Shown here in pieces: positions 1-64,000 of a DNA stretch of 64,000 nt (its first letter is position 1; each line of letters begins with the position of its first letter). Source of the DNA: an uncultured Prevotella sp. Lineage in GTDB: Bacteria; Bacteroidota; Bacteroidia; Bacteroidales; Bacteroidaceae. The notes under the pieces are model-generated. The model did no database searches and was not told the origin of the DNA. It was given only the letters and a program-made list of their open reading frames with translations. The position numbers were made by a program, and so were the translations under genes. Location: the NCBI GenBank assembly GCA_905236815.1, contig CAJOPE010000041.1, forward strand, positions 15,593 to 79,592, read 5' to 3'.

Positions 1-247
1 CATAGATAAAACTATTGGTATTCACTCCGTAGGTGCGCATTTTCAAACTCACCGCCTGTCCCATCAAATTATCAGGAACTCGGGTGATGTACTGAACATT
101 ATCACCTAGCGTAGAAAGGGATACAGCTACGTTGGCCTCTGAGCCACCGAAGAACTCAACAAAATCTCCAGCCTGAATCAAGCGCTTTCTGCTATGCTTG
201 GAAAGACGAAGGAGTATTTCGCCAAAAGTAACAATTTTGTTTTTCAT
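1..247 (-). CDS. PfkB-family sugar kinase (2-dehydro-3-deoxygluconokinase-like), N-terminal 82 codons only; gene runs off the left edge
   Basis: Own translation of minus strand from ATG 245-247: MKNKIVTFGEILLRLSK...VEFFGGSEANVAVSLSTLG, the N-terminal pattern of ribokinase/PfkB (KdgK-type) kinases. Absent from ORF track because no stop lies in the window. Confidence 0.6.
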   Translation of the reverse strand, partial: MKNKIVTFGEILLRLSKHSRKRLIQAGDFVEFFGGSEANVAVSLSTLGDNVQYITRVPDNLMGQAVSLKMRTYGVNTNSFIY

Positions 248-365
248 TCTTGTTTTGTTTTAGTTTCGATAGTTTGTTTGTTTTGAGACAGAGGGTTGGT
301 TACTTCTGTCGATTGTATAGTTTGTTTTAAGTGCTTGTGTGTGTAAATCTCTCTTTATGGAGTAA

Positions 366-397
366 GGGAAGGTTGTCTGTTAGCAAACAACCTTCCC
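366..397 (-). terminator. hairpin downstream of ackA
   Basis: GGGAAGGTTGT...ACAACCTTCCC stem 28 nt after the ackA stop, but with no clear U-tract on the minus strand. Confidence 0.4.
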
Positions 398-424
398 TTC
401 GAGAAGGTTCTATGAACCTATGTA

Positions 425-1639
425 TTAGTCTTTGATTTCCTTGCCCTCTACCAAAGCCTTGGTATCACGAGCAATTACAATCTCTTCATCAGTTGGAATA
501 ACAGCAACCTTTACCTTGCTGTCTGCTGTTGAGATAACAGCCTCATCACCGTGAATTGTCTGGTTCTTCTCTGCATCAACCTTAACGCCGAGGAACTCAA
601 GACCCTCTGTAGAGAGGAAGCGGATGTCAGCCTGATTCTCACCTACACCTGCAGTGAAGATGATAGCATCAACACCACCCATAGCAGCTGCATAAGCGCC
701 GATGTACTTCTTGATGCGGTATGTATACATCTTGATAGCAAGCTTAGCACGCTCGTTGCCTTCCTGTGCTGCATTGAATACATCACGCATATCGCTAGAT
801 ACGCCACTGATACCGAGAAGACCACTCTCCTTATTCAGATAATCAGCCATCTCCTGAGGCTTCTTACCCAACTTATCCATCAAGTAAGTTACAGCAGAAG
901 GATCGATATCACCACAACGAGAACCCATCATGACACCTGCCAATGGAGTAAGACCCATTGAAGTATCCATGATCTTGCCATTTACAACAGCACCAACAGA
1001 AGCACCATTACCGATGTGGCAAGTGATGATCTTTGAGTTGTTTGCATCGAGGTTCAAGTATTCGATAGCACGCTTGCTTACATAGCGATGAGAGGTTCCG
1101 TGGAAACCATAACGGCGAACATGATACTTCTCATAGTTCTCGTAAGGTACTGCATAAAGGTATGCATAATCAGGCATTGTGCTATGGAAAGCATTATCGA
1201 AAACTGTAACCTGTGGAGTTGTAGGCATCAAAGCATCAACAGCACGAAGACCCTTCAGGTGACCTGCATTGTGAACAGGAGCGAGGTCGCAAAGACTCTC
1301 GATACCATCCTCAACTTCCTTAGTTACGAGGCAGCTCTTCTCGAAGAGGTCGCCACCCTGCACGATACGGTGACCAACAGCATCGATTTCATCAAGGCTC
1401 TTGATAGCACCAATCTCCTTGTCGAGCAAGCACTCGAATACCAAAGCAACACCTTCCTTGTGTGTAGGGAGAGCACGCTCGATAATCTTGTTCTCGCCAT
1501 TGGCAAGCTTTACTTTGATGAAAGAGCCATCAATACCGATACGCTCTACACCACCCTGTGCCAATACAGACTCATCGTCCATATTGTACAACTTATATTT
1601 AATAGATGAACTTCCGCAGTTCAGAACTAATATATTCAT
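425..1639 (-). CDS. ackA: acetate kinase
   Basis: 404-aa ORF with N-terminus MNILVLNCGSSSIKYKLY and length typical of acetate kinase; directly downstream of pta. Confidence 0.96.
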   Translation of the reverse strand: MNILVLNCGSSSIKYKLYNMDDESVLAQGGVERIGIDGSFIKVKLANGENKIIERALPTHKEGVALVFECLLDKEIGAIKSLDEIDAVGHRIVQGGDLFEKSCLVTKEVEDGIESLCDLAPVHNAGHLKGLRAVDALMPTTPQVTVFDNAFHSTMPDYAYLYAVPYENYEKYHVRRYGFHGTSHRYVSKRAIEYLNLDANNSKIITCHIGNGASVGAVVNGKIMDTSMGLTPLAGVMMGSRCGDIDPSAVTYLMDKLGKKPQEMADYLNKESGLLGISGVSSDMRDVFNAAQEGNERAKLAIKMYTYRIKKYIGAYAAAMGGVDAIIFTAGVGENQADIRFLSTEGLEFLGVKVDAEKNQTIHGDEAVISTADSKVKVAVIPTDEEIVIARDTKALVEGKEIKD

Positions 1640-1733
1640 TTGTCAATTAGAAATTTGAAATTAGAAATTAGTAATTGGAAATTGCCTTTTCAAAAGTAAT
1701 CATAATTACTAATTTCTAATTATTCATTATTAA

Positions 1734-2777
1734 TTATTTCTTAGCATCCTGTGCCTGGCAAGAAGTGATGGCGATCATATAATAGATGTCATCTACTGAG
1801 CAGCCACGGCTGAGGTCATTAACTGGACGAGCGATACCCTGGAGGATAGGACCAATAGCGATAGCACCACCCAAGCGCTGAACGAGCTTGTAACCGATGT
1901 TACCAACCTCGAGGTTTGGTGCGATCAATACGTTTGCCTTACCAGCGATCTCACTACCTGGAGCCTTCTTTGCGCCAACACTTGGTACAAGAGCAGCATC
2001 AGCCTGAAGCTCACCATCAACCTTAAGGTCAGGGAAGTTCTCCTTAGCCAACTTTGTAGCCTCTACCACCTTGTCGATGATATAAACACTCTTGCCAGTC
2101 TCCTTGTCCTTAGCGTCCTTTGCAGAACCCTTAGTAGAGAAGCTCAACATAGCAACACGAGGTTCCTCGATACCTGCAACACTCTTAGCTGTCTGTGCTG
2201 TAGTGTAAGCAATCTGAGAAAGCTGATCAGCTGTTGGGTTTGGAGTTACAGCAACATCACCCATAACAACAACACCATCATTACCGAATTCCTTCTGGTT
2301 AGTAATGAGCAACATAGCACCACTTACGCAAGAGATGCCAGGAGCACACTTGATGATCTGAAGAGCTGGACGGAGAGTATCACCTGTAGTAGAAAGTGCA
2401 CCAGAAATCTGGCCATCAGCACCCTCTGTCTTGATGATCATACAGCCGAGGTAGAGGTTGTCCTTAGTAACAAGCTCACGAGCCTGATCTACAGTCATAC
2501 CCTTCTTCTTACGAAGTTCTGCGAGTAATTCAGCATACTCCTCAGTCTTAGGGTTGTTGAGAGGATCTACGATTGTAGCCTTATCAATATTCTTGAGTCC
2601 CCACTGAGCAGCGAGATTCTTGATATTGTCTGGGTTACCAATGAGAATAAGTTCTGCAAGGTCGTCACCGAGGGCCTTATCAGCAGCTTTTAATGTACGC
2701 TCCTCTTCAGCTTCTGGGAGCACGATGCGCTGCTTGTTTGCTTTTGCACGCGCAACAATTTGCTGTAATAAATCCAT
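1734..2777 (-). CDS. pta: phosphate acetyltransferase
   Basis: 347-aa PTA/PTB-type ORF (RIVLPEAEEERTLKAA...SRGCSVDDIY); classic pta-ackA pair. Confidence 0.94.
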   Translation of the reverse strand: MDLLQQIVARAKANKQRIVLPEAEEERTLKAADKALGDDLAELILIGNPDNIKNLAAQWGLKNIDKATIVDPLNNPKTEEYAELLAELRKKKGMTVDQARELVTKDNLYLGCMIIKTEGADGQISGALSTTGDTLRPALQIIKCAPGISCVSGAMLLITNQKEFGNDGVVVMGDVAVTPNPTADQLSQIAYTTAQTAKSVAGIEEPRVAMLSFSTKGSAKDAKDKETGKSVYIIDKVVEATKLAKENFPDLKVDGELQADAALVPSVGAKKAPGSEIAGKANVLIAPNLEVGNIGYKLVQRLGGAIAIGPILQGIARPVNDLSRGCSVDDIYYMIAITSCQAQDAKK

Positions 2778-2841
2778 AGTTAATTGTTATATTTAAATAT
2801 ATTATTTTTCTGTTATACCGTAGTTTGCTATTTCGTGATTG

Positions 2842-2849
2842 CAAAATTA
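2842..2849 (-). promoter_or_regulatory. -7 promoter box for pta-ackA
   Basis: TAATTTTG, an exact match to the Bacteroides primary-sigma -7 consensus TAnnTTTG; 64 nt upstream of ATG 2777. Confidence 0.55.
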
Positions 2850-2937
2850 ACACTTTTCCACGAGAATCTCCCGACTTATCGAAGAAATTTTGCTAAAACG
2901 TTTACGTCAACGCGACTTATCAGCACTACCTGAAGTT

Positions 2938-3714
2938 TTATATCATTTCCTTGGTCAGGATACTCTCCAGTTCCTCGGCTGAAAGTCGAAGATGGAATTC
3001 TCCCTTGATAGCGATAGAGATACGGCCTGTCTCCTCGGAAACTACAATGGCAATGGCATCACTATTCTGAGAAATACCCATTGCGGCACGATGTCGGAGT
3101 CCGAGTTCTTTTGGAATATCAAGATTATGACTTACAGGCAAAATACAGCCAGCAGCCTCTATTCGCTTACGTGAAATCACCATAGCGCCATCATGAAGTG
3201 GGGAGTTCTTAAAGAAGATATTCTCGATTAGGCGCTGGTTGATTCGTGCATCTATGCTCTCACCCGTATCAACGATATCTTTCAGTGGTACTGCTCTTTC
3301 CACAACAATCAGAGCACCCACGAATTTCTTGCTCATCGACATACACGCCATTACGATAGGCATAATGGTTTCCTTATCCACTTCCTTTATGTCGGATTTA
3401 TTGGAGGAATGGAAGAACATTACTAATCGCCGGAATCCTTTCTGGGTTCCGAGTTCATAGAGGAACTTTCGGATATCTTCCTGAAAGATGACTATCAAGG
3501 CGATAACTCCCACACTCACCAGTTTGTCGAGGATTGAGCCTAGAAGGCGCATCTCCAGCACCTGACTTACGAAAAGCCAGATGAGTACAAACACCATAAT
3601 ACCGATGAAGACATTCAACGAACGGCTCTCTTTCATCAATCGATAGATGTAGTAGAGCATCAGTGCTACCAGCAGAATGTCGATGATATCCTTTATTCCA
3701 AAATCGAATGGCAT
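2938..3714 (-). CDS. cdaA: diadenylate cyclase (c-di-AMP synthase), membrane-anchored CdaA type
   Basis: 258 aa; three N-terminal hydrophobic helices followed by a DAC domain with DGA (LHDGAMVI) and RHR (LRHRAA) motifs. Confidence 0.9.
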   Translation of the reverse strand: MPFDFGIKDIIDILLVALMLYYIYRLMKESRSLNVFIGIMVFVLIWLFVSQVLEMRLLGSILDKLVSVGVIALIVIFQEDIRKFLYELGTQKGFRRLVMFFHSSNKSDIKEVDKETIMPIVMACMSMSKKFVGALIVVERAVPLKDIVDTGESIDARINQRLIENIFFKNSPLHDGAMVISRKRIEAAGCILPVSHNLDIPKELGLRHRAAMGISQNSDAIAIVVSEETGRISIAIKGEFHLRLSAEELESILTKEMI

Positions 3715-3744
3715 TGTTCTATATGCTTAGTTCATAATTCTATA

Positions 3745-4596
3745 TCAAGCCCGAAGGGTCATCTGTGTGATCTTCACTGCCTCGGCAGCGGCTTTCACAT
3801 CATGTACTCTCAGGATATTGGCACCCTTCATCAAGGCGATGGTATCTACCACGGTTGTTCCATTCAGTGCCTCGTCGGCATTGATGTCCAATAGCTTCCA
3901 GATCATGCGCTTACGGGATACACCCACCAGCAGTGGCAGGTCGAGCACCTGCAATTTCTCCATATCATTCAGCAACTGATAGTTCTCCTCTATCGACTTT
4001 CCAAATCCGAAACCAGGATCGAGGATGATGTCCTTTGCACCAAGGTCGCGCAACTGCTGTACTTCCTTTGAGAAATTGATGAGCATATCGTGGAGATTTG
4101 CCTGCACCGACATTAATATATAAGGTACTTTCAGTTTTCCCATCATCTGGAAGATTGCCGGATATTCTCCTTCCTCCTTCTCGAGAGGAGTATCTACAAT
4201 TCCGGTTATACCACCTTCCGATACGTCATTGATAATATCTGCACCAAATTCCTCAACAACCATCTGGGCTACTTCCGGACGATAAGTGTCGACAGAGATA
4301 ACCGCATCAGGCTGCTCTCGCTTCACTATCGGAAGGGCCTTGCGCAATCTGCTCATCTCCTCCTCTACAGAAACCTCATCGGCTCCCGGACGGGTTGAGA
4401 AGGCGCCAACATCAATAATGGAGCCGCCTTCGGCGATAATCTGATTGGCACGCTCGGCAATCTCCCTTTCGGATTGCTTGCGACTACCTGCGAAAAAGCT
4501 GTCAGGAGTGACATTTAGGATACCCATCACCTGTGGAGTGCCAAGCTGCAACAGGCGACCATGTACATTAATAGTATATTCGATACATTTATTCAT
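3745..4596 (-). CDS. folP: dihydropteroate synthase
   Basis: Pterin-binding motifs GILNVTPDSFF, DIINDVS, GVSRK. The track start at 4605 is a TTG inside the -7 box, so I start at ATG 4596 (MNKCIEY...). Confidence 0.92.
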   Translation of the reverse strand: MNKCIEYTINVHGRLLQLGTPQVMGILNVTPDSFFAGSRKQSEREIAERANQIIAEGGSIIDVGAFSTRPGADEVSVEEEMSRLRKALPIVKREQPDAVISVDTYRPEVAQMVVEEFGADIINDVSEGGITGIVDTPLEKEEGEYPAIFQMMGKLKVPYILMSVQANLHDMLINFSKEVQQLRDLGAKDIILDPGFGFGKSIEENYQLLNDMEKLQVLDLPLLVGVSRKRMIWKLLDINADEALNGTTVVDTIALMKGANILRVHDVKAAAEAVKITQMTLRA

Positions 4597-4602
4597 ACTC
4601 TG

Positions 4603-4610
4603 CAAAATTA
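4603..4610 (-). promoter_or_regulatory. -7 promoter box for folP-cdaA
   Basis: TAATTTTG; 6 nt upstream of ATG 4596, implying a leaderless or near-leaderless mRNA. Confidence 0.55.
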
Positions 4611-4655
4611 GTAATATTATTTTGAATAAGTAGTTTCATTTTGAGAAAATTACAG

Positions 4656-4663
4656 TAACTTTG
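4656..4663 (+). promoter_or_regulatory. -7 promoter box for murF
   Basis: TAACTTTG; 20 nt upstream of ATG 4684. Confidence 0.6.
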
Positions 4664-4683
4664 CAGAAAATTAATCTGTGAAT

Positions 4684-6000
4684 ATGGATATTTCAGAATT
4701 CTATAAAATCTATCAGGAACACCCTGTCGTTACTACCGACAGCAGGAACTGTCCTGAAGGGAGTATTTTCATTGCCCTGAAAGGTGCCTCTTTCGACGGA
4801 AACAAGTTTGCCGAGGCCGCACTTGAGAAGGGTTGCGCCTATGCAGTAGTGGATGAGAAGGAGTATTGCAAGGAGGGTGATGAGCGCTTTATTCTTGTGG
4901 AAGATTGTTTGACAACTTTCAAGGAACTTGCGCGAGAGCATCGTCGCCAGTTCGACATTCCTGTCATCGGTATCACAGGTACGAATGGAAAAACTACTAC
5001 GAAGGAACTCATCTCGGCCGTTCTTGCCGAGAAGTTCAATGTAATGCACACTGAGGGAAACTTCAACAATGATGTGGGTGTGCCTAAAACTCTGCTTCGT
5101 CTTGCTCCTGAGCATCAGATTGCTGTTGTCGAGATGGGTGCTAGTCATCCTGGCGACATCAAATGTTTGGTGGAATATGTCGAGCCAACTTGTGGTATGA
5201 TTACCAATGTGGGGCGTGCGCACCTACAGGGCTTCGGAAGTTTCGAGGGCGTGAAGAAGACCAAAGGCGAACTCTACGATTTCCTCACTGGCCACAACGG
5301 TCTGCTATTCCTCAACGAGAGCAACCCAGACTTAGTGGAGATGGCTCAGCAGAGAGACTTCGAGCGTGTCATCACTTATGGCAAGGAGGGCGAGGCTAGC
5401 ATCGACGGAAAGGTAATCAGTTGTGCTCCTTTCCTCAAGTTCGAATGGACCGACCTCACTTCGGATGACACTAAGGTGAAGACTTATGAGGTGGAGACTC
5501 ATCTCATCGGCTCTTACAATATCGACAATATGCTGGCTGCTATCACTATCGGCTTGCACTTTGGAGTTTCACCTGAGCAGATCAACCATGCTTTGGAGAA
5601 CTATATCCCTAGCAACAACCGCAGTCAGCTTACTGTAACTGCCAAGAACAAACTGGTGGTAGATGCTTATAATGCCAATCCATCGAGTATGGCTGCTGCC
5701 ATCGAGAACTTCAAGGTGATGGATGTTGACAACAAGATGGCAATTCTCGGCGACATGCGTGAGTTGGGCGAGGCTTCTGACGAGGAACACCAGAAGGTGG
5801 TTGACAAGCTGAAAGAATATGGTCTCACCAACATCTGGCTTGTGGGCGAGGAATTCGGCAAGACCAACACCGATTTCCGCAAGTTCAACAATGTGGAAGA
5901 GGTGAAGGCTGAAATCGCCAAGGTACAGCCTGAGGGATGCTATATTCTCATCAAGGGAAGCAACGGTATCAAACTCTTCGAATTGCCAGAGTTACTCTAA
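4684..6000 (+). CDS. murF: UDP-N-acetylmuramoyl-tripeptide--D-alanyl-D-alanine ligase
   Basis: Mur-ligase P-loop [13 protein letters not shown] and MurF-like domain order. ATG 4684 preferred over track GTG 4678 (same frame). Confidence 0.9.
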   Translation: MDISEFYKIYQEHPVVTTDSRNCPEGSIFIALKGASFDGNKFAEAALEKGCAYAVVDEKEYCKEGDERFILVEDCLTTFKELAREHRRQFDIPVIGITGTNGKTTTKELISAVLAEKFNVMHTEGNFNNDVGVPKTLLRLAPEHQIAVVEMGASHPGDIKCLVEYVEPTCGMITNVGRAHLQGFGSFEGVKKTKGELYDFLTGHNGLLFLNESNPDLVEMAQQRDFERVITYGKEGEASIDGKVISCAPFLKFEWTDLTSDDTKVKTYEVETHLIGSYNIDNMLAAITIGLHFGVSPEQINHALENYIPSNNRSQLTVTAKNKLVVDAYNANPSSMAAAIENFKVMDVDNKMAILGDMRELGEASDEEHQKVVDKLKEYGLTNIWLVGEEFGKTNTDFRKFNNVEEVKAEIAKVQPEGCYILIKGSNGIKLFELPELL

Positions 6001-6024
6001 AACCAATTATACCTATTATATATA

Positions 6025-6058
6025 AAGGCGGAGCTTCACTGAAATTCCGCCTTTTTTT
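6025..6058 (+). terminator. intrinsic terminator after murF
   Basis: AAGGCGGA/TCCGCCTT stem followed by T7. Confidence 0.7.
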
Positions 6059-6066
6059 GATTTACT

Positions 6067-6828
6067 ATGAATTTAACAGAAGAACAAACCGAAAGATATT
6101 GCCGACATATCAAACTGAGGGAAGTCGGTGAGGAAGGTCAGAAAAAGATGCTCAACGCCAAGATACTCATCGTGGGTACTGGCGGTCTTGGATCGCCTGC
6201 AGCTCTTTATCTTGCTGCAGCTGGTATCGGGCATATCGGCATTGTTGATGCAGATGTTGCCGACTTGAGCAATCTACAACGACAGATTATTCACTCCACA
6301 AATGACATTGGCCGTCCAAAGGTGGAGAGTGCCAAGGAGAAAATGCTTGCCATCAATCCTTCCATCGAGATTACCACCTATCAGGAATTCCTTTCATCCG
6401 ACAACGCTCAAGACATCATCGCACCTTGGGATTTCATTATTGATGCAACAGACAACTTTACTGCAAAGTATCTCATCAATGATACCTGCGTGAAACTCGG
6501 CAAGGCATTCTCTCATGGAAGCATCCTTAGATTTAATGGGCAGACCTTTACGCATATTCCAGGTAGTGCCTGTTATCGTTGCTTATTCAAGGAGCCTCCT
6601 CCAGAGGGAACTGTTCCCAACAGCAAGCAGGCTGGTATTTTAGGTTCTGTAGCTGGAATGTTAGGCACAATACAAGCAACCGAGGCTTTAAAATATGTAT
6701 TGGGAATTGGAGAGTTGCTCACCAACCGTCTGCTCACCTTCGATGCACTCACGATGGAGCAAAACATCTTCAAAATAAAGAATCGTAGTGATTGTCCAAT
6801 ATGTGGAGTTTCCTCTCTTAACAAATAG
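6067..6828 (+). CDS. ThiF/MoeB/HesA-family adenylyltransferase
   Basis: Rossmann motif IVGTGGLGSPAALYLAAAGIG and two CxxC pairs (CYRC, CPIC). The stop codon TAG directly abuts repeat element A. Confidence 0.85.
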   Translation: MNLTEEQTERYCRHIKLREVGEEGQKKMLNAKILIVGTGGLGSPAALYLAAAGIGHIGIVDADVADLSNLQRQIIHSTNDIGRPKVESAKEKMLAINPSIEITTYQEFLSSDNAQDIIAPWDFIIDATDNFTAKYLINDTCVKLGKAFSHGSILRFNGQTFTHIPGSACYRCLFKEPPPEGTVPNSKQAGILGSVAGMLGTIQATEALKYVLGIGELLTNRLLTFDALTMEQNIFKIKNRSDCPICGVSSLNK

Positions 6829-6829
6829 G

Positions 6830-7120
6830 AAAAACATTTTTTCAAAAAAATATTTTATCCTTCATATCATTTATAACTAACTGGTGCATAGCGATTTCCT
6901 ATGAAGGAAGATTTTATCGTTTCTAGAAACATGTTGTTTTAGTGCAATAGCTTTCTTATTTAATAATGATATAAGCATCATGAAAAGAAACAAAGAAGAA
7001 AATCAATAAGATATCGCTCTATCTGAACATATAGAATTTTTACCTTCATAAGAACTCGCTATATTTCAGATAGTTACAATTGATATGAAGGATAAAATAT
7101 TTTTTTGAAAAAATGTTTTT
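6830..7120. repeat. nested inverted-repeat element, copy A (291 bp; arms 6830-6907 and 7043-7120; 135-bp centre)
   Basis: Perfect 40-bp terminal inverted repeat (6830-6869 vs 7081-7120). Each 78-nt arm is AAAAACATTTTTTCAAAAAAATATTTTAT + CCTTCATA + 33 nt + TATGAAGG. By hand count the two arms match at 69 of 78 positions. Confidence 0.9.
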
Positions 7121-7421
7121 ATCTTTTATATTTACAAAAACAAGTTTACCATACTATTTCTACCCCGCTCGCTGGGATTGCTCTCCCCGTTTACATAGAA
7201 TAATGAAACATTTCATCTTTTGCTGATAATTTACCTGCAAGATACTTGCTTGCTCGTGGCATACCATCTTTTTGATTTCCCCACAAGTGAGGGAGAAATG
7301 CTGAACAATAGTTTCTTGCTCTATTATGCAACAAACTCATTCCAACACCAAACGCTCACAACTATAGAGTATTCTATCTAATTAAGTATGTCTCGACTTT
7401 TTATCAAGTAGTCTTTGTCAT

Positions 7422-7662
7422 CCGATTAAGTCGATTTACTTTACAATTAAGCCGTTCTTGCAAGTCAATTAAGCACATCTTGCATGTCAATTAGGCCGTT
7501 CTTGATGGAGTATTAAGTCGTTTTAATTATTGAGAAAGCATTTTGTTTGCCAATTAAGAACTTCTTACTTTTCAATTAAAACCATTCTTGCTTATCAAGA
7601 AACCCATAAATGCTTTTCAATTAATCCTTCTTGCCTTTCAATTAAGTCTTTCTTGATCATGA
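7422..7662. repeat. degenerate tandem array, about 11 units of about 22 bp, consensus CAATTAAGnnnTTCTTGnnnn
   Basis: CAATTAAG-like heads at 7444, 7466, 7488, 7551, 7573, 7618 and 7639 (spacing 21-23 bp). More diverged units at about 7424, 7512 and 7596. Confidence 0.75.
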
Positions 7663-7711
7663 ATTCAGCACTAAATATAAACAGTAAAAATCTAAGGCAT
7701 AGATGAATTTT

Positions 7712-7772
7712 GTAAATGGGCCATTTACGGACCCTAAACAGTACATTTAGAAGACCTAAATGGTGCATTTAG
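7712..7772. repeat. 61-bp module of three 22-bp-spaced 17-nt palindromic units (REP/BIME-like), locus A
   Basis: GTAAATGGGCCATTTAC (7712), CTAAACAGTACATTTAG (7734) and CTAAATGGTGCATTTAG (7756). Confidence 0.8.
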
Positions 7773-7774
7773 AC

Positions 7775-7809
7775 AAAAACAAAAAAGCTTCTCAAAATTG
7801 AGAAGCTTT
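7775..7809 (-). terminator. intrinsic terminator after tRNA-Phe
   Basis: AAAGCTTCTC/GAGAAGCTTT 10-bp stem with a 6-nt loop, followed on the minus strand by a T-rich run (plus-strand CAAAAACAAAAAA). Confidence 0.75.
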
Positions 7810-7813
7810 CTTG

Positions 7814-7886
7814 TGGTACCTCTTGGAGTTGAACCAAGGACACATGGATTTTCAGTCCATTGCTCTACCACCTGAGCTAAGGTACC
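7814..7886 (-). tRNA. tRNA-Phe (anticodon GAA)
   Basis: Hand-folded 73-nt cloverleaf: acceptor GGTACCT/AGGTACC, anticodon loop CTGAAAA, T-loop TTCAACT. CCA is not encoded. Confidence 0.93.
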
Positions 7887-7908
7887 ATTCGTTTTTGAAT
7901 TGCGAGTG

Positions 7909-7916
7909 CAAAGGTA
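7909..7916 (-). promoter_or_regulatory. -7 promoter box for tRNA-Phe
   Basis: TACCTTTG; 22 nt upstream of the mature 5' end at 7886. Confidence 0.6.
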
Positions 7917-7990
7917 GCACTATTTTTTGAATTGAACAAATATTTTAGCACTTTTCTTTCGAGAAATTATCATTTTACAAATAAAAGCCG

Positions 7991-7998
7991 TATCTTTG
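7991..7998 (+). promoter_or_regulatory. -7 promoter box for tRNA-Pro
   Basis: TATCTTTG; 11 nt upstream of the mature 5' end at 8010. Confidence 0.65.
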
Positions 7999-8009
7999 CA
8001 CTCATAAAT

Positions 8010-8082
8010 CGGGATTTAGCGCAGTTGGTAGCGCACTACGTTCGGGACGTAGGGGTCGGGCGTTCGAATCGCCTAATCCCGA
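8010..8082 (+). tRNA. tRNA-Pro (anticodon CGG)
   Basis: Hand-folded 73-nt cloverleaf: acceptor CGGGATT/AATCCCG, anticodon stem CTACG/CGTAG with loop TTCGGGA, T-loop TTCGAAT. Confidence 0.93.
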
Positions 8083-8091
8083 CCTTAAGCT

Positions 8092-8131
8092 ATGCTGATT
8101 GGTTGTTTACTCAACTAACCAGCATTTTTTA
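8092..8131 (+). terminator. intrinsic terminator after tRNA-Pro
   Basis: ATGCTG...GGTT / AACC...CAGCAT imperfect stem followed by TTTTTTATTT. Confidence 0.55.
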
Positions 8132-8322
8132 TTTCCCCTAAATAGAGCAAAAGTTATCTGCTAAATCAACTTTAGCATAAACCTCTTAAAAGAGAACGTT
8201 ACAAACGTAATTCTAACTATTCCCATATTAGCTCGAAAAGACAAGAACCCTGTCGGCATTATCAAGTTTAGATAAACGAAAAAGATAAGTTTCAATCATC
8301 AGAAATGGAAGTTTATATAATA

Positions 8323-8414
8323 TCAAACGACCGTTTCATATTATATTAAACGACCGTTTCACATAATGTCAAACGATCGTTTCATGTAATGTCAAACGGT
8401 CGTTTAACATTATT
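8323..8414. repeat. four tandem 23-bp units, each with a 12-16 bp palindromic core T(C/T)AAACGnnCGTTT(C/A)A
   Basis: Units start at 8323, 8346, 8369 and 8392. The cores are AAACGACCGTTT, AAACGACCGTTT, AAACGATCGTTT (a perfect palindrome) and AAACGGTCGTTT. Confidence 0.85.
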
Positions 8415-8525
8415 CATCAAAGCAATATTAAAAGTATAATAGCCTTTATAAAACTTGCCTTTATGCCTATATGTCTAAAAAATACCTTATATCTAAAAAT
8501 TGTCTTTAACTAAAATGTCTATCCA

Positions 8526-9446
8526 TCAAAAACAAACATAAGGAGAAAGTTTTTCTATTTCGGCCGGTGGGAAATCCTTAAGAAGGCGAAGATCATTCAA
8601 ACTCTTTAGAGGACCTTTCAATCTTCGGTAATCACAAATTTCCCTGGCTTGATAAAAGTTGATATAAGGATGCTTTCGAAGCTGATTCAAATTCAGCTGA
8701 TTCACATTTAACCTATGAATCTCCGATGAGTTTACCTTAACATAGTCAAGAGCCGAAGAAGGAACACCATCTATTTCCAGGAGCTGATTGGCATTCGCAA
8801 AACCACCCAAACGCTCACGATAGCGAACAATCGCTTTAGCATAGCCGATTCCGATGCCAGGAATCTTCTTTAGTTGGGTAGTATCTGCCGAATTAACCGA
8901 GATACGCTCCCCCATCTTCAACTTCTGAGAATAGTTATAAACTGCATGGTTCGAGCGAGAACTATCCAATGAATTCGAGTAAGAAGAACGGGAACTGCCA
9001 TAAAAATCCGAAGCGGGACGATAATCATCCGAAAAACGAATATAGGGTGCAAGCATCTCATATTGTTTTTTGGAAAGACCGAATAAACGGGCAAAATCTT
9101 CGGGCTGACGATAAACACCTCCCTTAGCCCTATAGCGATAAATGCTTCTTACCTGGAAAGGAGCCAATCCCAATCGAAGTAGTTGGGTACTGTCTGCAGT
9201 ATTCGGATCAAAAGGAAAGAGTTCAACCTTCTTAGCATCTACTTGATAATACTGTTCATTGGCATTACGAGAAGAAGAGGAACCTGGAAGCTGAGACGAT
9301 GATGAATCTACCGATGAAATCGATGTTTTATCAAATTGATTTCCCGTAACAAAGACCAGAACTAAGGCTATCACCGCCAAACATAAAAGAACTAGGACAG
9401 CCTTTCTATCGCTCTTTTGCAAATAAAAGAATTTCCTAAAAAACAT
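8526..9446 (-). CDS. ComEA-like helix-hairpin-helix DNA-binding protein with N-terminal membrane anchor
   Basis: 306 aa; hydrophobic N-terminus and repeated HhH motifs (e.g. LKKIPGIGIGYAKAIV, LLEIDGVP). Confidence 0.7.
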   Translation of the reverse strand: MFFRKFFYLQKSDRKAVLVLLCLAVIALVLVFVTGNQFDKTSISSVDSSSSQLPGSSSSRNANEQYYQVDAKKVELFPFDPNTADSTQLLRLGLAPFQVRSIYRYRAKGGVYRQPEDFARLFGLSKKQYEMLAPYIRFSDDYRPASDFYGSSRSSYSNSLDSSRSNHAVYNYSQKLKMGERISVNSADTTQLKKIPGIGIGYAKAIVRYRERLGGFANANQLLEIDGVPSSALDYVKVNSSEIHRLNVNQLNLNQLRKHPYINFYQAREICDYRRLKGPLKSLNDLRLLKDFPPAEIEKLSPYVCF

Positions 9447-9473
9447 TTCGCATTAACTTATTTACTATTCTTG

Positions 9474-9481
9474 CAAAAGTA
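9474..9481 (-). promoter_or_regulatory. -7 promoter box for the ComEA-like gene
   Basis: TACTTTTG; 27 nt upstream of ATG 9446. Confidence 0.55.
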
Positions 9482-9499
9482 ATAAATTAATGCGACAAC

Positions 9500-10870
9500 T
9501 CAAAATTTCAACACGCCTATCTGACGCAAAAAAACGATCGCAATACAAACAGGACAAATGAATCGGATTGCAAAGAGCCATACTTCATAGAAGGTACCCT
9601 TGATGGTGCCCCAATTTGTGAACTCATCGCGAGAAACATCCTTCGGAATAAACCATCCCAACATAATGCAGGTAAAGAAAGAACCCAAAGGAAGCAGGAT
9701 GTTCGAAGTGAGATAATCACAACAATCCAGGAAGTTTTTATCTCCGATGAAATGGGACAATCCATCGGATGCACCCTGACTCAGAGAACAAAATATTCCG
9801 ATTACAATACAAACTGTTGTTTCTATCCAGGCACCCTTCGAGCGGGAGATATGAAACTCTTCATAGAAGAAGGCCGTACCAATCTCGTGCATGGATATCG
9901 TAGAGGTAAGTGCTGCCAATGAGAGGAGGGCATAGAATAGAATACCTATAACATAACCCAAAGCAGGCACACCTCCAAAGGCTTGCTGGAATACATTTGG
10001 CAAGGTAATGAAGATCAAAGCTGGGCCACTATCAGGACTTACCCCAACAGAGAACGCTGCAGGAAAGATCATCAAGCCTGCAAGAATCGCTATCAAAGTA
10101 TCGATGAAAGCGATTTGAATTGCAGATTTAGCCAAGTTCGTCTGTCTGCTGAAGTAGCTTGCATAAGTACAGAGGCAAGCAGTTCCCAAACTCAGAGAGA
10201 AGAAGCCTTGTCCTAAAGCATCCAGCATAATGCTAGTATCTATCTTCGAGAAATCTGGATGGAACAGGAAAGTTATACCCTTTGATGCACCCTCCAAACT
10301 ACAGGAAGCAATCACTATTACTATCAATAGTACAAACAATGTAGGCATCAAGATATTCGAGGCCTTCTCAATGCCATTTCTCACGCCCTTAGTAACCACA
10401 AAATGCGTAAGCAGTATGAAGATAGCAGTACAAATCAACGGTTTTATCGGGTCTGAGGAGAAACTTTTGAAGTAGCTGAGTACATAATCAGCATTGCCAT
10501 CCAACTGACCTACAATAGAAGCATAGAGATAATTCAGGCACCAGCCAGCTATTACTGCATAGAAACCAAGGATAACCATTGAGGCAAAAATGCCCATATA
10601 TCCGAGAATTTTCCATGAGCCCCTGCCAGAAATATTCTGATAGGCACGAACTGCGTTTGCTGAGGAATGACGACCAATGATAAATTCAGCTATCATTCCT
10701 GGAATACCTAAAAGCAGTACACACACGAAATAAAGAAGGATAAAGGCAGCACCTCCATCCTGTCCCGTCATCGTAGGAAAACGCCAAATATTGCCCAATC
10801 CAACGGCAGAACCTGCCGTTGCAAGGATTACTCCTATCTTAGTACCAAAATTTCCTCTTGATTCATTCAT
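9500..10870 (-). CDS. sodium-dependent transporter, neurotransmitter:sodium symporter (NSS/SNF) family, copy 2
   Basis: GLGNIWRFP signature and multi-TM profile. The start lies 1 nt after the stop of the upstream paralogue. Confidence 0.9.
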   Translation of the reverse strand: MNESRGNFGTKIGVILATAGSAVGLGNIWRFPTMTGQDGGAAFILLYFVCVLLLGIPGMIAEFIIGRHSSANAVRAYQNISGRGSWKILGYMGIFASMVILGFYAVIAGWCLNYLYASIVGQLDGNADYVLSYFKSFSSDPIKPLICTAIFILLTHFVVTKGVRNGIEKASNILMPTLFVLLIVIVIASCSLEGASKGITFLFHPDFSKIDTSIMLDALGQGFFSLSLGTACLCTYASYFSRQTNLAKSAIQIAFIDTLIAILAGLMIFPAAFSVGVSPDSGPALIFITLPNVFQQAFGGVPALGYVIGILFYALLSLAALTSTISMHEIGTAFFYEEFHISRSKGAWIETTVCIVIGIFCSLSQGASDGLSHFIGDKNFLDCCDYLTSNILLPLGSFFTCIMLGWFIPKDVSRDEFTNWGTIKGTFYEVWLFAIRFICPVCIAIVFLRQIGVLKF

Positions 10871-10871
10871 C

Positions 10872-12251
10872 TTATAAAATTCCTAACTTCTTGAAAACGC
10901 CCAACTGATTCAGGAAAATAATCAAAATTAGCAATGGGCAGATAAATCGAATGGCAAACAAGTAGATATTGAAGAACTTGCCACTCAAGGTTCCCCAATT
11001 CGTCACTTCATCTTTCACTATATTCTTTGGAACATACCACCCCAAGAACAAGCACATAAGCATACCGGCCAATGGAAGCATAATCTGACCTGTAACGAAA
11101 TCAAACAAATCAAACAAATCCATTCCAAAGACAGAAAGATGATCAGGCCGACCAATAGAATAAGAACAAAGTGTCCCAATCACACAACAGGAAATCGTGA
11201 CAATCCATGCTCCCTTAGTACGACTGATGTGAAATTCCTCATATATAAATGCTGTATTCACCTCATGAAGAGAAATCAGGGAGGTAAGAGCAGCCAGCGA
11301 TAAAAGCATATAAAATGCCAAAGAAACTATCCATCCTACCATCGGCATACTTGCAAATGCCTGGTTAAACACATTCGGTAAGGTGATGAAAATCAAAGAA
11401 GGACCACTATCAGGATTAATGCCTACCGAAAAGGCAGCAGGGAATATCATCATTCCGGCCAAAACAGCTACCAACGTATCAATAACACCTATCTGTAAGG
11501 CACTTGAGGTAATATTTGTCTGTCGGCTGAAATAGCTGGCATAAGTACAAAGACAGCCCATGGCTATACTCAAGGAATAAAAGGATTGTCCCAAGGCACC
11601 CAAAAGGACATCACCACTCATCTTCGAGAAATCAGGCTTGAACAAGAATTCCAATCCCTTACCTGCATTTGGAAGCATACAAGAACATCCCACAACAATA
11701 AGCAGCAATATAAACAAGGTTGGCATTAATGCCTTTGAGGCTTTCTCAATGCCATTTCTCACACCATGGACAATCACAAAGTGGGTAACCAAAAAGATGA
11801 GAGCTGTCCAGAATATTGGTTTCACAGGATTATGAGAGAACTCCTTGAAGTAATTCAAAACATAAGTAGGATCGCCCTTGAGTTCACCAGCTATTGATGC
11901 ATAGACATAATTAAGACACCAGCCAGAAACGACTGCATAATATCCTGTAATGAGATAGCCTGTAAGGACCTCAAGATAGCCAACCAATTTCCAGGCTGTA
12001 CCATTCGATAGTTTGCTATATGCCCTAGCTGTATTGGATGCACCGTGCCTACCGATAATGAATTCGCTCATCATGCAAGGAATGCCCAGCATAATAACAC
12101 ATGCCATATAAAGAAGGATGAAAACAGCTCCACCATTTTCACCTGCCATATAAGGGAAACGCCAAATGTTACCCAATCCTACCGCAGAACCTGCAGTAGC
12201 CAGGATTACACCCAACTTACTTCCAAAACTACCTCTATCCGTTTGTGACAT
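10872..12251 (-). CDS. sodium-dependent transporter, NSS/SNF family, copy 1
   Basis: GLGNIWRFPY signature; collinear similarity to 9500-10870 over the full length. Confidence 0.9.
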   Translation of the reverse strand: MSQTDRGSFGSKLGVILATAGSAVGLGNIWRFPYMAGENGGAVFILLYMACVIMLGIPCMMSEFIIGRHGASNTARAYSKLSNGTAWKLVGYLEVLTGYLITGYYAVVSGWCLNYVYASIAGELKGDPTYVLNYFKEFSHNPVKPIFWTALIFLVTHFVIVHGVRNGIEKASKALMPTLFILLLIVVGCSCMLPNAGKGLEFLFKPDFSKMSGDVLLGALGQSFYSLSIAMGCLCTYASYFSRQTNITSSALQIGVIDTLVAVLAGMMIFPAAFSVGINPDSGPSLIFITLPNVFNQAFASMPMVGWIVSLAFYMLLSLAALTSLISLHEVNTAFIYEEFHISRTKGAWIVTISCCVIGTLCSYSIGRPDHLSVFGMDLFDLFDFVTGQIMLPLAGMLMCLFLGWYVPKNIVKDEVTNWGTLSGKFFNIYLFAIRFICPLLILIIFLNQLGVFKKLGIL

Positions 12252-12288
12252 AATCTCTCAAATAAATCTTTTTCTTATATTTCAGATG

Positions 12289-12296
12289 CAAAATTA
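12289..12296 (-). promoter_or_regulatory. -7 promoter box for the NSS transporter pair
   Basis: TAATTTTG; 37 nt upstream of ATG 12251. Confidence 0.55.
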
Positions 12297-12308
12297 CAAA
12301 ATATTTTG

Positions 12309-12316
12309 TACTTTTG
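12309..12316 (+). promoter_or_regulatory. -7 promoter box for the VanZ-like gene
   Basis: TACTTTTG; 8 nt upstream of TTG 12325. Divergent from the NSS promoter. Confidence 0.5.
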
Positions 12317-12324
12317 CATAAAAA

Positions 12325-12756
12325 TTGAAAGCAAAAGTGAGTAAAACGTATCATTTATTAAGAAACTATATCTTTTCAGCATTAGTTATCATAACAATCT
12401 GGATTCTCTGCTTTATAGATATTCCCGAAACTCCATTAAGTAAGTTCAGTTTAATCGACAAGTGGACGCACTTTGCCATGTATGGAGGCTTATGTTCCGT
12501 AATTTGGATGGAATATCTATATAGCCATCGCAAGGACACCTCCATTTCTTCTCTGAAGAAAGACATGTTTTTATGGGGTTTCCTAATGCCTTTTCTTATG
12601 GGCGGCCTAATTGAAATTCTTCAGGCCAATTGTACTAACGGAAGACGAAGTGGCGACTGGCTGGATTTCTTAGCAGATGGCATAGGCGTACTTATCGGCC
12701 AGATTATCGGTATTCTTCTGGCAAGGTTTCTCTCCAGAGGCAAAAAGGATAACTAA
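12325..12756 (+). CDS. VanZ-like small membrane protein
   Basis: 143 aa with four hydrophobic helices in a VanZ-like layout. Start uncertain (track TTG 12325, alternative GTG 12337). The 3' end overlaps the convergent CYTH gene. Confidence 0.6.
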   Translation: MKAKVSKTYHLLRNYIFSALVIITIWILCFIDIPETPLSKFSLIDKWTHFAMYGGLCSVIWMEYLYSHRKDTSISSLKKDMFLWGFLMPFLMGGLIEILQANCTNGRRSGDWLDFLADGIGVLIGQIIGILLARFLSRGKKDN

Positions 12757-13201
12757 GAAGATGAGAATTATAGAATCGCTTATCACCTGTGACTTCATCA
12801 CCGATGAAATCGGGCTTTTCAAATGATTCATTCTCATTTCCAAGTTCTACTTCCGCCATAACAAGTCCCTCGTTCTTTCCATAGAATTCATCGACTTCAA
12901 AGGTATGATTGCCGCTTTTCACCAGATAGCGACGCTTATCAATCACCCCTCCCTTACAGAGTTCAAGTAGATGTTCGGCCTCATCCAAAGAGATTTCCTT
13001 TTCAAATTCATATCTTGCAATGCCATTCCAGGAATGGCTCTTTATCGTAAGATAAGCCTTTTCATCGCGAACTCGAATTCGAACAGTGGCACCATCAGCA
13101 GGAATATATCCTTGCTTTATATGACTACTTGAAAAGGCGACACGTTTGAACGCATCGCCTTTTCTTACTAAAAACTTTCTTTCTATTTCTAATCCACTCA
13201 T
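12704..13201 (-). CDS. CYTH-domain (triphosphate tunnel) protein
   Basis: N-terminal EIERKFLV (ExExK) motif. Track start GTG 13270 replaced by ATG 13201 (MSGLEIERKFLV). Confidence 0.8.
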   Translation of the reverse strand: MSGLEIERKFLVRKGDAFKRVAFSSSHIKQGYIPADGATVRIRVRDEKAYLTIKSHSWNGIARYEFEKEISLDEAEHLLELCKGGVIDKRRYLVKSGNHTFEVDEFYGKNEGLVMAEVELGNENESFEKPDFIGDEVTGDKRFYNSHLLSYPFCLWRETLPEEYR

Positions 13202-13203
13202 TT

Positions 13204-13353
13204 TTACACCATTGCAGTTGACAAGATCGCGTAAATAATACCAAGAGCTACCAAAGTTCCGAATATCCACGCAATGACTTTATTGCCTTTTTTCTCCTGC
13301 TCCTTGTCATAAGCAGCATGTTTTGCTTTTCTAAATTCTTTGTTACTACTCAT
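13204..13353 (-). CDS. candidate 49-aa tail-anchored membrane protein (unannotated small ORF)
   Basis: Own translation: MSSNKEFRKAKHAAYDKEQEKKGNKVIAWIFGTLVALGIIYAILSTAMV. It has a charged N-terminal half and one C-terminal hydrophobic helix. Its stop lies 2 nt before the CYTH ATG and it sits 32 nt after the prfB stop. It is below the ORF-track length cutoff. Confidence 0.35.
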   Translation of the reverse strand: MSSNKEFRKAKHAAYDKEQEKKGNKVIAWIFGTLVALGIIYAILSTAMV

Positions 13354-13385
13354 AATATTATCTATTTAGGTTATTAATAAAATAT

Positions 13386-14516
13386 TTATTCTGCGTTTTC
13401 TGCATCCTGAGCGGCAAATTCCATCAGATAAGACTTGATGAAATCGTCGATTTTACCGTCCATAACACCATCTACATCTGATGTCTGATAACCTGTACGA
13501 TGATCTTTTACACGGCGATCGTCAAACACGTAACTACGGATCTGACTACCCCATTCGATCTTTTTCTTTCCAGCCTCAATCTTAGCTTGCTCAGCCTGCT
13601 TCTTCTTCAAAGCACGGTCATACAACTGAGATTTCAAGAGCAACATTGCTTTCGCACGGTTCTTTGGCTGATCTCGAGTTTCGGTGTTTTCAATAAGGAT
13701 TTCCTCCTTTTCACCAGTATCAGGATCCTCGTACTGATAACGAAGACGAACACCAGATTCCACCTTATTCACATTCTGACCACCAGCTCCAGAACTTCGG
13801 AAAGTATCCCAACTCACCTTAGCAGGATCAACATATACTTCAATAGTATCGTCAACTAATGGAGTAACGAAGACAGAAGCGAAACTAGTCATACGCTTAC
13901 CTTGAGCATTATATGGAGAAACACGCACCAGACGATGAACGCCATTTTCTGACTTCAAGAATCCGAAAGCATATTCACCACCTTCAATGGTCATCTCGAC
14001 AGACTTGATACCAGCCTCATCGCCTTCCTGGAGGTTAGTAATCTTCACATTATATCCATGAGCCTCACACCAACGCATATACATACGCATCAACATAGAA
14101 GCCCAATCCTGACTTTCAGTACCTCCAGCACCAGAGTTGATTTTGAGAACAGCATCCATGCTATCCTCTTCCTGACGAAGCATATTCATAAGTTCCAATT
14201 CCTCAATCGCCTTGATTGCCTTGGAATAATCTTCGTCAACCTCCTCCTCGGTTACCATATCATCCTTATAGAAATCAAAAGCCAACTGAAGTTCATCTGC
14301 AAATTCTCTGATTTCCTTATAGCCATTCAGCCATTTCTCAATACCCTTTACCTTCTTCATCTGAGCCTCGGCCCTCTTCGGGTCATCCCAGAAGTCAGGA
14401 GCCTGTGTACGAAGTTGCTCCTCTTCAAATTCCACCTTTTTCTGGTCGATGTTAAGATAATGATGAAGCGCAGCTGTGCGATCCATCACATCTTTTAATT
14501 GATCGGATGTTATCAT
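13386..14516 (-). CDS. prfB: peptide chain release factor 2 (single uninterrupted frame)
   Basis: GGQ motif (SGAGGQNVNKVES) and RF2-type domain 2 (HRLVRVSPYNAQGKRMTSF). The N-terminus is continuous, with no frameshift site. Confidence 0.95.
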   Translation of the reverse strand: MITSDQLKDVMDRTAALHHYLNIDQKKVEFEEEQLRTQAPDFWDDPKRAEAQMKKVKGIEKWLNGYKEIREFADELQLAFDFYKDDMVTEEEVDEDYSKAIKAIEELELMNMLRQEEDSMDAVLKINSGAGGTESQDWASMLMRMYMRWCEAHGYNVKITNLQEGDEAGIKSVEMTIEGGEYAFGFLKSENGVHRLVRVSPYNAQGKRMTSFASVFVTPLVDDTIEVYVDPAKVSWDTFRSSGAGGQNVNKVESGVRLRYQYEDPDTGEKEEILIENTETRDQPKNRAKAMLLLKSQLYDRALKKKQAEQAKIEAGKKKIEWGSQIRSYVFDDRRVKDHRTGYQTSDVDGVMDGKIDDFIKSYLMEFAAQDAENAE

Positions 14517-14540
14517 TACTAATATCTATTATTATGAGGA

Positions 14541-16349
14541 TTATTCCTCATACATTGCTTCAATCTGTTCTTTATAATTTTTATTGATTACAGGACGGCG
14601 CATCTTGAGCGTATTGGTCAATTCTCCCGATTCCATCGAGAAATGATGAGAAAGAAGAGTTATGCGCTTAATTTGCTCATAGTGAGCCAATCCCTGCTGT
14701 AGTGTATTGATACGCTCTATCATCATCTCCTGAATCTTTGGATTTGCGCAAAGATCCTCGCGAGTATCGAAGGCTACATTATGCTCTCTTGCCCATTCCT
14801 CTACCATACGGAATTCAGGAACAACCAAAGCAGAAACGAACTTTCGCTGGTCTGCGATTACTGCTACCTGATCAATATACTTATCAACAAGCAACAAAGA
14901 TTCAATCTGCTGAGGAGCAATATACTTGCCATTCGAGGTCTTGAATAAATCCTTAATACGTTCCTTCAAGAATAACTCGCCATCCTTCAGATAACCGGCA
15001 TCACCAGTATGGAAGAATCCTTCCTCATCAAAAGCTGTAGCATTAATGGAATCACGATGGAAATAACCTCGTGTAATAGTAGGACCTTTCAGCAAGACTT
15101 CATCGTTCTCACCTATCTTTATCTGAATACCATTGATTGGCCTTCCTACTGAACCTACAGTAAATGGCTTATCTTCATGATCACAGGAAACAGTAGCCAA
15201 ACTTTCGGTCAATCCATAACCCACAAGCATATTAATACCGATGGAATGGATAAAATCTTCAACTTCAGGTGAAACATAAGCACCTGCAGTTGGGAAGATA
15301 TGAGGATGATCCAAGCCTAGTTGTTGACGAACCAAACTCAAGATGGTCTTATTCACCAAACGATATTTCAACTCCAAAGCCAAAGGTACACGCTTTCCGA
15401 GACTCTTGTATTCTATATTACGTTTATGGCCAATAGCCAATGCGTTCCTGAACAACTTCTGCTGGAAAGCACTAGAATCCTCTATCTTTGCCTTAACAGC
15501 AATATAAACTTTTTCCCAGAAGCGAGGAACACTACTCATACAAGTAGGATGTGTTTCACGCATACTTTCCTGAATATCCCGAGGATTTGTATTTATGATA
15601 AGTTCTGCACCTACTGTCAAGCTGAGATAAGCCCATCCTCTTTCAAAAATATGAGTGAAAGGAAGGAAATCGATAACACGATCATTCTCATTTACAGGTA
15701 CGCACTCAGCATTAGCTTTCATAGCAGCAGCATACTGACCGTAAGTTAATTGGACACCCTTACTGTCACCTGTTGTTCCACTTGTATAGAGGATATTGCA
15801 TAAATCCTCATCATTAGCTTCTTGATAAAGTTTTTCAACTTCAGACTGTCGTGGGAAATTCTCGCCTAACTTCAAGAAGTCACTAAAATATAATGCATTA
15901 GGATCGTGGGTACTAATTCTCACACTTTGATCGAAAACAATGATACGCTCCAAAGAAGGACAAAGTGCAAAAATGCGATGAGCCTTATCGTATTGCTCTT
16001 GTTCACCAACGAACAAGAACCTAACTTGAGCATCGTTGACCATATACTGAATTTGCTGCTCACTACTTGTAGCATAAAATGGAATAGAAACCACCCTTAC
16101 ACCATAAGCACCAAAATCGGTATAAAGATACTGAACACAATTCTGAGAAAAGACTGCAATGTTCTCCTGAGGTTTAGCACCTATATTAAGCAAGGCATTG
16201 CTAACCTGTTTTACCCTTAATGAAAACTGATTCCAAGAAACGGTCTTCCACTTTTCACCTCCAAAGGTCTTGAATGTAAGTGCGGCCTTATCGCCGTACT
16301 TCTTGGCCTGCTGGTGAATCAGTACTGAAAGATGGCATTTCGTCTGCAT
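14541..16349 (-). CDS. long-chain-fatty-acid--CoA ligase (AMP-binding family)
   Basis: Motifs YTSGTTGDSKGV, GYGLTE, HTGDAG. Track TTG 16355 replaced by ATG 16349. Confidence 0.88.
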   Translation of the reverse strand: MQTKCHLSVLIHQQAKKYGDKAALTFKTFGGEKWKTVSWNQFSLRVKQVSNALLNIGAKPQENIAVFSQNCVQYLYTDFGAYGVRVVSIPFYATSSEQQIQYMVNDAQVRFLFVGEQEQYDKAHRIFALCPSLERIIVFDQSVRISTHDPNALYFSDFLKLGENFPRQSEVEKLYQEANDEDLCNILYTSGTTGDSKGVQLTYGQYAAAMKANAECVPVNENDRVIDFLPFTHIFERGWAYLSLTVGAELIINTNPRDIQESMRETHPTCMSSVPRFWEKVYIAVKAKIEDSSAFQQKLFRNALAIGHKRNIEYKSLGKRVPLALELKYRLVNKTILSLVRQQLGLDHPHIFPTAGAYVSPEVEDFIHSIGINMLVGYGLTESLATVSCDHEDKPFTVGSVGRPINGIQIKIGENDEVLLKGPTITRGYFHRDSINATAFDEEGFFHTGDAGYLKDGELFLKERIKDLFKTSNGKYIAPQQIESLLLVDKYIDQVAVIADQRKFVSALVVPEFRMVEEWAREHNVAFDTREDLCANPKIQEMMIERINTLQQGLAHYEQIKRITLLSHHFSMESGELTNTLKMRRPVINKNYKEQIEAMYEE

Positions 16350-16372
16350 AAGCAATTGATTAATTATTTATG

Positions 16373-16380
16373 CAAAGATA
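16373..16380 (-). promoter_or_regulatory. -7 promoter box for acyl-CoA ligase (and probably prfB, the small ORF and CYTH downstream)
   Basis: TATCTTTG; 23 nt upstream of ATG 16349. Confidence 0.6.
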
Positions 16381-16412
16381 GTAGAAATAAAGAAGAAAAC
16401 AAAATTTTTTCT

Positions 16413-16420
16413 TATCTTTG
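16413..16420 (+). promoter_or_regulatory. -7 promoter box for the M20 hydrolase
   Basis: TATCTTTG; 8 nt upstream of ATG 16429. Confidence 0.55.
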
Positions 16421-16428
16421 TGCTCGAT

Positions 16429-17490
16429 ATGACAAAGAAAGATTTACTTGACGACGCTGTCGACTTATTAAAACAACTCATTTCAACACCCTCTATCAGT
16501 AGAAATGAGAAAGATGCGGCTGATATTATGGAGGCACGCATCCGGAAGTATGGCTTCATTCCCCAAAGAGAAGCCAACAATGTATGGATTATTGATCCAA
16601 ACTTTGACAAGAATAAACCGACTTTATTACTCAATGCTCATATTGATACTGTGAAACCGGCTTCCTCTTATACAAGAGATCCTTTCATCCCTTCAATTGA
16701 AGGAGATATTCTATATGGACTGGGAAGTAATGATTGCGGAGGAGGTTTGGTTTCCCTGCTTCAGGTTTTCAGAATAATTACGATGAAATCGAAGAATTTT
16801 AACGTAATCTATCTAGCTTCTGCCGAAGAAGAAGTCTCAGGAAAGGATGGTATATCAAGAGCATTGCCTCTATTACCCAAAATAGACCTTGCCATCGTGG
16901 GAGAGCCAACAGGAATGCAACCTGCAGTTGCAGAGAAAGGTTTGATGGTTTTGGATATCATTGCCCATGGAAAGAGTGGACATGCAGCAAGAAATGAAGG
17001 AATCAATGCTATTTACGAGGCACTCGATGACTTTGTATGGATTAGAGATTACAAATTCAAGAAAGTGAGTGAGTTCCTCGGTCCTACAAAGATGACACTT
17101 ACCGTAGTAAATGCAGGAACTCAACACAACGTCATTCCTGACAAAATAACCGGTCTCATCGACATTCGCACCAACGAATTCTATGACAACGAGGAAGTCT
17201 GCAAGTTTGTTCAGCAGCATTGTAAAAGTGAAATAAAGGCACATTCCTACAGATTGAAATCTTCTCGCATAGATCCAAATCACCCATTAATAAAGAAATG
17301 TGTAGAAATGGGAATGAAACCTTTCGGAAGTCCAACTTTAAGTGATCAAGCCTTGATGAATTTTCCATCTTTCAAACTTGGCCCAGGAGAATCCTCAAGA
17401 TCTCATTCTGCCGATGAATTCATTAAAATAAGCGAAATCGAGCATGCGATTTCTACCTATCTAGAATTATTGGAGGGGGCTGAGATTTAA
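16429..17490 (+). CDS. M20-family metallohydrolase (ArgE/DapE-like deacylase)
   Basis: Motifs LNAHIDTV, ASAEEEVSG, GEPT. The track GTG 16420 is the last base of the -7 box, so ATG 16429 is used. Confidence 0.82.
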   Translation: MTKKDLLDDAVDLLKQLISTPSISRNEKDAADIMEARIRKYGFIPQREANNVWIIDPNFDKNKPTLLLNAHIDTVKPASSYTRDPFIPSIEGDILYGLGSNDCGGGLVSLLQVFRIITMKSKNFNVIYLASAEEEVSGKDGISRALPLLPKIDLAIVGEPTGMQPAVAEKGLMVLDIIAHGKSGHAARNEGINAIYEALDDFVWIRDYKFKKVSEFLGPTKMTLTVVNAGTQHNVIPDKITGLIDIRTNEFYDNEEVCKFVQQHCKSEIKAHSYRLKSSRIDPNHPLIKKCVEMGMKPFGSPTLSDQALMNFPSFKLGPGESSRSHSADEFIKISEIEHAISTYLELLEGAEI

Positions 17491-19166
17491 CGTCCCAGCC
17501 ACTCCTCTGGATTCAATTTTGTTGTTTCTCTTCTCAACTGGAACTGTAGGATATTATCAGCACCAACTGTTCCAACACCTTGTCCGGTAGTAACTTTCTG
17601 TCCACGATGAACAGCTACGTTCTTCAGGTTACAGTAAACCGAGATATAAGCACCATGGCGAACCATTACTACCCAAGTGCCCGCATATCCAAATACAGCA
17701 GTAACCTCGCCATCATAGATAGAACGAGCAGCTGCATTATTATGTCCCTTAATATTGATACCCTTATTATCGAGGGTAACTCCATTTAGACCATCCACAT
17801 TATGCTGTCCAAAATGGGTAACAATTTTATAACTACCAGTAATAGGAATTGGCAATCTACCCTTATTAGCCTCAAATCCACCACTCATCATTCGGTCAAC
17901 AGAACTCAAGGTTTCTGCCTCTTCTGCAGCTTTCTTTGCAGCAGCTATTTCCCGCTTATTACGTTCAGCTTCGGCTTTTTCCTTTCGCTCAGCCGCCTCA
18001 CGAGCAGCCTTTGCCTCCAGGGCAGCCTGACGGGCTGCAGCTTCTCTTTCCTCTGCCATCTTAGCAGCAGCCAAAGCAGCCTTTTTCTTTTTAGATTCTT
18101 CAGCAGCTCTACGAGCTTCCTCTGCAGCCCTCTTAGCCTCCTCAGCCTCAGCTTTCATTTTCTGCTCACGCTCTTTGGCCTCGGCTACTCTTCTGGCATT
18201 TTCCTTTGCCTCAGCCTCTAAAGCAGCCTTTCTCTGGGCAAGTTCTGCAGCACGTCTTTGAGCAGCAGCAGCGGCAGCAGCCTTCTTCTTAGCCTCAGCA
18301 GCAGCTCTGGCCCTTGCCTTTGCCACTTCCTGAGCAACCAAACGGTCAATCTGAGCATTCAAGGCAGCATTTTTTTTCTGCTGTTCATCGATAATAGACT
18401 GGATAGTTTTCTGCTGACCCTGAAGTGTCTTTACAACTTCCTGCTGTTCAACTTTCTTGCCTTCCAGTTCTGTTTTTTCTTTCTCGCCCTTGGCAAGAAG
18501 ATTATTTTTATTACCCTTTACATGCTCAAGTTCCTTATGTTTATCCTTCACCTGAGTTTGTTTTGCCATAACAGCCTCACCCTGAGCCTTCTGATAAGCA
18601 GCATACTGGCGAACGAATCTGAGTCGTCGGTACATCTGAGCAAAGCTATTGGCACTAAAAATGAACATCAACTTATCCTGAACAGAATGATGGCGATACA
18701 TGTATCGCATAGACTTGATGTATTTTTGTCTTCTATCAGCAAGTTGTTGTTCCAATGTCTTCAACTGTGCCTTCAAGATCTCAATATTGTTCTCAATATG
18801 TGTAATATCATTGGTGATACCATTGATATTCTTCTGACGCATCTCTATTTCACCATTAATCGTCATCAGATTCTTCAAGCGCTCCTGAACATCCGACTGA
18901 TTCTTACGAAGAGCTTCTTGCTGTTCCTTTATCTTCTTTTGAATAGAGGCGCGCTGTCCTTGCAATCCACGAATACTTGCATTAGAATAGGTTGCTGTTT
19001 TACTCGATGAATTGTTCTTTGTCGAATTACTTTTAGCTGAAGATTTCTTCGAAGAATTTTTCGAAGTCGTTTTCGACGTAGTTTGCGTCTTGCTGCTATT
19101 TTTCTTCTGAGCATAAGGACTCAGAGAAAAGAGCAATGCAATTATTATAAATAGAAGTTTTCTCAT
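17487..19166 (-). CDS. EnvC-like murein hydrolase activator (coiled coil plus degenerate M23/LytM domain)
   Basis: Signal peptide, S/T/K-rich linker and long coiled coil, with a C-terminal LytM fold. The HxxxD and HxH metal ligands are replaced (NKGINIKG, YCNL, NILQFQL). Confidence 0.8.
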   Translation of the reverse strand: MRKLLFIIIALLFSLSPYAQKKNSSKTQTTSKTTSKNSSKKSSAKSNSTKNNSSSKTATYSNASIRGLQGQRASIQKKIKEQQEALRKNQSDVQERLKNLMTINGEIEMRQKNINGITNDITHIENNIEILKAQLKTLEQQLADRRQKYIKSMRYMYRHHSVQDKLMFIFSANSFAQMYRRLRFVRQYAAYQKAQGEAVMAKQTQVKDKHKELEHVKGNKNNLLAKGEKEKTELEGKKVEQQEVVKTLQGQQKTIQSIIDEQQKKNAALNAQIDRLVAQEVAKARARAAAEAKKKAAAAAAAQRRAAELAQRKAALEAEAKENARRVAEAKEREQKMKAEAEEAKRAAEEARRAAEESKKKKAALAAAKMAEEREAAARQAALEAKAAREAAERKEKAEAERNKREIAAAKKAAEEAETLSSVDRMMSGGFEANKGRLPIPITGSYKIVTHFGQHNVDGLNGVTLDNKGINIKGHNNAAARSIYDGEVTAVFGYAGTWVVMVRHGAYISVYCNLKNVAVHRGQKVTTGQGVGTVGADNILQFQLRRETTKLNPEEWLGR

Positions 19167-20150
19167 TTAAAGACTTGAAATTTTGCTAAGTAATTCTTCT
19201 GGGGTTACCTGCTTATAATTACTAGGGACATTGGTTTTCACATCCCAATTATCCTTTGTTTTCACTTCATCCATCTCCATGTTGAGTTTCATAACCTGCC
19301 TTTTCTTGGAGATTGAAGTTACAAAAGTAACATTCTGAGTACCAGGGAATTGTTTTACACCAACCGACTGAAAATCGGAATACAACAAATCAACAGAAGA
19401 AGTACCATCCTTAGCACTCTTATAAGAAACATTTGCTGCATTAATCTTTCCAGAGTTTCTATCAGCCTTCCACAAGTAAGTCATTGCACCACTCTTATAA
19501 CTAACAGGTACATCACCCTGCGCATTCAAATTTACAGTAAACTTTGTCAAGTCGGCATCGCTAATTTCCTTTTTGCCAGGAAGGAGTAATTGATTCCAGA
19601 ACAAAGCCTGAAGAGAATAGAATGTTATACCTTGACTTTTCAAGAATGAGACTTGATTATATTCTGCCTTTGTGTACATCTTATGAATCTTATCAAGAAT
19701 CAACACATATTCTGGAGTAAATTCCAATCTTGCCAACTCTGAGCCAAGAAATGGCATAAAGATCTGGATACGTATAATCTCATTCTTTCTCATATGCAGC
19801 GCACCTGGTACAGTAATATCCTTACCACCTCTCTGCATAGTCAAAGACATTTTACCTGTGATATTCTGAGAAAACACTCGGTTATCGAATATCTTCTGAA
19901 GGAAAGACAGACTCTTAGCATCAATAGCAGGAGCAGTCTTAGTTACAGTTGCAGGAGTTTGAGTTTGCGCTGTAGTTGTTTTTGCAGCTTCAGTCTGTTG
20001 CTTGCTATTATCTATAACAACCACCTTAGTCTTTTCTACTTCAGGCTTTAAAATAGGTTCCTGAACGATTGTCTTTTGAGTACCTCCACAAGAGGCCAAT
20101 ACAATCGGCATACATAATACTACTATTTTGAAGATTTTTCCTTTTTCCAT
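19167..20150 (-). CDS. lipoprotein, DUF4292-like
   Basis: Lipobox VLASCGG. I recognise the family only weakly; the TPR-DUF4292-M23 gene order, which I recall as common in Bacteroidota, supports it. Confidence 0.6.
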   Translation of the reverse strand: MEKGKIFKIVVLCMPIVLASCGGTQKTIVQEPILKPEVEKTKVVVIDNSKQQTEAAKTTTAQTQTPATVTKTAPAIDAKSLSFLQKIFDNRVFSQNITGKMSLTMQRGGKDITVPGALHMRKNEIIRIQIFMPFLGSELARLEFTPEYVLILDKIHKMYTKAEYNQVSFLKSQGITFYSLQALFWNQLLLPGKKEISDADLTKFTVNLNAQGDVPVSYKSGAMTYLWKADRNSGKINAANVSYKSAKDGTSSVDLLYSDFQSVGVKQFPGTQNVTFVTSISKKRQVMKLNMEMDEVKTKDNWDVKTNVPSNYKQVTPEELLSKISSL

Positions 20151-21940
20151 TTCTTATTATATTCTTCGTCTGAAATATATTGTTTATTTGTTAATTTCCA
20201 TTTAGTTGCCTCGAGTGTCGAATCAGCCTCAGAAGCCTGCTTCCAAAATTTCACAGCATCTTCTTTCAAATTATTCTTATAGTAGATATCACCCAAATGG
20301 TCATAAATGGTTGGACTTGGTGAAATTGTGTCCAAATTATCCTTTGCCTGATCGATGTAGATCTTTGCCTCGGAATAGCGCTCCTCCTGGAACAGAATCC
20401 AAGCATAAGTATCCAAGAAAGTAGCATTTTCCGGCTCAGCCTTTACTGTCTTATAGCTCATCTGCTCGGCCTTTGGAAGATTCTTCTTCTCAACACTCAG
20501 GTAGTAAGCATAGTTGTTGAGGACTGAGATATTATCATCCTTCCACTGCAGACAGCTATCATATGCAGCAAAGGCTTGATCAGCATAGCCCTTTGTATGC
20601 AGGATATCGCCCACCATTCCATAGAAATCAGATACCATATTGGCATCACTCTGCGAATTGATTCTGCTGATTCCTGTACGGAAAGAGTTCAAAGCCTGAT
20701 CATCATCCTTCTTCTGGAAGTAAGCCATTCCCAAGAAGTAAAAATACATCATCTCATCAGGACTATACTGCAATGCACTGTTGCAGTTCTCAATGATCTC
20801 ATCATATTTCTTTGCTTCCCAGAAAGATTGAAGAAGTTGCAATCGGGCCTGAGTATTCTCAGGTGAAATCTCCAATACCTGATTCAAGGCTCTGTTGATA
20901 GAATCCTGCGGAAGTTTCTTCATCAGCATATAAGCAACCTTCAGTTCTGCTATATCTGAATTTGTCTGAGGAATTGCCAACACCTGGTCAAACAACTTGA
21001 TGATCTTTGTGGAATCACCTCCATCTGCCTCGTTCTTCTGAATTGCCTGATGGAGAAGAGTTGCTTTCGTAGAATTATCGGTCTTCTTATTCAAGAGAAT
21101 CTTCACCATGAGCGACTTCGCCAAGGAATCCTGTCCCACAGACGAATAATAATCGTACAGAGATGATTGAACATTAGCATTCTCTGGCTCATCCTTAAGA
21201 GCTGAGAGGAAAAGTTTGTAGGCTTCCTTCTTTCTATCCTTTCCCAGGAGCCAGTTACCCAACATCAGGCGATAATTCACATCATTCGGATGCTTGTCGG
21301 TAAGCGACTTCAACTCTCGGTAAGCCGATTTCTTATCCTCCATCATCTCATAGACTCTCACTTTTGAAAGTGTGAGCTGCTCACTGCTTCCCTCAACGGT
21401 CTCTATACGGTTAATAGTAGAAATCATCTTAGGATAATCCTTCTGCATACGGTAAAGTTGAGCAAGAATCTCGAGCGCATCACTATTTTCAGGATTTTTT
21501 CGAGTAAGGGTTTCGTATTCCTCGATAGCTTTATCGTATTTCTGCGACTCAATATAGTAATGGGCCACACGCTCCAAATATGTATAATTATCAGGATTCA
21601 AGGCTGCAGCTTTCTTGAAATACTCCAATGCAATAGAGTCATTCTTCAACTGAGCATAATAGCTTGCCTGATTATAATACACCTCAGCAGCTTTTGGATT
21701 TATCTTTCGAGCATGTTCAAACAAGTCGAAAGCCTCTGCGTAATTACCTGCTGCCTGTTGGCGGGCTGCCTCCAGAAAGAAGTAATCATAACGCTTCTGA
21801 TCGTTTGGAGAAAGGGTTGAGAATACGATGTTCGTTTTTGGCTCTGTTTTCTTCTTACCTGCATATGAAGGAAACACAGCTGTAGTGCCCAATAAGGCTA
21901 TCAACCCTAAAACGGATATTTTGCTATAATTAAACTTCAT
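20123..21940 (-). CDS. tetratricopeptide-repeat protein with signal peptide
   Basis: 605 aa with many TPR-like units (AxxxYxxAL...P.N patterns). Confidence 0.8.
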   Translation of the reverse strand: MKFNYSKISVLGLIALLGTTAVFPSYAGKKKTEPKTNIVFSTLSPNDQKRYDYFFLEAARQQAAGNYAEAFDLFEHARKINPKAAEVYYNQASYYAQLKNDSIALEYFKKAAALNPDNYTYLERVAHYYIESQKYDKAIEEYETLTRKNPENSDALEILAQLYRMQKDYPKMISTINRIETVEGSSEQLTLSKVRVYEMMEDKKSAYRELKSLTDKHPNDVNYRLMLGNWLLGKDRKKEAYKLFLSALKDEPENANVQSSLYDYYSSVGQDSLAKSLMVKILLNKKTDNSTKATLLHQAIQKNEADGGDSTKIIKLFDQVLAIPQTNSDIAELKVAYMLMKKLPQDSINRALNQVLEISPENTQARLQLLQSFWEAKKYDEIIENCNSALQYSPDEMMYFYFLGMAYFQKKDDDQALNSFRTGISRINSQSDANMVSDFYGMVGDILHTKGYADQAFAAYDSCLQWKDDNISVLNNYAYYLSVEKKNLPKAEQMSYKTVKAEPENATFLDTYAWILFQEERYSEAKIYIDQAKDNLDTISPSPTIYDHLGDIYYKNNLKEDAVKFWKQASEADSTLEATKWKLTNKQYISDEEYNKKWKKEKSSK

Positions 21941-21943
21941 CTT

Positions 21944-22381
21944 CTATTTTACACCAGTATGACCATAACCGCCCTCGCCTCGTTCTGTTTCATCGAGTTC
22001 TTCAACCTCCACAAAATCGCCTTGCTCATGACGTGCAATCACCATCTGAGCAATTCGCTCGCCATCATTGATGACAAAATTCTCTTTTGAGAAGTTAATG
22101 AGAAGCACCATTATCTCGCCTCTATAGTCGGCATCGATAGTACCAGGACTATTCAAAACTGTGATGCCATGCTTCAAAGCAAGGCCAGACCTTGGACGGA
22201 TCTGAGCTTCAAAGCCCTCAGGAAGTGCCATATAAAGGCCTGTCGGAATAAGTCGACGCTCGAAAGGCTGAAGCGTAATTGCCTCCTCCAAATTTGCTCT
22301 CAAATCCATACCAGCACTCTGCGTTGTTGCATAAGCAGGAAGCTGCTGATGACCCTTATTGATGACTTTAATTTTGATCAT
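21944..22381 (-). CDS. dut: dUTP diphosphatase
   Basis: Motifs [34 protein letters not shown]. The track start at 22411 is the TTG of the -7 box; ATG 22381 (MIKIKV...) is used. Confidence 0.93.
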
Positions 22382-22408
22382 ACCTCTTTTATAATAATAT
22401 TTTAAATG

Positions 22409-22416
22409 CAAAAATA
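22409..22416 (-). promoter_or_regulatory. -7 promoter box for the dut-TPR-DUF4292-EnvC-like operon
   Basis: TATTTTTG; 27 nt upstream of ATG 22381. Confidence 0.6.
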
Positions 22417-22481
22417 ATGATTTTCAAGCAGAAATTCATATTTTTCAATCGAAAAAGAAATAAATTATCGATTTTTTACAT

Positions 22482-22489
22482 TACATTTG
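22482..22489 (+). promoter_or_regulatory. possible -7 promoter box for dgt
   Basis: TACATTTG, but only 4 nt upstream of ATG 22494. Either the mRNA is leaderless or the match is coincidental. Confidence 0.35.
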
Positions 22490-22493
22490 CCCT

Positions 22494-23831
22494 ATGAATT
22501 GGAAACAGTTAATTTCAAACAAACGTTTGGGGCAGGAACACATGCATGCAGAAAGGCATGACGACCGCTCTGAATTCAAGCGCGACTACGACCGTCTTAT
22601 CTACTCTGCACCTTTCCGAAGACTGCAGAACAAGACACAGGTATTTCCTCTTCCAGGAAGTATCTTTGTTCACAATCGTCTCACCCATAGTTTGGAGGTA
22701 TCCAGCCTCGGACAATCGTTGGGAAATGATGTTTGCAAAAAGCTAAAGGAAATTCATCCAGAACTTGCCAATACTTTGTTCGAGGAAATCGGCACTATTG
22801 TGAGTGCGGCTTGTCTCGCCCATGATCTTGGCAACCCTCCTTTCGGACACTCTGGAGAGAAAGCCATACAGACTTTTTTCACTGAAGGCGAAGGGGCTTG
22901 TCTAAAAGGACAACTCTCACCAGAATTTTGGAATGACATCACTCATTTCGAAGGTAATGCCAATGCTTTCCGATTGCTTACCCATCAATTCATCGGAAGA
23001 AGAAATGGTGGTTTTGTAATGACTTATTCCATGTTGGCAAGCATTGTTAAATATCCATTTGCAAGTAGTATTGCAGGCAATCATGGCAAGTTTGGATTTT
23101 TCCAAAGCGAGCAGGAAGATTACAAGAAAATAGCCGATGAATTGGGAATTATTTGCAAATCCGATAACGGAGAGCCTCTTAAATATGCCCGACATCCATT
23201 GGTTTATCTCGTAGAGGCTGCCGATGACATTTGTTATGAGATTATGGACATCGAGGACTCGCATAAGCTAAAGATTCTTTCTTTCGAGAAAACCTCGAAA
23301 CTACTGCTTGGCTTCTTCGACGAAAAGACCCAGAACCATATAAAGGAAAGAATTGAAGAGCAGGAAGTAACCGACTTGAACGAGCAGGTGGTTTACATGA
23401 GGGCCTGTGTGATTGGTAAGTTGGAATATGAATGTGTGAAGACATTTGTTGACAACGAGGAAAAGATTCTCAACGGCGAATTCAAGGGAAGTCTTATCGA
23501 CAACATTTCAGACCTGCCTAGAAACGCATACAAGAAATGTGAGGAAGTTTCCAAAAATAAAATCTATCTCAGCAAGCCTGTTCTCGATATTGAACTTTCG
23601 GGTTACAAGATTCTCGATACCCTCATGAATGTGTTCATTGACGCTGCTGTAAATCCTGAGAGATACTACTCTAAGCAGCTCATCCGAAGAGTTAGCAGTC
23701 AGTATGATATTCACAGCGAGTCACTGGAAATCAGAATTATGGCAATTATTGACTATATCAGCGGTATGACAGATGTCTATGCTCTCGATATCTATCAAAA
23801 GATAAATGGAATCAGTTTACCAATTGTGTAA
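22494..23831 (+). CDS. dgt: dGTPase-family HD-domain triphosphohydrolase
   Basis: HD-domain motifs RLTHSLEVSSLG and HDLGNPPFGH; 445 aa. Confidence 0.88.
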   Translation: MNWKQLISNKRLGQEHMHAERHDDRSEFKRDYDRLIYSAPFRRLQNKTQVFPLPGSIFVHNRLTHSLEVSSLGQSLGNDVCKKLKEIHPELANTLFEEIGTIVSAACLAHDLGNPPFGHSGEKAIQTFFTEGEGACLKGQLSPEFWNDITHFEGNANAFRLLTHQFIGRRNGGFVMTYSMLASIVKYPFASSIAGNHGKFGFFQSEQEDYKKIADELGIICKSDNGEPLKYARHPLVYLVEAADDICYEIMDIEDSHKLKILSFEKTSKLLLGFFDEKTQNHIKERIEEQEVTDLNEQVVYMRACVIGKLEYECVKTFVDNEEKILNGEFKGSLIDNISDLPRNAYKKCEEVSKNKIYLSKPVLDIELSGYKILDTLMNVFIDAAVNPERYYSKQLIRRVSSQYDIHSESLEIRIMAIIDYISGMTDVYALDIYQKINGISLPIV

Positions 23832-23875
23832 ACTGATTCCATTCTTATTTAATAAATCGGCATACTACCGATGTC

Positions 23876-24868
23876 TTATTTCTTTTCTTTGTAAATAATA
23901 TTATTAGCCCCACTAGTAATTTTCATTGCCTCAGGATGTTCAGCGATAAAACTATTGATGTGACGAACTCGCTTATCCTCAAGGATTTCATCCACAGCAA
24001 TCAAAATACCAGTTTCCTCTACATCACCAAAGCCATAGTTGATAGCCGTTCCAAAGAGTTTCATCGTCGGACTCAGGTTCATATAGGCATTTACCAATGG
24101 AGGAATATTATAGCCGAACTCGCGGATTTTATGATTCAAGATACGATAGTCCTCACGGAAATTGTCTGCAGTAAACAAGTCTTTCAACTTATCCTCAGGT
24201 GTATCGATAACCAGCGGTTTTATTGGAATTACCAAATTATCCTTATCCTCGAAATGCTTCTTAAGGAAATAAAGAATCATATCCCTACCCTCGCGAATAT
24301 AAGAAGGATACATTGTCATCTTTCCAAAGAAATACTTGCACTTAGGATTGATAACGGTAAGAGCTCCCAGACCATCCCATAGATTATCCAAGGCAAAGAT
24401 GCTCTTAGTGTTCTTGCGAACATTCTGATAATCAAGGCTCACGAAAGAACGGCCCAGCTCAACGGTATAGGGTGCATATTCCTTCATGAATTTCTCGGAG
24501 AAATGAAACATGTGACTTGTGGCCAAAATAGGCTGGCCTTTCTCATCAATCTTCCAGTCTCCACCAAAAAGATAGCGATATCCTCCAATAATCTCCTCAT
24601 CCTCAGGATTCCAGACAATCAGCTGTCGACAGCCATTCTCCATAGTATCGAATTCATCGATATCCATAGACTTTCCTGTACCTCCACCTGCTGTTCGAAA
24701 AGCCTCTTCACGAAGTCTTCCAATCTCCTTCATCACATTAGGAGCATTCTGAGCCGTCACAATATAGATTTCGTTATGACTCTTATTCGTCATACGAAGT
24801 TGACGCTCAGGAGTGAGTTCGCTCTTGAGTAATTCTCGATCAATTGGTTGGATAATCTCTTCTTCCAT
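23876..24868 (-). CDS. GNAT-fold N-acyltransferase, OlsB/GlsB-like (amino-acid lipid synthesis)
   Basis: 330 aa; hemolysin-like GNAT pattern. Paired and co-oriented with a lysolipid acyltransferase. Confidence 0.7.
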   Translation of the reverse strand: MEEEIIQPIDRELLKSELTPERQLRMTNKSHNEIYIVTAQNAPNVMKEIGRLREEAFRTAGGGTGKSMDIDEFDTMENGCRQLIVWNPEDEEIIGGYRYLFGGDWKIDEKGQPILATSHMFHFSEKFMKEYAPYTVELGRSFVSLDYQNVRKNTKSIFALDNLWDGLGALTVINPKCKYFFGKMTMYPSYIREGRDMILYFLKKHFEDKDNLVIPIKPLVIDTPEDKLKDLFTADNFREDYRILNHKIREFGYNIPPLVNAYMNLSPTMKLFGTAINYGFGDVEETGILIAVDEILEDKRVRHINSFIAEHPEAMKITSGANNIIYKEKK

Positions 24869-24882
24869 ATTTGGTTGTTTAC

Positions 24883-25716
24883 TTATAATTCATATACTTT
24901 GTCTTCGACGAATTGCGCCCATTCCGCCGGAGTTTTCGACTTATCGAAAGTCTGCCAAGGGATAGGTTTACCAATCTTTACGGTAAAGGTCTCGTGGACA
25001 TTTCGATACATTTCGTCAACAAGGAACAACATAGCTATGTTCACCTTCAGGCCCAACTTCTTCTGCCAGTTGGCAATGCGATAGAATCGGTCGGAGTTGC
25101 GTCCGCTGAAGTAAATAGGCACTACATCGCGCTGATACTCCACACTCTTCGTGATAAAGGTTTTCTTCCAAGGAAGGTCGTGGATTTTTCCATTGATCTT
25201 TCTGGAGTTCAAACCTGCTGGAAACATTAGCATGTGGCTGTCGCTCTGAAAGCCAGCCTCCACCATTCTTGGGAAGTCTCGGCTCTGCTTACCGGTCTTG
25301 TTTATGCCGATGCTAACAGGTTTCAGTCCCGGAAGATTCAGCAGAAGATCGTTTACCAGATAACGGAACTTGCCATCATAATGCTGTCCGATGATTGAGC
25401 CTAATGCCACTCCATCTTCACCGCCCAGGGGATGATTCGACACAAAGGTATAAAGTTTGCCATCATTTTTATCTGGCAAATTCTCCTCGCCCTCTATGTT
25501 CAGAGTCATGTCAAGATAGTGGACACATTCTGTCAGCCATTCAGTTCCTTCCAGATTTCTGCTTTCCCATAGGAATTTGTTCACCTCGTCTTCGTGTATA
25601 ATATGCTTAAGCCATCTGACAAGAAATCCAGGTACATATTTGACCTTGTTTCCCATTTTTGAGGCCAAAATCTTATCAATGTCGATTGTTTTCTTAAAAG
25701 ATTCACTCATATTCAT
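24883..25716 (-). CDS. lysophospholipid/PlsC-family O-acyltransferase, OlsA/GlsA-like
   Basis: 277 aa; acyltransferase His motif region (SNHPLGGEDG). First gene of the pair. Confidence 0.7.
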   Translation of the reverse strand: MNMSESFKKTIDIDKILASKMGNKVKYVPGFLVRWLKHIIHEDEVNKFLWESRNLEGTEWLTECVHYLDMTLNIEGEENLPDKNDGKLYTFVSNHPLGGEDGVALGSIIGQHYDGKFRYLVNDLLLNLPGLKPVSIGINKTGKQSRDFPRMVEAGFQSDSHMLMFPAGLNSRKINGKIHDLPWKKTFITKSVEYQRDVVPIYFSGRNSDRFYRIANWQKKLGLKVNIAMLFLVDEMYRNVHETFTVKIGKPIPWQTFDKSKTPAEWAQFVEDKVYEL

Positions 25717-25734
25717 AAATACACTAACATACTA

Positions 25735-25742
25735 CAAAGATA
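25735..25742 (-). promoter_or_regulatory. -7 promoter box for the acyltransferase pair
   Basis: TATCTTTG; 18 nt upstream of ATG 25716. Confidence 0.6.
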
Positions 25743-26351
25743 GCTCAACTTTTTTAAATATGTGCCTTTTTAACTAAAAAAAACCTCAAAAAAGGTAATT
25801 TTGTGCACTTTTGGTTACCAAATGAACAAACTTGAGCATTCTCTAGCGGCTTTTCGTAAGACAAATCAAGTTTAATTTCCTTATCGTAACTGATTTTTAA
25901 CATGGCTACAATAAACTTAAAGCCAGCAAGCCTACAACAAACAAAAGGTTAAGTATTTTCATTGATAGAAAGCTCAATATTATCATACAAATCAAAAGAT
26001 TAAATTTTAAAGAATTACATAAATTCGTTTAACCGAATTCCCAAATCAGAAATCTATCAAGACGAATAGCATGCACGGAATTACAAAGATAAGAACTCTG
26101 TAATAACGAACAACTCTAATAAAAAAAACAGAAAATTCAAAGAACTCTCAATAAACATCTTACAAAAGCAAAAGCACAAGTTATTTTGTAAACAATATTA
26201 CCCTATAACCAACTAAACAAAACGAAATTGAACTTAATAGACAAACTAAGCTATATCAAACCTACTCCCAATAGTAAATCCTTAGGACTCATAATATCTA
26301 TCTTAACACTATTTCATAGGCTTTAGTCGATTAGAAAGCAGGAAAGCATTG

Positions 26352-26412
26352 CTATGTATGGCATTTAGAAGCGCTAAGTGGCATACTTAGGATGGCCAAA
26401 TAGGCTATTTAA
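26352..26412. repeat. same 3 x 22-bp palindromic-unit module, locus B
   Basis: CTATGTATGGCATTTAG (26352), CTAAGTGGCATACTTAG (26374) and CCAAATAGGCTATTTAA (26396). Confidence 0.75.
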
Positions 26413-26461
26413 CTTTACAACATCTAAAATCACAGCCAAATCTAACAACCCCCTAAATCAA

Positions 26462-26755
26462 GAAAACATTTTTTTTGAAAAAATATTTCTTCCTTCATAT
26501 TAAACATAATTATCTGTACAACAACGAGTTGCTATGAAGGTAAAATTTACCTAAGTCTCTTTTTGAAACTTAGAAGATTCAACGCAATCCCTATTTGCCA
26601 CATGAATAATTGAAAGTTTTTATATCATATCAAGAATAACACAAATATTCAACTTAAAAATCAAATTAAAAATTCACCTTCATAACAACTCACTATCAGA
26701 CAACAACTTACGACTGATATGAAGGAAGAAATATTTATTTTAAATTTAAGCACCA
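26462..26755. repeat. nested inverted-repeat element, copy B (left arm 26462-26540, right arm from 26677; outer right end decayed; 136-bp centre)
   Basis: Same arm architecture: CCTTCATA at 26492 and 26677, TATGAAGG at 26533 and 26718, loops exactly 33 nt. The right outer arm matches for only about 20 nt beyond the hairpin. Confidence 0.8.
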
Positions 26756-26804
26756 GTGCTTCCTCTCAAGTTCAAGATTTAGAAACACTAACGCATTCTT
26801 TCTT

Positions 26805-26833
26805 ACAAGTTTTCAGTCCTACAAGTTTTCAGT
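26805..26833 (+). repeat. tandem direct repeat ACAAGTTTTCAGT x2 (16-bp period) about 70-100 bp upstream of the mraZ -7 box
   Basis: Exact 13-nt copies at 26805-26817 and 26821-26833. Confidence 0.7.
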
Positions 26834-26866
26834 TTTCCCGTTTTTTTATTAAGTTTTATAAAAATT

Positions 26867-26892
26867 GTGTAGAAAAGTGGGGAAGTGTGGGG
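26867..26892 (+). promoter_or_regulatory. candidate MraZ operator: GTG(T/G) direct repeats at 10-bp spacing abutting the dcw promoter
   Basis: GTGT at 26867, GTGGGG at 26877 and GTGGGG at 26887, with a further GTGT at 26899. These lie immediately upstream of the -7 box at 26902-26909. E. coli MraZ binds TGGGN direct repeats with a 10-bp period in its own promoter. Confidence 0.5.
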
Positions 26893-26901
26893 AATTTTGT
26901 G

Positions 26902-26909
26902 TAACTTTG
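26902..26909 (+). promoter_or_regulatory. -7 promoter box for mraZ / the dcw cluster
   Basis: TAACTTTG; 28 nt upstream of ATG 26938. Confidence 0.65.
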
Positions 26910-26937
26910 AACCCGAATTTCCATATAATATGTACGT

Positions 26938-27393
26938 ATGAGATTTCTAGGTAACATAGAAGCCAAAGCCGACAGCAAGGGAAGAGTCTTTCTGCCTGTC
27001 GTTTTCCGCAAGGTGCTCAACGCATCTGGCGAGGGAGATCTCGTACTCAGAAAGGATGTATTCCGCGATTGTCTGATGCTCTATCCAGAATCCGTATGGA
27101 ACGAGCAGCTCGACTATCTGCGAAGCAAGTTGAGCAGATGGAATGCAGAGCACCAGCAGATTTATCGCAGTTTCGTTGCCGATGCCGAAGCGATCAGCGT
27201 CGATGGAAGTGGCCGTATTCTCATTTCCAAGAGACTGATGAAGATGGCCAACATCGAGCAGAGTGTTCGATTCATCGGAATGGGCGACTACATCGAGATA
27301 TGGAATTGCAACGATTCAGAAAAGCCATTCATGAGCTCTGAGGATTTAGGAAAAGCACTCCAGAGTGTCATGTCGGACAAAATAGACTTCTAA
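26938..27393 (+). CDS. mraZ: transcriptional regulator MraZ
   Basis: 151 aa; duplicated SpoVT/AbrB-like halves (DSKGRVFLP, DGSGRILI). First gene of the dcw cluster. Confidence 0.95.
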   Translation: MRFLGNIEAKADSKGRVFLPVVFRKVLNASGEGDLVLRKDVFRDCLMLYPESVWNEQLDYLRSKLSRWNAEHQQIYRSFVADAEAISVDGSGRILISKRLMKMANIEQSVRFIGMGDYIEIWNCNDSEKPFMSSEDLGKALQSVMSDKIDF

Positions 27394-27399
27394 CGCAAG

Positions 27400-28326
27400 A
27401 TGGTAAAGACTGCACAAACTTATCATGTTCCCGTCCTACTGAATGAAAGTATCGACGGACTGAACATCCAGCCCGGAGGCATCTACGTAGATGTCACCTT
27501 CGGCGGAGGCGGACACTCCCGCGAGATTCTCCGAAGAATCAACGAAAATGGCAAAGGCCATCTCTACAGTTTCGACCAGGACGCTGATGCCGAGCAGAAT
27601 GTGGAACCTAACGACAACTTCACATTCGTACGCTCCAACTTCAGATACCTGAAGAACTGGATGAGATACTACGACATTCCAGCCATCGACGGACTGCTTG
27701 CCGATCTGGGCGTATCAAGCCACCACTTCGACGACGAAACCAGAGGATTCTCCTTCCGCTTCGACTCCCCTCTCGACATGAGAATGAACAAGCGAGCAGG
27801 AATGACTGCTGCCGACATTGTGAACAACTATGACGAGAAGCAGCTGGCCGACATCTTCTACCTCTATGGCGAGATGAAGAACTCCCGAAAAATCGCCTCC
27901 CTGCTGGTAAAGGCAAGAGCAGCCAACAATATAGCTACCACACAGGATTTCCTGAAGGCCGTGGAGCCTTGCTTCAAGCACGAGCGCGAGAAGAAAGATA
28001 TGGCAAAACTCTTCCAGGCACTTCGAATAGAAGTGAACCACGAGATGGACGCCTTGAAGGAAATGCTCTATTCTGCCACCGAGCTGCTAAGACCAGGAGG
28101 AAGACTTTCGGTTATCACCTACCACTCGCTGGAAGACAGAATCGTTAAGAACGTGATGAAATCGGGCAATGCCGAAGGAAAAGTAGAGCAAGACTTCTTC
28201 GGAAGAATACAGACTCCATTCAAGCTTATTAACAACAAAGTGATAGTGCCAGGAGCCGACGAGCAGACTAACAACCCTAGAAGCCGAAGTGCAAAATTGC
28301 GAATCGCCGAAAAGAAAGATGAGTAA
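27400..28326 (+). CDS. rsmH: 16S rRNA (cytosine1402-N4)-methyltransferase
   Basis: YHVPVLLNES and SAM-binding DVTFGGGGHS motifs. Confidence 0.95.
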   Translation: MVKTAQTYHVPVLLNESIDGLNIQPGGIYVDVTFGGGGHSREILRRINENGKGHLYSFDQDADAEQNVEPNDNFTFVRSNFRYLKNWMRYYDIPAIDGLLADLGVSSHHFDDETRGFSFRFDSPLDMRMNKRAGMTAADIVNNYDEKQLADIFYLYGEMKNSRKIASLLVKARAANNIATTQDFLKAVEPCFKHEREKKDMAKLFQALRIEVNHEMDALKEMLYSATELLRPGGRLSVITYHSLEDRIVKNVMKSGNAEGKVEQDFFGRIQTPFKLINNKVIVPGADEQTNNPRSRSAKLRIAEKKDE

Positions 28327-28813
28327 AGAAAAAGAAAAAATAGAAGAGGAAAACAAGAAAGCCTCTCAGGAAAAGCCCAAAGACGAGACCCCTAAGGCAG
28401 AAGAAAAGGAAACTTCGCTGAAGGAGGCTATCGAGCAGCAGGCTATCGAGGACGAGGCTCCGCTCACGTCGAGAATCACCCTGCGAAAGATTCTTGGTGG
28501 AGATATCCTCACAGCTCAGGCTATCCGTCATCAGATTTGGCTGATTCTGCTCATTATGTTCTTCGTGCTGATTTACATCAGCAACCGATATAGTGTGCAG
28601 AAAGACCTCATCGAGATTGACAAACTGCAGAAAGAACTGCAGGATGCTAAATACAGAGCCCTCTCAAGCAGTAGTAAAGTAACTGAGATCAGCCGAGAGA
28701 GCAATGTTCTCAATGAATTAAAAAACAATCAAGATAGTGACCTGCAAATTGCAAAGCAGCCACCATATATAATTAATGTCCCTGAAGGAGAAGAAGACCA
28801 GGAAGAAGAATGA
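28319..28813 (+). CDS. ftsL: FtsL-like cell-division protein (charged N-tail, single TM)
   Basis: Lies between rsmH and ftsI. Has one TM helix (IWLILLIMFFVLIYI) followed by a coiled segment. ATG 28319 overlaps the rsmH stop; the track GTG 28289 was rejected. Confidence 0.6.
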   Translation: MSKEKEKIEEENKKASQEKPKDETPKAEEKETSLKEAIEQQAIEDEAPLTSRITLRKILGGDILTAQAIRHQIWLILLIMFFVLIYISNRYSVQKDLIEIDKLQKELQDAKYRALSSSSKVTEISRESNVLNELKNNQDSDLQIAKQPPYIINVPEGEEDQEEE

Positions 28814-30969
28814 GCAGCAAGTTTGATGAAAAAAAAGTAATGCCGCGATACAGTGCCATCGCTATTTTGCTGACACTGATAGCCTTTGCTGTTCTTGGCA
28901 AAGCCCTATACATCATGACAGCCAAGCGCAGTTTCTGGGTGCAGGTGGCTGACAGGGTGAAAAGGGACTCTGTGCCTGTAAAGCCAAATCGAGGCAATAT
29001 TCTCAGTTGCGATGGTCAGCTGATGGCCAGCTCGCTGCCTGAGTTCAAACTCTTTATGGATTTCAAGGCACTGCACGAGGCCGAGAACGATTCTTTGTGG
29101 GATGCTAAGGTAGATTCCATTTGTCTATGTCTGCATCAGGAGTTTCCAGAGATTTCCGCACAGGAATTCAAGAAAAAACTCGCAGAGGGAAAAAAGAAAC
29201 AAAGCCGACACTGGCCAATCTATGGAAAGCGTGTCGATTATAATACATTCACAGCCATCAAGAGCCTGCCAGTATTCCGACTCACTCCCTATAAGAGTGG
29301 TTTCCACTGGGATGAATACAATGCGAGAAAGCGTTCGTATGGCTCTCTGGCAGGAAGAACGATTGGAGCGATGTTTGGAGCAAAGGATACTGCCCGTTTC
29401 GGACTCGAACTCTCCTACGACTCCATTCTTCGAGGAAAGAATGGTATCGTTCATAGAAGAAAGGTACGCAATCAGTTCCTCAACATCACCGACACCCCTC
29501 CTATCGATGGTGCCGACATTGTAACAACCATCGACGTAGGCATTCAAGACCTAGCCGAGCGCTCTGTCATCGACGAGCTGAAGGAGATCAATGGAAATGT
29601 GGGTGTCGCCATTGTAATGGAAGTAGCTACTGGCGACATCAAGGCCATCGTGAATATGGAAAAGTGCTTTGATGGCGAATATCGAGAGATCCACAATCAT
29701 GCTGTTAGTGACCTTCTCGAGCCAGGCTCTGTATTCAAGACAGCTTCCATCATGGTGGCACTGGATGATGGAGTGGTTGACACCACCTATACTATTGATA
29801 CAGGTGCAGGTATATGGAATATGTATGGTCGTGATATGAAGGACCACAACTGGCGAAGAGGTGGTTATGGAACTATCACACTGCCAAGATCACTTGAGGT
29901 AAGTTCCAACATCGGTGTTAGTAGAATCATCGACGACCATTACAAGAATGAGCCTGAGAAATTCGTGAGAGGCATCTATCGCACTGGTCTTGCCGACAAC
30001 TTGAATATTCCACTTGTGGGTGCAACTTCTGCAAGAATCAGAATGCCTCACAAGAACAGTCACAACCAGTACGACAACTGGAGTCATACGGCATTGCCAT
30101 GGATGAGTATCGGATATGAGACACAGATACCTCCTATCTCTACCCTCACCTTCTATAATGCCATCGCCAATGGCGGAAAGATGATGCGCCCACGCTTTGT
30201 GACAAAGGTTGTGAAGAATGGAGAAACCATCATGGAGTTCCCTCCAGAGGTGATGAGAGAGCAAATATGTAAGCCTAAGACTTTGAACTTGATGCAGACT
30301 ATTCTGTATCACGTTGTAAGTCAAGGACTTGGTAAACGAGCTGGTTCTAATTCCTTCAAGGTTGCAGGAAAAACAGGTACAGCTCAGATTTCACAAGGTA
30401 CAAGTGGCTACAAGACCGATGGAACCAACTATCTGCTGAGTTTTGCAGGTTATTTCCCTGCCGACAATCCTAGATATAGCTGTATTGTCTGCATCCAGAA
30501 GTCAGGCCTCCCTGCATCAGGAGGTGGAATGAGTGGACTTGTATTCCACAACATTGCCGAGGGCATTATGGCTCAGGACATCAAACTCGACATCAAGGAC
30601 GCCAAGGACTCAACCTCAATTTTGGTTCCAGATGTAAAGAATGGAAATGTACTTGCTGCCGACTATGTATTGAGACATCTCAACATACCAACCAATGCCA
30701 ACTGGACAGTAAACTACACCAATGCCACTCCTGTATGGGGTACAACTCGAAAGAACAACAACACATCGATTGTTCTTGAGAAGCAGAAGCAATATGGAAA
30801 GAGCTACATCCCTAACGTTATCGGAATGGGAGCAAGAGATGCAGTTTACCTGATAGAAGGAAGAGGTGTAAAATGCACTATCCTCGGACGAGGAAAAGTG
30901 GTGAAACAGAGTCTGGAACCAGGTCACCATATCAAAAAGGGCGAAAAATGCCTTCTTGTGTTAGATTAA
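28810..30969 (+). CDS. ftsI: penicillin-binding protein (class B transpeptidase, FtsI/PBP3-like)
   Basis: SxxK (GSVFKT), SxN (SSN) and KTG (GKTGTA) motifs. ATGA overlap with ftsL. Confidence 0.9.
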   Translation: MSSKFDEKKVMPRYSAIAILLTLIAFAVLGKALYIMTAKRSFWVQVADRVKRDSVPVKPNRGNILSCDGQLMASSLPEFKLFMDFKALHEAENDSLWDAKVDSICLCLHQEFPEISAQEFKKKLAEGKKKQSRHWPIYGKRVDYNTFTAIKSLPVFRLTPYKSGFHWDEYNARKRSYGSLAGRTIGAMFGAKDTARFGLELSYDSILRGKNGIVHRRKVRNQFLNITDTPPIDGADIVTTIDVGIQDLAERSVIDELKEINGNVGVAIVMEVATGDIKAIVNMEKCFDGEYREIHNHAVSDLLEPGSVFKTASIMVALDDGVVDTTYTIDTGAGIWNMYGRDMKDHNWRRGGYGTITLPRSLEVSSNIGVSRIIDDHYKNEPEKFVRGIYRTGLADNLNIPLVGATSARIRMPHKNSHNQYDNWSHTALPWMSIGYETQIPPISTLTFYNAIANGGKMMRPRFVTKVVKNGETIMEFPPEVMREQICKPKTLNLMQTILYHVVSQGLGKRAGSNSFKVAGKTGTAQISQGTSGYKTDGTNYLLSFAGYFPADNPRYSCIVCIQKSGLPASGGGMSGLVFHNIAEGIMAQDIKLDIKDAKDSTSILVPDVKNGNVLAADYVLRHLNIPTNANWTVNYTNATPVWGTTRKNNNTSIVLEKQKQYGKSYIPNVIGMGARDAVYLIEGRGVKCTILGRGKVVKQSLEPGHHIKKGEKCLLVLD

Positions 30970-30984
30970 TAAAATAATGTATAT

Positions 30985-32448
30985 ATGAAATTAGATGAAT
31001 TGCTCAAAAACATCCAACCAATCGAGATTATTGGTGATGCTAAAGCAGAAATAACAGGCGTCAACATCGATTCCAGAAGAATCGAAAACGGACACTTATT
31101 TGTTGCGATGAAGGGAACTCAGGTGGATGGACATAAGTTCATTCCTAAAGCTATTGAGTTAGGAGCAAAAGCGGTTTTGTGCGAGGATATGCCTGAGGAG
31201 CGAGTTGAGGGCGTAACTTATGTGAAGGTAGAATCTACCGAAGATGCCGTGGGAAAGGTAGCAACCTTATTCTATGGCGATCCTTCTAGCCACCTCACAC
31301 TGGTTGGTGTTACTGGCACCAATGGCAAAACAACTATCGCCACCTTATTATATAATATGTTCCGCAAGTTCGGATATAAGGTAGGTTTGCTTTCTACTGT
31401 ATGCAACTATATCGACGACAAGCCTGTTCCTGCCGACCACACTACTCCAGATCCAATTGAGCTGAACGCTCTTTTGAGCGAGATGGTTAAGGCTGGTTGT
31501 GAATATGCATTCATGGAATGTTCTTCCCATGCAATTCATCAGAAGCGAATCGGTGCTCTGAAATTTAAGGGTGGTATCTTCACTAATCTGACGAGAGATC
31601 ATTTGGATTACCACAAGACATTCGAGAACTATCGTGATGCCAAGAAGGCCTTCTTCGATGGTCTCGGCAAGGATGCATTTGCCATTACAAATGCCGATGA
31701 CAAGAACGGTATGGTAATGGTTCAAAATACAAAGGCAACGGTCAAGACATACTCTGTAAGACAGATGGCAGATTTCCGTGCAAAGCTTTTGGAATGCCAT
31801 TTCGAGGGTATGTATCTCGACATCGACAATCATGAAGTTGGGGTTCAGTTCATTGGCAAGTTCAACGTAAGCAATCTACTTGCAGTATATGGCGCAGCTG
31901 TAATGCTAGGCAAGACTCCTGAGGAAATATTGGTTGCCATGAGCACACTTCATAGCGTTAATGGACGTTTGGAGCCAATCCATTCTCCTAAGGGATATAC
32001 AGCTGTTGTAGATTATGCTCATACCCCAGACGCATTAGAGAATGTACTGAATGCTATCCATGAGGTTCTCAATGGAAAAGGTCATGTAATCACTGTATGT
32101 GGAGCTGGTGGCAATCGTGATAAGGGAAAGCGTCCTCTGATGGCTCAAGAAGCAGTAAAACAAAGTGACACCGTCATTATCACAAGCGACAATCCACGTT
32201 TTGAGGAGCCACAGGATATCATCAATGATATGGAAGCAGGTCTCAATGCAAAGCAGATGGATAAAGTCATCACAATTGTTGACAGAAAGGAAGCCATCAA
32301 GACGGCTTGCAAGCTCGCACAGAAGGGAGATGTTATCCTTGTTGCTGGTAAGGGACATGAGAACTATCAGGACATCAAGGGTGTAAAGCACCACTTCGAT
32401 GATCACGAAATTCTTCGCGATATCTTCGCAACTCAAACAGAAGATTAA
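30985..32448 (+). CDS. murE: UDP-N-acetylmuramoyl-L-alanyl-D-glutamate--2,6-diaminopimelate ligase
   Basis: [11 protein letters not shown]-loop and position in the dcw cluster. Confidence 0.94.
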
Positions 32449-32465
32449 TATAGAACACTACAAGT

Positions 32466-33737
32466 ATGTTATATTATTTGTTTAGATTTTTAGAACAATG
32501 GGGTATCTCTGGATCTCACATGTGGGGATATATTTCCTTCAGAGCCCTATTGGCAATGATATTTTCACTCGTCATTTCAGCATGGTTTGGCGAGAGATTC
32601 ATTAAGTATTTAAAGAGCAAGCAGATCACTGAGACTCAGCGTGATGCCAGCATCGACCCATTTGGTGTAAAAAAGATTGGTGTACCATCAATGGGAGGTG
32701 TCATCATTATCGTTGCCATCTTGGTTCCGGTTCTTTTACTTGGTCGTCTTCGAAACATTTATCTCATTTTGATGATAATCACCACTATATGGTTGGGATT
32801 TCTCGGAGGAATGGATGATTTCATAAAGATATTCAAGAGAGATAAGGAAGGATTGAAGGGTAAATACAAAATCGTTGGACAGATAGGTATTGGCCTAATC
32901 GTTGGATTAGTATTATGGGCATCACCTGATGTAACCATGAACGAAAACCTCACTCTCGAAAATCAAAACGGTCAGGAAATGGTAGTCAAGCATAGAGCAG
33001 TGCCTCATAAATCGCTGAAAACTACCATCCCATTTGTTAAAGGTCATAACCTTGATTATTCCAAGGTAACAGCTTTCTGCGGAGATTACGCCGTTGCAGC
33101 TGGATGGATACTATTTGTTATCATGACCATTTTTGTAGTTACAGCCGTATCAAACGGAGCGAACCTCAATGATGGTATGGATGGTATGTGTGCAGGTAAT
33201 TCGGCCATAATTGGAGTGGCATTAGGTATATTGGCCTATGTAAGTTCCCACATCAAATTTGCAGCCTACCTAAACATTATGTATATCCCAGGATCAGAAG
33301 AGTTAGTTGTATTCTTCTGTGCATTCATTGGAGCCCTTATCGGTTTCCTTTGGTATAATGCATATCCTGCGCAGGTATTCATGGGCGACACAGGTTCTCT
33401 CACTATTGGAGGTATCATTGCAGTTGGTGCTATTATCATCCACAAGGAGTTGCTATTGCCAATTCTCTGCGGCATCTTCTTTGTTGAGAGCTTGAGTGTA
33501 ATCATCCAGGTTTGGTATTACAAACTAGGAAAGCGGAAGGGTGTGAAGCAGCGAGTCTTCAAGCGAACACCTATCCATGACAACTTCCGAACTCAGGATA
33601 GTCAGCTTGACCCTGAATGTACATATTTATTTAAGAAGCCTAAGGGCGCAGTTCACGAATCAAAGATTACTATCCGTTTCTGGATTGTAACCATCATCCT
33701 AGCTGCACTCACTATCATAACATTAAAAATAAGGTAA
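32466..33737 (+). CDS. mraY: phospho-N-acetylmuramoyl-pentapeptide transferase
   Basis: Polytopic membrane protein with NLNDGMDG and DTGS motifs. Confidence 0.95.
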   Translation: MLYYLFRFLEQWGISGSHMWGYISFRALLAMIFSLVISAWFGERFIKYLKSKQITETQRDASIDPFGVKKIGVPSMGGVIIIVAILVPVLLLGRLRNIYLILMIITTIWLGFLGGMDDFIKIFKRDKEGLKGKYKIVGQIGIGLIVGLVLWASPDVTMNENLTLENQNGQEMVVKHRAVPHKSLKTTIPFVKGHNLDYSKVTAFCGDYAVAAGWILFVIMTIFVVTAVSNGANLNDGMDGMCAGNSAIIGVALGILAYVSSHIKFAAYLNIMYIPGSEELVVFFCAFIGALIGFLWYNAYPAQVFMGDTGSLTIGGIIAVGAIIIHKELLLPILCGIFFVESLSVIIQVWYYKLGKRKGVKQRVFKRTPIHDNFRTQDSQLDPECTYLFKKPKGAVHESKITIRFWIVTIILAALTIITLKIR

Positions 33738-33738
33738 A

Positions 33739-35070
33739 ATGAGTAGAATTGTAGTACTTGGTGCTGGCGAAAGCGGTGCTGGAGCAGCCGTACTGGCAAA
33801 AAAAGAGGGATTTGATGTATTTGTTTCTGATATGTCCAAGATCAAGGACAAGTACAAAAAACTTCTCGACGATCATGGTATCGAATGGGAAGAGGGTCAG
33901 CATACAGAAGAGAAGATTCTGAATGCTGATGAAATCATCAAGAGTCCTGGTATCCCTAAAGAGGCGCCAATGATTCAGAAGTTGATGGCACAGGGTACTC
34001 ACATCATCAGCGAAATCGAATTCGCTGGTAGATATACTGACGCCAAGATGGTCTGCATCACAGGTAGTAATGGCAAGACTACAACTACTTCCCTTATCTA
34101 TCATGTTTTCAAGGCAGCAGGATATGATGCTGGTCTTGCTGGAAACATCGGAAGAAGCTTGGCTTTACAGGTTGCAGAGGATCCACACGAATATTATATC
34201 ATCGAGTTGAGTTCTTTCCAGCTCGATAATATGTATGATTTCCGTGCCAACATTGCAATTCTGCTGAATATCACCCCAGACCATCTCGACCGTTATGATA
34301 ATAAGTTCGAGAATTATGCTGACTCCAAGATGAGAATCATCCAGAATCAGACTAAGGAAGACAGTTTCATCTATTGGAATGATGATCCAGTTATCAAAAA
34401 AGAATTAGAGAAATTCGATATTCAGTCAGTGGCATGTCCTTTCTCTGAATTAAAGGAAAATGGTTCTATTGCCTACATCGAAGCTGGTCAATACAAGATA
34501 GAATACCCTACTCCGTTCAATATGGAGCAGGAGGAGCTAAGCCTCACTGGTAAGCATAATATCTACAATAGCCTTGCTGCAGGTCTGGCTACCAACATTG
34601 CTGGTATCAAAAAAGAAGTTATCCGCAAGAGCCTAAGCGACTTCCCAGGTGTAGAACATCGTTTGGAGAAAGTATGTAAGGTGGCAGGTGTACAGTATGT
34701 CAACGACTCAAAGGCTACTAATGTTGATGCATGCTGGTATGCACTTGAAAGTATGAAGACCCCTACCATTTTGATTCTTGGTGGCAAGGATAAAGGAAAC
34801 GACTACAGTCAGATTTATGACCTTGTAAAGAAGAAATGTGCAGGATTAGTATATCTGGGTGCAGACAATAAGAAATTACACGACAATTTCGACCAGTTTG
34901 GAATTCCAGTGAGAGACACTCACAGCATGAAGGAATGTATTGAGGCATGCTATGAATTGGCAAAACCCGGTGACACAGTATTACTGAGTCCATGCTGTGC
35001 AAGTTTCGACTTGTTCAAGAATATGGAAGATCGAGGTGAACAATTTAAAACATTAGCAAGAAATCTATAA
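33739..35070 (+). CDS. murD: UDP-N-acetylmuramoylalanine--D-glutamate ligase
   Basis: ITGSNGKTTTT P-loop and N-terminal Rossmann VLGAGESG. Confidence 0.95.
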   Translation: MSRIVVLGAGESGAGAAVLAKKEGFDVFVSDMSKIKDKYKKLLDDHGIEWEEGQHTEEKILNADEIIKSPGIPKEAPMIQKLMAQGTHIISEIEFAGRYTDAKMVCITGSNGKTTTTSLIYHVFKAAGYDAGLAGNIGRSLALQVAEDPHEYYIIELSSFQLDNMYDFRANIAILLNITPDHLDRYDNKFENYADSKMRIIQNQTKEDSFIYWNDDPVIKKELEKFDIQSVACPFSELKENGSIAYIEAGQYKIEYPTPFNMEQEELSLTGKHNIYNSLAAGLATNIAGIKKEVIRKSLSDFPGVEHRLEKVCKVAGVQYVNDSKATNVDACWYALESMKTPTILILGGKDKGNDYSQIYDLVKKKCAGLVYLGADNKKLHDNFDQFGIPVRDTHSMKECIEACYELAKPGDTVLLSPCCASFDLFKNMEDRGEQFKTLARNL

Positions 35071-35073
35071 AAA

Positions 35074-36336
35074 ATGAACAATAAAACCCTAAGCAACATA
35101 TTTAAAGGCGACAAGGTAATCTGGATGGTTTTCTTTTTTCTTTGTCTCGTCAGTATTGTGGAAGTCTATTCGGCTTCCAGTACTCTGACGTATAAGACAG
35201 GAAACTATCTGGCTCCTGTACTTAAGCACGCCGGATTGTTGATTGTGGGTGCATTCTTTATGGTGGTGACACTCAATATCAAATGCAAATTCTTCAAGAT
35301 TGTCACTCCATTTATGCTACTTGGTTCATTCATTACATTGATTTGGGTATTAATCGCAGGCCAATCCACCAATGGAGCTCAGCGTTGGATTAGTCTTGTA
35401 GGTATACAATTCCAGCCTTCCGAGATTGCAAAAGGGGCTATGGTTTTGGCAGTTGCACAGATTTTAAGTGCCATGCAGACAGAAAAAGGTGCAGATAAAC
35501 GAGCAATGAAATACATCTTCATTGTATGTGCATTTATTGTACCACTAATTATGCTAGAGAACCTGTCAACAGCCATGCTGCTTTGCATTACCATTTTCTT
35601 TATGATGGTTATAGGTAGAATACCAAATTCACAACTCGGTAAACTGATAGGTGGAACCCTAATCATAATTGTGAGCGTCCTTGCACTGGTTATGCTTGTA
35701 GGAAAAGCCGAACCTGAGAGCGCACAAAAGAATTTAGTCGAAGAAACTGTGAAGGAAGAACCTGGCATATTTACAAAGTTATTCCACCGAGCAGATACAT
35801 GGAAAGCCCGTATTGTAGATTTTACAGGAGATAAGAACCAGAAGCCTGAAGACATCGACTTGGATAAAGATGGACAGAAAGCCCATGCTAACATTGCCAT
35901 TGCGACATCTAGCATAATTGGAAAAGGTCCAGGAAACTCAGATGAGAGAGACTTCCTTTCACAAGCATTCTCCGATTTCATCTATGCTATTATCATAGAA
36001 GAAACAGGAATCGAAGGAGCTTTCTTTGTAGCATTCCTGTATATTGTGCTGCTCTTCCGAACTGGTAGAATTGCCAATAAATGCGAAAATAATTTCCCGG
36101 CCTTTCTTGCAATGGGACTAGCACTTCTGTTGGTTACCCAAGCATTATTCAATATGCTCGTTGCTGTAGGACTTGCTCCAGTAACTGGTCAGCCACTGCC
36201 TCTGATCAGTAAGGGAGGAACCTCGACCATCATCAACTGCATCTATGTGGGAATTATTCTCAGCATCAGTCGTTCAGCCAAAAAGAAAAGCGAGCCACTG
36301 GAAGAGAACGTAACTCCACAGATTTCAACAATTTAA
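35074..36336 (+). CDS. ftsW: SEDS-family peptidoglycan glycosyltransferase FtsW
   Basis: Polytopic SEDS profile (QPSEIAK, PLISKGGTS) and dcw position. Confidence 0.9.
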   Translation: MNNKTLSNIFKGDKVIWMVFFFLCLVSIVEVYSASSTLTYKTGNYLAPVLKHAGLLIVGAFFMVVTLNIKCKFFKIVTPFMLLGSFITLIWVLIAGQSTNGAQRWISLVGIQFQPSEIAKGAMVLAVAQILSAMQTEKGADKRAMKYIFIVCAFIVPLIMLENLSTAMLLCITIFFMMVIGRIPNSQLGKLIGGTLIIIVSVLALVMLVGKAEPESAQKNLVEETVKEEPGIFTKLFHRADTWKARIVDFTGDKNQKPEDIDLDKDGQKAHANIAIATSSIIGKGPGNSDERDFLSQAFSDFIYAIIIEETGIEGAFFVAFLYIVLLFRTGRIANKCENNFPAFLAMGLALLLVTQALFNMLVAVGLAPVTGQPLPLISKGGTSTIINCIYVGIILSISRSAKKKSEPLEENVTPQISTI

Positions 36337-36390
36337 ATTAAAGGCAGACAATTAAATAGGATAAAATTATCAAAAAAGATTTTTTTTGAT

Positions 36391-36398
36391 TACTTTTG
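36391..36398 (+). promoter_or_regulatory. internal -7 promoter box ahead of murG
   Basis: TACTTTTG; 20 nt upstream of ATG 36419, in the only sizeable gap (82 bp) of the dcw cluster. Confidence 0.5.
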
Positions 36399-36418
36399 CG
36401 AAATAAATAGTGATAGAA

Positions 36419-37534
36419 ATGGACAACGAGTTAAGAATCATCATAAGCGGTGGCGGAACAGGTGGACATATTTTCCCTGCTGTATCCATTGCAAATGCCA
36501 TTAAGGCAAAGCGCCCTGATGCCAAAATACTTTTCGTAGGTGCATTAGGAAGAATGGAAATGCAGAGAGTACCTGCTGCTGGATATGAGATTAAAGGACT
36601 TCCTATTTGTGGTTTCGACCGCAAGAATCTTTTGAAGAACATCGCTGTGCTCTTCAAGATCTGGAAGAGCCAGAGAATGGCAAAGAAAATCATTAACGAT
36701 TTTAAGCCTATGGCGGCTGTTGGTGTAGGAGGCTATGCCAGCGGACCAACTCTGAACGTTTCTGCCAGCAAGGGAATTCCTTGCTTGATTCAGGAACAGA
36801 ATTCCTATGCTGGAGTTACCAACAAACTTCTTGCAAAGAAAGCTGAGAAGATATGTGTAGCTTATGATGGCATGGATCGTTTCTTCCCTGCTGAGAAGAT
36901 TATCAAAACAGGAAATCCTGTCAGACAGAATGTCCTCGATACAAATCTGACAAAGGAAGAGGCTCGCCAGAAGTTCAACCTTGATCCAAGCAAAAAGACA
37001 ATCCTCTTTGTTGGAGGAAGCCTTGGTGCAAGAACTGTAAACGAAAGTATTAAGCAACATCTGGATATTATCAAGGAAAACAGTGATATACAGTTTATCT
37101 GGCAAACAGGTAAATATTATAATGCAGAGATGAACAAAGCGGTAAGTGACTTCGGCAAATTGGAGAATCTCATCGTTACAGATTTCATCAGCGATATGGG
37201 TGCTGCCTATAAAGCTGCCGACCTAGTTATCAGTCGTGCAGGAGCCAGCAGCATCAGTGAATTCCAGATTATTGGAAAGCCTGTAATCCTGGTTCCTAGT
37301 CCAAATGTGGCAGAAGACCATCAGACTAAGAACGCTATGGCATTGGTAAGCAAGGATGCTGCCATCTACGTAAAAGATGCAGATGCACCAACTGTATTAC
37401 TCAAGGAAGCTATAGAAACCGTTAACAATCAGGAAAAATTAAATTCTCTAAGTGAGAATATGAAGAAACTTGGCCTCAAGAACTCAGCAGACGTTATTGC
37501 AGACGAAGTTATCAAACTTGCGTTAGGCAAATAA
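36419..37534 (+). CDS. murG: undecaprenyldiphospho-muramoylpentapeptide beta-N-acetylglucosaminyltransferase
   Basis: GGTGGHIFPA motif. ATG 36419 preferred over track GTG 36410. Confidence 0.95.
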   Translation: MDNELRIIISGGGTGGHIFPAVSIANAIKAKRPDAKILFVGALGRMEMQRVPAAGYEIKGLPICGFDRKNLLKNIAVLFKIWKSQRMAKKIINDFKPMAAVGVGGYASGPTLNVSASKGIPCLIQEQNSYAGVTNKLLAKKAEKICVAYDGMDRFFPAEKIIKTGNPVRQNVLDTNLTKEEARQKFNLDPSKKTILFVGGSLGARTVNESIKQHLDIIKENSDIQFIWQTGKYYNAEMNKAVSDFGKLENLIVTDFISDMGAAYKAADLVISRAGASSISEFQIIGKPVILVPSPNVAEDHQTKNAMALVSKDAAIYVKDADAPTVLLKEAIETVNNQEKLNSLSENMKKLGLKNSADVIADEVIKLALGK

Positions 37535-37551
37535 ATGAAGAATTAAGAGAT

Positions 37552-38928
37552 ATGGAACTTAAAGATATAAAGTCAGTTTACTTTGTTGGAGCAGGTGGCA
37601 TTGGAATGAGCGCCATCGCTAGATATTTCATCAACAAAGGACTCGTAGTTGCAGGATATGACAAAACTCCTTCCGACCTTACCCACCAGTTGGAGAAAGA
37701 AGGAATGCTCATCCACTATGAAGAGAATATCGAGGAAATTCCTCACGCATGCAAGGATCCAAAATCCACTCTCGTAATCTACACGCCAGCTATTCCAGCT
37801 GACCATAAGGAACTAAGATTCTTCCAAGAGGGAGGCTTCGAGGTGCAGAAGAGAGCTCAGGTATTAGGCATCCTTACCCGCACTCATAAGGGTTTGTGCT
37901 TTGCCGGTACTCACGGAAAGACTACAACTTCAACTATGTGTGCACATATTATGCATCAGAGCCATGTCGATTGTAATGCATTCCTTGGAGGTATCTCAAA
38001 GAACTATGGCACGAATTATATCCTCTCAGACAAGAGTGACTATGTAGTTATCGAGGCTGATGAGTTCGACCGCAGTTTCCATTGGCTTCGTCCTTGGATG
38101 AGTGCCATCACAGCTACAGACCCAGACCACTTGGATATCTATGGAACCAAGGAGGCCTACCTAGAGAGTTTCCGTCACTATACAGAATTAATTCAGGAAG
38201 GTGGTGCTCTCATTCTTCACAAGAACCTGGAAATGAAACAGAATGTTCAGGAAGGCGTAAAAGTTTATGAATATAGCCGTGAGGAGGGTGACTTCCACGC
38301 AGAGAACATAAAGATTGAGAACGGAGAGATTACATTCGATTTCGTTTCTCCAATCGAGACTATCAAGGATATCGAGTTGGGCCAACCAATTCCAATCAAT
38401 ATCGAGAATAGTATTGCTGCTATGGCCATGGCACAGCTGAATGGATGTACAGCCGAGGAAATAAAATATGGAATGAAAACCTATGGCGGAGTAGATCGTC
38501 GCTTCGACTTCAAGATAAAGAACAGCAAGCACGTATTCCTCTCTGATTATGGTCATCATCCAAAAGAAGTACTTCAGAGTGCAAAGAGCTTGAAGGAACT
38601 CTTCAAGGGCAGAAAGATCACAGCTATCTTCCAGCCACACCTCTTCACACGTACAAGAGACTTCTATCAGGAGTTTGCAGATGCATTGAGCAATTTCGAT
38701 GAGGTTATTCTCACCGAGATCTATCCTGCTCGTGAGCAGCCTATTCCTGGAGTAACCAGCCAGCTCATCTACGACAACCTAAAGGAAGGTGTTGAGAAAC
38801 AGATGATTCAGAAAGACGACGTACTTGATTTCGTTAAGGGACGCGACTTCGACGTATTAGTGGTATTAGGTGCTGGTAACCTGGATAATTATGTTCCACA
38901 GATCGCAAAGATCATTGAAACAAAATAA
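37552..38928 (+). CDS. murC: UDP-N-acetylmuramate--L-alanine ligase
   Basis: GTHGKTTTS P-loop and N-terminal GAGGIGMS. Confidence 0.95.
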   Translation: MELKDIKSVYFVGAGGIGMSAIARYFINKGLVVAGYDKTPSDLTHQLEKEGMLIHYEENIEEIPHACKDPKSTLVIYTPAIPADHKELRFFQEGGFEVQKRAQVLGILTRTHKGLCFAGTHGKTTTSTMCAHIMHQSHVDCNAFLGGISKNYGTNYILSDKSDYVVIEADEFDRSFHWLRPWMSAITATDPDHLDIYGTKEAYLESFRHYTELIQEGGALILHKNLEMKQNVQEGVKVYEYSREEGDFHAENIKIENGEITFDFVSPIETIKDIELGQPIPINIENSIAAMAMAQLNGCTAEEIKYGMKTYGGVDRRFDFKIKNSKHVFLSDYGHHPKEVLQSAKSLKELFKGRKITAIFQPHLFTRTRDFYQEFADALSNFDEVILTEIYPAREQPIPGVTSQLIYDNLKEGVEKQMIQKDDVLDFVKGRDFDVLVVLGAGNLDNYVPQIAKIIETK

Positions 38929-38931
38929 TAG

Positions 38932-39732
38932 ATGCACGTTAGCTGGAAGAAAATTACCATTATCGTTCTTGACCTGGGATTAGCTGTCTACCTCGGGTTT
39001 GCCTTCACCAAGTTCAACAAGCCTGATGAAAATACAAATCTGTGCAATAAGGTGAACATCAACATCCAGGATGAAATGACCAATGGCTTCCTCGATGCAA
39101 ACGATATCAAGAGCCGACTAGAAAGCAACCAGCTCTATCCTCTGGAAAAGCCAATGAAGTATGTGAATACTCGAAAGATTGAGGAAATGCTGAAAAGTAG
39201 TGCCTTCGTGAAGACGGCAGAATGCTATAAAACGCAGAATGGTCAGGTTTACATTACATTAACACAACGTATGCCTGTAGTGAGAATCAAAAGCATCAAT
39301 GGCGAAGACTATTATGTGGACGATCACAACCAAGTGATGCCAAAGACGAGCTACACCAGCGACCTTATCATTGCAACAGGCAATATCACAAAATGGTACG
39401 CACAGAGATATCTCTCAACCTTGAGCAAGACTCTGATGAGCAACGACCTATGGAAGAACCAAATTGAACAGATAAATGTTCTTCCCGACCTTACAGTCGA
39501 ACTAGTCCCTAGAGTTGGCAATCACGTTATATGCCTAGGCAACCTGCCTATGAGTAACCGACCAAACGAAAGAGAAAAGATAATAACCGACTTCGTGAAA
39601 CTGAAGATGCAGCGTTTAGAGCTCTTCTACAAATATGGATTGTCACAAGCAGGATGGAATAAATATTCCTATATCAACTTGGAATTCGACAACCAGATTA
39701 TCTGCACAAAGCACAAGTCTGAAAACATTTAG
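38932..39732 (+). CDS. ftsQ: cell-division protein FtsQ-like
   Basis: N-terminal TM helix plus a POTRA-like region; lies between murC and ftsA. Confidence 0.72.
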   Translation: MHVSWKKITIIVLDLGLAVYLGFAFTKFNKPDENTNLCNKVNINIQDEMTNGFLDANDIKSRLESNQLYPLEKPMKYVNTRKIEEMLKSSAFVKTAECYKTQNGQVYITLTQRMPVVRIKSINGEDYYVDDHNQVMPKTSYTSDLIIATGNITKWYAQRYLSTLSKTLMSNDLWKNQIEQINVLPDLTVELVPRVGNHVICLGNLPMSNRPNEREKIITDFVKLKMQRLELFYKYGLSQAGWNKYSYINLEFDNQIICTKHKSENI

Positions 39733-39756
39733 AACAGAACTGATAAAAAAAATATT

Positions 39757-41205
39757 ATGCCAAAGGAATTTATTGTAGCCATAGAACTGGGCTCTTCGAA
39801 GATGACAGGTATTGCCGGCCAGAAGAATATGGACGGTAGTATCACTGTACTTGCTGTCGTAGAGGAAGACTCTACTTCATGCATCAACAAAGGTGTTATC
39901 TACAACATCGAGAAGACAGGACAATGCCTTACGAACATTGTCACTCGACTCAAGACAATCCTTCAGCAGGACATCACAAAAGTATATGTAGGTGTTGGCG
40001 GTCAATCCATACGAAGTGTGAAGAACAAGATAACAAAGATTCTTCCTGATAACACAATCGTATCAGACGAGATGGTCAATGAACTGGCTGATGCCAACCG
40101 CAACATGAACTATCCAGATCAGGAGATTGTTATGTCAACTCCTCTAGAATGGAAGCTCGACACTCAGTTCCAGACTGACCCTGTAGGCGTTCAATGCAAA
40201 CAGTTGGAGGGAAACTTCCTCAACTTCCTTTGGCGGAAGAAGTTCTTCAACAGCATCAACACCTGCTTCGACAATGCCGGCATTCCTATCGCCGAGCTTT
40301 TCCTTGCATCACAGGCACTTGCAGAAAGCACACTTACCGAATCTGAGAAGCGTGCAGGATGTATGCTCGTTGATTTGGGTGCCGATACCACAACAGTTTC
40401 TGTTTACTATAAGAACTTCCTTCGCCATCTTGCAGTAATTCCTCTTGGCAGCAACAATATCACAAGAGACATTGCCTCTCTACAGATGGAAGAAAAGACA
40501 GCAGAGGCGATGAAGCTGAAATATGGTAGCGCTTATACCGACAACAAGGAAATTGATAATACCCTCAACTACCCTATCGATGAGGAAAGACAAGTGGAAA
40601 GCCGCAAGTTTATTGAAATCGTAGAGGCACGTATTGAGGAAATTATCGAGAATGCCTGGTTCCAAGTTCCAGGCGAATATGCAGATAAACTTCTGGGTGG
40701 AATCATCCTTACAGGTGGCGGCAGCAATATGAAGAACATTGATGTGGCTTTCCGCAACCATACACATGTTGACAAGGTTCGCGTTGCAAGTTTTGTTACT
40801 TACAATGTTACCTCAAAGGATGCAAAGATCAATTCCCACGATGGAACAATGAATACCATCCTCGGACTCCTTGCCAAGGGCGATATGAACTGTGCAGGCG
40901 AAGAACTCAGCAAAACTCTCTTCGTTGGCAACGAGGCTAAGCCTGCAGCAACTACAGCCGACCTCCATCGCACTCCACGCAATCCAAACGAGATTAAGGA
41001 CGGAGTTGTTCTCACAGCTGCCGAAAAGGCCAAAGCAGAGGAAGAGGCTCGCAGAAAGAAAGAGGAGGAAGAAGAGAAAATCCGTCAGGCCGAAGAAGAA
41101 GAAAGAAAGAGAATTGCCAAGGAAAAGAAGGAAAACAGTTTCTTCAACAAGGCATTCAGAAAGATCAAGCAGTTCGGCAAAGAAATGATTTCAGAAGACG
41201 AATAA
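39757..41205 (+). CDS. ftsA: cell-division protein FtsA
   Basis: Actin-like ATPase pattern (DLGADTTT, GGGS). E/K-rich linker and C-terminal amphipathic helix FFNKAFRKIKQF. Confidence 0.9.
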   Translation: MPKEFIVAIELGSSKMTGIAGQKNMDGSITVLAVVEEDSTSCINKGVIYNIEKTGQCLTNIVTRLKTILQQDITKVYVGVGGQSIRSVKNKITKILPDNTIVSDEMVNELADANRNMNYPDQEIVMSTPLEWKLDTQFQTDPVGVQCKQLEGNFLNFLWRKKFFNSINTCFDNAGIPIAELFLASQALAESTLTESEKRAGCMLVDLGADTTTVSVYYKNFLRHLAVIPLGSNNITRDIASLQMEEKTAEAMKLKYGSAYTDNKEIDNTLNYPIDEERQVESRKFIEIVEARIEEIIENAWFQVPGEYADKLLGGIILTGGGSNMKNIDVAFRNHTHVDKVRVASFVTYNVTSKDAKINSHDGTMNTILGLLAKGDMNCAGEELSKTLFVGNEAKPAATTADLHRTPRNPNEIKDGVVLTAAEKAKAEEEARRKKEEEEEKIRQAEEEERKRIAKEKKENSFFNKAFRKIKQFGKEMISEDE

Positions 41206-41229
41206 TAAAAACAATTAAAGAATAAGATT

Positions 41230-42549
41230 ATGCCAGATATATTAGATTTCGGTACACCGGAAAAAGAAAACAGCATTATCAAGGTGATAGGCGTTGGTGG
41301 CGGTGGTGGAAATGCCGTCAACCATATGTATCGCGAGGGTATTCACGACGTGAGTTTCGTATTATGTAATACTGATAATCAGGCATTGAACGATTCTCCT
41401 GTTCCTGTTCACCTGCAGTTAGGTAAGGAAGGATTAGGAGCAGGCAACAAGCCTGAGAAGGCACGTGAAGCCGCTGAGGAAACACTCGATGACATCAAGC
41501 ACATGTTAAGCGATGGCACTAAAATGGCTTTCATCACTGCGGGTATGGGTGGTGGTACAGGTACTGGTGCTGCTCCTGTTATCGCAAGAGTGAGTAAAGA
41601 CCTGGGTATCCTCACTGTTGGTATCGTTACAATACCTTTCCGTTTTGAGGGTGACCGAAAGATCGACCAGGCACTTGATGGCGTTGAGAAAATGTCACAG
41701 CATGTTGATGCCCTTTTGGTAATCAACAATGAACGTCTTCGTGATATCTATCCAGACCTCACCGTGCTGGATGCTTTTGGTAAAGCTGACGATACTTTGA
41801 GTGTTGCAGCAAAGAGTATCGCCGAAATTATCACTACCCACGGACTCATCAACCTCGACTTCAATGATGTAAAGACAGTATTGAAGGATGGTGGTGTAGC
41901 CATCATGAGTACAGGTTATGGCGAAGGTGAAGGTAGAGTTAAGAAGGCTATCGATGATGCCCTGAACTCACCATTGCTCAACGATAACGATATTTTCAAT
42001 TCCAAGAAGATTCTTCTCAGCATTGCCTTCACAAGCGACAAGAACAACACTCAGGGATTGATGATGGACGAAATGAATGATGTCAACGACTTCATGGCCC
42101 GCTTCGGAAGCGATTTCGAAATAAAGTGGGGTCTTGCTATCGATCCAGAACTTGGTCAGAAGGTAAAAGTTACCATTCTTGCTACAGGTTTTGGCATCGA
42201 GAATGTGGATGGAATGAACGGCCACATGAAGAAGCATACTCAGGAAGAAGCTGACAGAATTGCTCGCGAGGAGGAAAGAAGAGCAGAAAACGAGGAGCGC
42301 AGAGGAAGATACTATGGTACAATTGGAAAGAACAATCAGTACAAGCGTCATCCACACATCTTCCTTTTCCGTCCAGAGGATCTCGACAATGACAACGTGA
42401 TTATGGAAGTAGAAAACACTCCTACCTATAAACGTACACGTCAGATGCTGGATGAGATTCGTAACTTGGCCGACAACAATTTGCCAACCAAGAAGGAAGA
42501 AAAGAAAGAACCTCAAGAGCCAATCCAGGGAACAATTAGTTTCGTATAA
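41230..42549 (+). CDS. ftsZ: cell-division GTPase FtsZ
   Basis: Tubulin signature GGGTGTGAAPVIA and N-terminal VIGVGGGGGNAVN. Confidence 0.97.
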   Translation: MPDILDFGTPEKENSIIKVIGVGGGGGNAVNHMYREGIHDVSFVLCNTDNQALNDSPVPVHLQLGKEGLGAGNKPEKAREAAEETLDDIKHMLSDGTKMAFITAGMGGGTGTGAAPVIARVSKDLGILTVGIVTIPFRFEGDRKIDQALDGVEKMSQHVDALLVINNERLRDIYPDLTVLDAFGKADDTLSVAAKSIAEIITTHGLINLDFNDVKTVLKDGGVAIMSTGYGEGEGRVKKAIDDALNSPLLNDNDIFNSKKILLSIAFTSDKNNTQGLMMDEMNDVNDFMARFGSDFEIKWGLAIDPELGQKVKVTILATGFGIENVDGMNGHMKKHTQEEADRIAREEERRAENEERRGRYYGTIGKNNQYKRHPHIFLFRPEDLDNDNVIMEVENTPTYKRTRQMLDEIRNLADNNLPTKKEEKKEPQEPIQGTISFV

Positions 42550-42569
42550 TATAAAAAGGAGAATTAATA

Positions 42570-43019
42570 ATGGCACTTTTTGATCAAGTAAACGAAGACA
42601 TTAAGGCTGCAATGAAAGCCAGAGACAAGGTACGTCTCGAAACATTGCGCAACATCAAGAAAGTTTTCCTTGAGGCAAAGACTGCTCCAGGTTCTGATGG
42701 CGAACTGAATGACGATCAGGCTCTGAAGATTATTCAGAAACTTGCCAAGCAGGGCAAAGAAGCTGCCGACACTTTTGTTAAGGCTAACCGACAGGATCTT
42801 GCTGATGGTGAACTTGCTCAAGTCAAGGTACTTGAGGATTATCTTCCAAAGGCACTTTCCGCAGAAGAGATTGAGGCTATCGTTAAAGAAATCATCGCAG
42901 AAACTGGTGCTCAAGGCATGAAAGATATGGGCAAGGTTATGGGGATAGCCAGTAAGAAAATGGCAGGACAAGCAGATGGTGGCATTATTGCAGGCATCGT
43001 GAAGAAACTTCTCGCATAA
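42570..43019 (+). CDS. GatB/YqeY-domain protein
   Basis: 149 aa; YqeY-like N-terminus MALFDQVNEDIKAAMKARDK. Confidence 0.82.
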   Translation: MALFDQVNEDIKAAMKARDKVRLETLRNIKKVFLEAKTAPGSDGELNDDQALKIIQKLAKQGKEAADTFVKANRQDLADGELAQVKVLEDYLPKALSAEEIEAIVKEIIAETGAQGMKDMGKVMGIASKKMAGQADGGIIAGIVKKLLA

Positions 43020-43053
43020 ATATCAGATCTAATAAGGTCGAAACAAATAATTT

Positions 43054-43111
43054 GTCCTTCAGTCGATTTACAACTCATTTTATAGGTTGATTCGACTGAA
43101 GGACTTTTTTT
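43054..43111 (+). terminator. intrinsic terminator after yqeY
   Basis: GTCCTTCAGTCGA/TCGACTGAAGGAC 13-bp stem (long loop) followed by T7. Confidence 0.7.
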
Positions 43112-43225
43112 ATTCCATGCCAGTTGAACAAAACCTTTTCAAGCATGATTATCAACCATGCTTGACTTTTGAGGACTTCATCATACAAACATCCTGCCTA
43201 TAATCATCTCGTCTAAAAACATAGG

Positions 43226-43526
43226 AAAAACATTTTTTCAAAAAAATATTTTATCCTTCATACCAAGCATAACTTATTGATAATCAAAAGCTTCCTATGA
43301 AGGAAAAATATATGAAGATTAATTTTCAAGTTTAAAAAGAACGTTTTGTGTAATTAATGAATTCAAAATTGAAACGAATTAGGATGAAGGTCAATAACCG
43401 AAGAAAGAACTCATTAATTAGAAATGATTTTTAGAAAGCGAAAATTAACCTTCATAAGAACTATCACAATACCAACTAGTTACGTTCAATATGAAGGATA
43501 AAATATTTTTTTGAAAAAATGTTTTC
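43226..43526. repeat. nested inverted-repeat element, copy C (arms 43226-43303 and 43449-43526; 145-bp centre)
   Basis: The outer 37 nt of the left arm are identical to copy A. CCTTCATA at 43255 and 43449, TATGAAGG at 43296 and 43490, loops 33 nt. Confidence 0.9.
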
Positions 43527-43574
43527 TTAAAAGAAAACAAACTCAATAGAAAAGAATCAACCGAAAAACAATAG

Positions 43575-43606
43575 GGCCTTACTATCTTTTCAATTAAGGC
43601 CTTTTT
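43575..43606 (+). terminator. terminator-like hairpin just right of repeat element C
   Basis: GGCCTT/AAGGCC stem followed by T5. The loop contains TCAATTAAGG, the head motif of the 7422-7662 array. No upstream plus-strand gene needs it. Confidence 0.3.
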
Positions 43607-43612
43607 CGAATG

Positions 43613-43673
43613 CTAAATGCACCACTTTACCATGCAAAACAACGCACTTAGCATACCTAAGTGCGCTGTTTAT
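43613..43673. repeat. same 3 x 22-bp palindromic-unit module, locus C (inverted relative to A)
   Basis: CTAAATGCACCACTTTA (43613), CAAAACAACGCACTTAG (43635) and CTAAGTGCGCTGTTTAT (43657). The reverse complement of the first unit matches the third unit of locus A at 15 of 16 positions. Confidence 0.75.
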
Positions 43674-43705
43674 GAAGTTTACTTCAACACGATATCATAA
43701 TACTG

Positions 43706-44431
43706 TTAAACAAACAATTCTTTCAGGATTGAAAAAGACTTCAATTCAGGAAATGATGGAATATGAAGTCGGTAATAATGAATAATTACCTCGGCACATC
43801 TATTCCTCTGAATTCGAGACATCTTTAAAAGATGCATAGTGTGATAGTTCAGACGCATCAAGTTGAGAATCTCCGCCGACTCAGCTGCATCAAGAAAATC
43901 TCTGTGAACAGGAGTCATTTCCACAAATTGTCCTTCACGCAAGTCGAAGAGTTCTCCCTTAACATAATCATCTATATTCGGAAAGAAACCCAAAAAGCGG
44001 GAAAGCTGCATCATAAATATAAGGTGGAAATTAGCAATTGTCCCCTCAGCACCATCCAGCCAGGCAATACTATTCTCCATATAAGTATATAAAGGTAGAT
44101 TTTCCTGCTCCGATTTAGTGGAATAAAGAAGGAACTCAGCAACAAACATTCCGATAGATAATTTAAAAGGATCGAAAGGAATCGAGGAAAAAGGAACCGC
44201 AAGACGAACATCCTTCAGACGTTGAAGAGGAACATTCATACGAAAGTCGAACTCAATTTCCAAAATCGACAAAGGCTGAAAGAACTGTTTTTTAACTTTC
44301 GCCTTGGAAGTTTTGGGAATTGAGACAATAAAAGACACTCTTCCATGTTGTTGAGTGAAAAGATCAACAATCATCTTCGATTCACCATATTTTATGGAAT
44401 GAAGTACAATAGACCTCGTTTTTACCATCAT
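43706..44431 (-). CDS. recO: DNA repair protein RecO
   Basis: 241 aa; RecO-like N-terminal OB region (IVLHSIKYGESKMIVDLFT). Confidence 0.8.
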   Translation of the reverse strand: MMVKTRSIVLHSIKYGESKMIVDLFTQQHGRVSFIVSIPKTSKAKVKKQFFQPLSILEIEFDFRMNVPLQRLKDVRLAVPFSSIPFDPFKLSIGMFVAEFLLYSTKSEQENLPLYTYMENSIAWLDGAEGTIANFHLIFMMQLSRFLGFFPNIDDYVKGELFDLREGQFVEMTPVHRDFLDAAESAEILNLMRLNYHTMHLLKMSRIQRNRCAEVIIHYYRLHIPSFPELKSFSILKELFV

Positions 44432-44438
44432 AATGAGG

Positions 44439-44446
44439 CAAAATTA
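44439..44446 (-). promoter_or_regulatory. -7 promoter box for recO
   Basis: TAATTTTG; 7 nt upstream of ATG 44431. Confidence 0.5.
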
Positions 44447-44509
44447 CGAAAAAACGACGATTTAGCGAAAATTTTCCTCAGAAAATTTGCACAGTTAAAA
44501 TTAAAGTGC

Positions 44510-44517
44510 TAACTTTG
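44510..44517 (+). promoter_or_regulatory. -7 promoter box for tRNA-Glu (and probably rpsT)
   Basis: TAACTTTG; 21 nt upstream of the tRNA 5' end at 44539. Confidence 0.6.
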
Positions 44518-44538
44518 CACCCGCAAAAATGACCTAAC

Positions 44539-44610
44539 GGTCCCTTCGTCTATCGGTTAGGACGAGAGATTTTCATTCTCTAAAGAGCAGTTCGACTCTG
44601 CTAGGGACTA
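44539..44610 (+). tRNA. tRNA-Glu (anticodon TTC)
   Basis: Hand-folded 72-nt cloverleaf: acceptor GGTCCCT/AGGGACT, anticodon stem AGAGA/TCTCT with loop TTTTCAT, T-loop TTCGACT. Collinear with the E. coli tRNA-Glu layout. Confidence 0.92.
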
Positions 44611-44634
44611 CCAAGAAAATAAAAAGAATTAAAG

Positions 44635-44889
44635 ATGGCAAATCACAAATCATGTCTTAAGAGAATCCGTCAGGACAAGACAAAGACTGAGCATAACAAG
44701 TATTATGCTAAGACTATGCGTAATGCTGTTCGCAAATTACGCGCGATTACTGATAAGGACGAGGCTGTTAAGCTTTACCCATCAGTTCAGAAAATTTTGG
44801 ATAAGTTGGTTAAGACCAATATCATTCATGCAAACAAGGCAGCTAACTTGAAGTCTGGCTTGGCTAAGCATATCGCTCAGCTCGGCTAA
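44635..44889 (+). CDS. rpsT: 30S ribosomal protein S20
   Basis: 84 aa; [13 protein letters not shown]... basic helical protein. Confidence 0.95.
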
Positions 44890-44917
44890 TCAAGAAGCAT
44901 TTTGCTAAAGATATTTT

Positions 44918-44955
44918 AAGGCTGGAATCTTATAAGGATTTCAGCCTTATTTTTT
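44918..44955 (+). terminator. intrinsic terminator after rpsT
   Basis: 12-bp stem AAGGCTGGAATC/GATTTCAGCCTT followed by ATTTTTT. Confidence 0.8.
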
Positions 44956-45000
44956 GCGTATTTTAGCCACTAAATATTTTCGTATATCGCTTATTTTTAG

Positions 45001-45008
45001 TATCTTTG
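45001..45008 (+). promoter_or_regulatory. -7 promoter box for gyrB
   Basis: TATCTTTG; 25 nt upstream of ATG 45034. Confidence 0.65.
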
Positions 45009-45024
45009 CAGAAAATAATACTAA

Positions 45025-47004
<1,980 letters not shown>

Positions 47005-47016
47005 TTTATCACTATA

Positions 47017-47050
47017 GAGGGCGGGCTACTTTTGCCCGCCCTCGTTGTAT
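47017..47050 (+). terminator. hairpin terminator after gyrB
   Basis: GAGGGCGGGC/GCCCGCCCTC 10-bp GC stem starting 13 nt after the stop; the T-tract is weak (GTTGTATT). Confidence 0.6.
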
Positions 47051-47061
47051 TACCGAAATTC

Positions 47062-49419
47062 ATGAGAAAAGGAATTGTAACTCTAGCGTTAGCTTCTCTA
47101 ACAATGAACGCTGTTGCCGAACAGCTTCCACTTAAGCTTTGGTACAATAAAACTTCCACAGCTTTCGAGGAAAGTCTGCCTATCGGTAACGGAAAACTTG
47201 GAGCACTCATCTATGGTGGCTTCAACAACGACTCTATCTATGTTAATGACTTAACTTTCTGGACAGGAAAACCTGTGGACCCAAACGAGGGAGGCGATGC
47301 CTATAAGTGGATTCCTGAAATCAGAAAGGCTCTATTCAACGAAGACTATAAACGAGCAGACTCGCTTCAACTTCGTGTACAAGGTCACAATTCCACCTAT
47401 TATCAGTCACTAGGAAGACTAAATATCAAGGATTTAAACGAAGGATCTGTCAGCAACTACTATCGGGAGCTAAGCCTTGACAGCGCAATAGCAAAGCTCA
47501 GCTACACCCGAAATGGAATAACATTCAAGAGAGAATATCTTGCATCCAATCCAGATAAGGTAATTGCCATAAAACTTACAGCCTCAAAAGAGAAATCACT
47601 AAACTATAATATATCGCTAACCTCCATTGTTCCCCACAAAGTGAACTCCTCTAAGGGACAACTCACAATGACGGGACATGCCATTGGAGACGAAAACAAT
47701 AGCACACATTTCTGTACTATTGTATCCGTAAAAAGCAAAGATGGAGAAATCAGCTATTCCGACTCCACGCTTCATCTGCTAGGAGCAACAGAGGCAACCT
47801 TGTATTTGGTAAACGAAACTAGCTATAATGGATTCGACAAGCATCCAGTAACTGAAGGCGCCCCATATATCGAGAATGCTACAGACGAAGCATGGCATCT
47901 TATCAATTATACCTTCGATGCTGTAAAGGAAAAGCATATCAAAGATTACAAAAACATCTTCGACCGCTTCAGTTTCAACTTAAAAGGCGCCACATACGAC
48001 AAAGCCAGAACTACCGAAGAACAACTGATGGATTACAGCGACAAGCAAGAAGCCAATCCATACTTGGAAATGCTCTACTTCCAATATGGAAGATATCTCC
48101 TCATCAGCTGTTCTAGAACCCCTAACCTTCCAGCTAACCTCCAAGGATTATGGGCTCCTCAGAAGTATTCGCCATGGAGAGGAAACTATACCATCAACAT
48201 TAACCTGGAAGAAAACTACTGGCCTGCAGAAGTTACCAATATGCCAGAGCTCGTAAAACCGGTAGATGAATTAGTGAAAGCTATGTCTATCACAGGAAAA
48301 GAAACCGCCAAGCACTATTATGGCATCAACGAAGGATGGTGTTCTGGACACAATACCGACGCATGGGCTATGACCAACCCAGTTGGCAATAAAAAAGAAA
48401 GCCCAAAATGGAGCGATTGGAATATGGGCGGAGCATGGCTGGTTCAAACCCTCTGGGATCATTACGATTATACTAGAGATCTAGCATATCTGAAAGAAAC
48501 AGCCTACCCTCTCATGAAAGGTGCTGCCGATTTCATGTTGAACTGGCTCGTAGAAAATCCTAAGAAACCGGGAGAACTTATAACAGCACCTTGTACATCA
48601 CCTGAAGCCGAATTCATAACAGACAAAGGCTACCAAGGCTGTACATTTTATGGGGGAACTTCCGATCTTGCCATCATTCGCGAGTTATTCAAGAACACGA
48701 TTAAGGCCGCACAAGCCCTCAATATCGATAAGGATTACCAATTACGCCTCAATACAGCTTTAAGCAAGCTACACCCTTACAAAATAGGAAAAAGAGGCAA
48801 TTTGCAGGAATGGTACTATGATTGGGAGGACCAAGACTGGCATCATCGCCATCAATCACATCTTCTAGGCCTGCATCCTTTTAGTCAGATATCTATAGAC
48901 AAGACCCCAGAACTTGCAGCAGCTGCCAGCAAGACTTTGGAAATAAAAGGAGACAACACTACAGGATGGAGTGCTGGATGGAGAGTAAGCATTTGGGCAA
49001 GACTTCAAAGAGCTGACAAATCTTATCAGATGCTCAGAAAACTTCTCACCTATGTGAAACCTGCCAATTACAACGATCCGAAGCATCGTCCTCATGGTGG
49101 AACCTATCCAAACCTATTTGATGCCCACCCACCTTTCCAGATAGATGGCAATTTTGGTGGAACAGCAGGCATCTGTGAAATGATAATGCAATGCGATGGA
49201 GAAACAATGTCGCTATTGCCTGCACTCCCAACCTGCTGGCAGGATGGTGAAATGAAAGGATTAAAAGCAAGGGGAAACTATGCTATCGATCTGACATGGG
49301 AAAAAGGAAAAGTTAAGAAAGCCAACATCACAAGTAAATTTGGTGGATGTTTGACTATAAAATATAATAATAAAGTTAAGAAACTCGTTTTTAAACCAGG
49401 ACAGACGAGAAAAATATAA
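47062..49419 (+). CDS. glycoside hydrolase family 95 (alpha-L-fucosidase-like)
   Basis: N-terminal LWYNKTSTAFEESLPIGNGKLGALIYGG pattern and roughly 785 aa length. ATG 47062 (MRKGIVTLAL signal peptide) is used because the track start 47032 lies inside the gyrB terminator hairpin. Confidence 0.82.
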   Translation: MRKGIVTLALASLTMNAVAEQLPLKLWYNKTSTAFEESLPIGNGKLGALIYGGFNNDSIYVNDLTFWTGKPVDPNEGGDAYKWIPEIRKALFNEDYKRADSLQLRVQGHNSTYYQSLGRLNIKDLNEGSVSNYYRELSLDSAIAKLSYTRNGITFKREYLASNPDKVIAIKLTASKEKSLNYNISLTSIVPHKVNSSKGQLTMTGHAIGDENNSTHFCTIVSVKSKDGEISYSDSTLHLLGATEATLYLVNETSYNGFDKHPVTEGAPYIENATDEAWHLINYTFDAVKEKHIKDYKNIFDRFSFNLKGATYDKARTTEEQLMDYSDKQEANPYLEMLYFQYGRYLLISCSRTPNLPANLQGLWAPQKYSPWRGNYTININLEENYWPAEVTNMPELVKPVDELVKAMSITGKETAKHYYGINEGWCSGHNTDAWAMTNPVGNKKESPKWSDWNMGGAWLVQTLWDHYDYTRDLAYLKETAYPLMKGAADFMLNWLVENPKKPGELITAPCTSPEAEFITDKGYQGCTFYGGTSDLAIIRELFKNTIKAAQALNIDKDYQLRLNTALSKLHPYKIGKRGNLQEWYYDWEDQDWHHRHQSHLLGLHPFSQISIDKTPELAAAASKTLEIKGDNTTGWSAGWRVSIWARLQRADKSYQMLRKLLTYVKPANYNDPKHRPHGGTYPNLFDAHPPFQIDGNFGGTAGICEMIMQCDGETMSLLPALPTCWQDGEMKGLKARGNYAIDLTWEKGKVKKANITSKFGGCLTIKYNNKVKKLVFKPGQTRKI

Positions 49420-49427
49420 TAAGCTAA

Positions 49428-50342
49428 ATGCGAAATTCGTTAATAATCATATTATTACTAATTACGCTGAATACTTTCGGCCAGGAATTCGGCATGCATT
49501 GGATATCCTATCCAGAGCATGACGACTCCACTGAAGTATGCTTCAAAAAAGCTTATCTATCCTTAAAACCCAACAAGCAGGCCTTTATCAACATTGCATC
49601 AACAGGAAACACACAGCTATATGTGAACGAGCGACTTGTATCAAAGGAAATGATAGTAAGAGAGAATAACGAGATTTTACAAACAACTTACAACGTTACT
49701 CGCTATCTCAAACCCGACACCAATATAATTGCTGTGTATTATGCTCCAGCATGCAAAAAACCTACTGATAAACAGTTATCCCTTTCCTATTATGGAATAA
49801 GTGGCTTTGGAACAAAATTTTATTTCCAGGCAAACGGCTCTTGGTATTGTAAAAAAGGAGAAGGTTATGTAGCAAGAGGAACTGAAGAATTCATGGATGG
49901 AAGAATTAGGGATATGCATTGGAAAGATCTTGAAACTTATGGACCAGCATGGAAACAGGCTATTGCTTCATCAGACCAAACGCCTTATCCTGTAAAAGCG
50001 AATCTCCATTACAGAACTTTTGACAGAATAGCGGAATTTCTTTCACCTGTCGAAACTGTAAAAAACGAAGCAGGAGATTCCATAACTTATGATTTCGGAC
50101 GAAGTTTCAATGGACAAATTCGCTTGACCATAAGAAATGCCAAAAGAGGTGAAGTGATTAATATAGGAAGTTTCAAATATGTCTGCAATGGTTCAACTGA
50201 CGAACAAGCTTGCAGAAGATTTACAACTTCTGAACAACGAAAAATCACAATAACAGGTGATGCCAACTTTAAAGTAAAGCATATCAACGCCATTGAAGGA
50301 TTAGAAATTAAGCCTACAACTCAAAAGAGCTACTTATTTTAA
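49428..50342 (+). CDS. secreted protein resembling only the N-terminal beta-sandwich domains of GH78 alpha-L-rhamnosidases (no catalytic domain)
   Basis: Signal peptide. The pattern HWISYP...AFINIASTGNTQLYVNERLV...NVTRYLKPDTNIIAV and ITYDFGRSFNGQIRLTI resembles the Bac_rhamnosid N-terminal region. Family assignment is tentative. Confidence 0.4.
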   Translation: MRNSLIIILLLITLNTFGQEFGMHWISYPEHDDSTEVCFKKAYLSLKPNKQAFINIASTGNTQLYVNERLVSKEMIVRENNEILQTTYNVTRYLKPDTNIIAVYYAPACKKPTDKQLSLSYYGISGFGTKFYFQANGSWYCKKGEGYVARGTEEFMDGRIRDMHWKDLETYGPAWKQAIASSDQTPYPVKANLHYRTFDRIAEFLSPVETVKNEAGDSITYDFGRSFNGQIRLTIRNAKRGEVINIGSFKYVCNGSTDEQACRRFTTSEQRKITITGDANFKVKHINAIEGLEIKPTTQKSYLF

Positions 50343-50348
50343 AAGGAA

Positions 50349-51227
50349 ATGACAAACAAGAATTTCAAAGAAATATCAGTTAATCAAGGAAAAAGCATTT
50401 ATCCAGAAGGAAGCTACATCGACGATGAACTTATTCTGTTCGACAAGTTTGAGGATGTACCTCTGCTGACAGAATCACGCCGTGCAGACTGTCTCTTTGT
50501 GGCATTATGTCTAGATGGAAAAGCACAATACACCGTTGACACCAAAGAATACAAGGTGAAGAAAAATGATGTTATTGTTATTAATAAAGGACAAGTTGTG
50601 GGTGATTATATGCTGAGTAGAGATTGCAAAGGAATCGCCTTCATGGGATCGAATGATTTCTTCAACGAAATTATCAAGGGGGTGCAAGACCTTTCCTCAT
50701 TATTCCTTTTTACAAGAACACACCCGATCTTCACACTCAACACAGATACAGCCCAGACATTCAAATACTATTTCAACCTTATCAAACAGAAGGTAGATGA
50801 TAAGAACCACCATTTCAGAAAGCCGCTGGTGAGTTCATTGTTCAAGTCTATGTTATATGACCTTGGCAATGAAATCTATCAAATACAAAACCAAGGAAAA
50901 ACAAAAAGTCGTTCTGAAACACTTTTTGCAAACTTCATTAATCTGGTAGAAAACAATTTCAGAAAAGAAAAAAGAGTTGGATGGTATGCTCTTCAGCTCA
51001 ATATTACTCCTAAATATCTGTCAGAAACTGTAAAAGCGATAAGTCATCGCACGCCAAATGAATGGATAGACAGATATGTAACCCTTGAGATACGTGTTCA
51101 ACTTAAGAATACAGCAAAGAGTATCAAGCAAATTGCCCAAGAACTGAACTTTCCAAATCAGAGTTTTATGGGCAAATATTTCAAGGAACACGTTGGAATG
51201 AGTCCATCTGAATACAGGAAAAGTTAA
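50349..51227 (+). CDS. AraC-family transcriptional regulator
   Basis: C-terminal double HTH (ITPKYLSETVKAISHRTPNEWI...FPNQSFMGKYFKEHVGMSPSEYR). Confidence 0.85.
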   Translation: MTNKNFKEISVNQGKSIYPEGSYIDDELILFDKFEDVPLLTESRRADCLFVALCLDGKAQYTVDTKEYKVKKNDVIVINKGQVVGDYMLSRDCKGIAFMGSNDFFNEIIKGVQDLSSLFLFTRTHPIFTLNTDTAQTFKYYFNLIKQKVDDKNHHFRKPLVSSLFKSMLYDLGNEIYQIQNQGKTKSRSETLFANFINLVENNFRKEKRVGWYALQLNITPKYLSETVKAISHRTPNEWIDRYVTLEIRVQLKNTAKSIKQIAQELNFPNQSFMGKYFKEHVGMSPSEYRKS

Positions 51228-51820
51228 AAGAATCCCTGTGCCTTTAAATCATCAGCAATCTGGCAGAGGTCACGATACCATTCCTTGCCAAATCTTTGAA
51301 TAAGCGGACCTTCCAGAAACTTATAGACAGGAAGATTCAACTCCCTACCCTTGACTACTGCATCCTTGCAAACAGCCCATCGGTGGTAGTTTATCCCATA
51401 AAGATCATCGGAGAACTTTTTCTCACGAATTGGATAAAGCGCACAACTTATTGGCTTGATGAATTTAGTTTTCTTATTTCTAAAAGCCCTTTCTAAAGCA
51501 CAAAGACAAGTACCATTTTCATAGCAAGTAAATACACAATCCTTTCCATTAACAATGCTTGTCACCAAATCTCCCTCAATATCAGGATAGGCAACTCCCT
51601 GCTTATCCAAAACTGACTGAGCAGAAGCAGCAAGATCCTCCCATACCACATCGAGAGAGTCCTCTATTTCGCCTATTTCATCCAACGTAACAGGAGCACC
51701 AGCATCGCCTTCCACACAACACTGACCTTTGCATTTCTCAAGGTCACAGCAAAACTTTTCGGTAAAGATATCTGGAGAAACGAGGACGTTTCCAACTTGT
51801 ATAATATGTAATTCTTTCAT
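51224..51820 (-). CDS. Cys-rich DUF3109-like protein
   Basis: 198 aa; FCCDLEKCKGQCCVEGD motif. Confidence 0.65.
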   Translation of the reverse strand: MKELHIIQVGNVLVSPDIFTEKFCCDLEKCKGQCCVEGDAGAPVTLDEIGEIEDSLDVVWEDLAASAQSVLDKQGVAYPDIEGDLVTSIVNGKDCVFTCYENGTCLCALERAFRNKKTKFIKPISCALYPIREKKFSDDLYGINYHRWAVCKDAVVKGRELNLPVYKFLEGPLIQRFGKEWYRDLCQIADDLKAQGFF

Positions 51821-51823
51821 GCT

Positions 51824-51851
51824 AAAAATAAATCCTTCCGAAATAGGAAGG
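51824..51851 (-). terminator. possible terminator after ung
   Basis: CCTTCC/GGAAGG stem followed on the minus strand by ATTTATTTTT. Confidence 0.4.
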
Positions 51852-51863
51852 TCTAGTTTGGTA

Positions 51864-52529
51864 TCACCAATTAATTGGTGTCAATCCATTTTCTCGTAAA
51901 TAATCATTGCACCTTGAAAACTGGTGTTGCCCAAACCATCCACCGCGATTAGCAGACAACGGTGATGGATGCACACTCTCAAGTATACAGTTCTTGGATG
52001 AATCTATAAAAGCCTTCTTTGAACGTGCGAAACCACCCCAGAGCATATAAACTATATGGTCACGCTTCGCATTCAATGCTTTAATCGCAGCATCAGTGAA
52101 CTGGCTCCATCCCAATCGTTGATGACTATTTGCCTGATGAGCCCTAACGGTCAAAGTTGCATTCAAAAGCAACACTCCCTGCTCTGCCCATCTAGTAAGA
52201 TCTCCATTAGAAGGAACTTTAGTCCCTAGATCCATCTGAATCTCTTTAAAGATATTGATAAGAGAAGGGGGCATGGCAATACCTTCAGGAACAGAAAAGC
52301 TTAATCCCATAGCCTGTCCAGGCTCATGATAAGGATCCTGACCTATAATTACCACCTTTACCTTATCAAAAGGGCAAAGATTGAAGGCGTTGAACACAAG
52401 GTTACCTGGAGGAAAACATTGATAATGCATATATTCCTGTTTAACAAAATTTGTCAAGTCAAGAAAATATTGTTTATCAAACTCCGCACCAACCTGTTGT
52501 TTCCAACTGTCTTCAATCTTTACGTTCAT
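51864..52529 (-). CDS. ung: uracil-DNA glycosylase
   Basis: GQDPYH water-activating loop and HPSPLSA motif. Confidence 0.95.
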   Translation of the reverse strand: MNVKIEDSWKQQVGAEFDKQYFLDLTNFVKQEYMHYQCFPPGNLVFNAFNLCPFDKVKVVIIGQDPYHEPGQAMGLSFSVPEGIAMPPSLINIFKEIQMDLGTKVPSNGDLTRWAEQGVLLLNATLTVRAHQANSHQRLGWSQFTDAAIKALNAKRDHIVYMLWGGFARSKKAFIDSSKNCILESVHPSPLSANRGGWFGQHQFSRCNDYLRENGLTPINW

Positions 52530-52565
52530 ATAAAAGTGTTTCTTTTTCTCCTTAAAAGGAAGAAA

Positions 52566-54080
52566 TTACTTATCTAAGATCAAATTCTCACCATCCATAT
52601 CTGCAGGCTGTTCAAGACCCATAATATGAAGAATTGATGGAGCAACATCAGCAAGACGGCCATCCTTAACACGAGCAGAATTATTATCTGTTACATAGAT
52701 GAAAGGAACTGGGTTCAATGAGTGAGCTGTATTTGGAGTATCGTCATCATTAATTGCATTATCTGCATTACCATGGTCAGCAATGATGATTGCCTCATAA
52801 TCGTGAGCCTTAGCTGCCTCGATGACATCCTTTACACATGTATCAACAGCATAAACTGCCTTAGCGATAGCATTATAGATACCAGTATGACCAACCATAT
52901 CACCATTAGCAAAGTTTACAACGATGAAGTCATACTTTTCTGTATTGATAGCATCAACCAATTTATCCTTAACCTCAAAAGCACTCATTTCAGGCTTCAA
53001 GTCATAAGTAGCAACCTTTGGAGAAGGAACGAGGATACGATCCTCACCCTCGTAAGGCTCCTCACGACCACCATTGAAGAAGAAAGTTACGTGAGCGTAC
53101 TTCTCTGTTTCTGCAGTATGAAGCTGTTTCTTACCCTGGCTGCTAAGATATTCGCCAAGAGTATTCTGTACATTCTCCTTAGGGAAAAGAACGCTTACAT
53201 TCTTGAAGTTTGCATCGTAAGGAGTCATACAGTAGTACTGAAGATCCTTGATAGTATGCATGCCTTCAATATCCTCCTGGGTAAGAACCTCTGTGAGCTC
53301 TTTAGCACGGTCATTACGGAAGTTCATGAAGATAACAACATCACCCTCTTCGATCTTACCATTTACAGCAGAATTGCTGATTGGCTTGATGAACTCATCG
53401 GTAACATCCTCATCGTAGCTTTCCTGAACAGCTTGAACCATATCTGTAGCTTGCTTACCCTTGCCTTCAACCAACAAGTCATAAGCTTCCTTTACACGAT
53501 TCCAACGCTTATCACGATCCATAGCATAGAAGCGACCAATGATTGAAGCAATATGAGCATCATTAGCATCACAAACTTTCTGAAGGTCAGCAATAAAGCC
53601 TTTTCCACTCTTTGGATCGGTATCGCGACCATCCATAAAGCAGTGTACATATACATCTTTCAGATTATACTCCTTGCCAATCTCAACGAACTTGAAAATA
53701 TGGTCAAGTGAAGAGTGAACACCACCTGTAGAAGTAAGACCCATGATATGAACCTTCTTGCCATTCTTCTGAGCATAGCTGTAAGCCTCAACAACGCCCT
53801 TATTCTTCAGGATATCACCACTCTGGCAAGCCTTATTAATCTTAACCAAATCCTGATAAACAACTCGGCCTGCACCAATATTAAGGTGACCGACCTCAGA
53901 GTTACCCATCTGACCATCAGGCAAACCAACATTTTCGCCTGAAGCCTGGAGCTGTGAGTGTGCTGAAACTGCATTCAAATAATCGAGGTAAGGAGTTGGA
54001 GTGTTGAAAATAACATCACCCTTACCATGCTTTCCGATTCCCCATCCATCGAGAATCATCAATAAAGCTTTCTTTGCCAT
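52566..54080 (-). CDS. gpmI: 2,3-bisphosphoglycerate-independent phosphoglycerate mutase
   Basis: 504 aa; [21 protein letters not shown] and ADHGNA motifs. Confidence 0.95.
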
Positions 54081-54117
54081 AATTTAACTTATATCTAAAA
54101 ATTCGAATTTTCAAGTG

Positions 54118-54125
54118 CAAAGATA
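54118..54125 (-). promoter_or_regulatory. -7 promoter box for gpmI (and ung)
   Basis: TATCTTTG; 37 nt upstream of ATG 54080. Confidence 0.6.
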
Positions 54126-54158
54126 CAAAAATATATTGGAAGAAAGCAAAATATTTTC

Positions 54159-55547
<1,389 letters not shown>

Positions 55548-55559
55548 CAAAACCAAAAA

Positions 55560-57907
55560 TGAATTACAAAAAGACATTAGCAGTTTGTGCAGCTAGCCTA
55601 TTATCAACTACAATTATGGCACAAGGAACACCACAGCTAAACCCTAACAACATTGACGAAGTAATTGCAGCAATGACACTGGAAGAAAAAGCCCAGTTGC
55701 TTGTTGGCGATGGAAATGACGGTTTTGCCGGATCAGGTGCAATGCTTGGTCATCAGGCAAAATTGGTAGCAGGTGCTGCTGGACAAACCGTAGCAATTCC
55801 TCGTTTGGGCATCCCAGCAACAGTTTTAACTGATGGACCTGGTGGTGTCCACATCAATCCTACTCGTGAAGGAACAAGTCAGACATTCTATGCTACAGGT
55901 TTTCCTGTTGGTACTTGTTTGGCCTCAACCTGGAACACCGAGTTGATGGAGAATGTAGGTAAAGCTATAGGCAATGAGACTTTAGAGTATGGTTGTGACG
56001 TAATCTTAGGTCCAGGCTTGAACATACACCGTAGTCCTCTTTGCGGTCGTAACTTTGAATATTATTCAGAGGATCCATTCCTCACTGGTGCCATGGGTAT
56101 TGCTTATACTAAGGGCGTTCAAAGTCAGGGTGTTGGAGTAAGTGCAAAACACTACGCAGTGAACTCACAGGAAAATGAGCGAACACGTGTTGACGAGCGT
56201 CTTTCTCAGCGAGCACTACGAGAGATCTATCTCCGTGGTTTTGAGATGACTGTTCGACAGAGTGCACCTTGGACTTTGATGTCAGCTTATAATAAAATCA
56301 ATGGCGAATATGCTCAGAACAGTCACGGATTGCTAACAGATATCTTGCGCAATGATTGGGGCTTTAAAGGTATTGTAATGACCGATTGGATTGGTCTTCG
56401 TTCAGACCTGCCTACTTATGAGCAAGTAATCAACGGCAACGATTTAATGACACCAGGCTATCCAGAGCAGACTACAGCTATCGTAGAAGCTGTAAAATCC
56501 GGAAAACTTGACATTAAAGATGTTGACCGCAATGTTCGTAATATGCTTGAGTATATCGTTAAGACTCCTGCTTTCCGAAAATATAAATTTTCCAACAAAC
56601 CAGACTTAAAAGCTCATGCCGCTATTACACGTCAGAGCAGTACAGAAGGTATGGTCCTGTTGAAGAATGACAATAACACTCTACCTATCAAGAATCTGAA
56701 GAATGTCGCACTCTTTGGCGTAAACTCTTACGACTTCCTCGGTGGAGGTTTGGGTTCTGGTGCAGTAAATATGCCATACGTAGTTGACATGGTTACAGGC
56801 TTAAAGAACGCAGGTGTTTCTACCACTAAGCAGTTGACAGAGATTTACGAAAACTATGTAAAGTTTGCCAAAGCAAAACTAAAAGCAGACAAGAATCCTT
56901 GGATGTGGTTTTTGGATCAAGGAAAGCCAAAGCTCGAGGAATTTGAGGTTAGCAAGCGTTGTGTTGAGCACGAAGCTCCTGAAGCAGATGCAGCAATCAT
57001 TACGATTGGCCGTCAAGCCGGTGAAGGCATCGACCGAATGATCGAGGGTGAATTCAACTTAAACAAGGATGAAAAAGCTATGATTGAACGTGTTAGCGAT
57101 GTTTTCCGTTCAGCAGGCAAGCCTGTCATTGTAATTCTTAACAGCGGCTCTGTAATGGAAACTGCTAGCTGGCGCGATCGTGTTGATGCCATCTTGGTTG
57201 CTTGGCAGCCTGGAGAAGAAGGTGGTAACTCTGTTGCCGATGTACTCACAGGTAAAGCAAACCCATCTGGTCGCCTTACATCCACTTGGCCTATCAGTGC
57301 ATGGGACGTTCCTTCAACTAAGGGTTATCCACAAGGCTTAGGAGATGGTTATGAAATGCCTGGTGTGCTTTATAATGGCCAAATGAGCGGTTATAATTTC
57401 ACTAACCACGAGGAAGATATCTATGTTGGCTATCGCTACTTCGACACTTTCAACAAGAAAGTTGCTTACCCATTTGGATATGGTTTAAGCTACACAACAT
57501 TTGCATTCGGCAAGCCATCAGTTAAGATGAATGGTGACAAGATTACTGTAACTGTAAACGTTAAGAATACTGGTAAGGTTGCAGGTAAGCAGGTTGCTCA
57601 GGTTTATGTGACAGCTGCAAAGGGTGCTTATGAGAAGCCTGCAAAAGAGCTAAAGGCTTTTGCCAAAACTCATGAGTTAAAGCCTGGCGAGAGTCAGAAC
57701 CTCATAATGACAATTGAAAAGCGTGACCTTGCTAGTTTTGACGAAGCAAATAGTCAGTGGAAGGTTGATGCTGGTAACTATATTTTCAAAGTTGGTGACA
57801 ATGTTGAGAACATCCTAGGAACTGCATCTTTGAAACTTACTGAATATACAGAAAAAGTAAGTAATGTCCTTCCTGTAAATGCTCAGTTTAAAACCGTGAA
57901 GCAGTAA
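55560..57907 (+). CDS. glycoside hydrolase family 3 (beta-glucosidase/beta-xylosidase)
   Basis: GFKGIVMTDW nucleophile region and C-terminal FnIII-like domain. ATG 55560 (MNYKKTLAVCAAS signal) is used; the track start 55493 overlaps the previous gene. Confidence 0.9.
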
Positions 57908-57928
57908 GAAACACTTCATATATATACA

Positions 57929-57964
57929 AAAATCCCCGAAAACATCAGTGTTTTCGGGGATTTT
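57929..57964. terminator. bidirectional intrinsic terminator between GH3 (+) and GH43 (-)
   Basis: 16-bp stem AAAATCCCCGAAAACA/TGTTTTCGGGGATTTT with a 4-nt loop; A/T runs on both sides. Confidence 0.8.
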
Positions 57965-57994
57965 ATTATAAATTACTATTACTAACAGGAGTGA

Positions 57995-59002
57995 TTATTC
58001 ATCATCTTTAACTGTAAGGATATTGCCTTCCGCATCATATTCCAATGGAAGAACCTTAACAGAACGCAACCATGTTGTATCGTTTGAAGGAACACAATCA
58101 TGATGGAAAAGATACCACTTATCACCAACTTTAGTAATACTATGGTGAGTAGTCCAACCAACAACAGGCTCAAGAATTACACCTTTGTATGTAAAAGGAC
58201 CATAAGGATTATCACCTACAGCATAGCAAAGCAAATGACTATCACCTGTTGAATAGCTGAAGTAATACTTTCCGTTATACTTGTGCATCCATGAAGCCTC
58301 AAAGAAGCGATGTGGATCACCAGCCTTCAAAGGTTCACCATTCTCATCAACAATTTCAACTGCTCGTGGAGCCTCAGAAAACTGCATAACATCATCACTC
58401 ATACGAGCTACAAAACTAGCCAATGCTGGAGTTTCAGGAGTTGTATATAGTTCTGTCTTTCTGTCACCAGCATGACCGAGGTCAATACCATCCTTCGTCA
58501 ACTTCTGAGGTGCACGATACCATTGGAGCTGTCCACCCCAAAGACCTCCAAAATAACAGTAAATCTGACCATCATCATCCTTGAAAACACTTGGATCAAT
58601 AGAGAAAGAACCACGGATAGGTTCATCCTGAGGGACGAAAGGACCTTCTGGCTTATCAGCTACAGCAACACCAAGATGGAACACACCATTATAATCCTTA
58701 GCTGAGAAAATAAGATAATACTTACCGTCTTTCTCAACAACATCATTGTCCCACATCTGCTTTTCTGCCCACTTCACATCCTCTACATCGAGAATCTTAC
58801 CACAGTCAACAACTTCATCCTTCATTGGGTCACCCTCTATGCGAAGAACATGATAGTCTTTCATTTGGAAATGACCACCATCATCATCAAAACACTCACC
58901 ACTATCCCAATCATGAGATGGGTAAATATAAAGTTTACCATTGAAAACATTAGCAGATGGATCTGCCATATAATCCTGTGGGAATAAATATCTTGCTTTC
59001 AT
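57995..59002 (-). CDS. glycoside hydrolase family 43 (beta-xylosidase/alpha-L-arabinofuranosidase)
   Basis: 335 aa, no signal peptide. N-terminal ADPSANVFNGKLYIYPSHD five-bladed-propeller pattern. The start overlaps the GH10 stop (TAATG). Confidence 0.82.
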   Translation of the reverse strand: MKARYLFPQDYMADPSANVFNGKLYIYPSHDWDSGECFDDDGGHFQMKDYHVLRIEGDPMKDEVVDCGKILDVEDVKWAEKQMWDNDVVEKDGKYYLIFSAKDYNGVFHLGVAVADKPEGPFVPQDEPIRGSFSIDPSVFKDDDGQIYCYFGGLWGGQLQWYRAPQKLTKDGIDLGHAGDRKTELYTTPETPALASFVARMSDDVMQFSEAPRAVEIVDENGEPLKAGDPHRFFEASWMHKYNGKYYFSYSTGDSHLLCYAVGDNPYGPFTYKGVILEPVVGWTTHHSITKVGDKWYLFHHDCVPSNDTTWLRSVKVLPLEYDAEGNILTVKDDE

Positions 59003-60123
59003 TATTCAAATAATTTAATAATTTCTTTTACTACTGGTTTTACTTTAAAATTACGGTCGATAAGCATACCATAGTTGGTTCTACCATTTATTGGCCAGTC
59101 ATTAAGCCAACTAGTACCATCATCTACGCCCCAAAGGGTAACACGTTCAATGTTATCTGCGTATTTACGATAAAGTTTGAAGAACGCCAGATAACGCTCA
59201 TTAAACTCCTTCTGGGCCTTCTTGGTAAGTCCTTTTGTGTAAGGATCCATCTTAGGATCACCTGCAGCAAAGTGTTGTTCAATGCCAGCACCACTAAACT
59301 GCCATGGCTGTGGCAACATATTTAAGTCTAACTCTGTAAACTGAACTTTTACACCTGCGCCGATGAAAGCCTGAATACTCTGCTCATACTCCGAGAGATC
59401 TGGATAATCCAGACCATTATGGCTCTGCATACCTACGGCATCAATTCGACACCCCTTTGCACGAAGATCATTAATAAGTTTTACCACAGCAGCACGCTTA
59501 CCTGGCTTATTCATAGAATAATCATTGTAGTAGAGTTCAACATCAGGATCTGCAGCATGAGCAAACTTAAATGCCAATTCAATAAACTCAGGACCAATTA
59601 TCTTATAATATGGACTCTCACGGAACTTTCCGTCATCAAGGATAGCCTCATTAACAACATCCCATCCTTTAACCTTACCCTTATAATGAGTAACAACATT
59701 CGTAATGTGATGATACATACGATCAATCAAAACCTCACGACTAACAGTTTTGCCCTGTTTATCAGTAAACATCCACTTAGGTGGCTGAGAATGCCAAATA
59801 AGGCAATGGCCAATTGCAGTCATATTGTATTTCTCTGCAAAAGTAATCAGACTATCGCCACTTGTCCAATCATACCGATCTTCTTCTGGATGAATCACCT
59901 CTCCCTTCATACAGTTCTCTGCAACAACAGAGTTGAAGTTTTCTGTGATAGCCTTTGTTGCTGCTGCATTATTTTCTGCAGCAAAATTTGTATTAATAGC
60001 ACATCCTATAAGAAAATGTTTTCCTATTACTTCTTTCATTGTAGGCTGGGCTTTCTTCTGAGCCATACCCATTGAAGGAGCAAGCATGAGAGAAGCCAGC
60101 GCGATTGTTAAGATTTTATTCAT
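59002..60123 (-). CDS. glycoside hydrolase family 10 endo-1,4-beta-xylanase
   Basis: Acid/base WDVVNEA and nucleophile TELD motifs; signal peptide. Confidence 0.9.
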   Translation of the reverse strand: MNKILTIALASLMLAPSMGMAQKKAQPTMKEVIGKHFLIGCAINTNFAAENNAAATKAITENFNSVVAENCMKGEVIHPEEDRYDWTSGDSLITFAEKYNMTAIGHCLIWHSQPPKWMFTDKQGKTVSREVLIDRMYHHITNVVTHYKGKVKGWDVVNEAILDDGKFRESPYYKIIGPEFIELAFKFAHAADPDVELYYNDYSMNKPGKRAAVVKLINDLRAKGCRIDAVGMQSHNGLDYPDLSEYEQSIQAFIGAGVKVQFTELDLNMLPQPWQFSGAGIEQHFAAGDPKMDPYTKGLTKKAQKEFNERYLAFFKLYRKYADNIERVTLWGVDDGTSWLNDWPINGRTNYGMLIDRNFKVKPVVKEIIKLFE

Positions 60124-60143
60124 ATATCCTTTATAGAAATAAT

Positions 60144-61538
60144 TTATTTACGCTCTTCAATTTCTCTATTCATCTTATCAATAACCTCATCAGTAAGAGG
60201 ATACTTAAAGATGAGATAACCCACTAAAATAAGAAGAATTGCTGGAATTACACATGTAAACCACAAGATTGCTTCCTGTGCTGTTGCAGTATAGTCAGAA
60301 AGCTTAGGATAATAAGCATTTACAGGTGCACTGATAAATGAAGCAAGGAAAACCACAACAAAGATGCCAAGCATCAACTGCAGACACTTATTTACCTTAA
60401 ATTCCTGGAACATCTCTCCATAAGAAACAGGTTTATCTGGTGTTGTAGCAATACGTTCTTTACAACCCTTGAAGCAAAGCAGCAAAAGGATAAATCCTGC
60501 GATTGCAAAGCAGCATGTGACAACAAACCAAGCCATAGGATCTGTCTGCAAAGCTGACTGCTCGCTTGTCAAGTCGAAGCCAACCAATCCCATAGCCAAT
60601 GGAGTAATCCAACCTGCAATAGAGAAGCCTGCTTTAAATGCGACTCCAGCAAGTGCATTTATGGTAGCAGCCGGACGGTTTCCTGTACGATATTCTGCTT
60701 CTGTGATCACTTCAGGAACAAGAGCCCACATAAGAGAACCAACAAGAAGTCCCACACCTGTCATAACCTTAGCAGTTTGATACAACACCTTACAATCTTC
60801 AACATTTGATACTTTTGGAATAGTATAAAGGATACAGAATCCTACAAAACCAATTGCAAGAAGCAGATAATAAAGTCCCTTCTTACCAAACCATTTCTTC
60901 AACATAGGAAGAGATGGTAAGATAACAAAAGCAGGGATTGTACCAATAGCCATGAATAAAGCTTGGTTCCAATCAATAAAAGCATGAGCAACGATTGCAA
61001 GACCAATAGGGAAACCTGCTTGAACAGTTATCTGACCAATATTAGCACATACCATTCGAGTAGAGGTAAGCTTAAGAACCTCGTCATTATCACGAGTCAT
61101 ACTTGCCATAATAGAAGCATAAGGTATATTTACTACTGAATAGATCATACTCAGCAAAGTATAACTAACTGTAGCATAAACAATCTTCATTGGCATATCC
61201 CAAGCTGCAACTTGAGGAAGCATCAACAAACATGCAGCAACAGTAAGAGGAATACCACCATAAAGAAGGTAGGCACGATACTTACCTATTTTAGGATTTC
61301 GGTTATCAATATATCGTCCCACAATAGGACTCCAAAAGCAGTCAAGGAGTCGTACCGCCAAAATCAATCCACCAACAAAAGCAGGATTAATCTTTAATAC
61401 AGTCGTAAGGTAGAGCATTAAATAGCATGCTACCGTTTGGAAGATTAAATTCTGTGCCAAGTCGCCCGAACCATAGCCGATTCGCTGCATCCAGGACAAT
61501 TTGTAGAAGCCACGAGCTTCATTTTCATTTTGTGTCAT
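60144..61538 (-). CDS. glycoside-pentoside-hexuronide (GPH):cation symporter (MFS)
   Basis: 464 aa, about 12 TM, with N-terminal GYGSGDLAQN pattern. Embedded in the xylanase operon. Confidence 0.85.
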   Translation of the reverse strand: MTQNENEARGFYKLSWMQRIGYGSGDLAQNLIFQTVACYLMLYLTTVLKINPAFVGGLILAVRLLDCFWSPIVGRYIDNRNPKIGKYRAYLLYGGIPLTVAACLLMLPQVAAWDMPMKIVYATVSYTLLSMIYSVVNIPYASIMASMTRDNDEVLKLTSTRMVCANIGQITVQAGFPIGLAIVAHAFIDWNQALFMAIGTIPAFVILPSLPMLKKWFGKKGLYYLLLAIGFVGFCILYTIPKVSNVEDCKVLYQTAKVMTGVGLLVGSLMWALVPEVITEAEYRTGNRPAATINALAGVAFKAGFSIAGWITPLAMGLVGFDLTSEQSALQTDPMAWFVVTCCFAIAGFILLLLCFKGCKERIATTPDKPVSYGEMFQEFKVNKCLQLMLGIFVVVFLASFISAPVNAYYPKLSDYTATAQEAILWFTCVIPAILLILVGYLIFKYPLTDEVIDKMNREIEERK

Positions 61539-61551
61539 GATATAATTATTT

Positions 61552-62727
61552 TTAGTTTTTCAATTTCTTTGCGGCAAACTCGCCCATTACCTCATATCCC
61601 GTTGGGTTGAGATGCAACCAGTCGTCGGAATACTCTTTGCGCAATTTCTGAACATCAGAAGGATCTCTTACCAAGGCATCAAAATCTATGACTTCATCGA
61701 AAGCACCACTGGTTCTAATCCAATCATTCACAGTCTGACGGGCAGCATCATGGAAGTGAGAATACCAACCATTACCTTTAAATGGAGTAATAGTTGCACC
61801 ATATACTTTCAAACCTGCGTCTTTTGCTTTCTTTATTAAAACCTTATAAGATTCTATTAATTCCTTAGCAACAGCCTCTGAATTTCCATTGCTTGTTCCT
61901 ATATCATTAGTTCCTTCGAAAATAATGATTTTATCGATACCCTGTTGTCCTAAGATATCACGGTCAAAACGTATCATTGCAGGCTGGCTCAACCCGCCTC
62001 TAATAACGCAATTTCCCCCAATACCTAAATTCAAAACACCAATCTGGCCATCAAGTGCATCTGAAAGATAATCTGGCCAACGATTCTGTTCATTAGTTGT
62101 GCTACCGCGACCATCTGTAATCGAATTTCCGAGAATAGCGATAGCATGGGTACTTTCATCTTTCAATACTTCCAAGGCAGAAATATTATACCAATGGTCT
62201 AACTTCTCAACAGAGCGAAAAGATTTTCCTGGTTTTACTTCACCCTCGGCAATATACGAAGTTGTACGAGAGCCTCTATGAGAAGTCATATTTACAGGTA
62301 CCTTAGCACCATAGTTGATAGTTATGGAGATTCTAGACAGAGAATCCAAATTGAACTTAAGTTGGTCGGAACAGATAGCCTTTCCCGCAGGAATTACCAC
62401 ATTCTTGCGCTTATTAAATAATACAAACTTAACAGATTTCGTATCAATATCTGACGAGTCCTTTGCATTCGCAATATAAATAGAGCGTATCTCAACCGGC
62501 TCTTTACTAAACTCATTAGATAACTTTAGACGAACAATCTTGTTTCCAAGAGATACTTTCACGATTTCACGCAACGAATGATTCGCTAAATTCGTTTTTG
62601 GCATGTCTCCCTGACCTGTAAATTCAGGAGCTGTAGCCCATGAACCCACCCAGTGATTTGTTTGCGCATTTGCAACAGATGCGGTGAGCAATAAGGCTGT
62701 CAAAAGGTAATATTTTACTTGTTTCAT
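61552..62727 (-). CDS. secreted SGNH/GDSL-family hydrolase (acetyl-xylan-esterase-like)
   Basis: Signal peptide, block I GNSITDG, block III GTND and block V DWLH. Confidence 0.75.
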   Translation of the reverse strand: MKQVKYYLLTALLLTASVANAQTNHWVGSWATAPEFTGQGDMPKTNLANHSLREIVKVSLGNKIVRLKLSNEFSKEPVEIRSIYIANAKDSSDIDTKSVKFVLFNKRKNVVIPAGKAICSDQLKFNLDSLSRISITINYGAKVPVNMTSHRGSRTTSYIAEGEVKPGKSFRSVEKLDHWYNISALEVLKDESTHAIAILGNSITDGRGSTTNEQNRWPDYLSDALDGQIGVLNLGIGGNCVIRGGLSQPAMIRFDRDILGQQGIDKIIIFEGTNDIGTSNGNSEAVAKELIESYKVLIKKAKDAGLKVYGATITPFKGNGWYSHFHDAARQTVNDWIRTSGAFDEVIDFDALVRDPSDVQKLRKEYSDDWLHLNPTGYEVMGEFAAKKLKN

Positions 62728-62747
62728 ACTATTGGTTTTTCATTATG

Positions 62748-62755
62748 CAAATTTA
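62748..62755 (-). promoter_or_regulatory. -7 promoter box for the xylan operon (esterase-symporter-GH10-GH43)
   Basis: TAAATTTG; 20 nt upstream of ATG 62727. Confidence 0.6.
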
Positions 62756-62861
62756 CTCATTCCTTTCTTCTTTTATTATATAATTTGTAACCCAAACATA
62801 TAAATTTGTTTCATCGCCAAGAATTTTAGTTAAATGATTAGGATTTTCAGGAAACAAAAGT

Positions 62862-62869
62862 TAACTTTG
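62862..62869 (+). promoter_or_regulatory. -7 promoter box for the hybrid two-component sensor
   Basis: TAACTTTG; 18 nt upstream of ATG 62888. A second match, TAAATTTG, lies at 62811-62818. Confidence 0.55.
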
Positions 62870-62887
62870 CAATATTAATCTTGAAAT

Positions 62888-64000
62888 ATGAAAATCATTA
62901 GGAACCATCTATTTACTATCATTTGTATGTCTCTTGCTCTTTTAGCATGGGGAGACAGCGGACACCTTTACACTTCAGGCAAGCTATCTAGTAACCTTAT
63001 AAATTGCATCACCCAAGATCCGTATGGTTATATCTGGATAGGAACAGAATATGGGCTTAGTAAATTCGACGGATACAAATTTCACAATTACTATCATAAC
63101 GAAAAAGACACCAATTCAATCATCACCAACACCATCTCTGCTTTTCTTGTAGACAAAAAAGGGAACTTATGGATTGGAAGTGCTAAGGGTATTATGAGAT
63201 ATGACTATATTAACGATGAATTCATAAAATATAGAATGCCTGACCACAGAAAGCCTAGAATTTACTCTATTATTGAAAACAAGAAAGGTGACATTCTTAT
63301 TGGCACTGCAGGCTATGGCTTATATTCCATTAAGAAAGGGAAAAATACAATTATTCACGAAAAAGAATATTCACGCAGAGACTCCGATGTTTTCTTTTCA
63401 CATATATTCGAAGACAACAGAGGAAATTTGTGGCAAGGAAGCCACCTATCTACAATTAGTAGATTCTATAAAAAAGGTAATAATCTGAAAATTCAAGATT
63501 ACCAATCCCTTTATGGACCTCCTGTAAAATATTTCCAAACTAGAAGAAATCTATTACTCATAGTATGCATGTATGGAATCATTCAATATGACTATACAAC
63601 GAACAAACTATCAGATGCGGGATACGACTTTGGAACTTACAAAGGAAGTATCACAATAAACAGTGCCTTGTTCGACTATAAAGGTAACTTATACATTGGC
63701 ACTTCTGAATCTGGTGTATTATACATACCTAGAGGTTCCAAAAAGCTAATTCCTTATACTAATAGAAACAAAGACCATTTTAATCTTTCAGCCTCAAGTG
63801 TTAGTAACATATTTGAAGACAAAGACAATAACCTTTGGATAGGATGCTTCCAAAAAGGATTATACCTTATCAACGATGAAATCGACGCTTTTTCTACTTG
63901 GAGCTTCTCAAATCAAGGATATGATTTAGGAAGTAGCGTATCTTCAATAGCAAGTGGAGATAATGGTACAACTTGGTGTACCGTACAGAATAGTGGAGTT
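62888..64000 (+). CDS. hybrid two-component system sensor/regulator, N-terminal periplasmic propeller part (runs off the right edge)
   Basis: Own translation from ATG 62888, open to position 64000 (371 codons): MKIIRNHLFTIICMS... with repeated two-component-regulator propeller units (YIWIGTEYGLSKFDG, NLWIGSAKGIMRYD, DILIGTAGYGLYS, NLWIGCFQKGLY). Absent from the track because no stop lies in the window. Confidence 0.8.
   Translation, partial: MKIIRNHLFTIICMSLALLAWGDSGHLYTSGKLSSNLINCITQDPYGYIWIGTEYGLSKFDGYKFHNYYHNEKDTNSIITNTISAFLVDKKGNLWIGSAKGIMRYDYINDEFIKYRMPDHRKPRIYSIIENKKGDILIGTAGYGLYSIKKGKNTIIHEKEYSRRDSDVFFSHIFEDNRGNLWQGSHLSTISRFYKKGNNLKIQDYQSLYGPPVKYFQTRRNLLLIVCMYGIIQYDYTTNKLSDAGYDFGTYKGSITINSALFDYKGNLYIGTSESGVLYIPRGSKKLIPYTNRNKDHFNLSASSVSNIFEDKDNNLWIGCFQKGLYLINDEIDAFSTWSFSNQGYDLGSSVSSIASGDNGTTWCTVQNSGV

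Follow-up and report, generated by a model that had tools for sequence, protein, structure and literature searches.

An intergenic family of foldback repeats with invariant stems and a fixed 33-bp spacer in an uncultured Prevotella-like gut bacterium

The window analysed here is a 64-kb stretch (64,000 nucleotides) of DNA from an uncultured Prevotella sp., and it carries three inverted-repeat elements, all of which are intergenic. Element A (6830-7120) begins at the stop codon of a ThiF/MoeB-like gene, element B (26462-26755) sits in a 1.2-kb spacer (1221 bp) upstream of mraZ, and element C (43226-43526) is found between the convergent genes yqeY and recO. The dcw cell-division operon is bracketed by B and C. 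The arms of the elements follow the pattern CCTTCATA-N(30-36)-TATGAAGG, which has six exact matches in the window (starting at 6859, 7043, 26492, 26677, 43255 and 43449), and the gap is always 33 nt. These six arms pair up into the three elements, with centres of 135 bp (A), 136 bp (B) and 145 bp (C). The features are given below in window coordinates; L130, L132, L138 and L140 are copies at other loci.

6825..7139, no strand: element A, whole unit, from the ATAGG overlapping the thiF-like stop codon and including 19 nt past the right arm that are common to L138
6830..6907, plus strand: left arm of A (A/T palindrome 6830-6858, CCTTCATA 6859-6866, spacer 6867-6899, TATGAAGG 6900-6907)
6908..7042, no strand: centre of A, 135 bp, aligning with the L138 centre (74% across the whole element)
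7043..7120, minus strand: right arm of A (CCTTCATA 7043-7050, spacer 7051-7083, TATGAAGG 7084-7091, A/T palindrome 7092-7120)
26338..26461, minus strand: B-type co-copied extra sequence, with a 34-nt core CCTAAGTATGCCACTTAGCGCTTCTAAATGCCAT at 26358-26391, common to L130 and L132
26462..26755, no strand: element B, with mraZ 183 bp downstream and a degenerate outer A/T part on the right
26492..26540, plus strand: core of the B left arm (stem-33-stem), pattern match
26677..26725, minus strand: core of the B right arm (stem-33-stem), pattern match
43226..43526, no strand: element C, between yqeY and recO
43255..43303, plus strand: core of the C left arm (stem-33-stem), pattern match
43384..43390, plus strand: extra ATGAAGG inside the C centre, with a similar one in the L140 centre
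43449..43497, minus strand: core of the C right arm (stem-33-stem), pattern match

The arm pattern did not occur once in 100 dinucleotide-preserving shuffles of the window, against the 6 matches observed. A repeat search of the window recovered both the arm pairs and three families of direct repeats, and arm complementarity was 88% for A, 79% for C and 74% for B. A profile HMM of the arms detected no further or degenerate arms in the 64 kb and none in ~18 kb of the same scaffold past both window ends, giving a copy density of 3 per 82 kb (window plus scaffold flanks). The pattern search, the repeat search and the gene context together bear out three intergenic inverted-repeat copies, which had been described in an earlier note made from the sequence of this DNA. 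Several details of that description are likewise accurate: the outer 40 nt of the two arms of A are a perfect inverted repeat, the outer ends of the left arms of A and C are identical (through the stem), and spacer positions T8 A9 A10, T12, T16 G17 and T30 T31 are invariant in all six arms.

The elements are not limited to the window. A stricter arm pattern applied to metagenome contigs returned 12 loci, 11 of them from one assembly (REGX01). Three loci match A, B and C as their orthologues (98-99% identity), a fourth is a chance match, and seven new two-armed elements were recovered at unrelated loci (L130, L132, L133, L135, L136, L138 and L140), which bears out the earlier reading as a repeat family and adds copies elsewhere. 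The search demanded one arm only, leaving the second arm of the new elements unconditioned, and in 7/7 of them this second arm has perfect stems and a 33-nt spacer. The fixed spacer length first noticed in six arms is therefore a property of all 20 arms of the ten elements, the unconditioned ones included, and all 20 have identical stems. Centres range from 113 to 159 bp and element size from 290 to 320 bp, with no ORF common to the copies. The genes flanking the paralogues are housekeeping genes (M3 peptidase, PfkB kinase, ABC ATPase, esterase and others), and the paralogue contigs have no coding homology to the window, so they represent other loci. Moreover, the copy beside the M3 peptidase is also found in WOLF17-1 metagenomes, which carry the species of the window; at least four element loci occur in the same samples as this species, which is consistent with one genome. 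In elements A and C, short-read (Logan) contigs break off after 24-30 nt of the element, as repetition of its initial k-mers would lead one to expect. Assemblies made independently in several projects contain these same elements. In a scan of a reference-genome collection with a variable gap, the matches listed are almost all chance ones, with gap lengths of 30-36 evenly spread. The elements are a real, lineage-restricted family of foldback repeats.

In the alignment of the 20 arms, the stems are invariant and the outer A/T block, AAAAAAATATTTYWT, is well preserved. When arms of different elements are compared, identity is 100% in the stems, 83% in the last 20 outer bases, 58% in the spacer and 60% in the inner flank, which is weakly kept with the consensus (T/A)A(A/G)A followed by a T-rich part. 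Fixed spacer positions are few in the 20-arm alignment (T1, T8 A9 A10, T12, T16 G17, T30 T31); A10, T16, G17 and T31 are invariant in 20/20 arms, T8 and A9 are kept in 19/20, and T12 and T30 in 18/20. The A/T near-palindrome is bounded on its outside by a third, degenerate TGAAGG; L138 has this motif intact, and there TGAAGGATAAAATATTTTTTCAAAAAAATATTTTATCCTTCA forms a perfect palindrome. The arm can therefore be written as TGAAGG-N30-CCTTCATA-N33-TATGAAGG. Additional copies of ATGAAGG are present in the centres of C and L140. Conservation is thus block-wise and not uniform across arms, loops and centre. The earlier note had turned such a pattern against a MITE; the blocks are confirmed by the four identity values above, but a MITE-type origin is compatible with them.

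The family is divided into sub-families whose members are 70-80% alike. Elements B, L130 and L132 are 79-81% alike over ~400 nt, centres included, while A and L138 are 74% alike and their centres can be aligned. The centre had been described as unalignable between copies, and positions 7 (A/G) and 33 (C/T) of the spacer as arm-specific in all of them. The former does not apply within sub-families and the latter is true only of A, B, C and L138 (4/10 elements); both statements arose because only three copies, from different sub-families, were in view. The accompanying idea that whole elements and not single arms were copied survives without the position 7/33 rule. At several spacer positions, arms within one element agree less often than arms between elements, which indicates that the elements are polar, possess two arm types and are copied whole. 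The limits of the copied unit are less sharp. A-type homology passes the right arm by 19 nt (to 7139) and B-type homology passes the left arm by ~120 nt (to ~26338), including an invariant 34-nt core, so that the arms are not necessarily its exact ends and, judged from these alignments, the true element ends are uncertain. The CCTAAGTATGCCACTTAGCGCTTCTAAATGCCAT block, situated ~60 nt outside one B arm, is invariant in L130 and L132, and its conservation exceeds that of the element. Rfam has no match for it, and it occurs once in the window. Among the elements found, there are no near-identical copies at different loci and hence no sign of recent movement.

Within the species, the A, B and C copies and the one at the M3-peptidase locus are present in every strain sampled in the same orientation, and no presence/absence polymorphism of elements was seen among these strains. 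Segregating sites, obtained from orthologous comparisons at four loci, amount to 17/264 in the spacers (6.4%), 14/552 in the centres (2.5%), 3/241 in the outer A/T parts (1.2%), 1/128 in the stems (0.8%) and ~71/2785 in the flanks (~2.5%, alignment-end artefact removed). Variability in the spacers exceeds that in stems plus outer parts (p=0.0004) and that in centres (p=0.01). The comparison of stems plus outer parts with centres plus flanks (1.1% vs 2.5%) is not significant (p=0.10), so the argument for present-day constraint rests mainly on the paralogue comparison. Furthermore, much of the spacer excess comes from a single event at the M3 locus, where two strains otherwise ~98.5% identical over 900 nt (L162:12164-12212 and L136:379-427) differ at 7/33 spacer positions while the length is still 33. 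Strain L162 also has a stem variant, CCTTCATT, in the other arm of this element. No donor for the replaced L162 spacer was found among the 20 known arms, and a simple inversion of this spacer fails to explain the 7/33 differences. Short-patch conversion from an unsampled paralogue and quasi-palindrome template switching are candidate explanations of the change.

The host is an uncultured Prevotella-like gut bacterium without a close sequenced relative. Outside the species, ThiF and MraZ have their closest homologues at 71-74% identity, the named ones belonging to Segatella or Prevotella. In three perfectly syntenic relatives the spacer between the acyltransferase gene and mraZ measures 401-607 bp and contains no arms, as compared with 1221 bp here, and alignment of the mraZ-upstream spacer with the relatives is confined to the gene-proximal 90-200 bp. 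Similarly, the stop codon of the M3 peptidase gene is not followed by an element in a relative where this protein is 88% identical. Empty sites, one of the checks proposed in the earlier note, thus exist at two syntenic positions, although the relatives' flanks at both are too diverged for the exact insertion junctions to be aligned. The elements were therefore gained in this lineage, an insertion supported by their absence at these syntenic sites. A relative without B has in its mraZ spacer a solitary A/T palindrome bounded by TGAAAG...CTTTCA (L157:9776-9842, nhmmer E=0.005); it resembles the outer module of the arm and could be a remnant, a precursor or a chance likeness. Four of the ten elements follow an intact gene, starting at 1-13 nt from its stop codon, and the contexts as a whole are heterogeneous, comprising 3' ends, 5' regions, and convergent and divergent spacers. 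The ThiF/MoeB-like protein in front of A (window 6067-6828) has 253 aa and most relatives 268-270 aa; its TAG stop lies within ATAGG, and the five bases just ahead of element C are likewise ATAGG. The idea that element A had truncated the thiF-like gene was rejected, as some relatives have C-termini just as short.

With confidence and doubt in about equal measure, we regard the family as lineage-specific, ~300-bp, non-coding foldback repeats of a MITE/REPIN-like kind, the arms of which are putative duplex-DNA recognition arrays for a protein. Such recognition by a protein appears, from sequence patterns, to be the most likely role of the arms. The element is a polar unit of arm, 113-159-bp centre and inverted arm, and each arm presents, in the inward direction, a degenerate TGAAGG, a 30-bp A/T palindrome, CCTTCATA, exactly 33 bp and TATGAAGG as a motif array on duplex DNA. 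The history is shown in part: having arrived between the genes of this Prevotellaceae lineage, frequently just past a stop codon, the elements diverged into sub-families and have since become fixed in the species. The arms may be recognised by a trans-acting DNA-binding protein, the likeliest candidate being the transposase or recombinase that spread the elements, presumably encoded outside the ~100 kb examined. The 33-bp spacer would serve as a length-constrained linker, the sequence of which drifts or swaps between copies. Upon read-through from an upstream gene, the two arms could pair into a hairpin of ~85 bp; as with Correia, ERIC and REP elements, this might end the transcript or stabilise or process its 3' end.

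A different view, rather unlikely in our judgement while deserving attention, is that the elements are cis-acting sites of the host, either operator-like or architectural arrays for a chromosomal DNA-binding protein or 3'-UTR elements. Host selection would keep them, as with REP/BIME, and they would no longer be mobile like transposons or would never have been so. Motif and spacing that are invariant in 20 arms while the rest has diverged by 20-40% are what such sites would display, and the same may be said of their occurrence in every strain sampled, the bracketing of the dcw operon by B and C, the location of 4/10 elements within 13 nt of a stop codon, and the failure to find either a transposase or a target-site duplication. 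However, the same syntenic positions are empty in the nearest relatives, the genomic contexts are heterogeneous, the elements co-occur with other repeat families in inflated spacers, and the within-species constraint on stems plus outer parts alone is not significant. It is a good deal less probable that the arms are binding platforms for a new Bacteroidales protein that reads the 8-mer CCTTCATA in an 8-33-8 plus A/T geometry, and that the elements are functional chromosomal sites. If this were true, they could be boundary or insulator sites (for example, the pair round dcw) or sites of a new recombination system, the 33-bp spacers would be exchanged between copies as cassettes, and the CCTTCA arrays of other Bacteroidales described below would share the recognition system.

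Structure offers another possible basis for the conservation. Every arm is a perfect 8-bp inverted repeat, and the fold with an 8-bp stem and a 33-nt loop, as RNA or single-stranded DNA, might itself be the functional unit, for instance as a recognition hairpin for a single-strand transposase or as an RNA motif. Strong internal spacer hairpins in the right arm of L136 (-21 kcal/mol) and the left arm of L140 (-17.3 kcal/mol) would suit this idea, as would T4 and A30 in both arms of L136 (A and T in most other arms), which could be one compensatory change. Nevertheless, it is very unlikely. RNAalifold on the 20 arms returned only the invariant 8-bp stem and no covarying pairs, so that the covariation test envisaged in the earlier note gave block conservation instead. 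The stem-loop fold amounts to just -5.6 to -6.6 kcal/mol, and shuffling the spacers alone while the stems were kept produced equally stable folds (mean z -0.25 for RNA and -0.39 for DNA). Within the full element the arms pair with each other and not with themselves, and a pure structure constraint would not predict a fixed loop length together with an invariant stem sequence. Rfam matches in the window at gathering score are tRNAs only, and nothing credible appears at E<=5-10 over the A and B regions. The "structured nucleic acid" of the earlier note is accordingly not borne out for single arms. Spacers within one element are 61% alike and those of different elements 58% (permutation p=0.2), so arm-to-arm pairing is not under selection in the spacers. 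Element A as a single strand does fold into one long hairpin (-102.9 kcal/mol, z=-14), which follows from the inverted repeat alone. Invariant sequence in both halves, a fixed distance and a free interior read as the signature of duplex-DNA recognition. Motif sequence and spacing are preserved and base-pairing is not, from which we infer that the arms are protein recognition sites.

Direct traces of mobility are scarce. Target-site duplications at a consistent offset were sought in the ten elements and none was found, and short ones could be hidden by the A/T-rich, blurred ends. No transposase, RAYT-like gene or recombinase is encoded in ~100 kb of this genome or adjoining any copy, and the genes annotated at the examined loci include no Y1_Tnp domain. 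The only tyrosine integrase seen (in L162) belongs to a separate integrative element 2 kb off. A partner IS with the same termini was found neither in the ~100 kb nor in plasmid, phage and viral collections. The lack of a transposase, recombinase or shared ORF remarked on for the three window copies extends to the genes next to the paralogues. Of the three outcomes that the earlier note had said would reduce the family to an ordinary MITE or chance palindromes, none was observed. Additionally, the arms contain no Bacteroidetes -7 promoter motif and the region of element A no canonical terminator. The spacers were rejected as guides, as they have no matches beyond 11-12-mers elsewhere in the window, and a link to the replication origin or terminus was rejected because GC skew follows gene orientation only.

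Invertons are common in Bacteroidales, to which the host belongs, and long inverted repeats flank a segment of 113-159 bp here; a centre flipped by a site-specific recombinase acting on the arms, with phase variation as the outcome, would fit this layout. Such flipping is scarcely credible, however. At the assembly level, the centre has a single orientation in every assembly (for A, L119-122, L131 and L159-161; for B, L139 and L141-143; for C, L134 and L148; for the M3 locus, L136 and L162-165). The motif TAnnTTTG, which the earlier note had failed to see in the three centres, is absent on either strand from all ten elements, including up to 150 bp inside them; no invertase is encoded in the ~100 kb, and the elements are often at gene 3' ends. 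Chance A/T-rich palindromes or an assembly artefact, for which the A/T richness of the outer part and nothing more could be cited, are dismissed in view of the empty shuffles and the recurrence of the elements in independent assemblies.

Literature searches on Prevotella MITEs, on Bacteroidetes REP elements and on the motif itself turned up no description of the element. Correia elements of Neisseria and ERIC/IRU elements of enterobacteria are 100-300-bp foldback repeats without a known transposase; they lie near genes and are co-transcribed, and their long hairpin can be cut by RNase III or affect mRNA stability. The present elements resemble them as foldback repeats near genes that fold as a whole into a long hairpin. 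Correia elements possess 26-bp terminal repeats, a TA duplication, an IHF site and outward promoters, whereas none of these was found here and there is no sequence similarity. Classical MITEs are similar in being small, non-coding, dispersed, delimited by terminal inverted repeats, and present or absent between related species. The family agrees with this description in its size (290-320 bp), its arms (74-88% complementary), its occurrence at at least 10 loci, and the existence of relatives without the element. It differs from classical MITEs in that no target-site duplication is detectable, no cognate IS was found, and the inverted repeats are unusually long and internally structured, with homology that can pass beyond them.

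REPINs and BIMEs pair REP sequences in inverted orientation and are mobilised by RAYT transposases (PMC3116915, PMC3337134). Like the present family, they consist of two conserved palindromic modules, inverted round a less conserved spacer, are non-coding, intergenic and often placed just behind genes, and are vertically inherited, long-lived and mosaic with other small repeats, without target-site duplication. However, the arms here measure 78-90 bp in comparison with their 20-40 bp, lack the GTAG or CGTC tag of REP/REPIN sequences, and form an 8-33-8 nested repeat with an unstructured, fixed-length interior. Moreover, no RAYT was seen here, and the copy number appears low (3 per 82 kb and ~10 in one metagenome). 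PINSR, a 188-bp repeat of Prevotella intermedia/nigrescens that has no terminal inverted repeats according to its authors (PMC4755523), is comparable as a lineage-restricted, intergenic, non-coding repeat in Prevotella relatives; by this description, identity with PINSR is rejected on length and architecture. The family is undescribed; in its workings it comes closest to REPIN, MITE and Correia-type elements, but it does not pass the tests that define each of these named families (target-site duplication, cognate IS, GTAG tag, RAYT).

Bacteroidales dominate gut microbiomes. To our knowledge, much work has been done on the interspersed non-coding repeats of Proteobacteria, Neisseria and pneumococci, and hardly any on those of this order. 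The family is a clear example of strict conservation of motif sequence and spacing combined with freedom to change in the intervening DNA. The fixed 33-bp spacer with cassette-like turnover is its most noteworthy feature, and the strict motif spacing predicts a protein partner measuring 33 bp. In practical terms, the elements break short-read assemblies at fixed points and inflate regulatory spacers, the mraZ upstream region being 2-3x longer than in relatives. Furthermore, a potential 85-bp hairpin is placed directly behind several housekeeping genes and may affect mRNA 3' ends.

Other small repeat families (X1, X2 and the B-block) adjoin several of the foldback copies, and this placement of several families side by side recalls the mosaic repeat regions of enterobacteria. 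Units such as TCTAAACCGACGGTTTACG, a 7-1-7 palindrome, make up X1, which is 90-99% alike between contigs (L138:1-160, L136:4918-5076, L130:3-100 and L135:6937-7051). In L130 and L138, 10-80 nt separate X1 from the foldback element, and it is frequently located at the end of a contig. X2 is a nested foldback of ~150 nt, CCCACTTGTGGGAGAG...GGGTATGCCACAAG...CTTGCTCGTGGCATACCC...CCCACAAGTGGGGG, at L135:5253-5418 and L136:5182-5337. Fragments of it occur at window 7249-7297 and L140:3333-3392, and X2 sequence is 100-200 nt from A, L135 and L140. The former fragment falls within a stretch of ~650 nt without a convincing ORF (window 7121-7779), between element A and the tRNA-Phe terminator, which is ~6% polymorphic between strains, above the coding flank. 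Further along, window 8317-8413 contains four copies of a 16-nt palindrome, TCAAACGACCGTTTCA, in a perfect-looking inverted array of 97 bp between tRNA-Pro and the 3' end of a comEA-like gene; its appearance is that of an array of regulator-binding sites or of a further small repeat. Just upstream of mraZ, GTGGGG-type repeats (aaaagtggggaagtgtggggaatt, window 26866-26900) are kept in all relatives and are probably the MraZ operator.

The integrative element 2 kb from the M3-locus copy (L162:14159-20556) carries genes for a tyrosine integrase, an AAA_14/DUF4143 ATPase, DUF6043, HTH_17 and a DUF3987 primase-like protein. An AAA_14/DUF4143 gene also adjoins the element in L130. A search of the L162 integrative element for a CCTTCA array detected none. 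Among the matches listed in the reference-genome scan, dense CCTTCA/TGAAGG arrays surround a stem-32/36-stem core at four Bacteroidales loci, two in a Prevotella sp. MAG (L006:~1900-2010 and L093:~4870-5020) and two in Phocaeicola sartorii (L019:~6645-6730 and L055:~1350-1440). Such arrays, which may represent a related recognition system, include three of the motifs as direct repeats with a 10-bp period, and the one in L093 is directly upstream of a BT4734-like/VapE primase gene of a mobile element.
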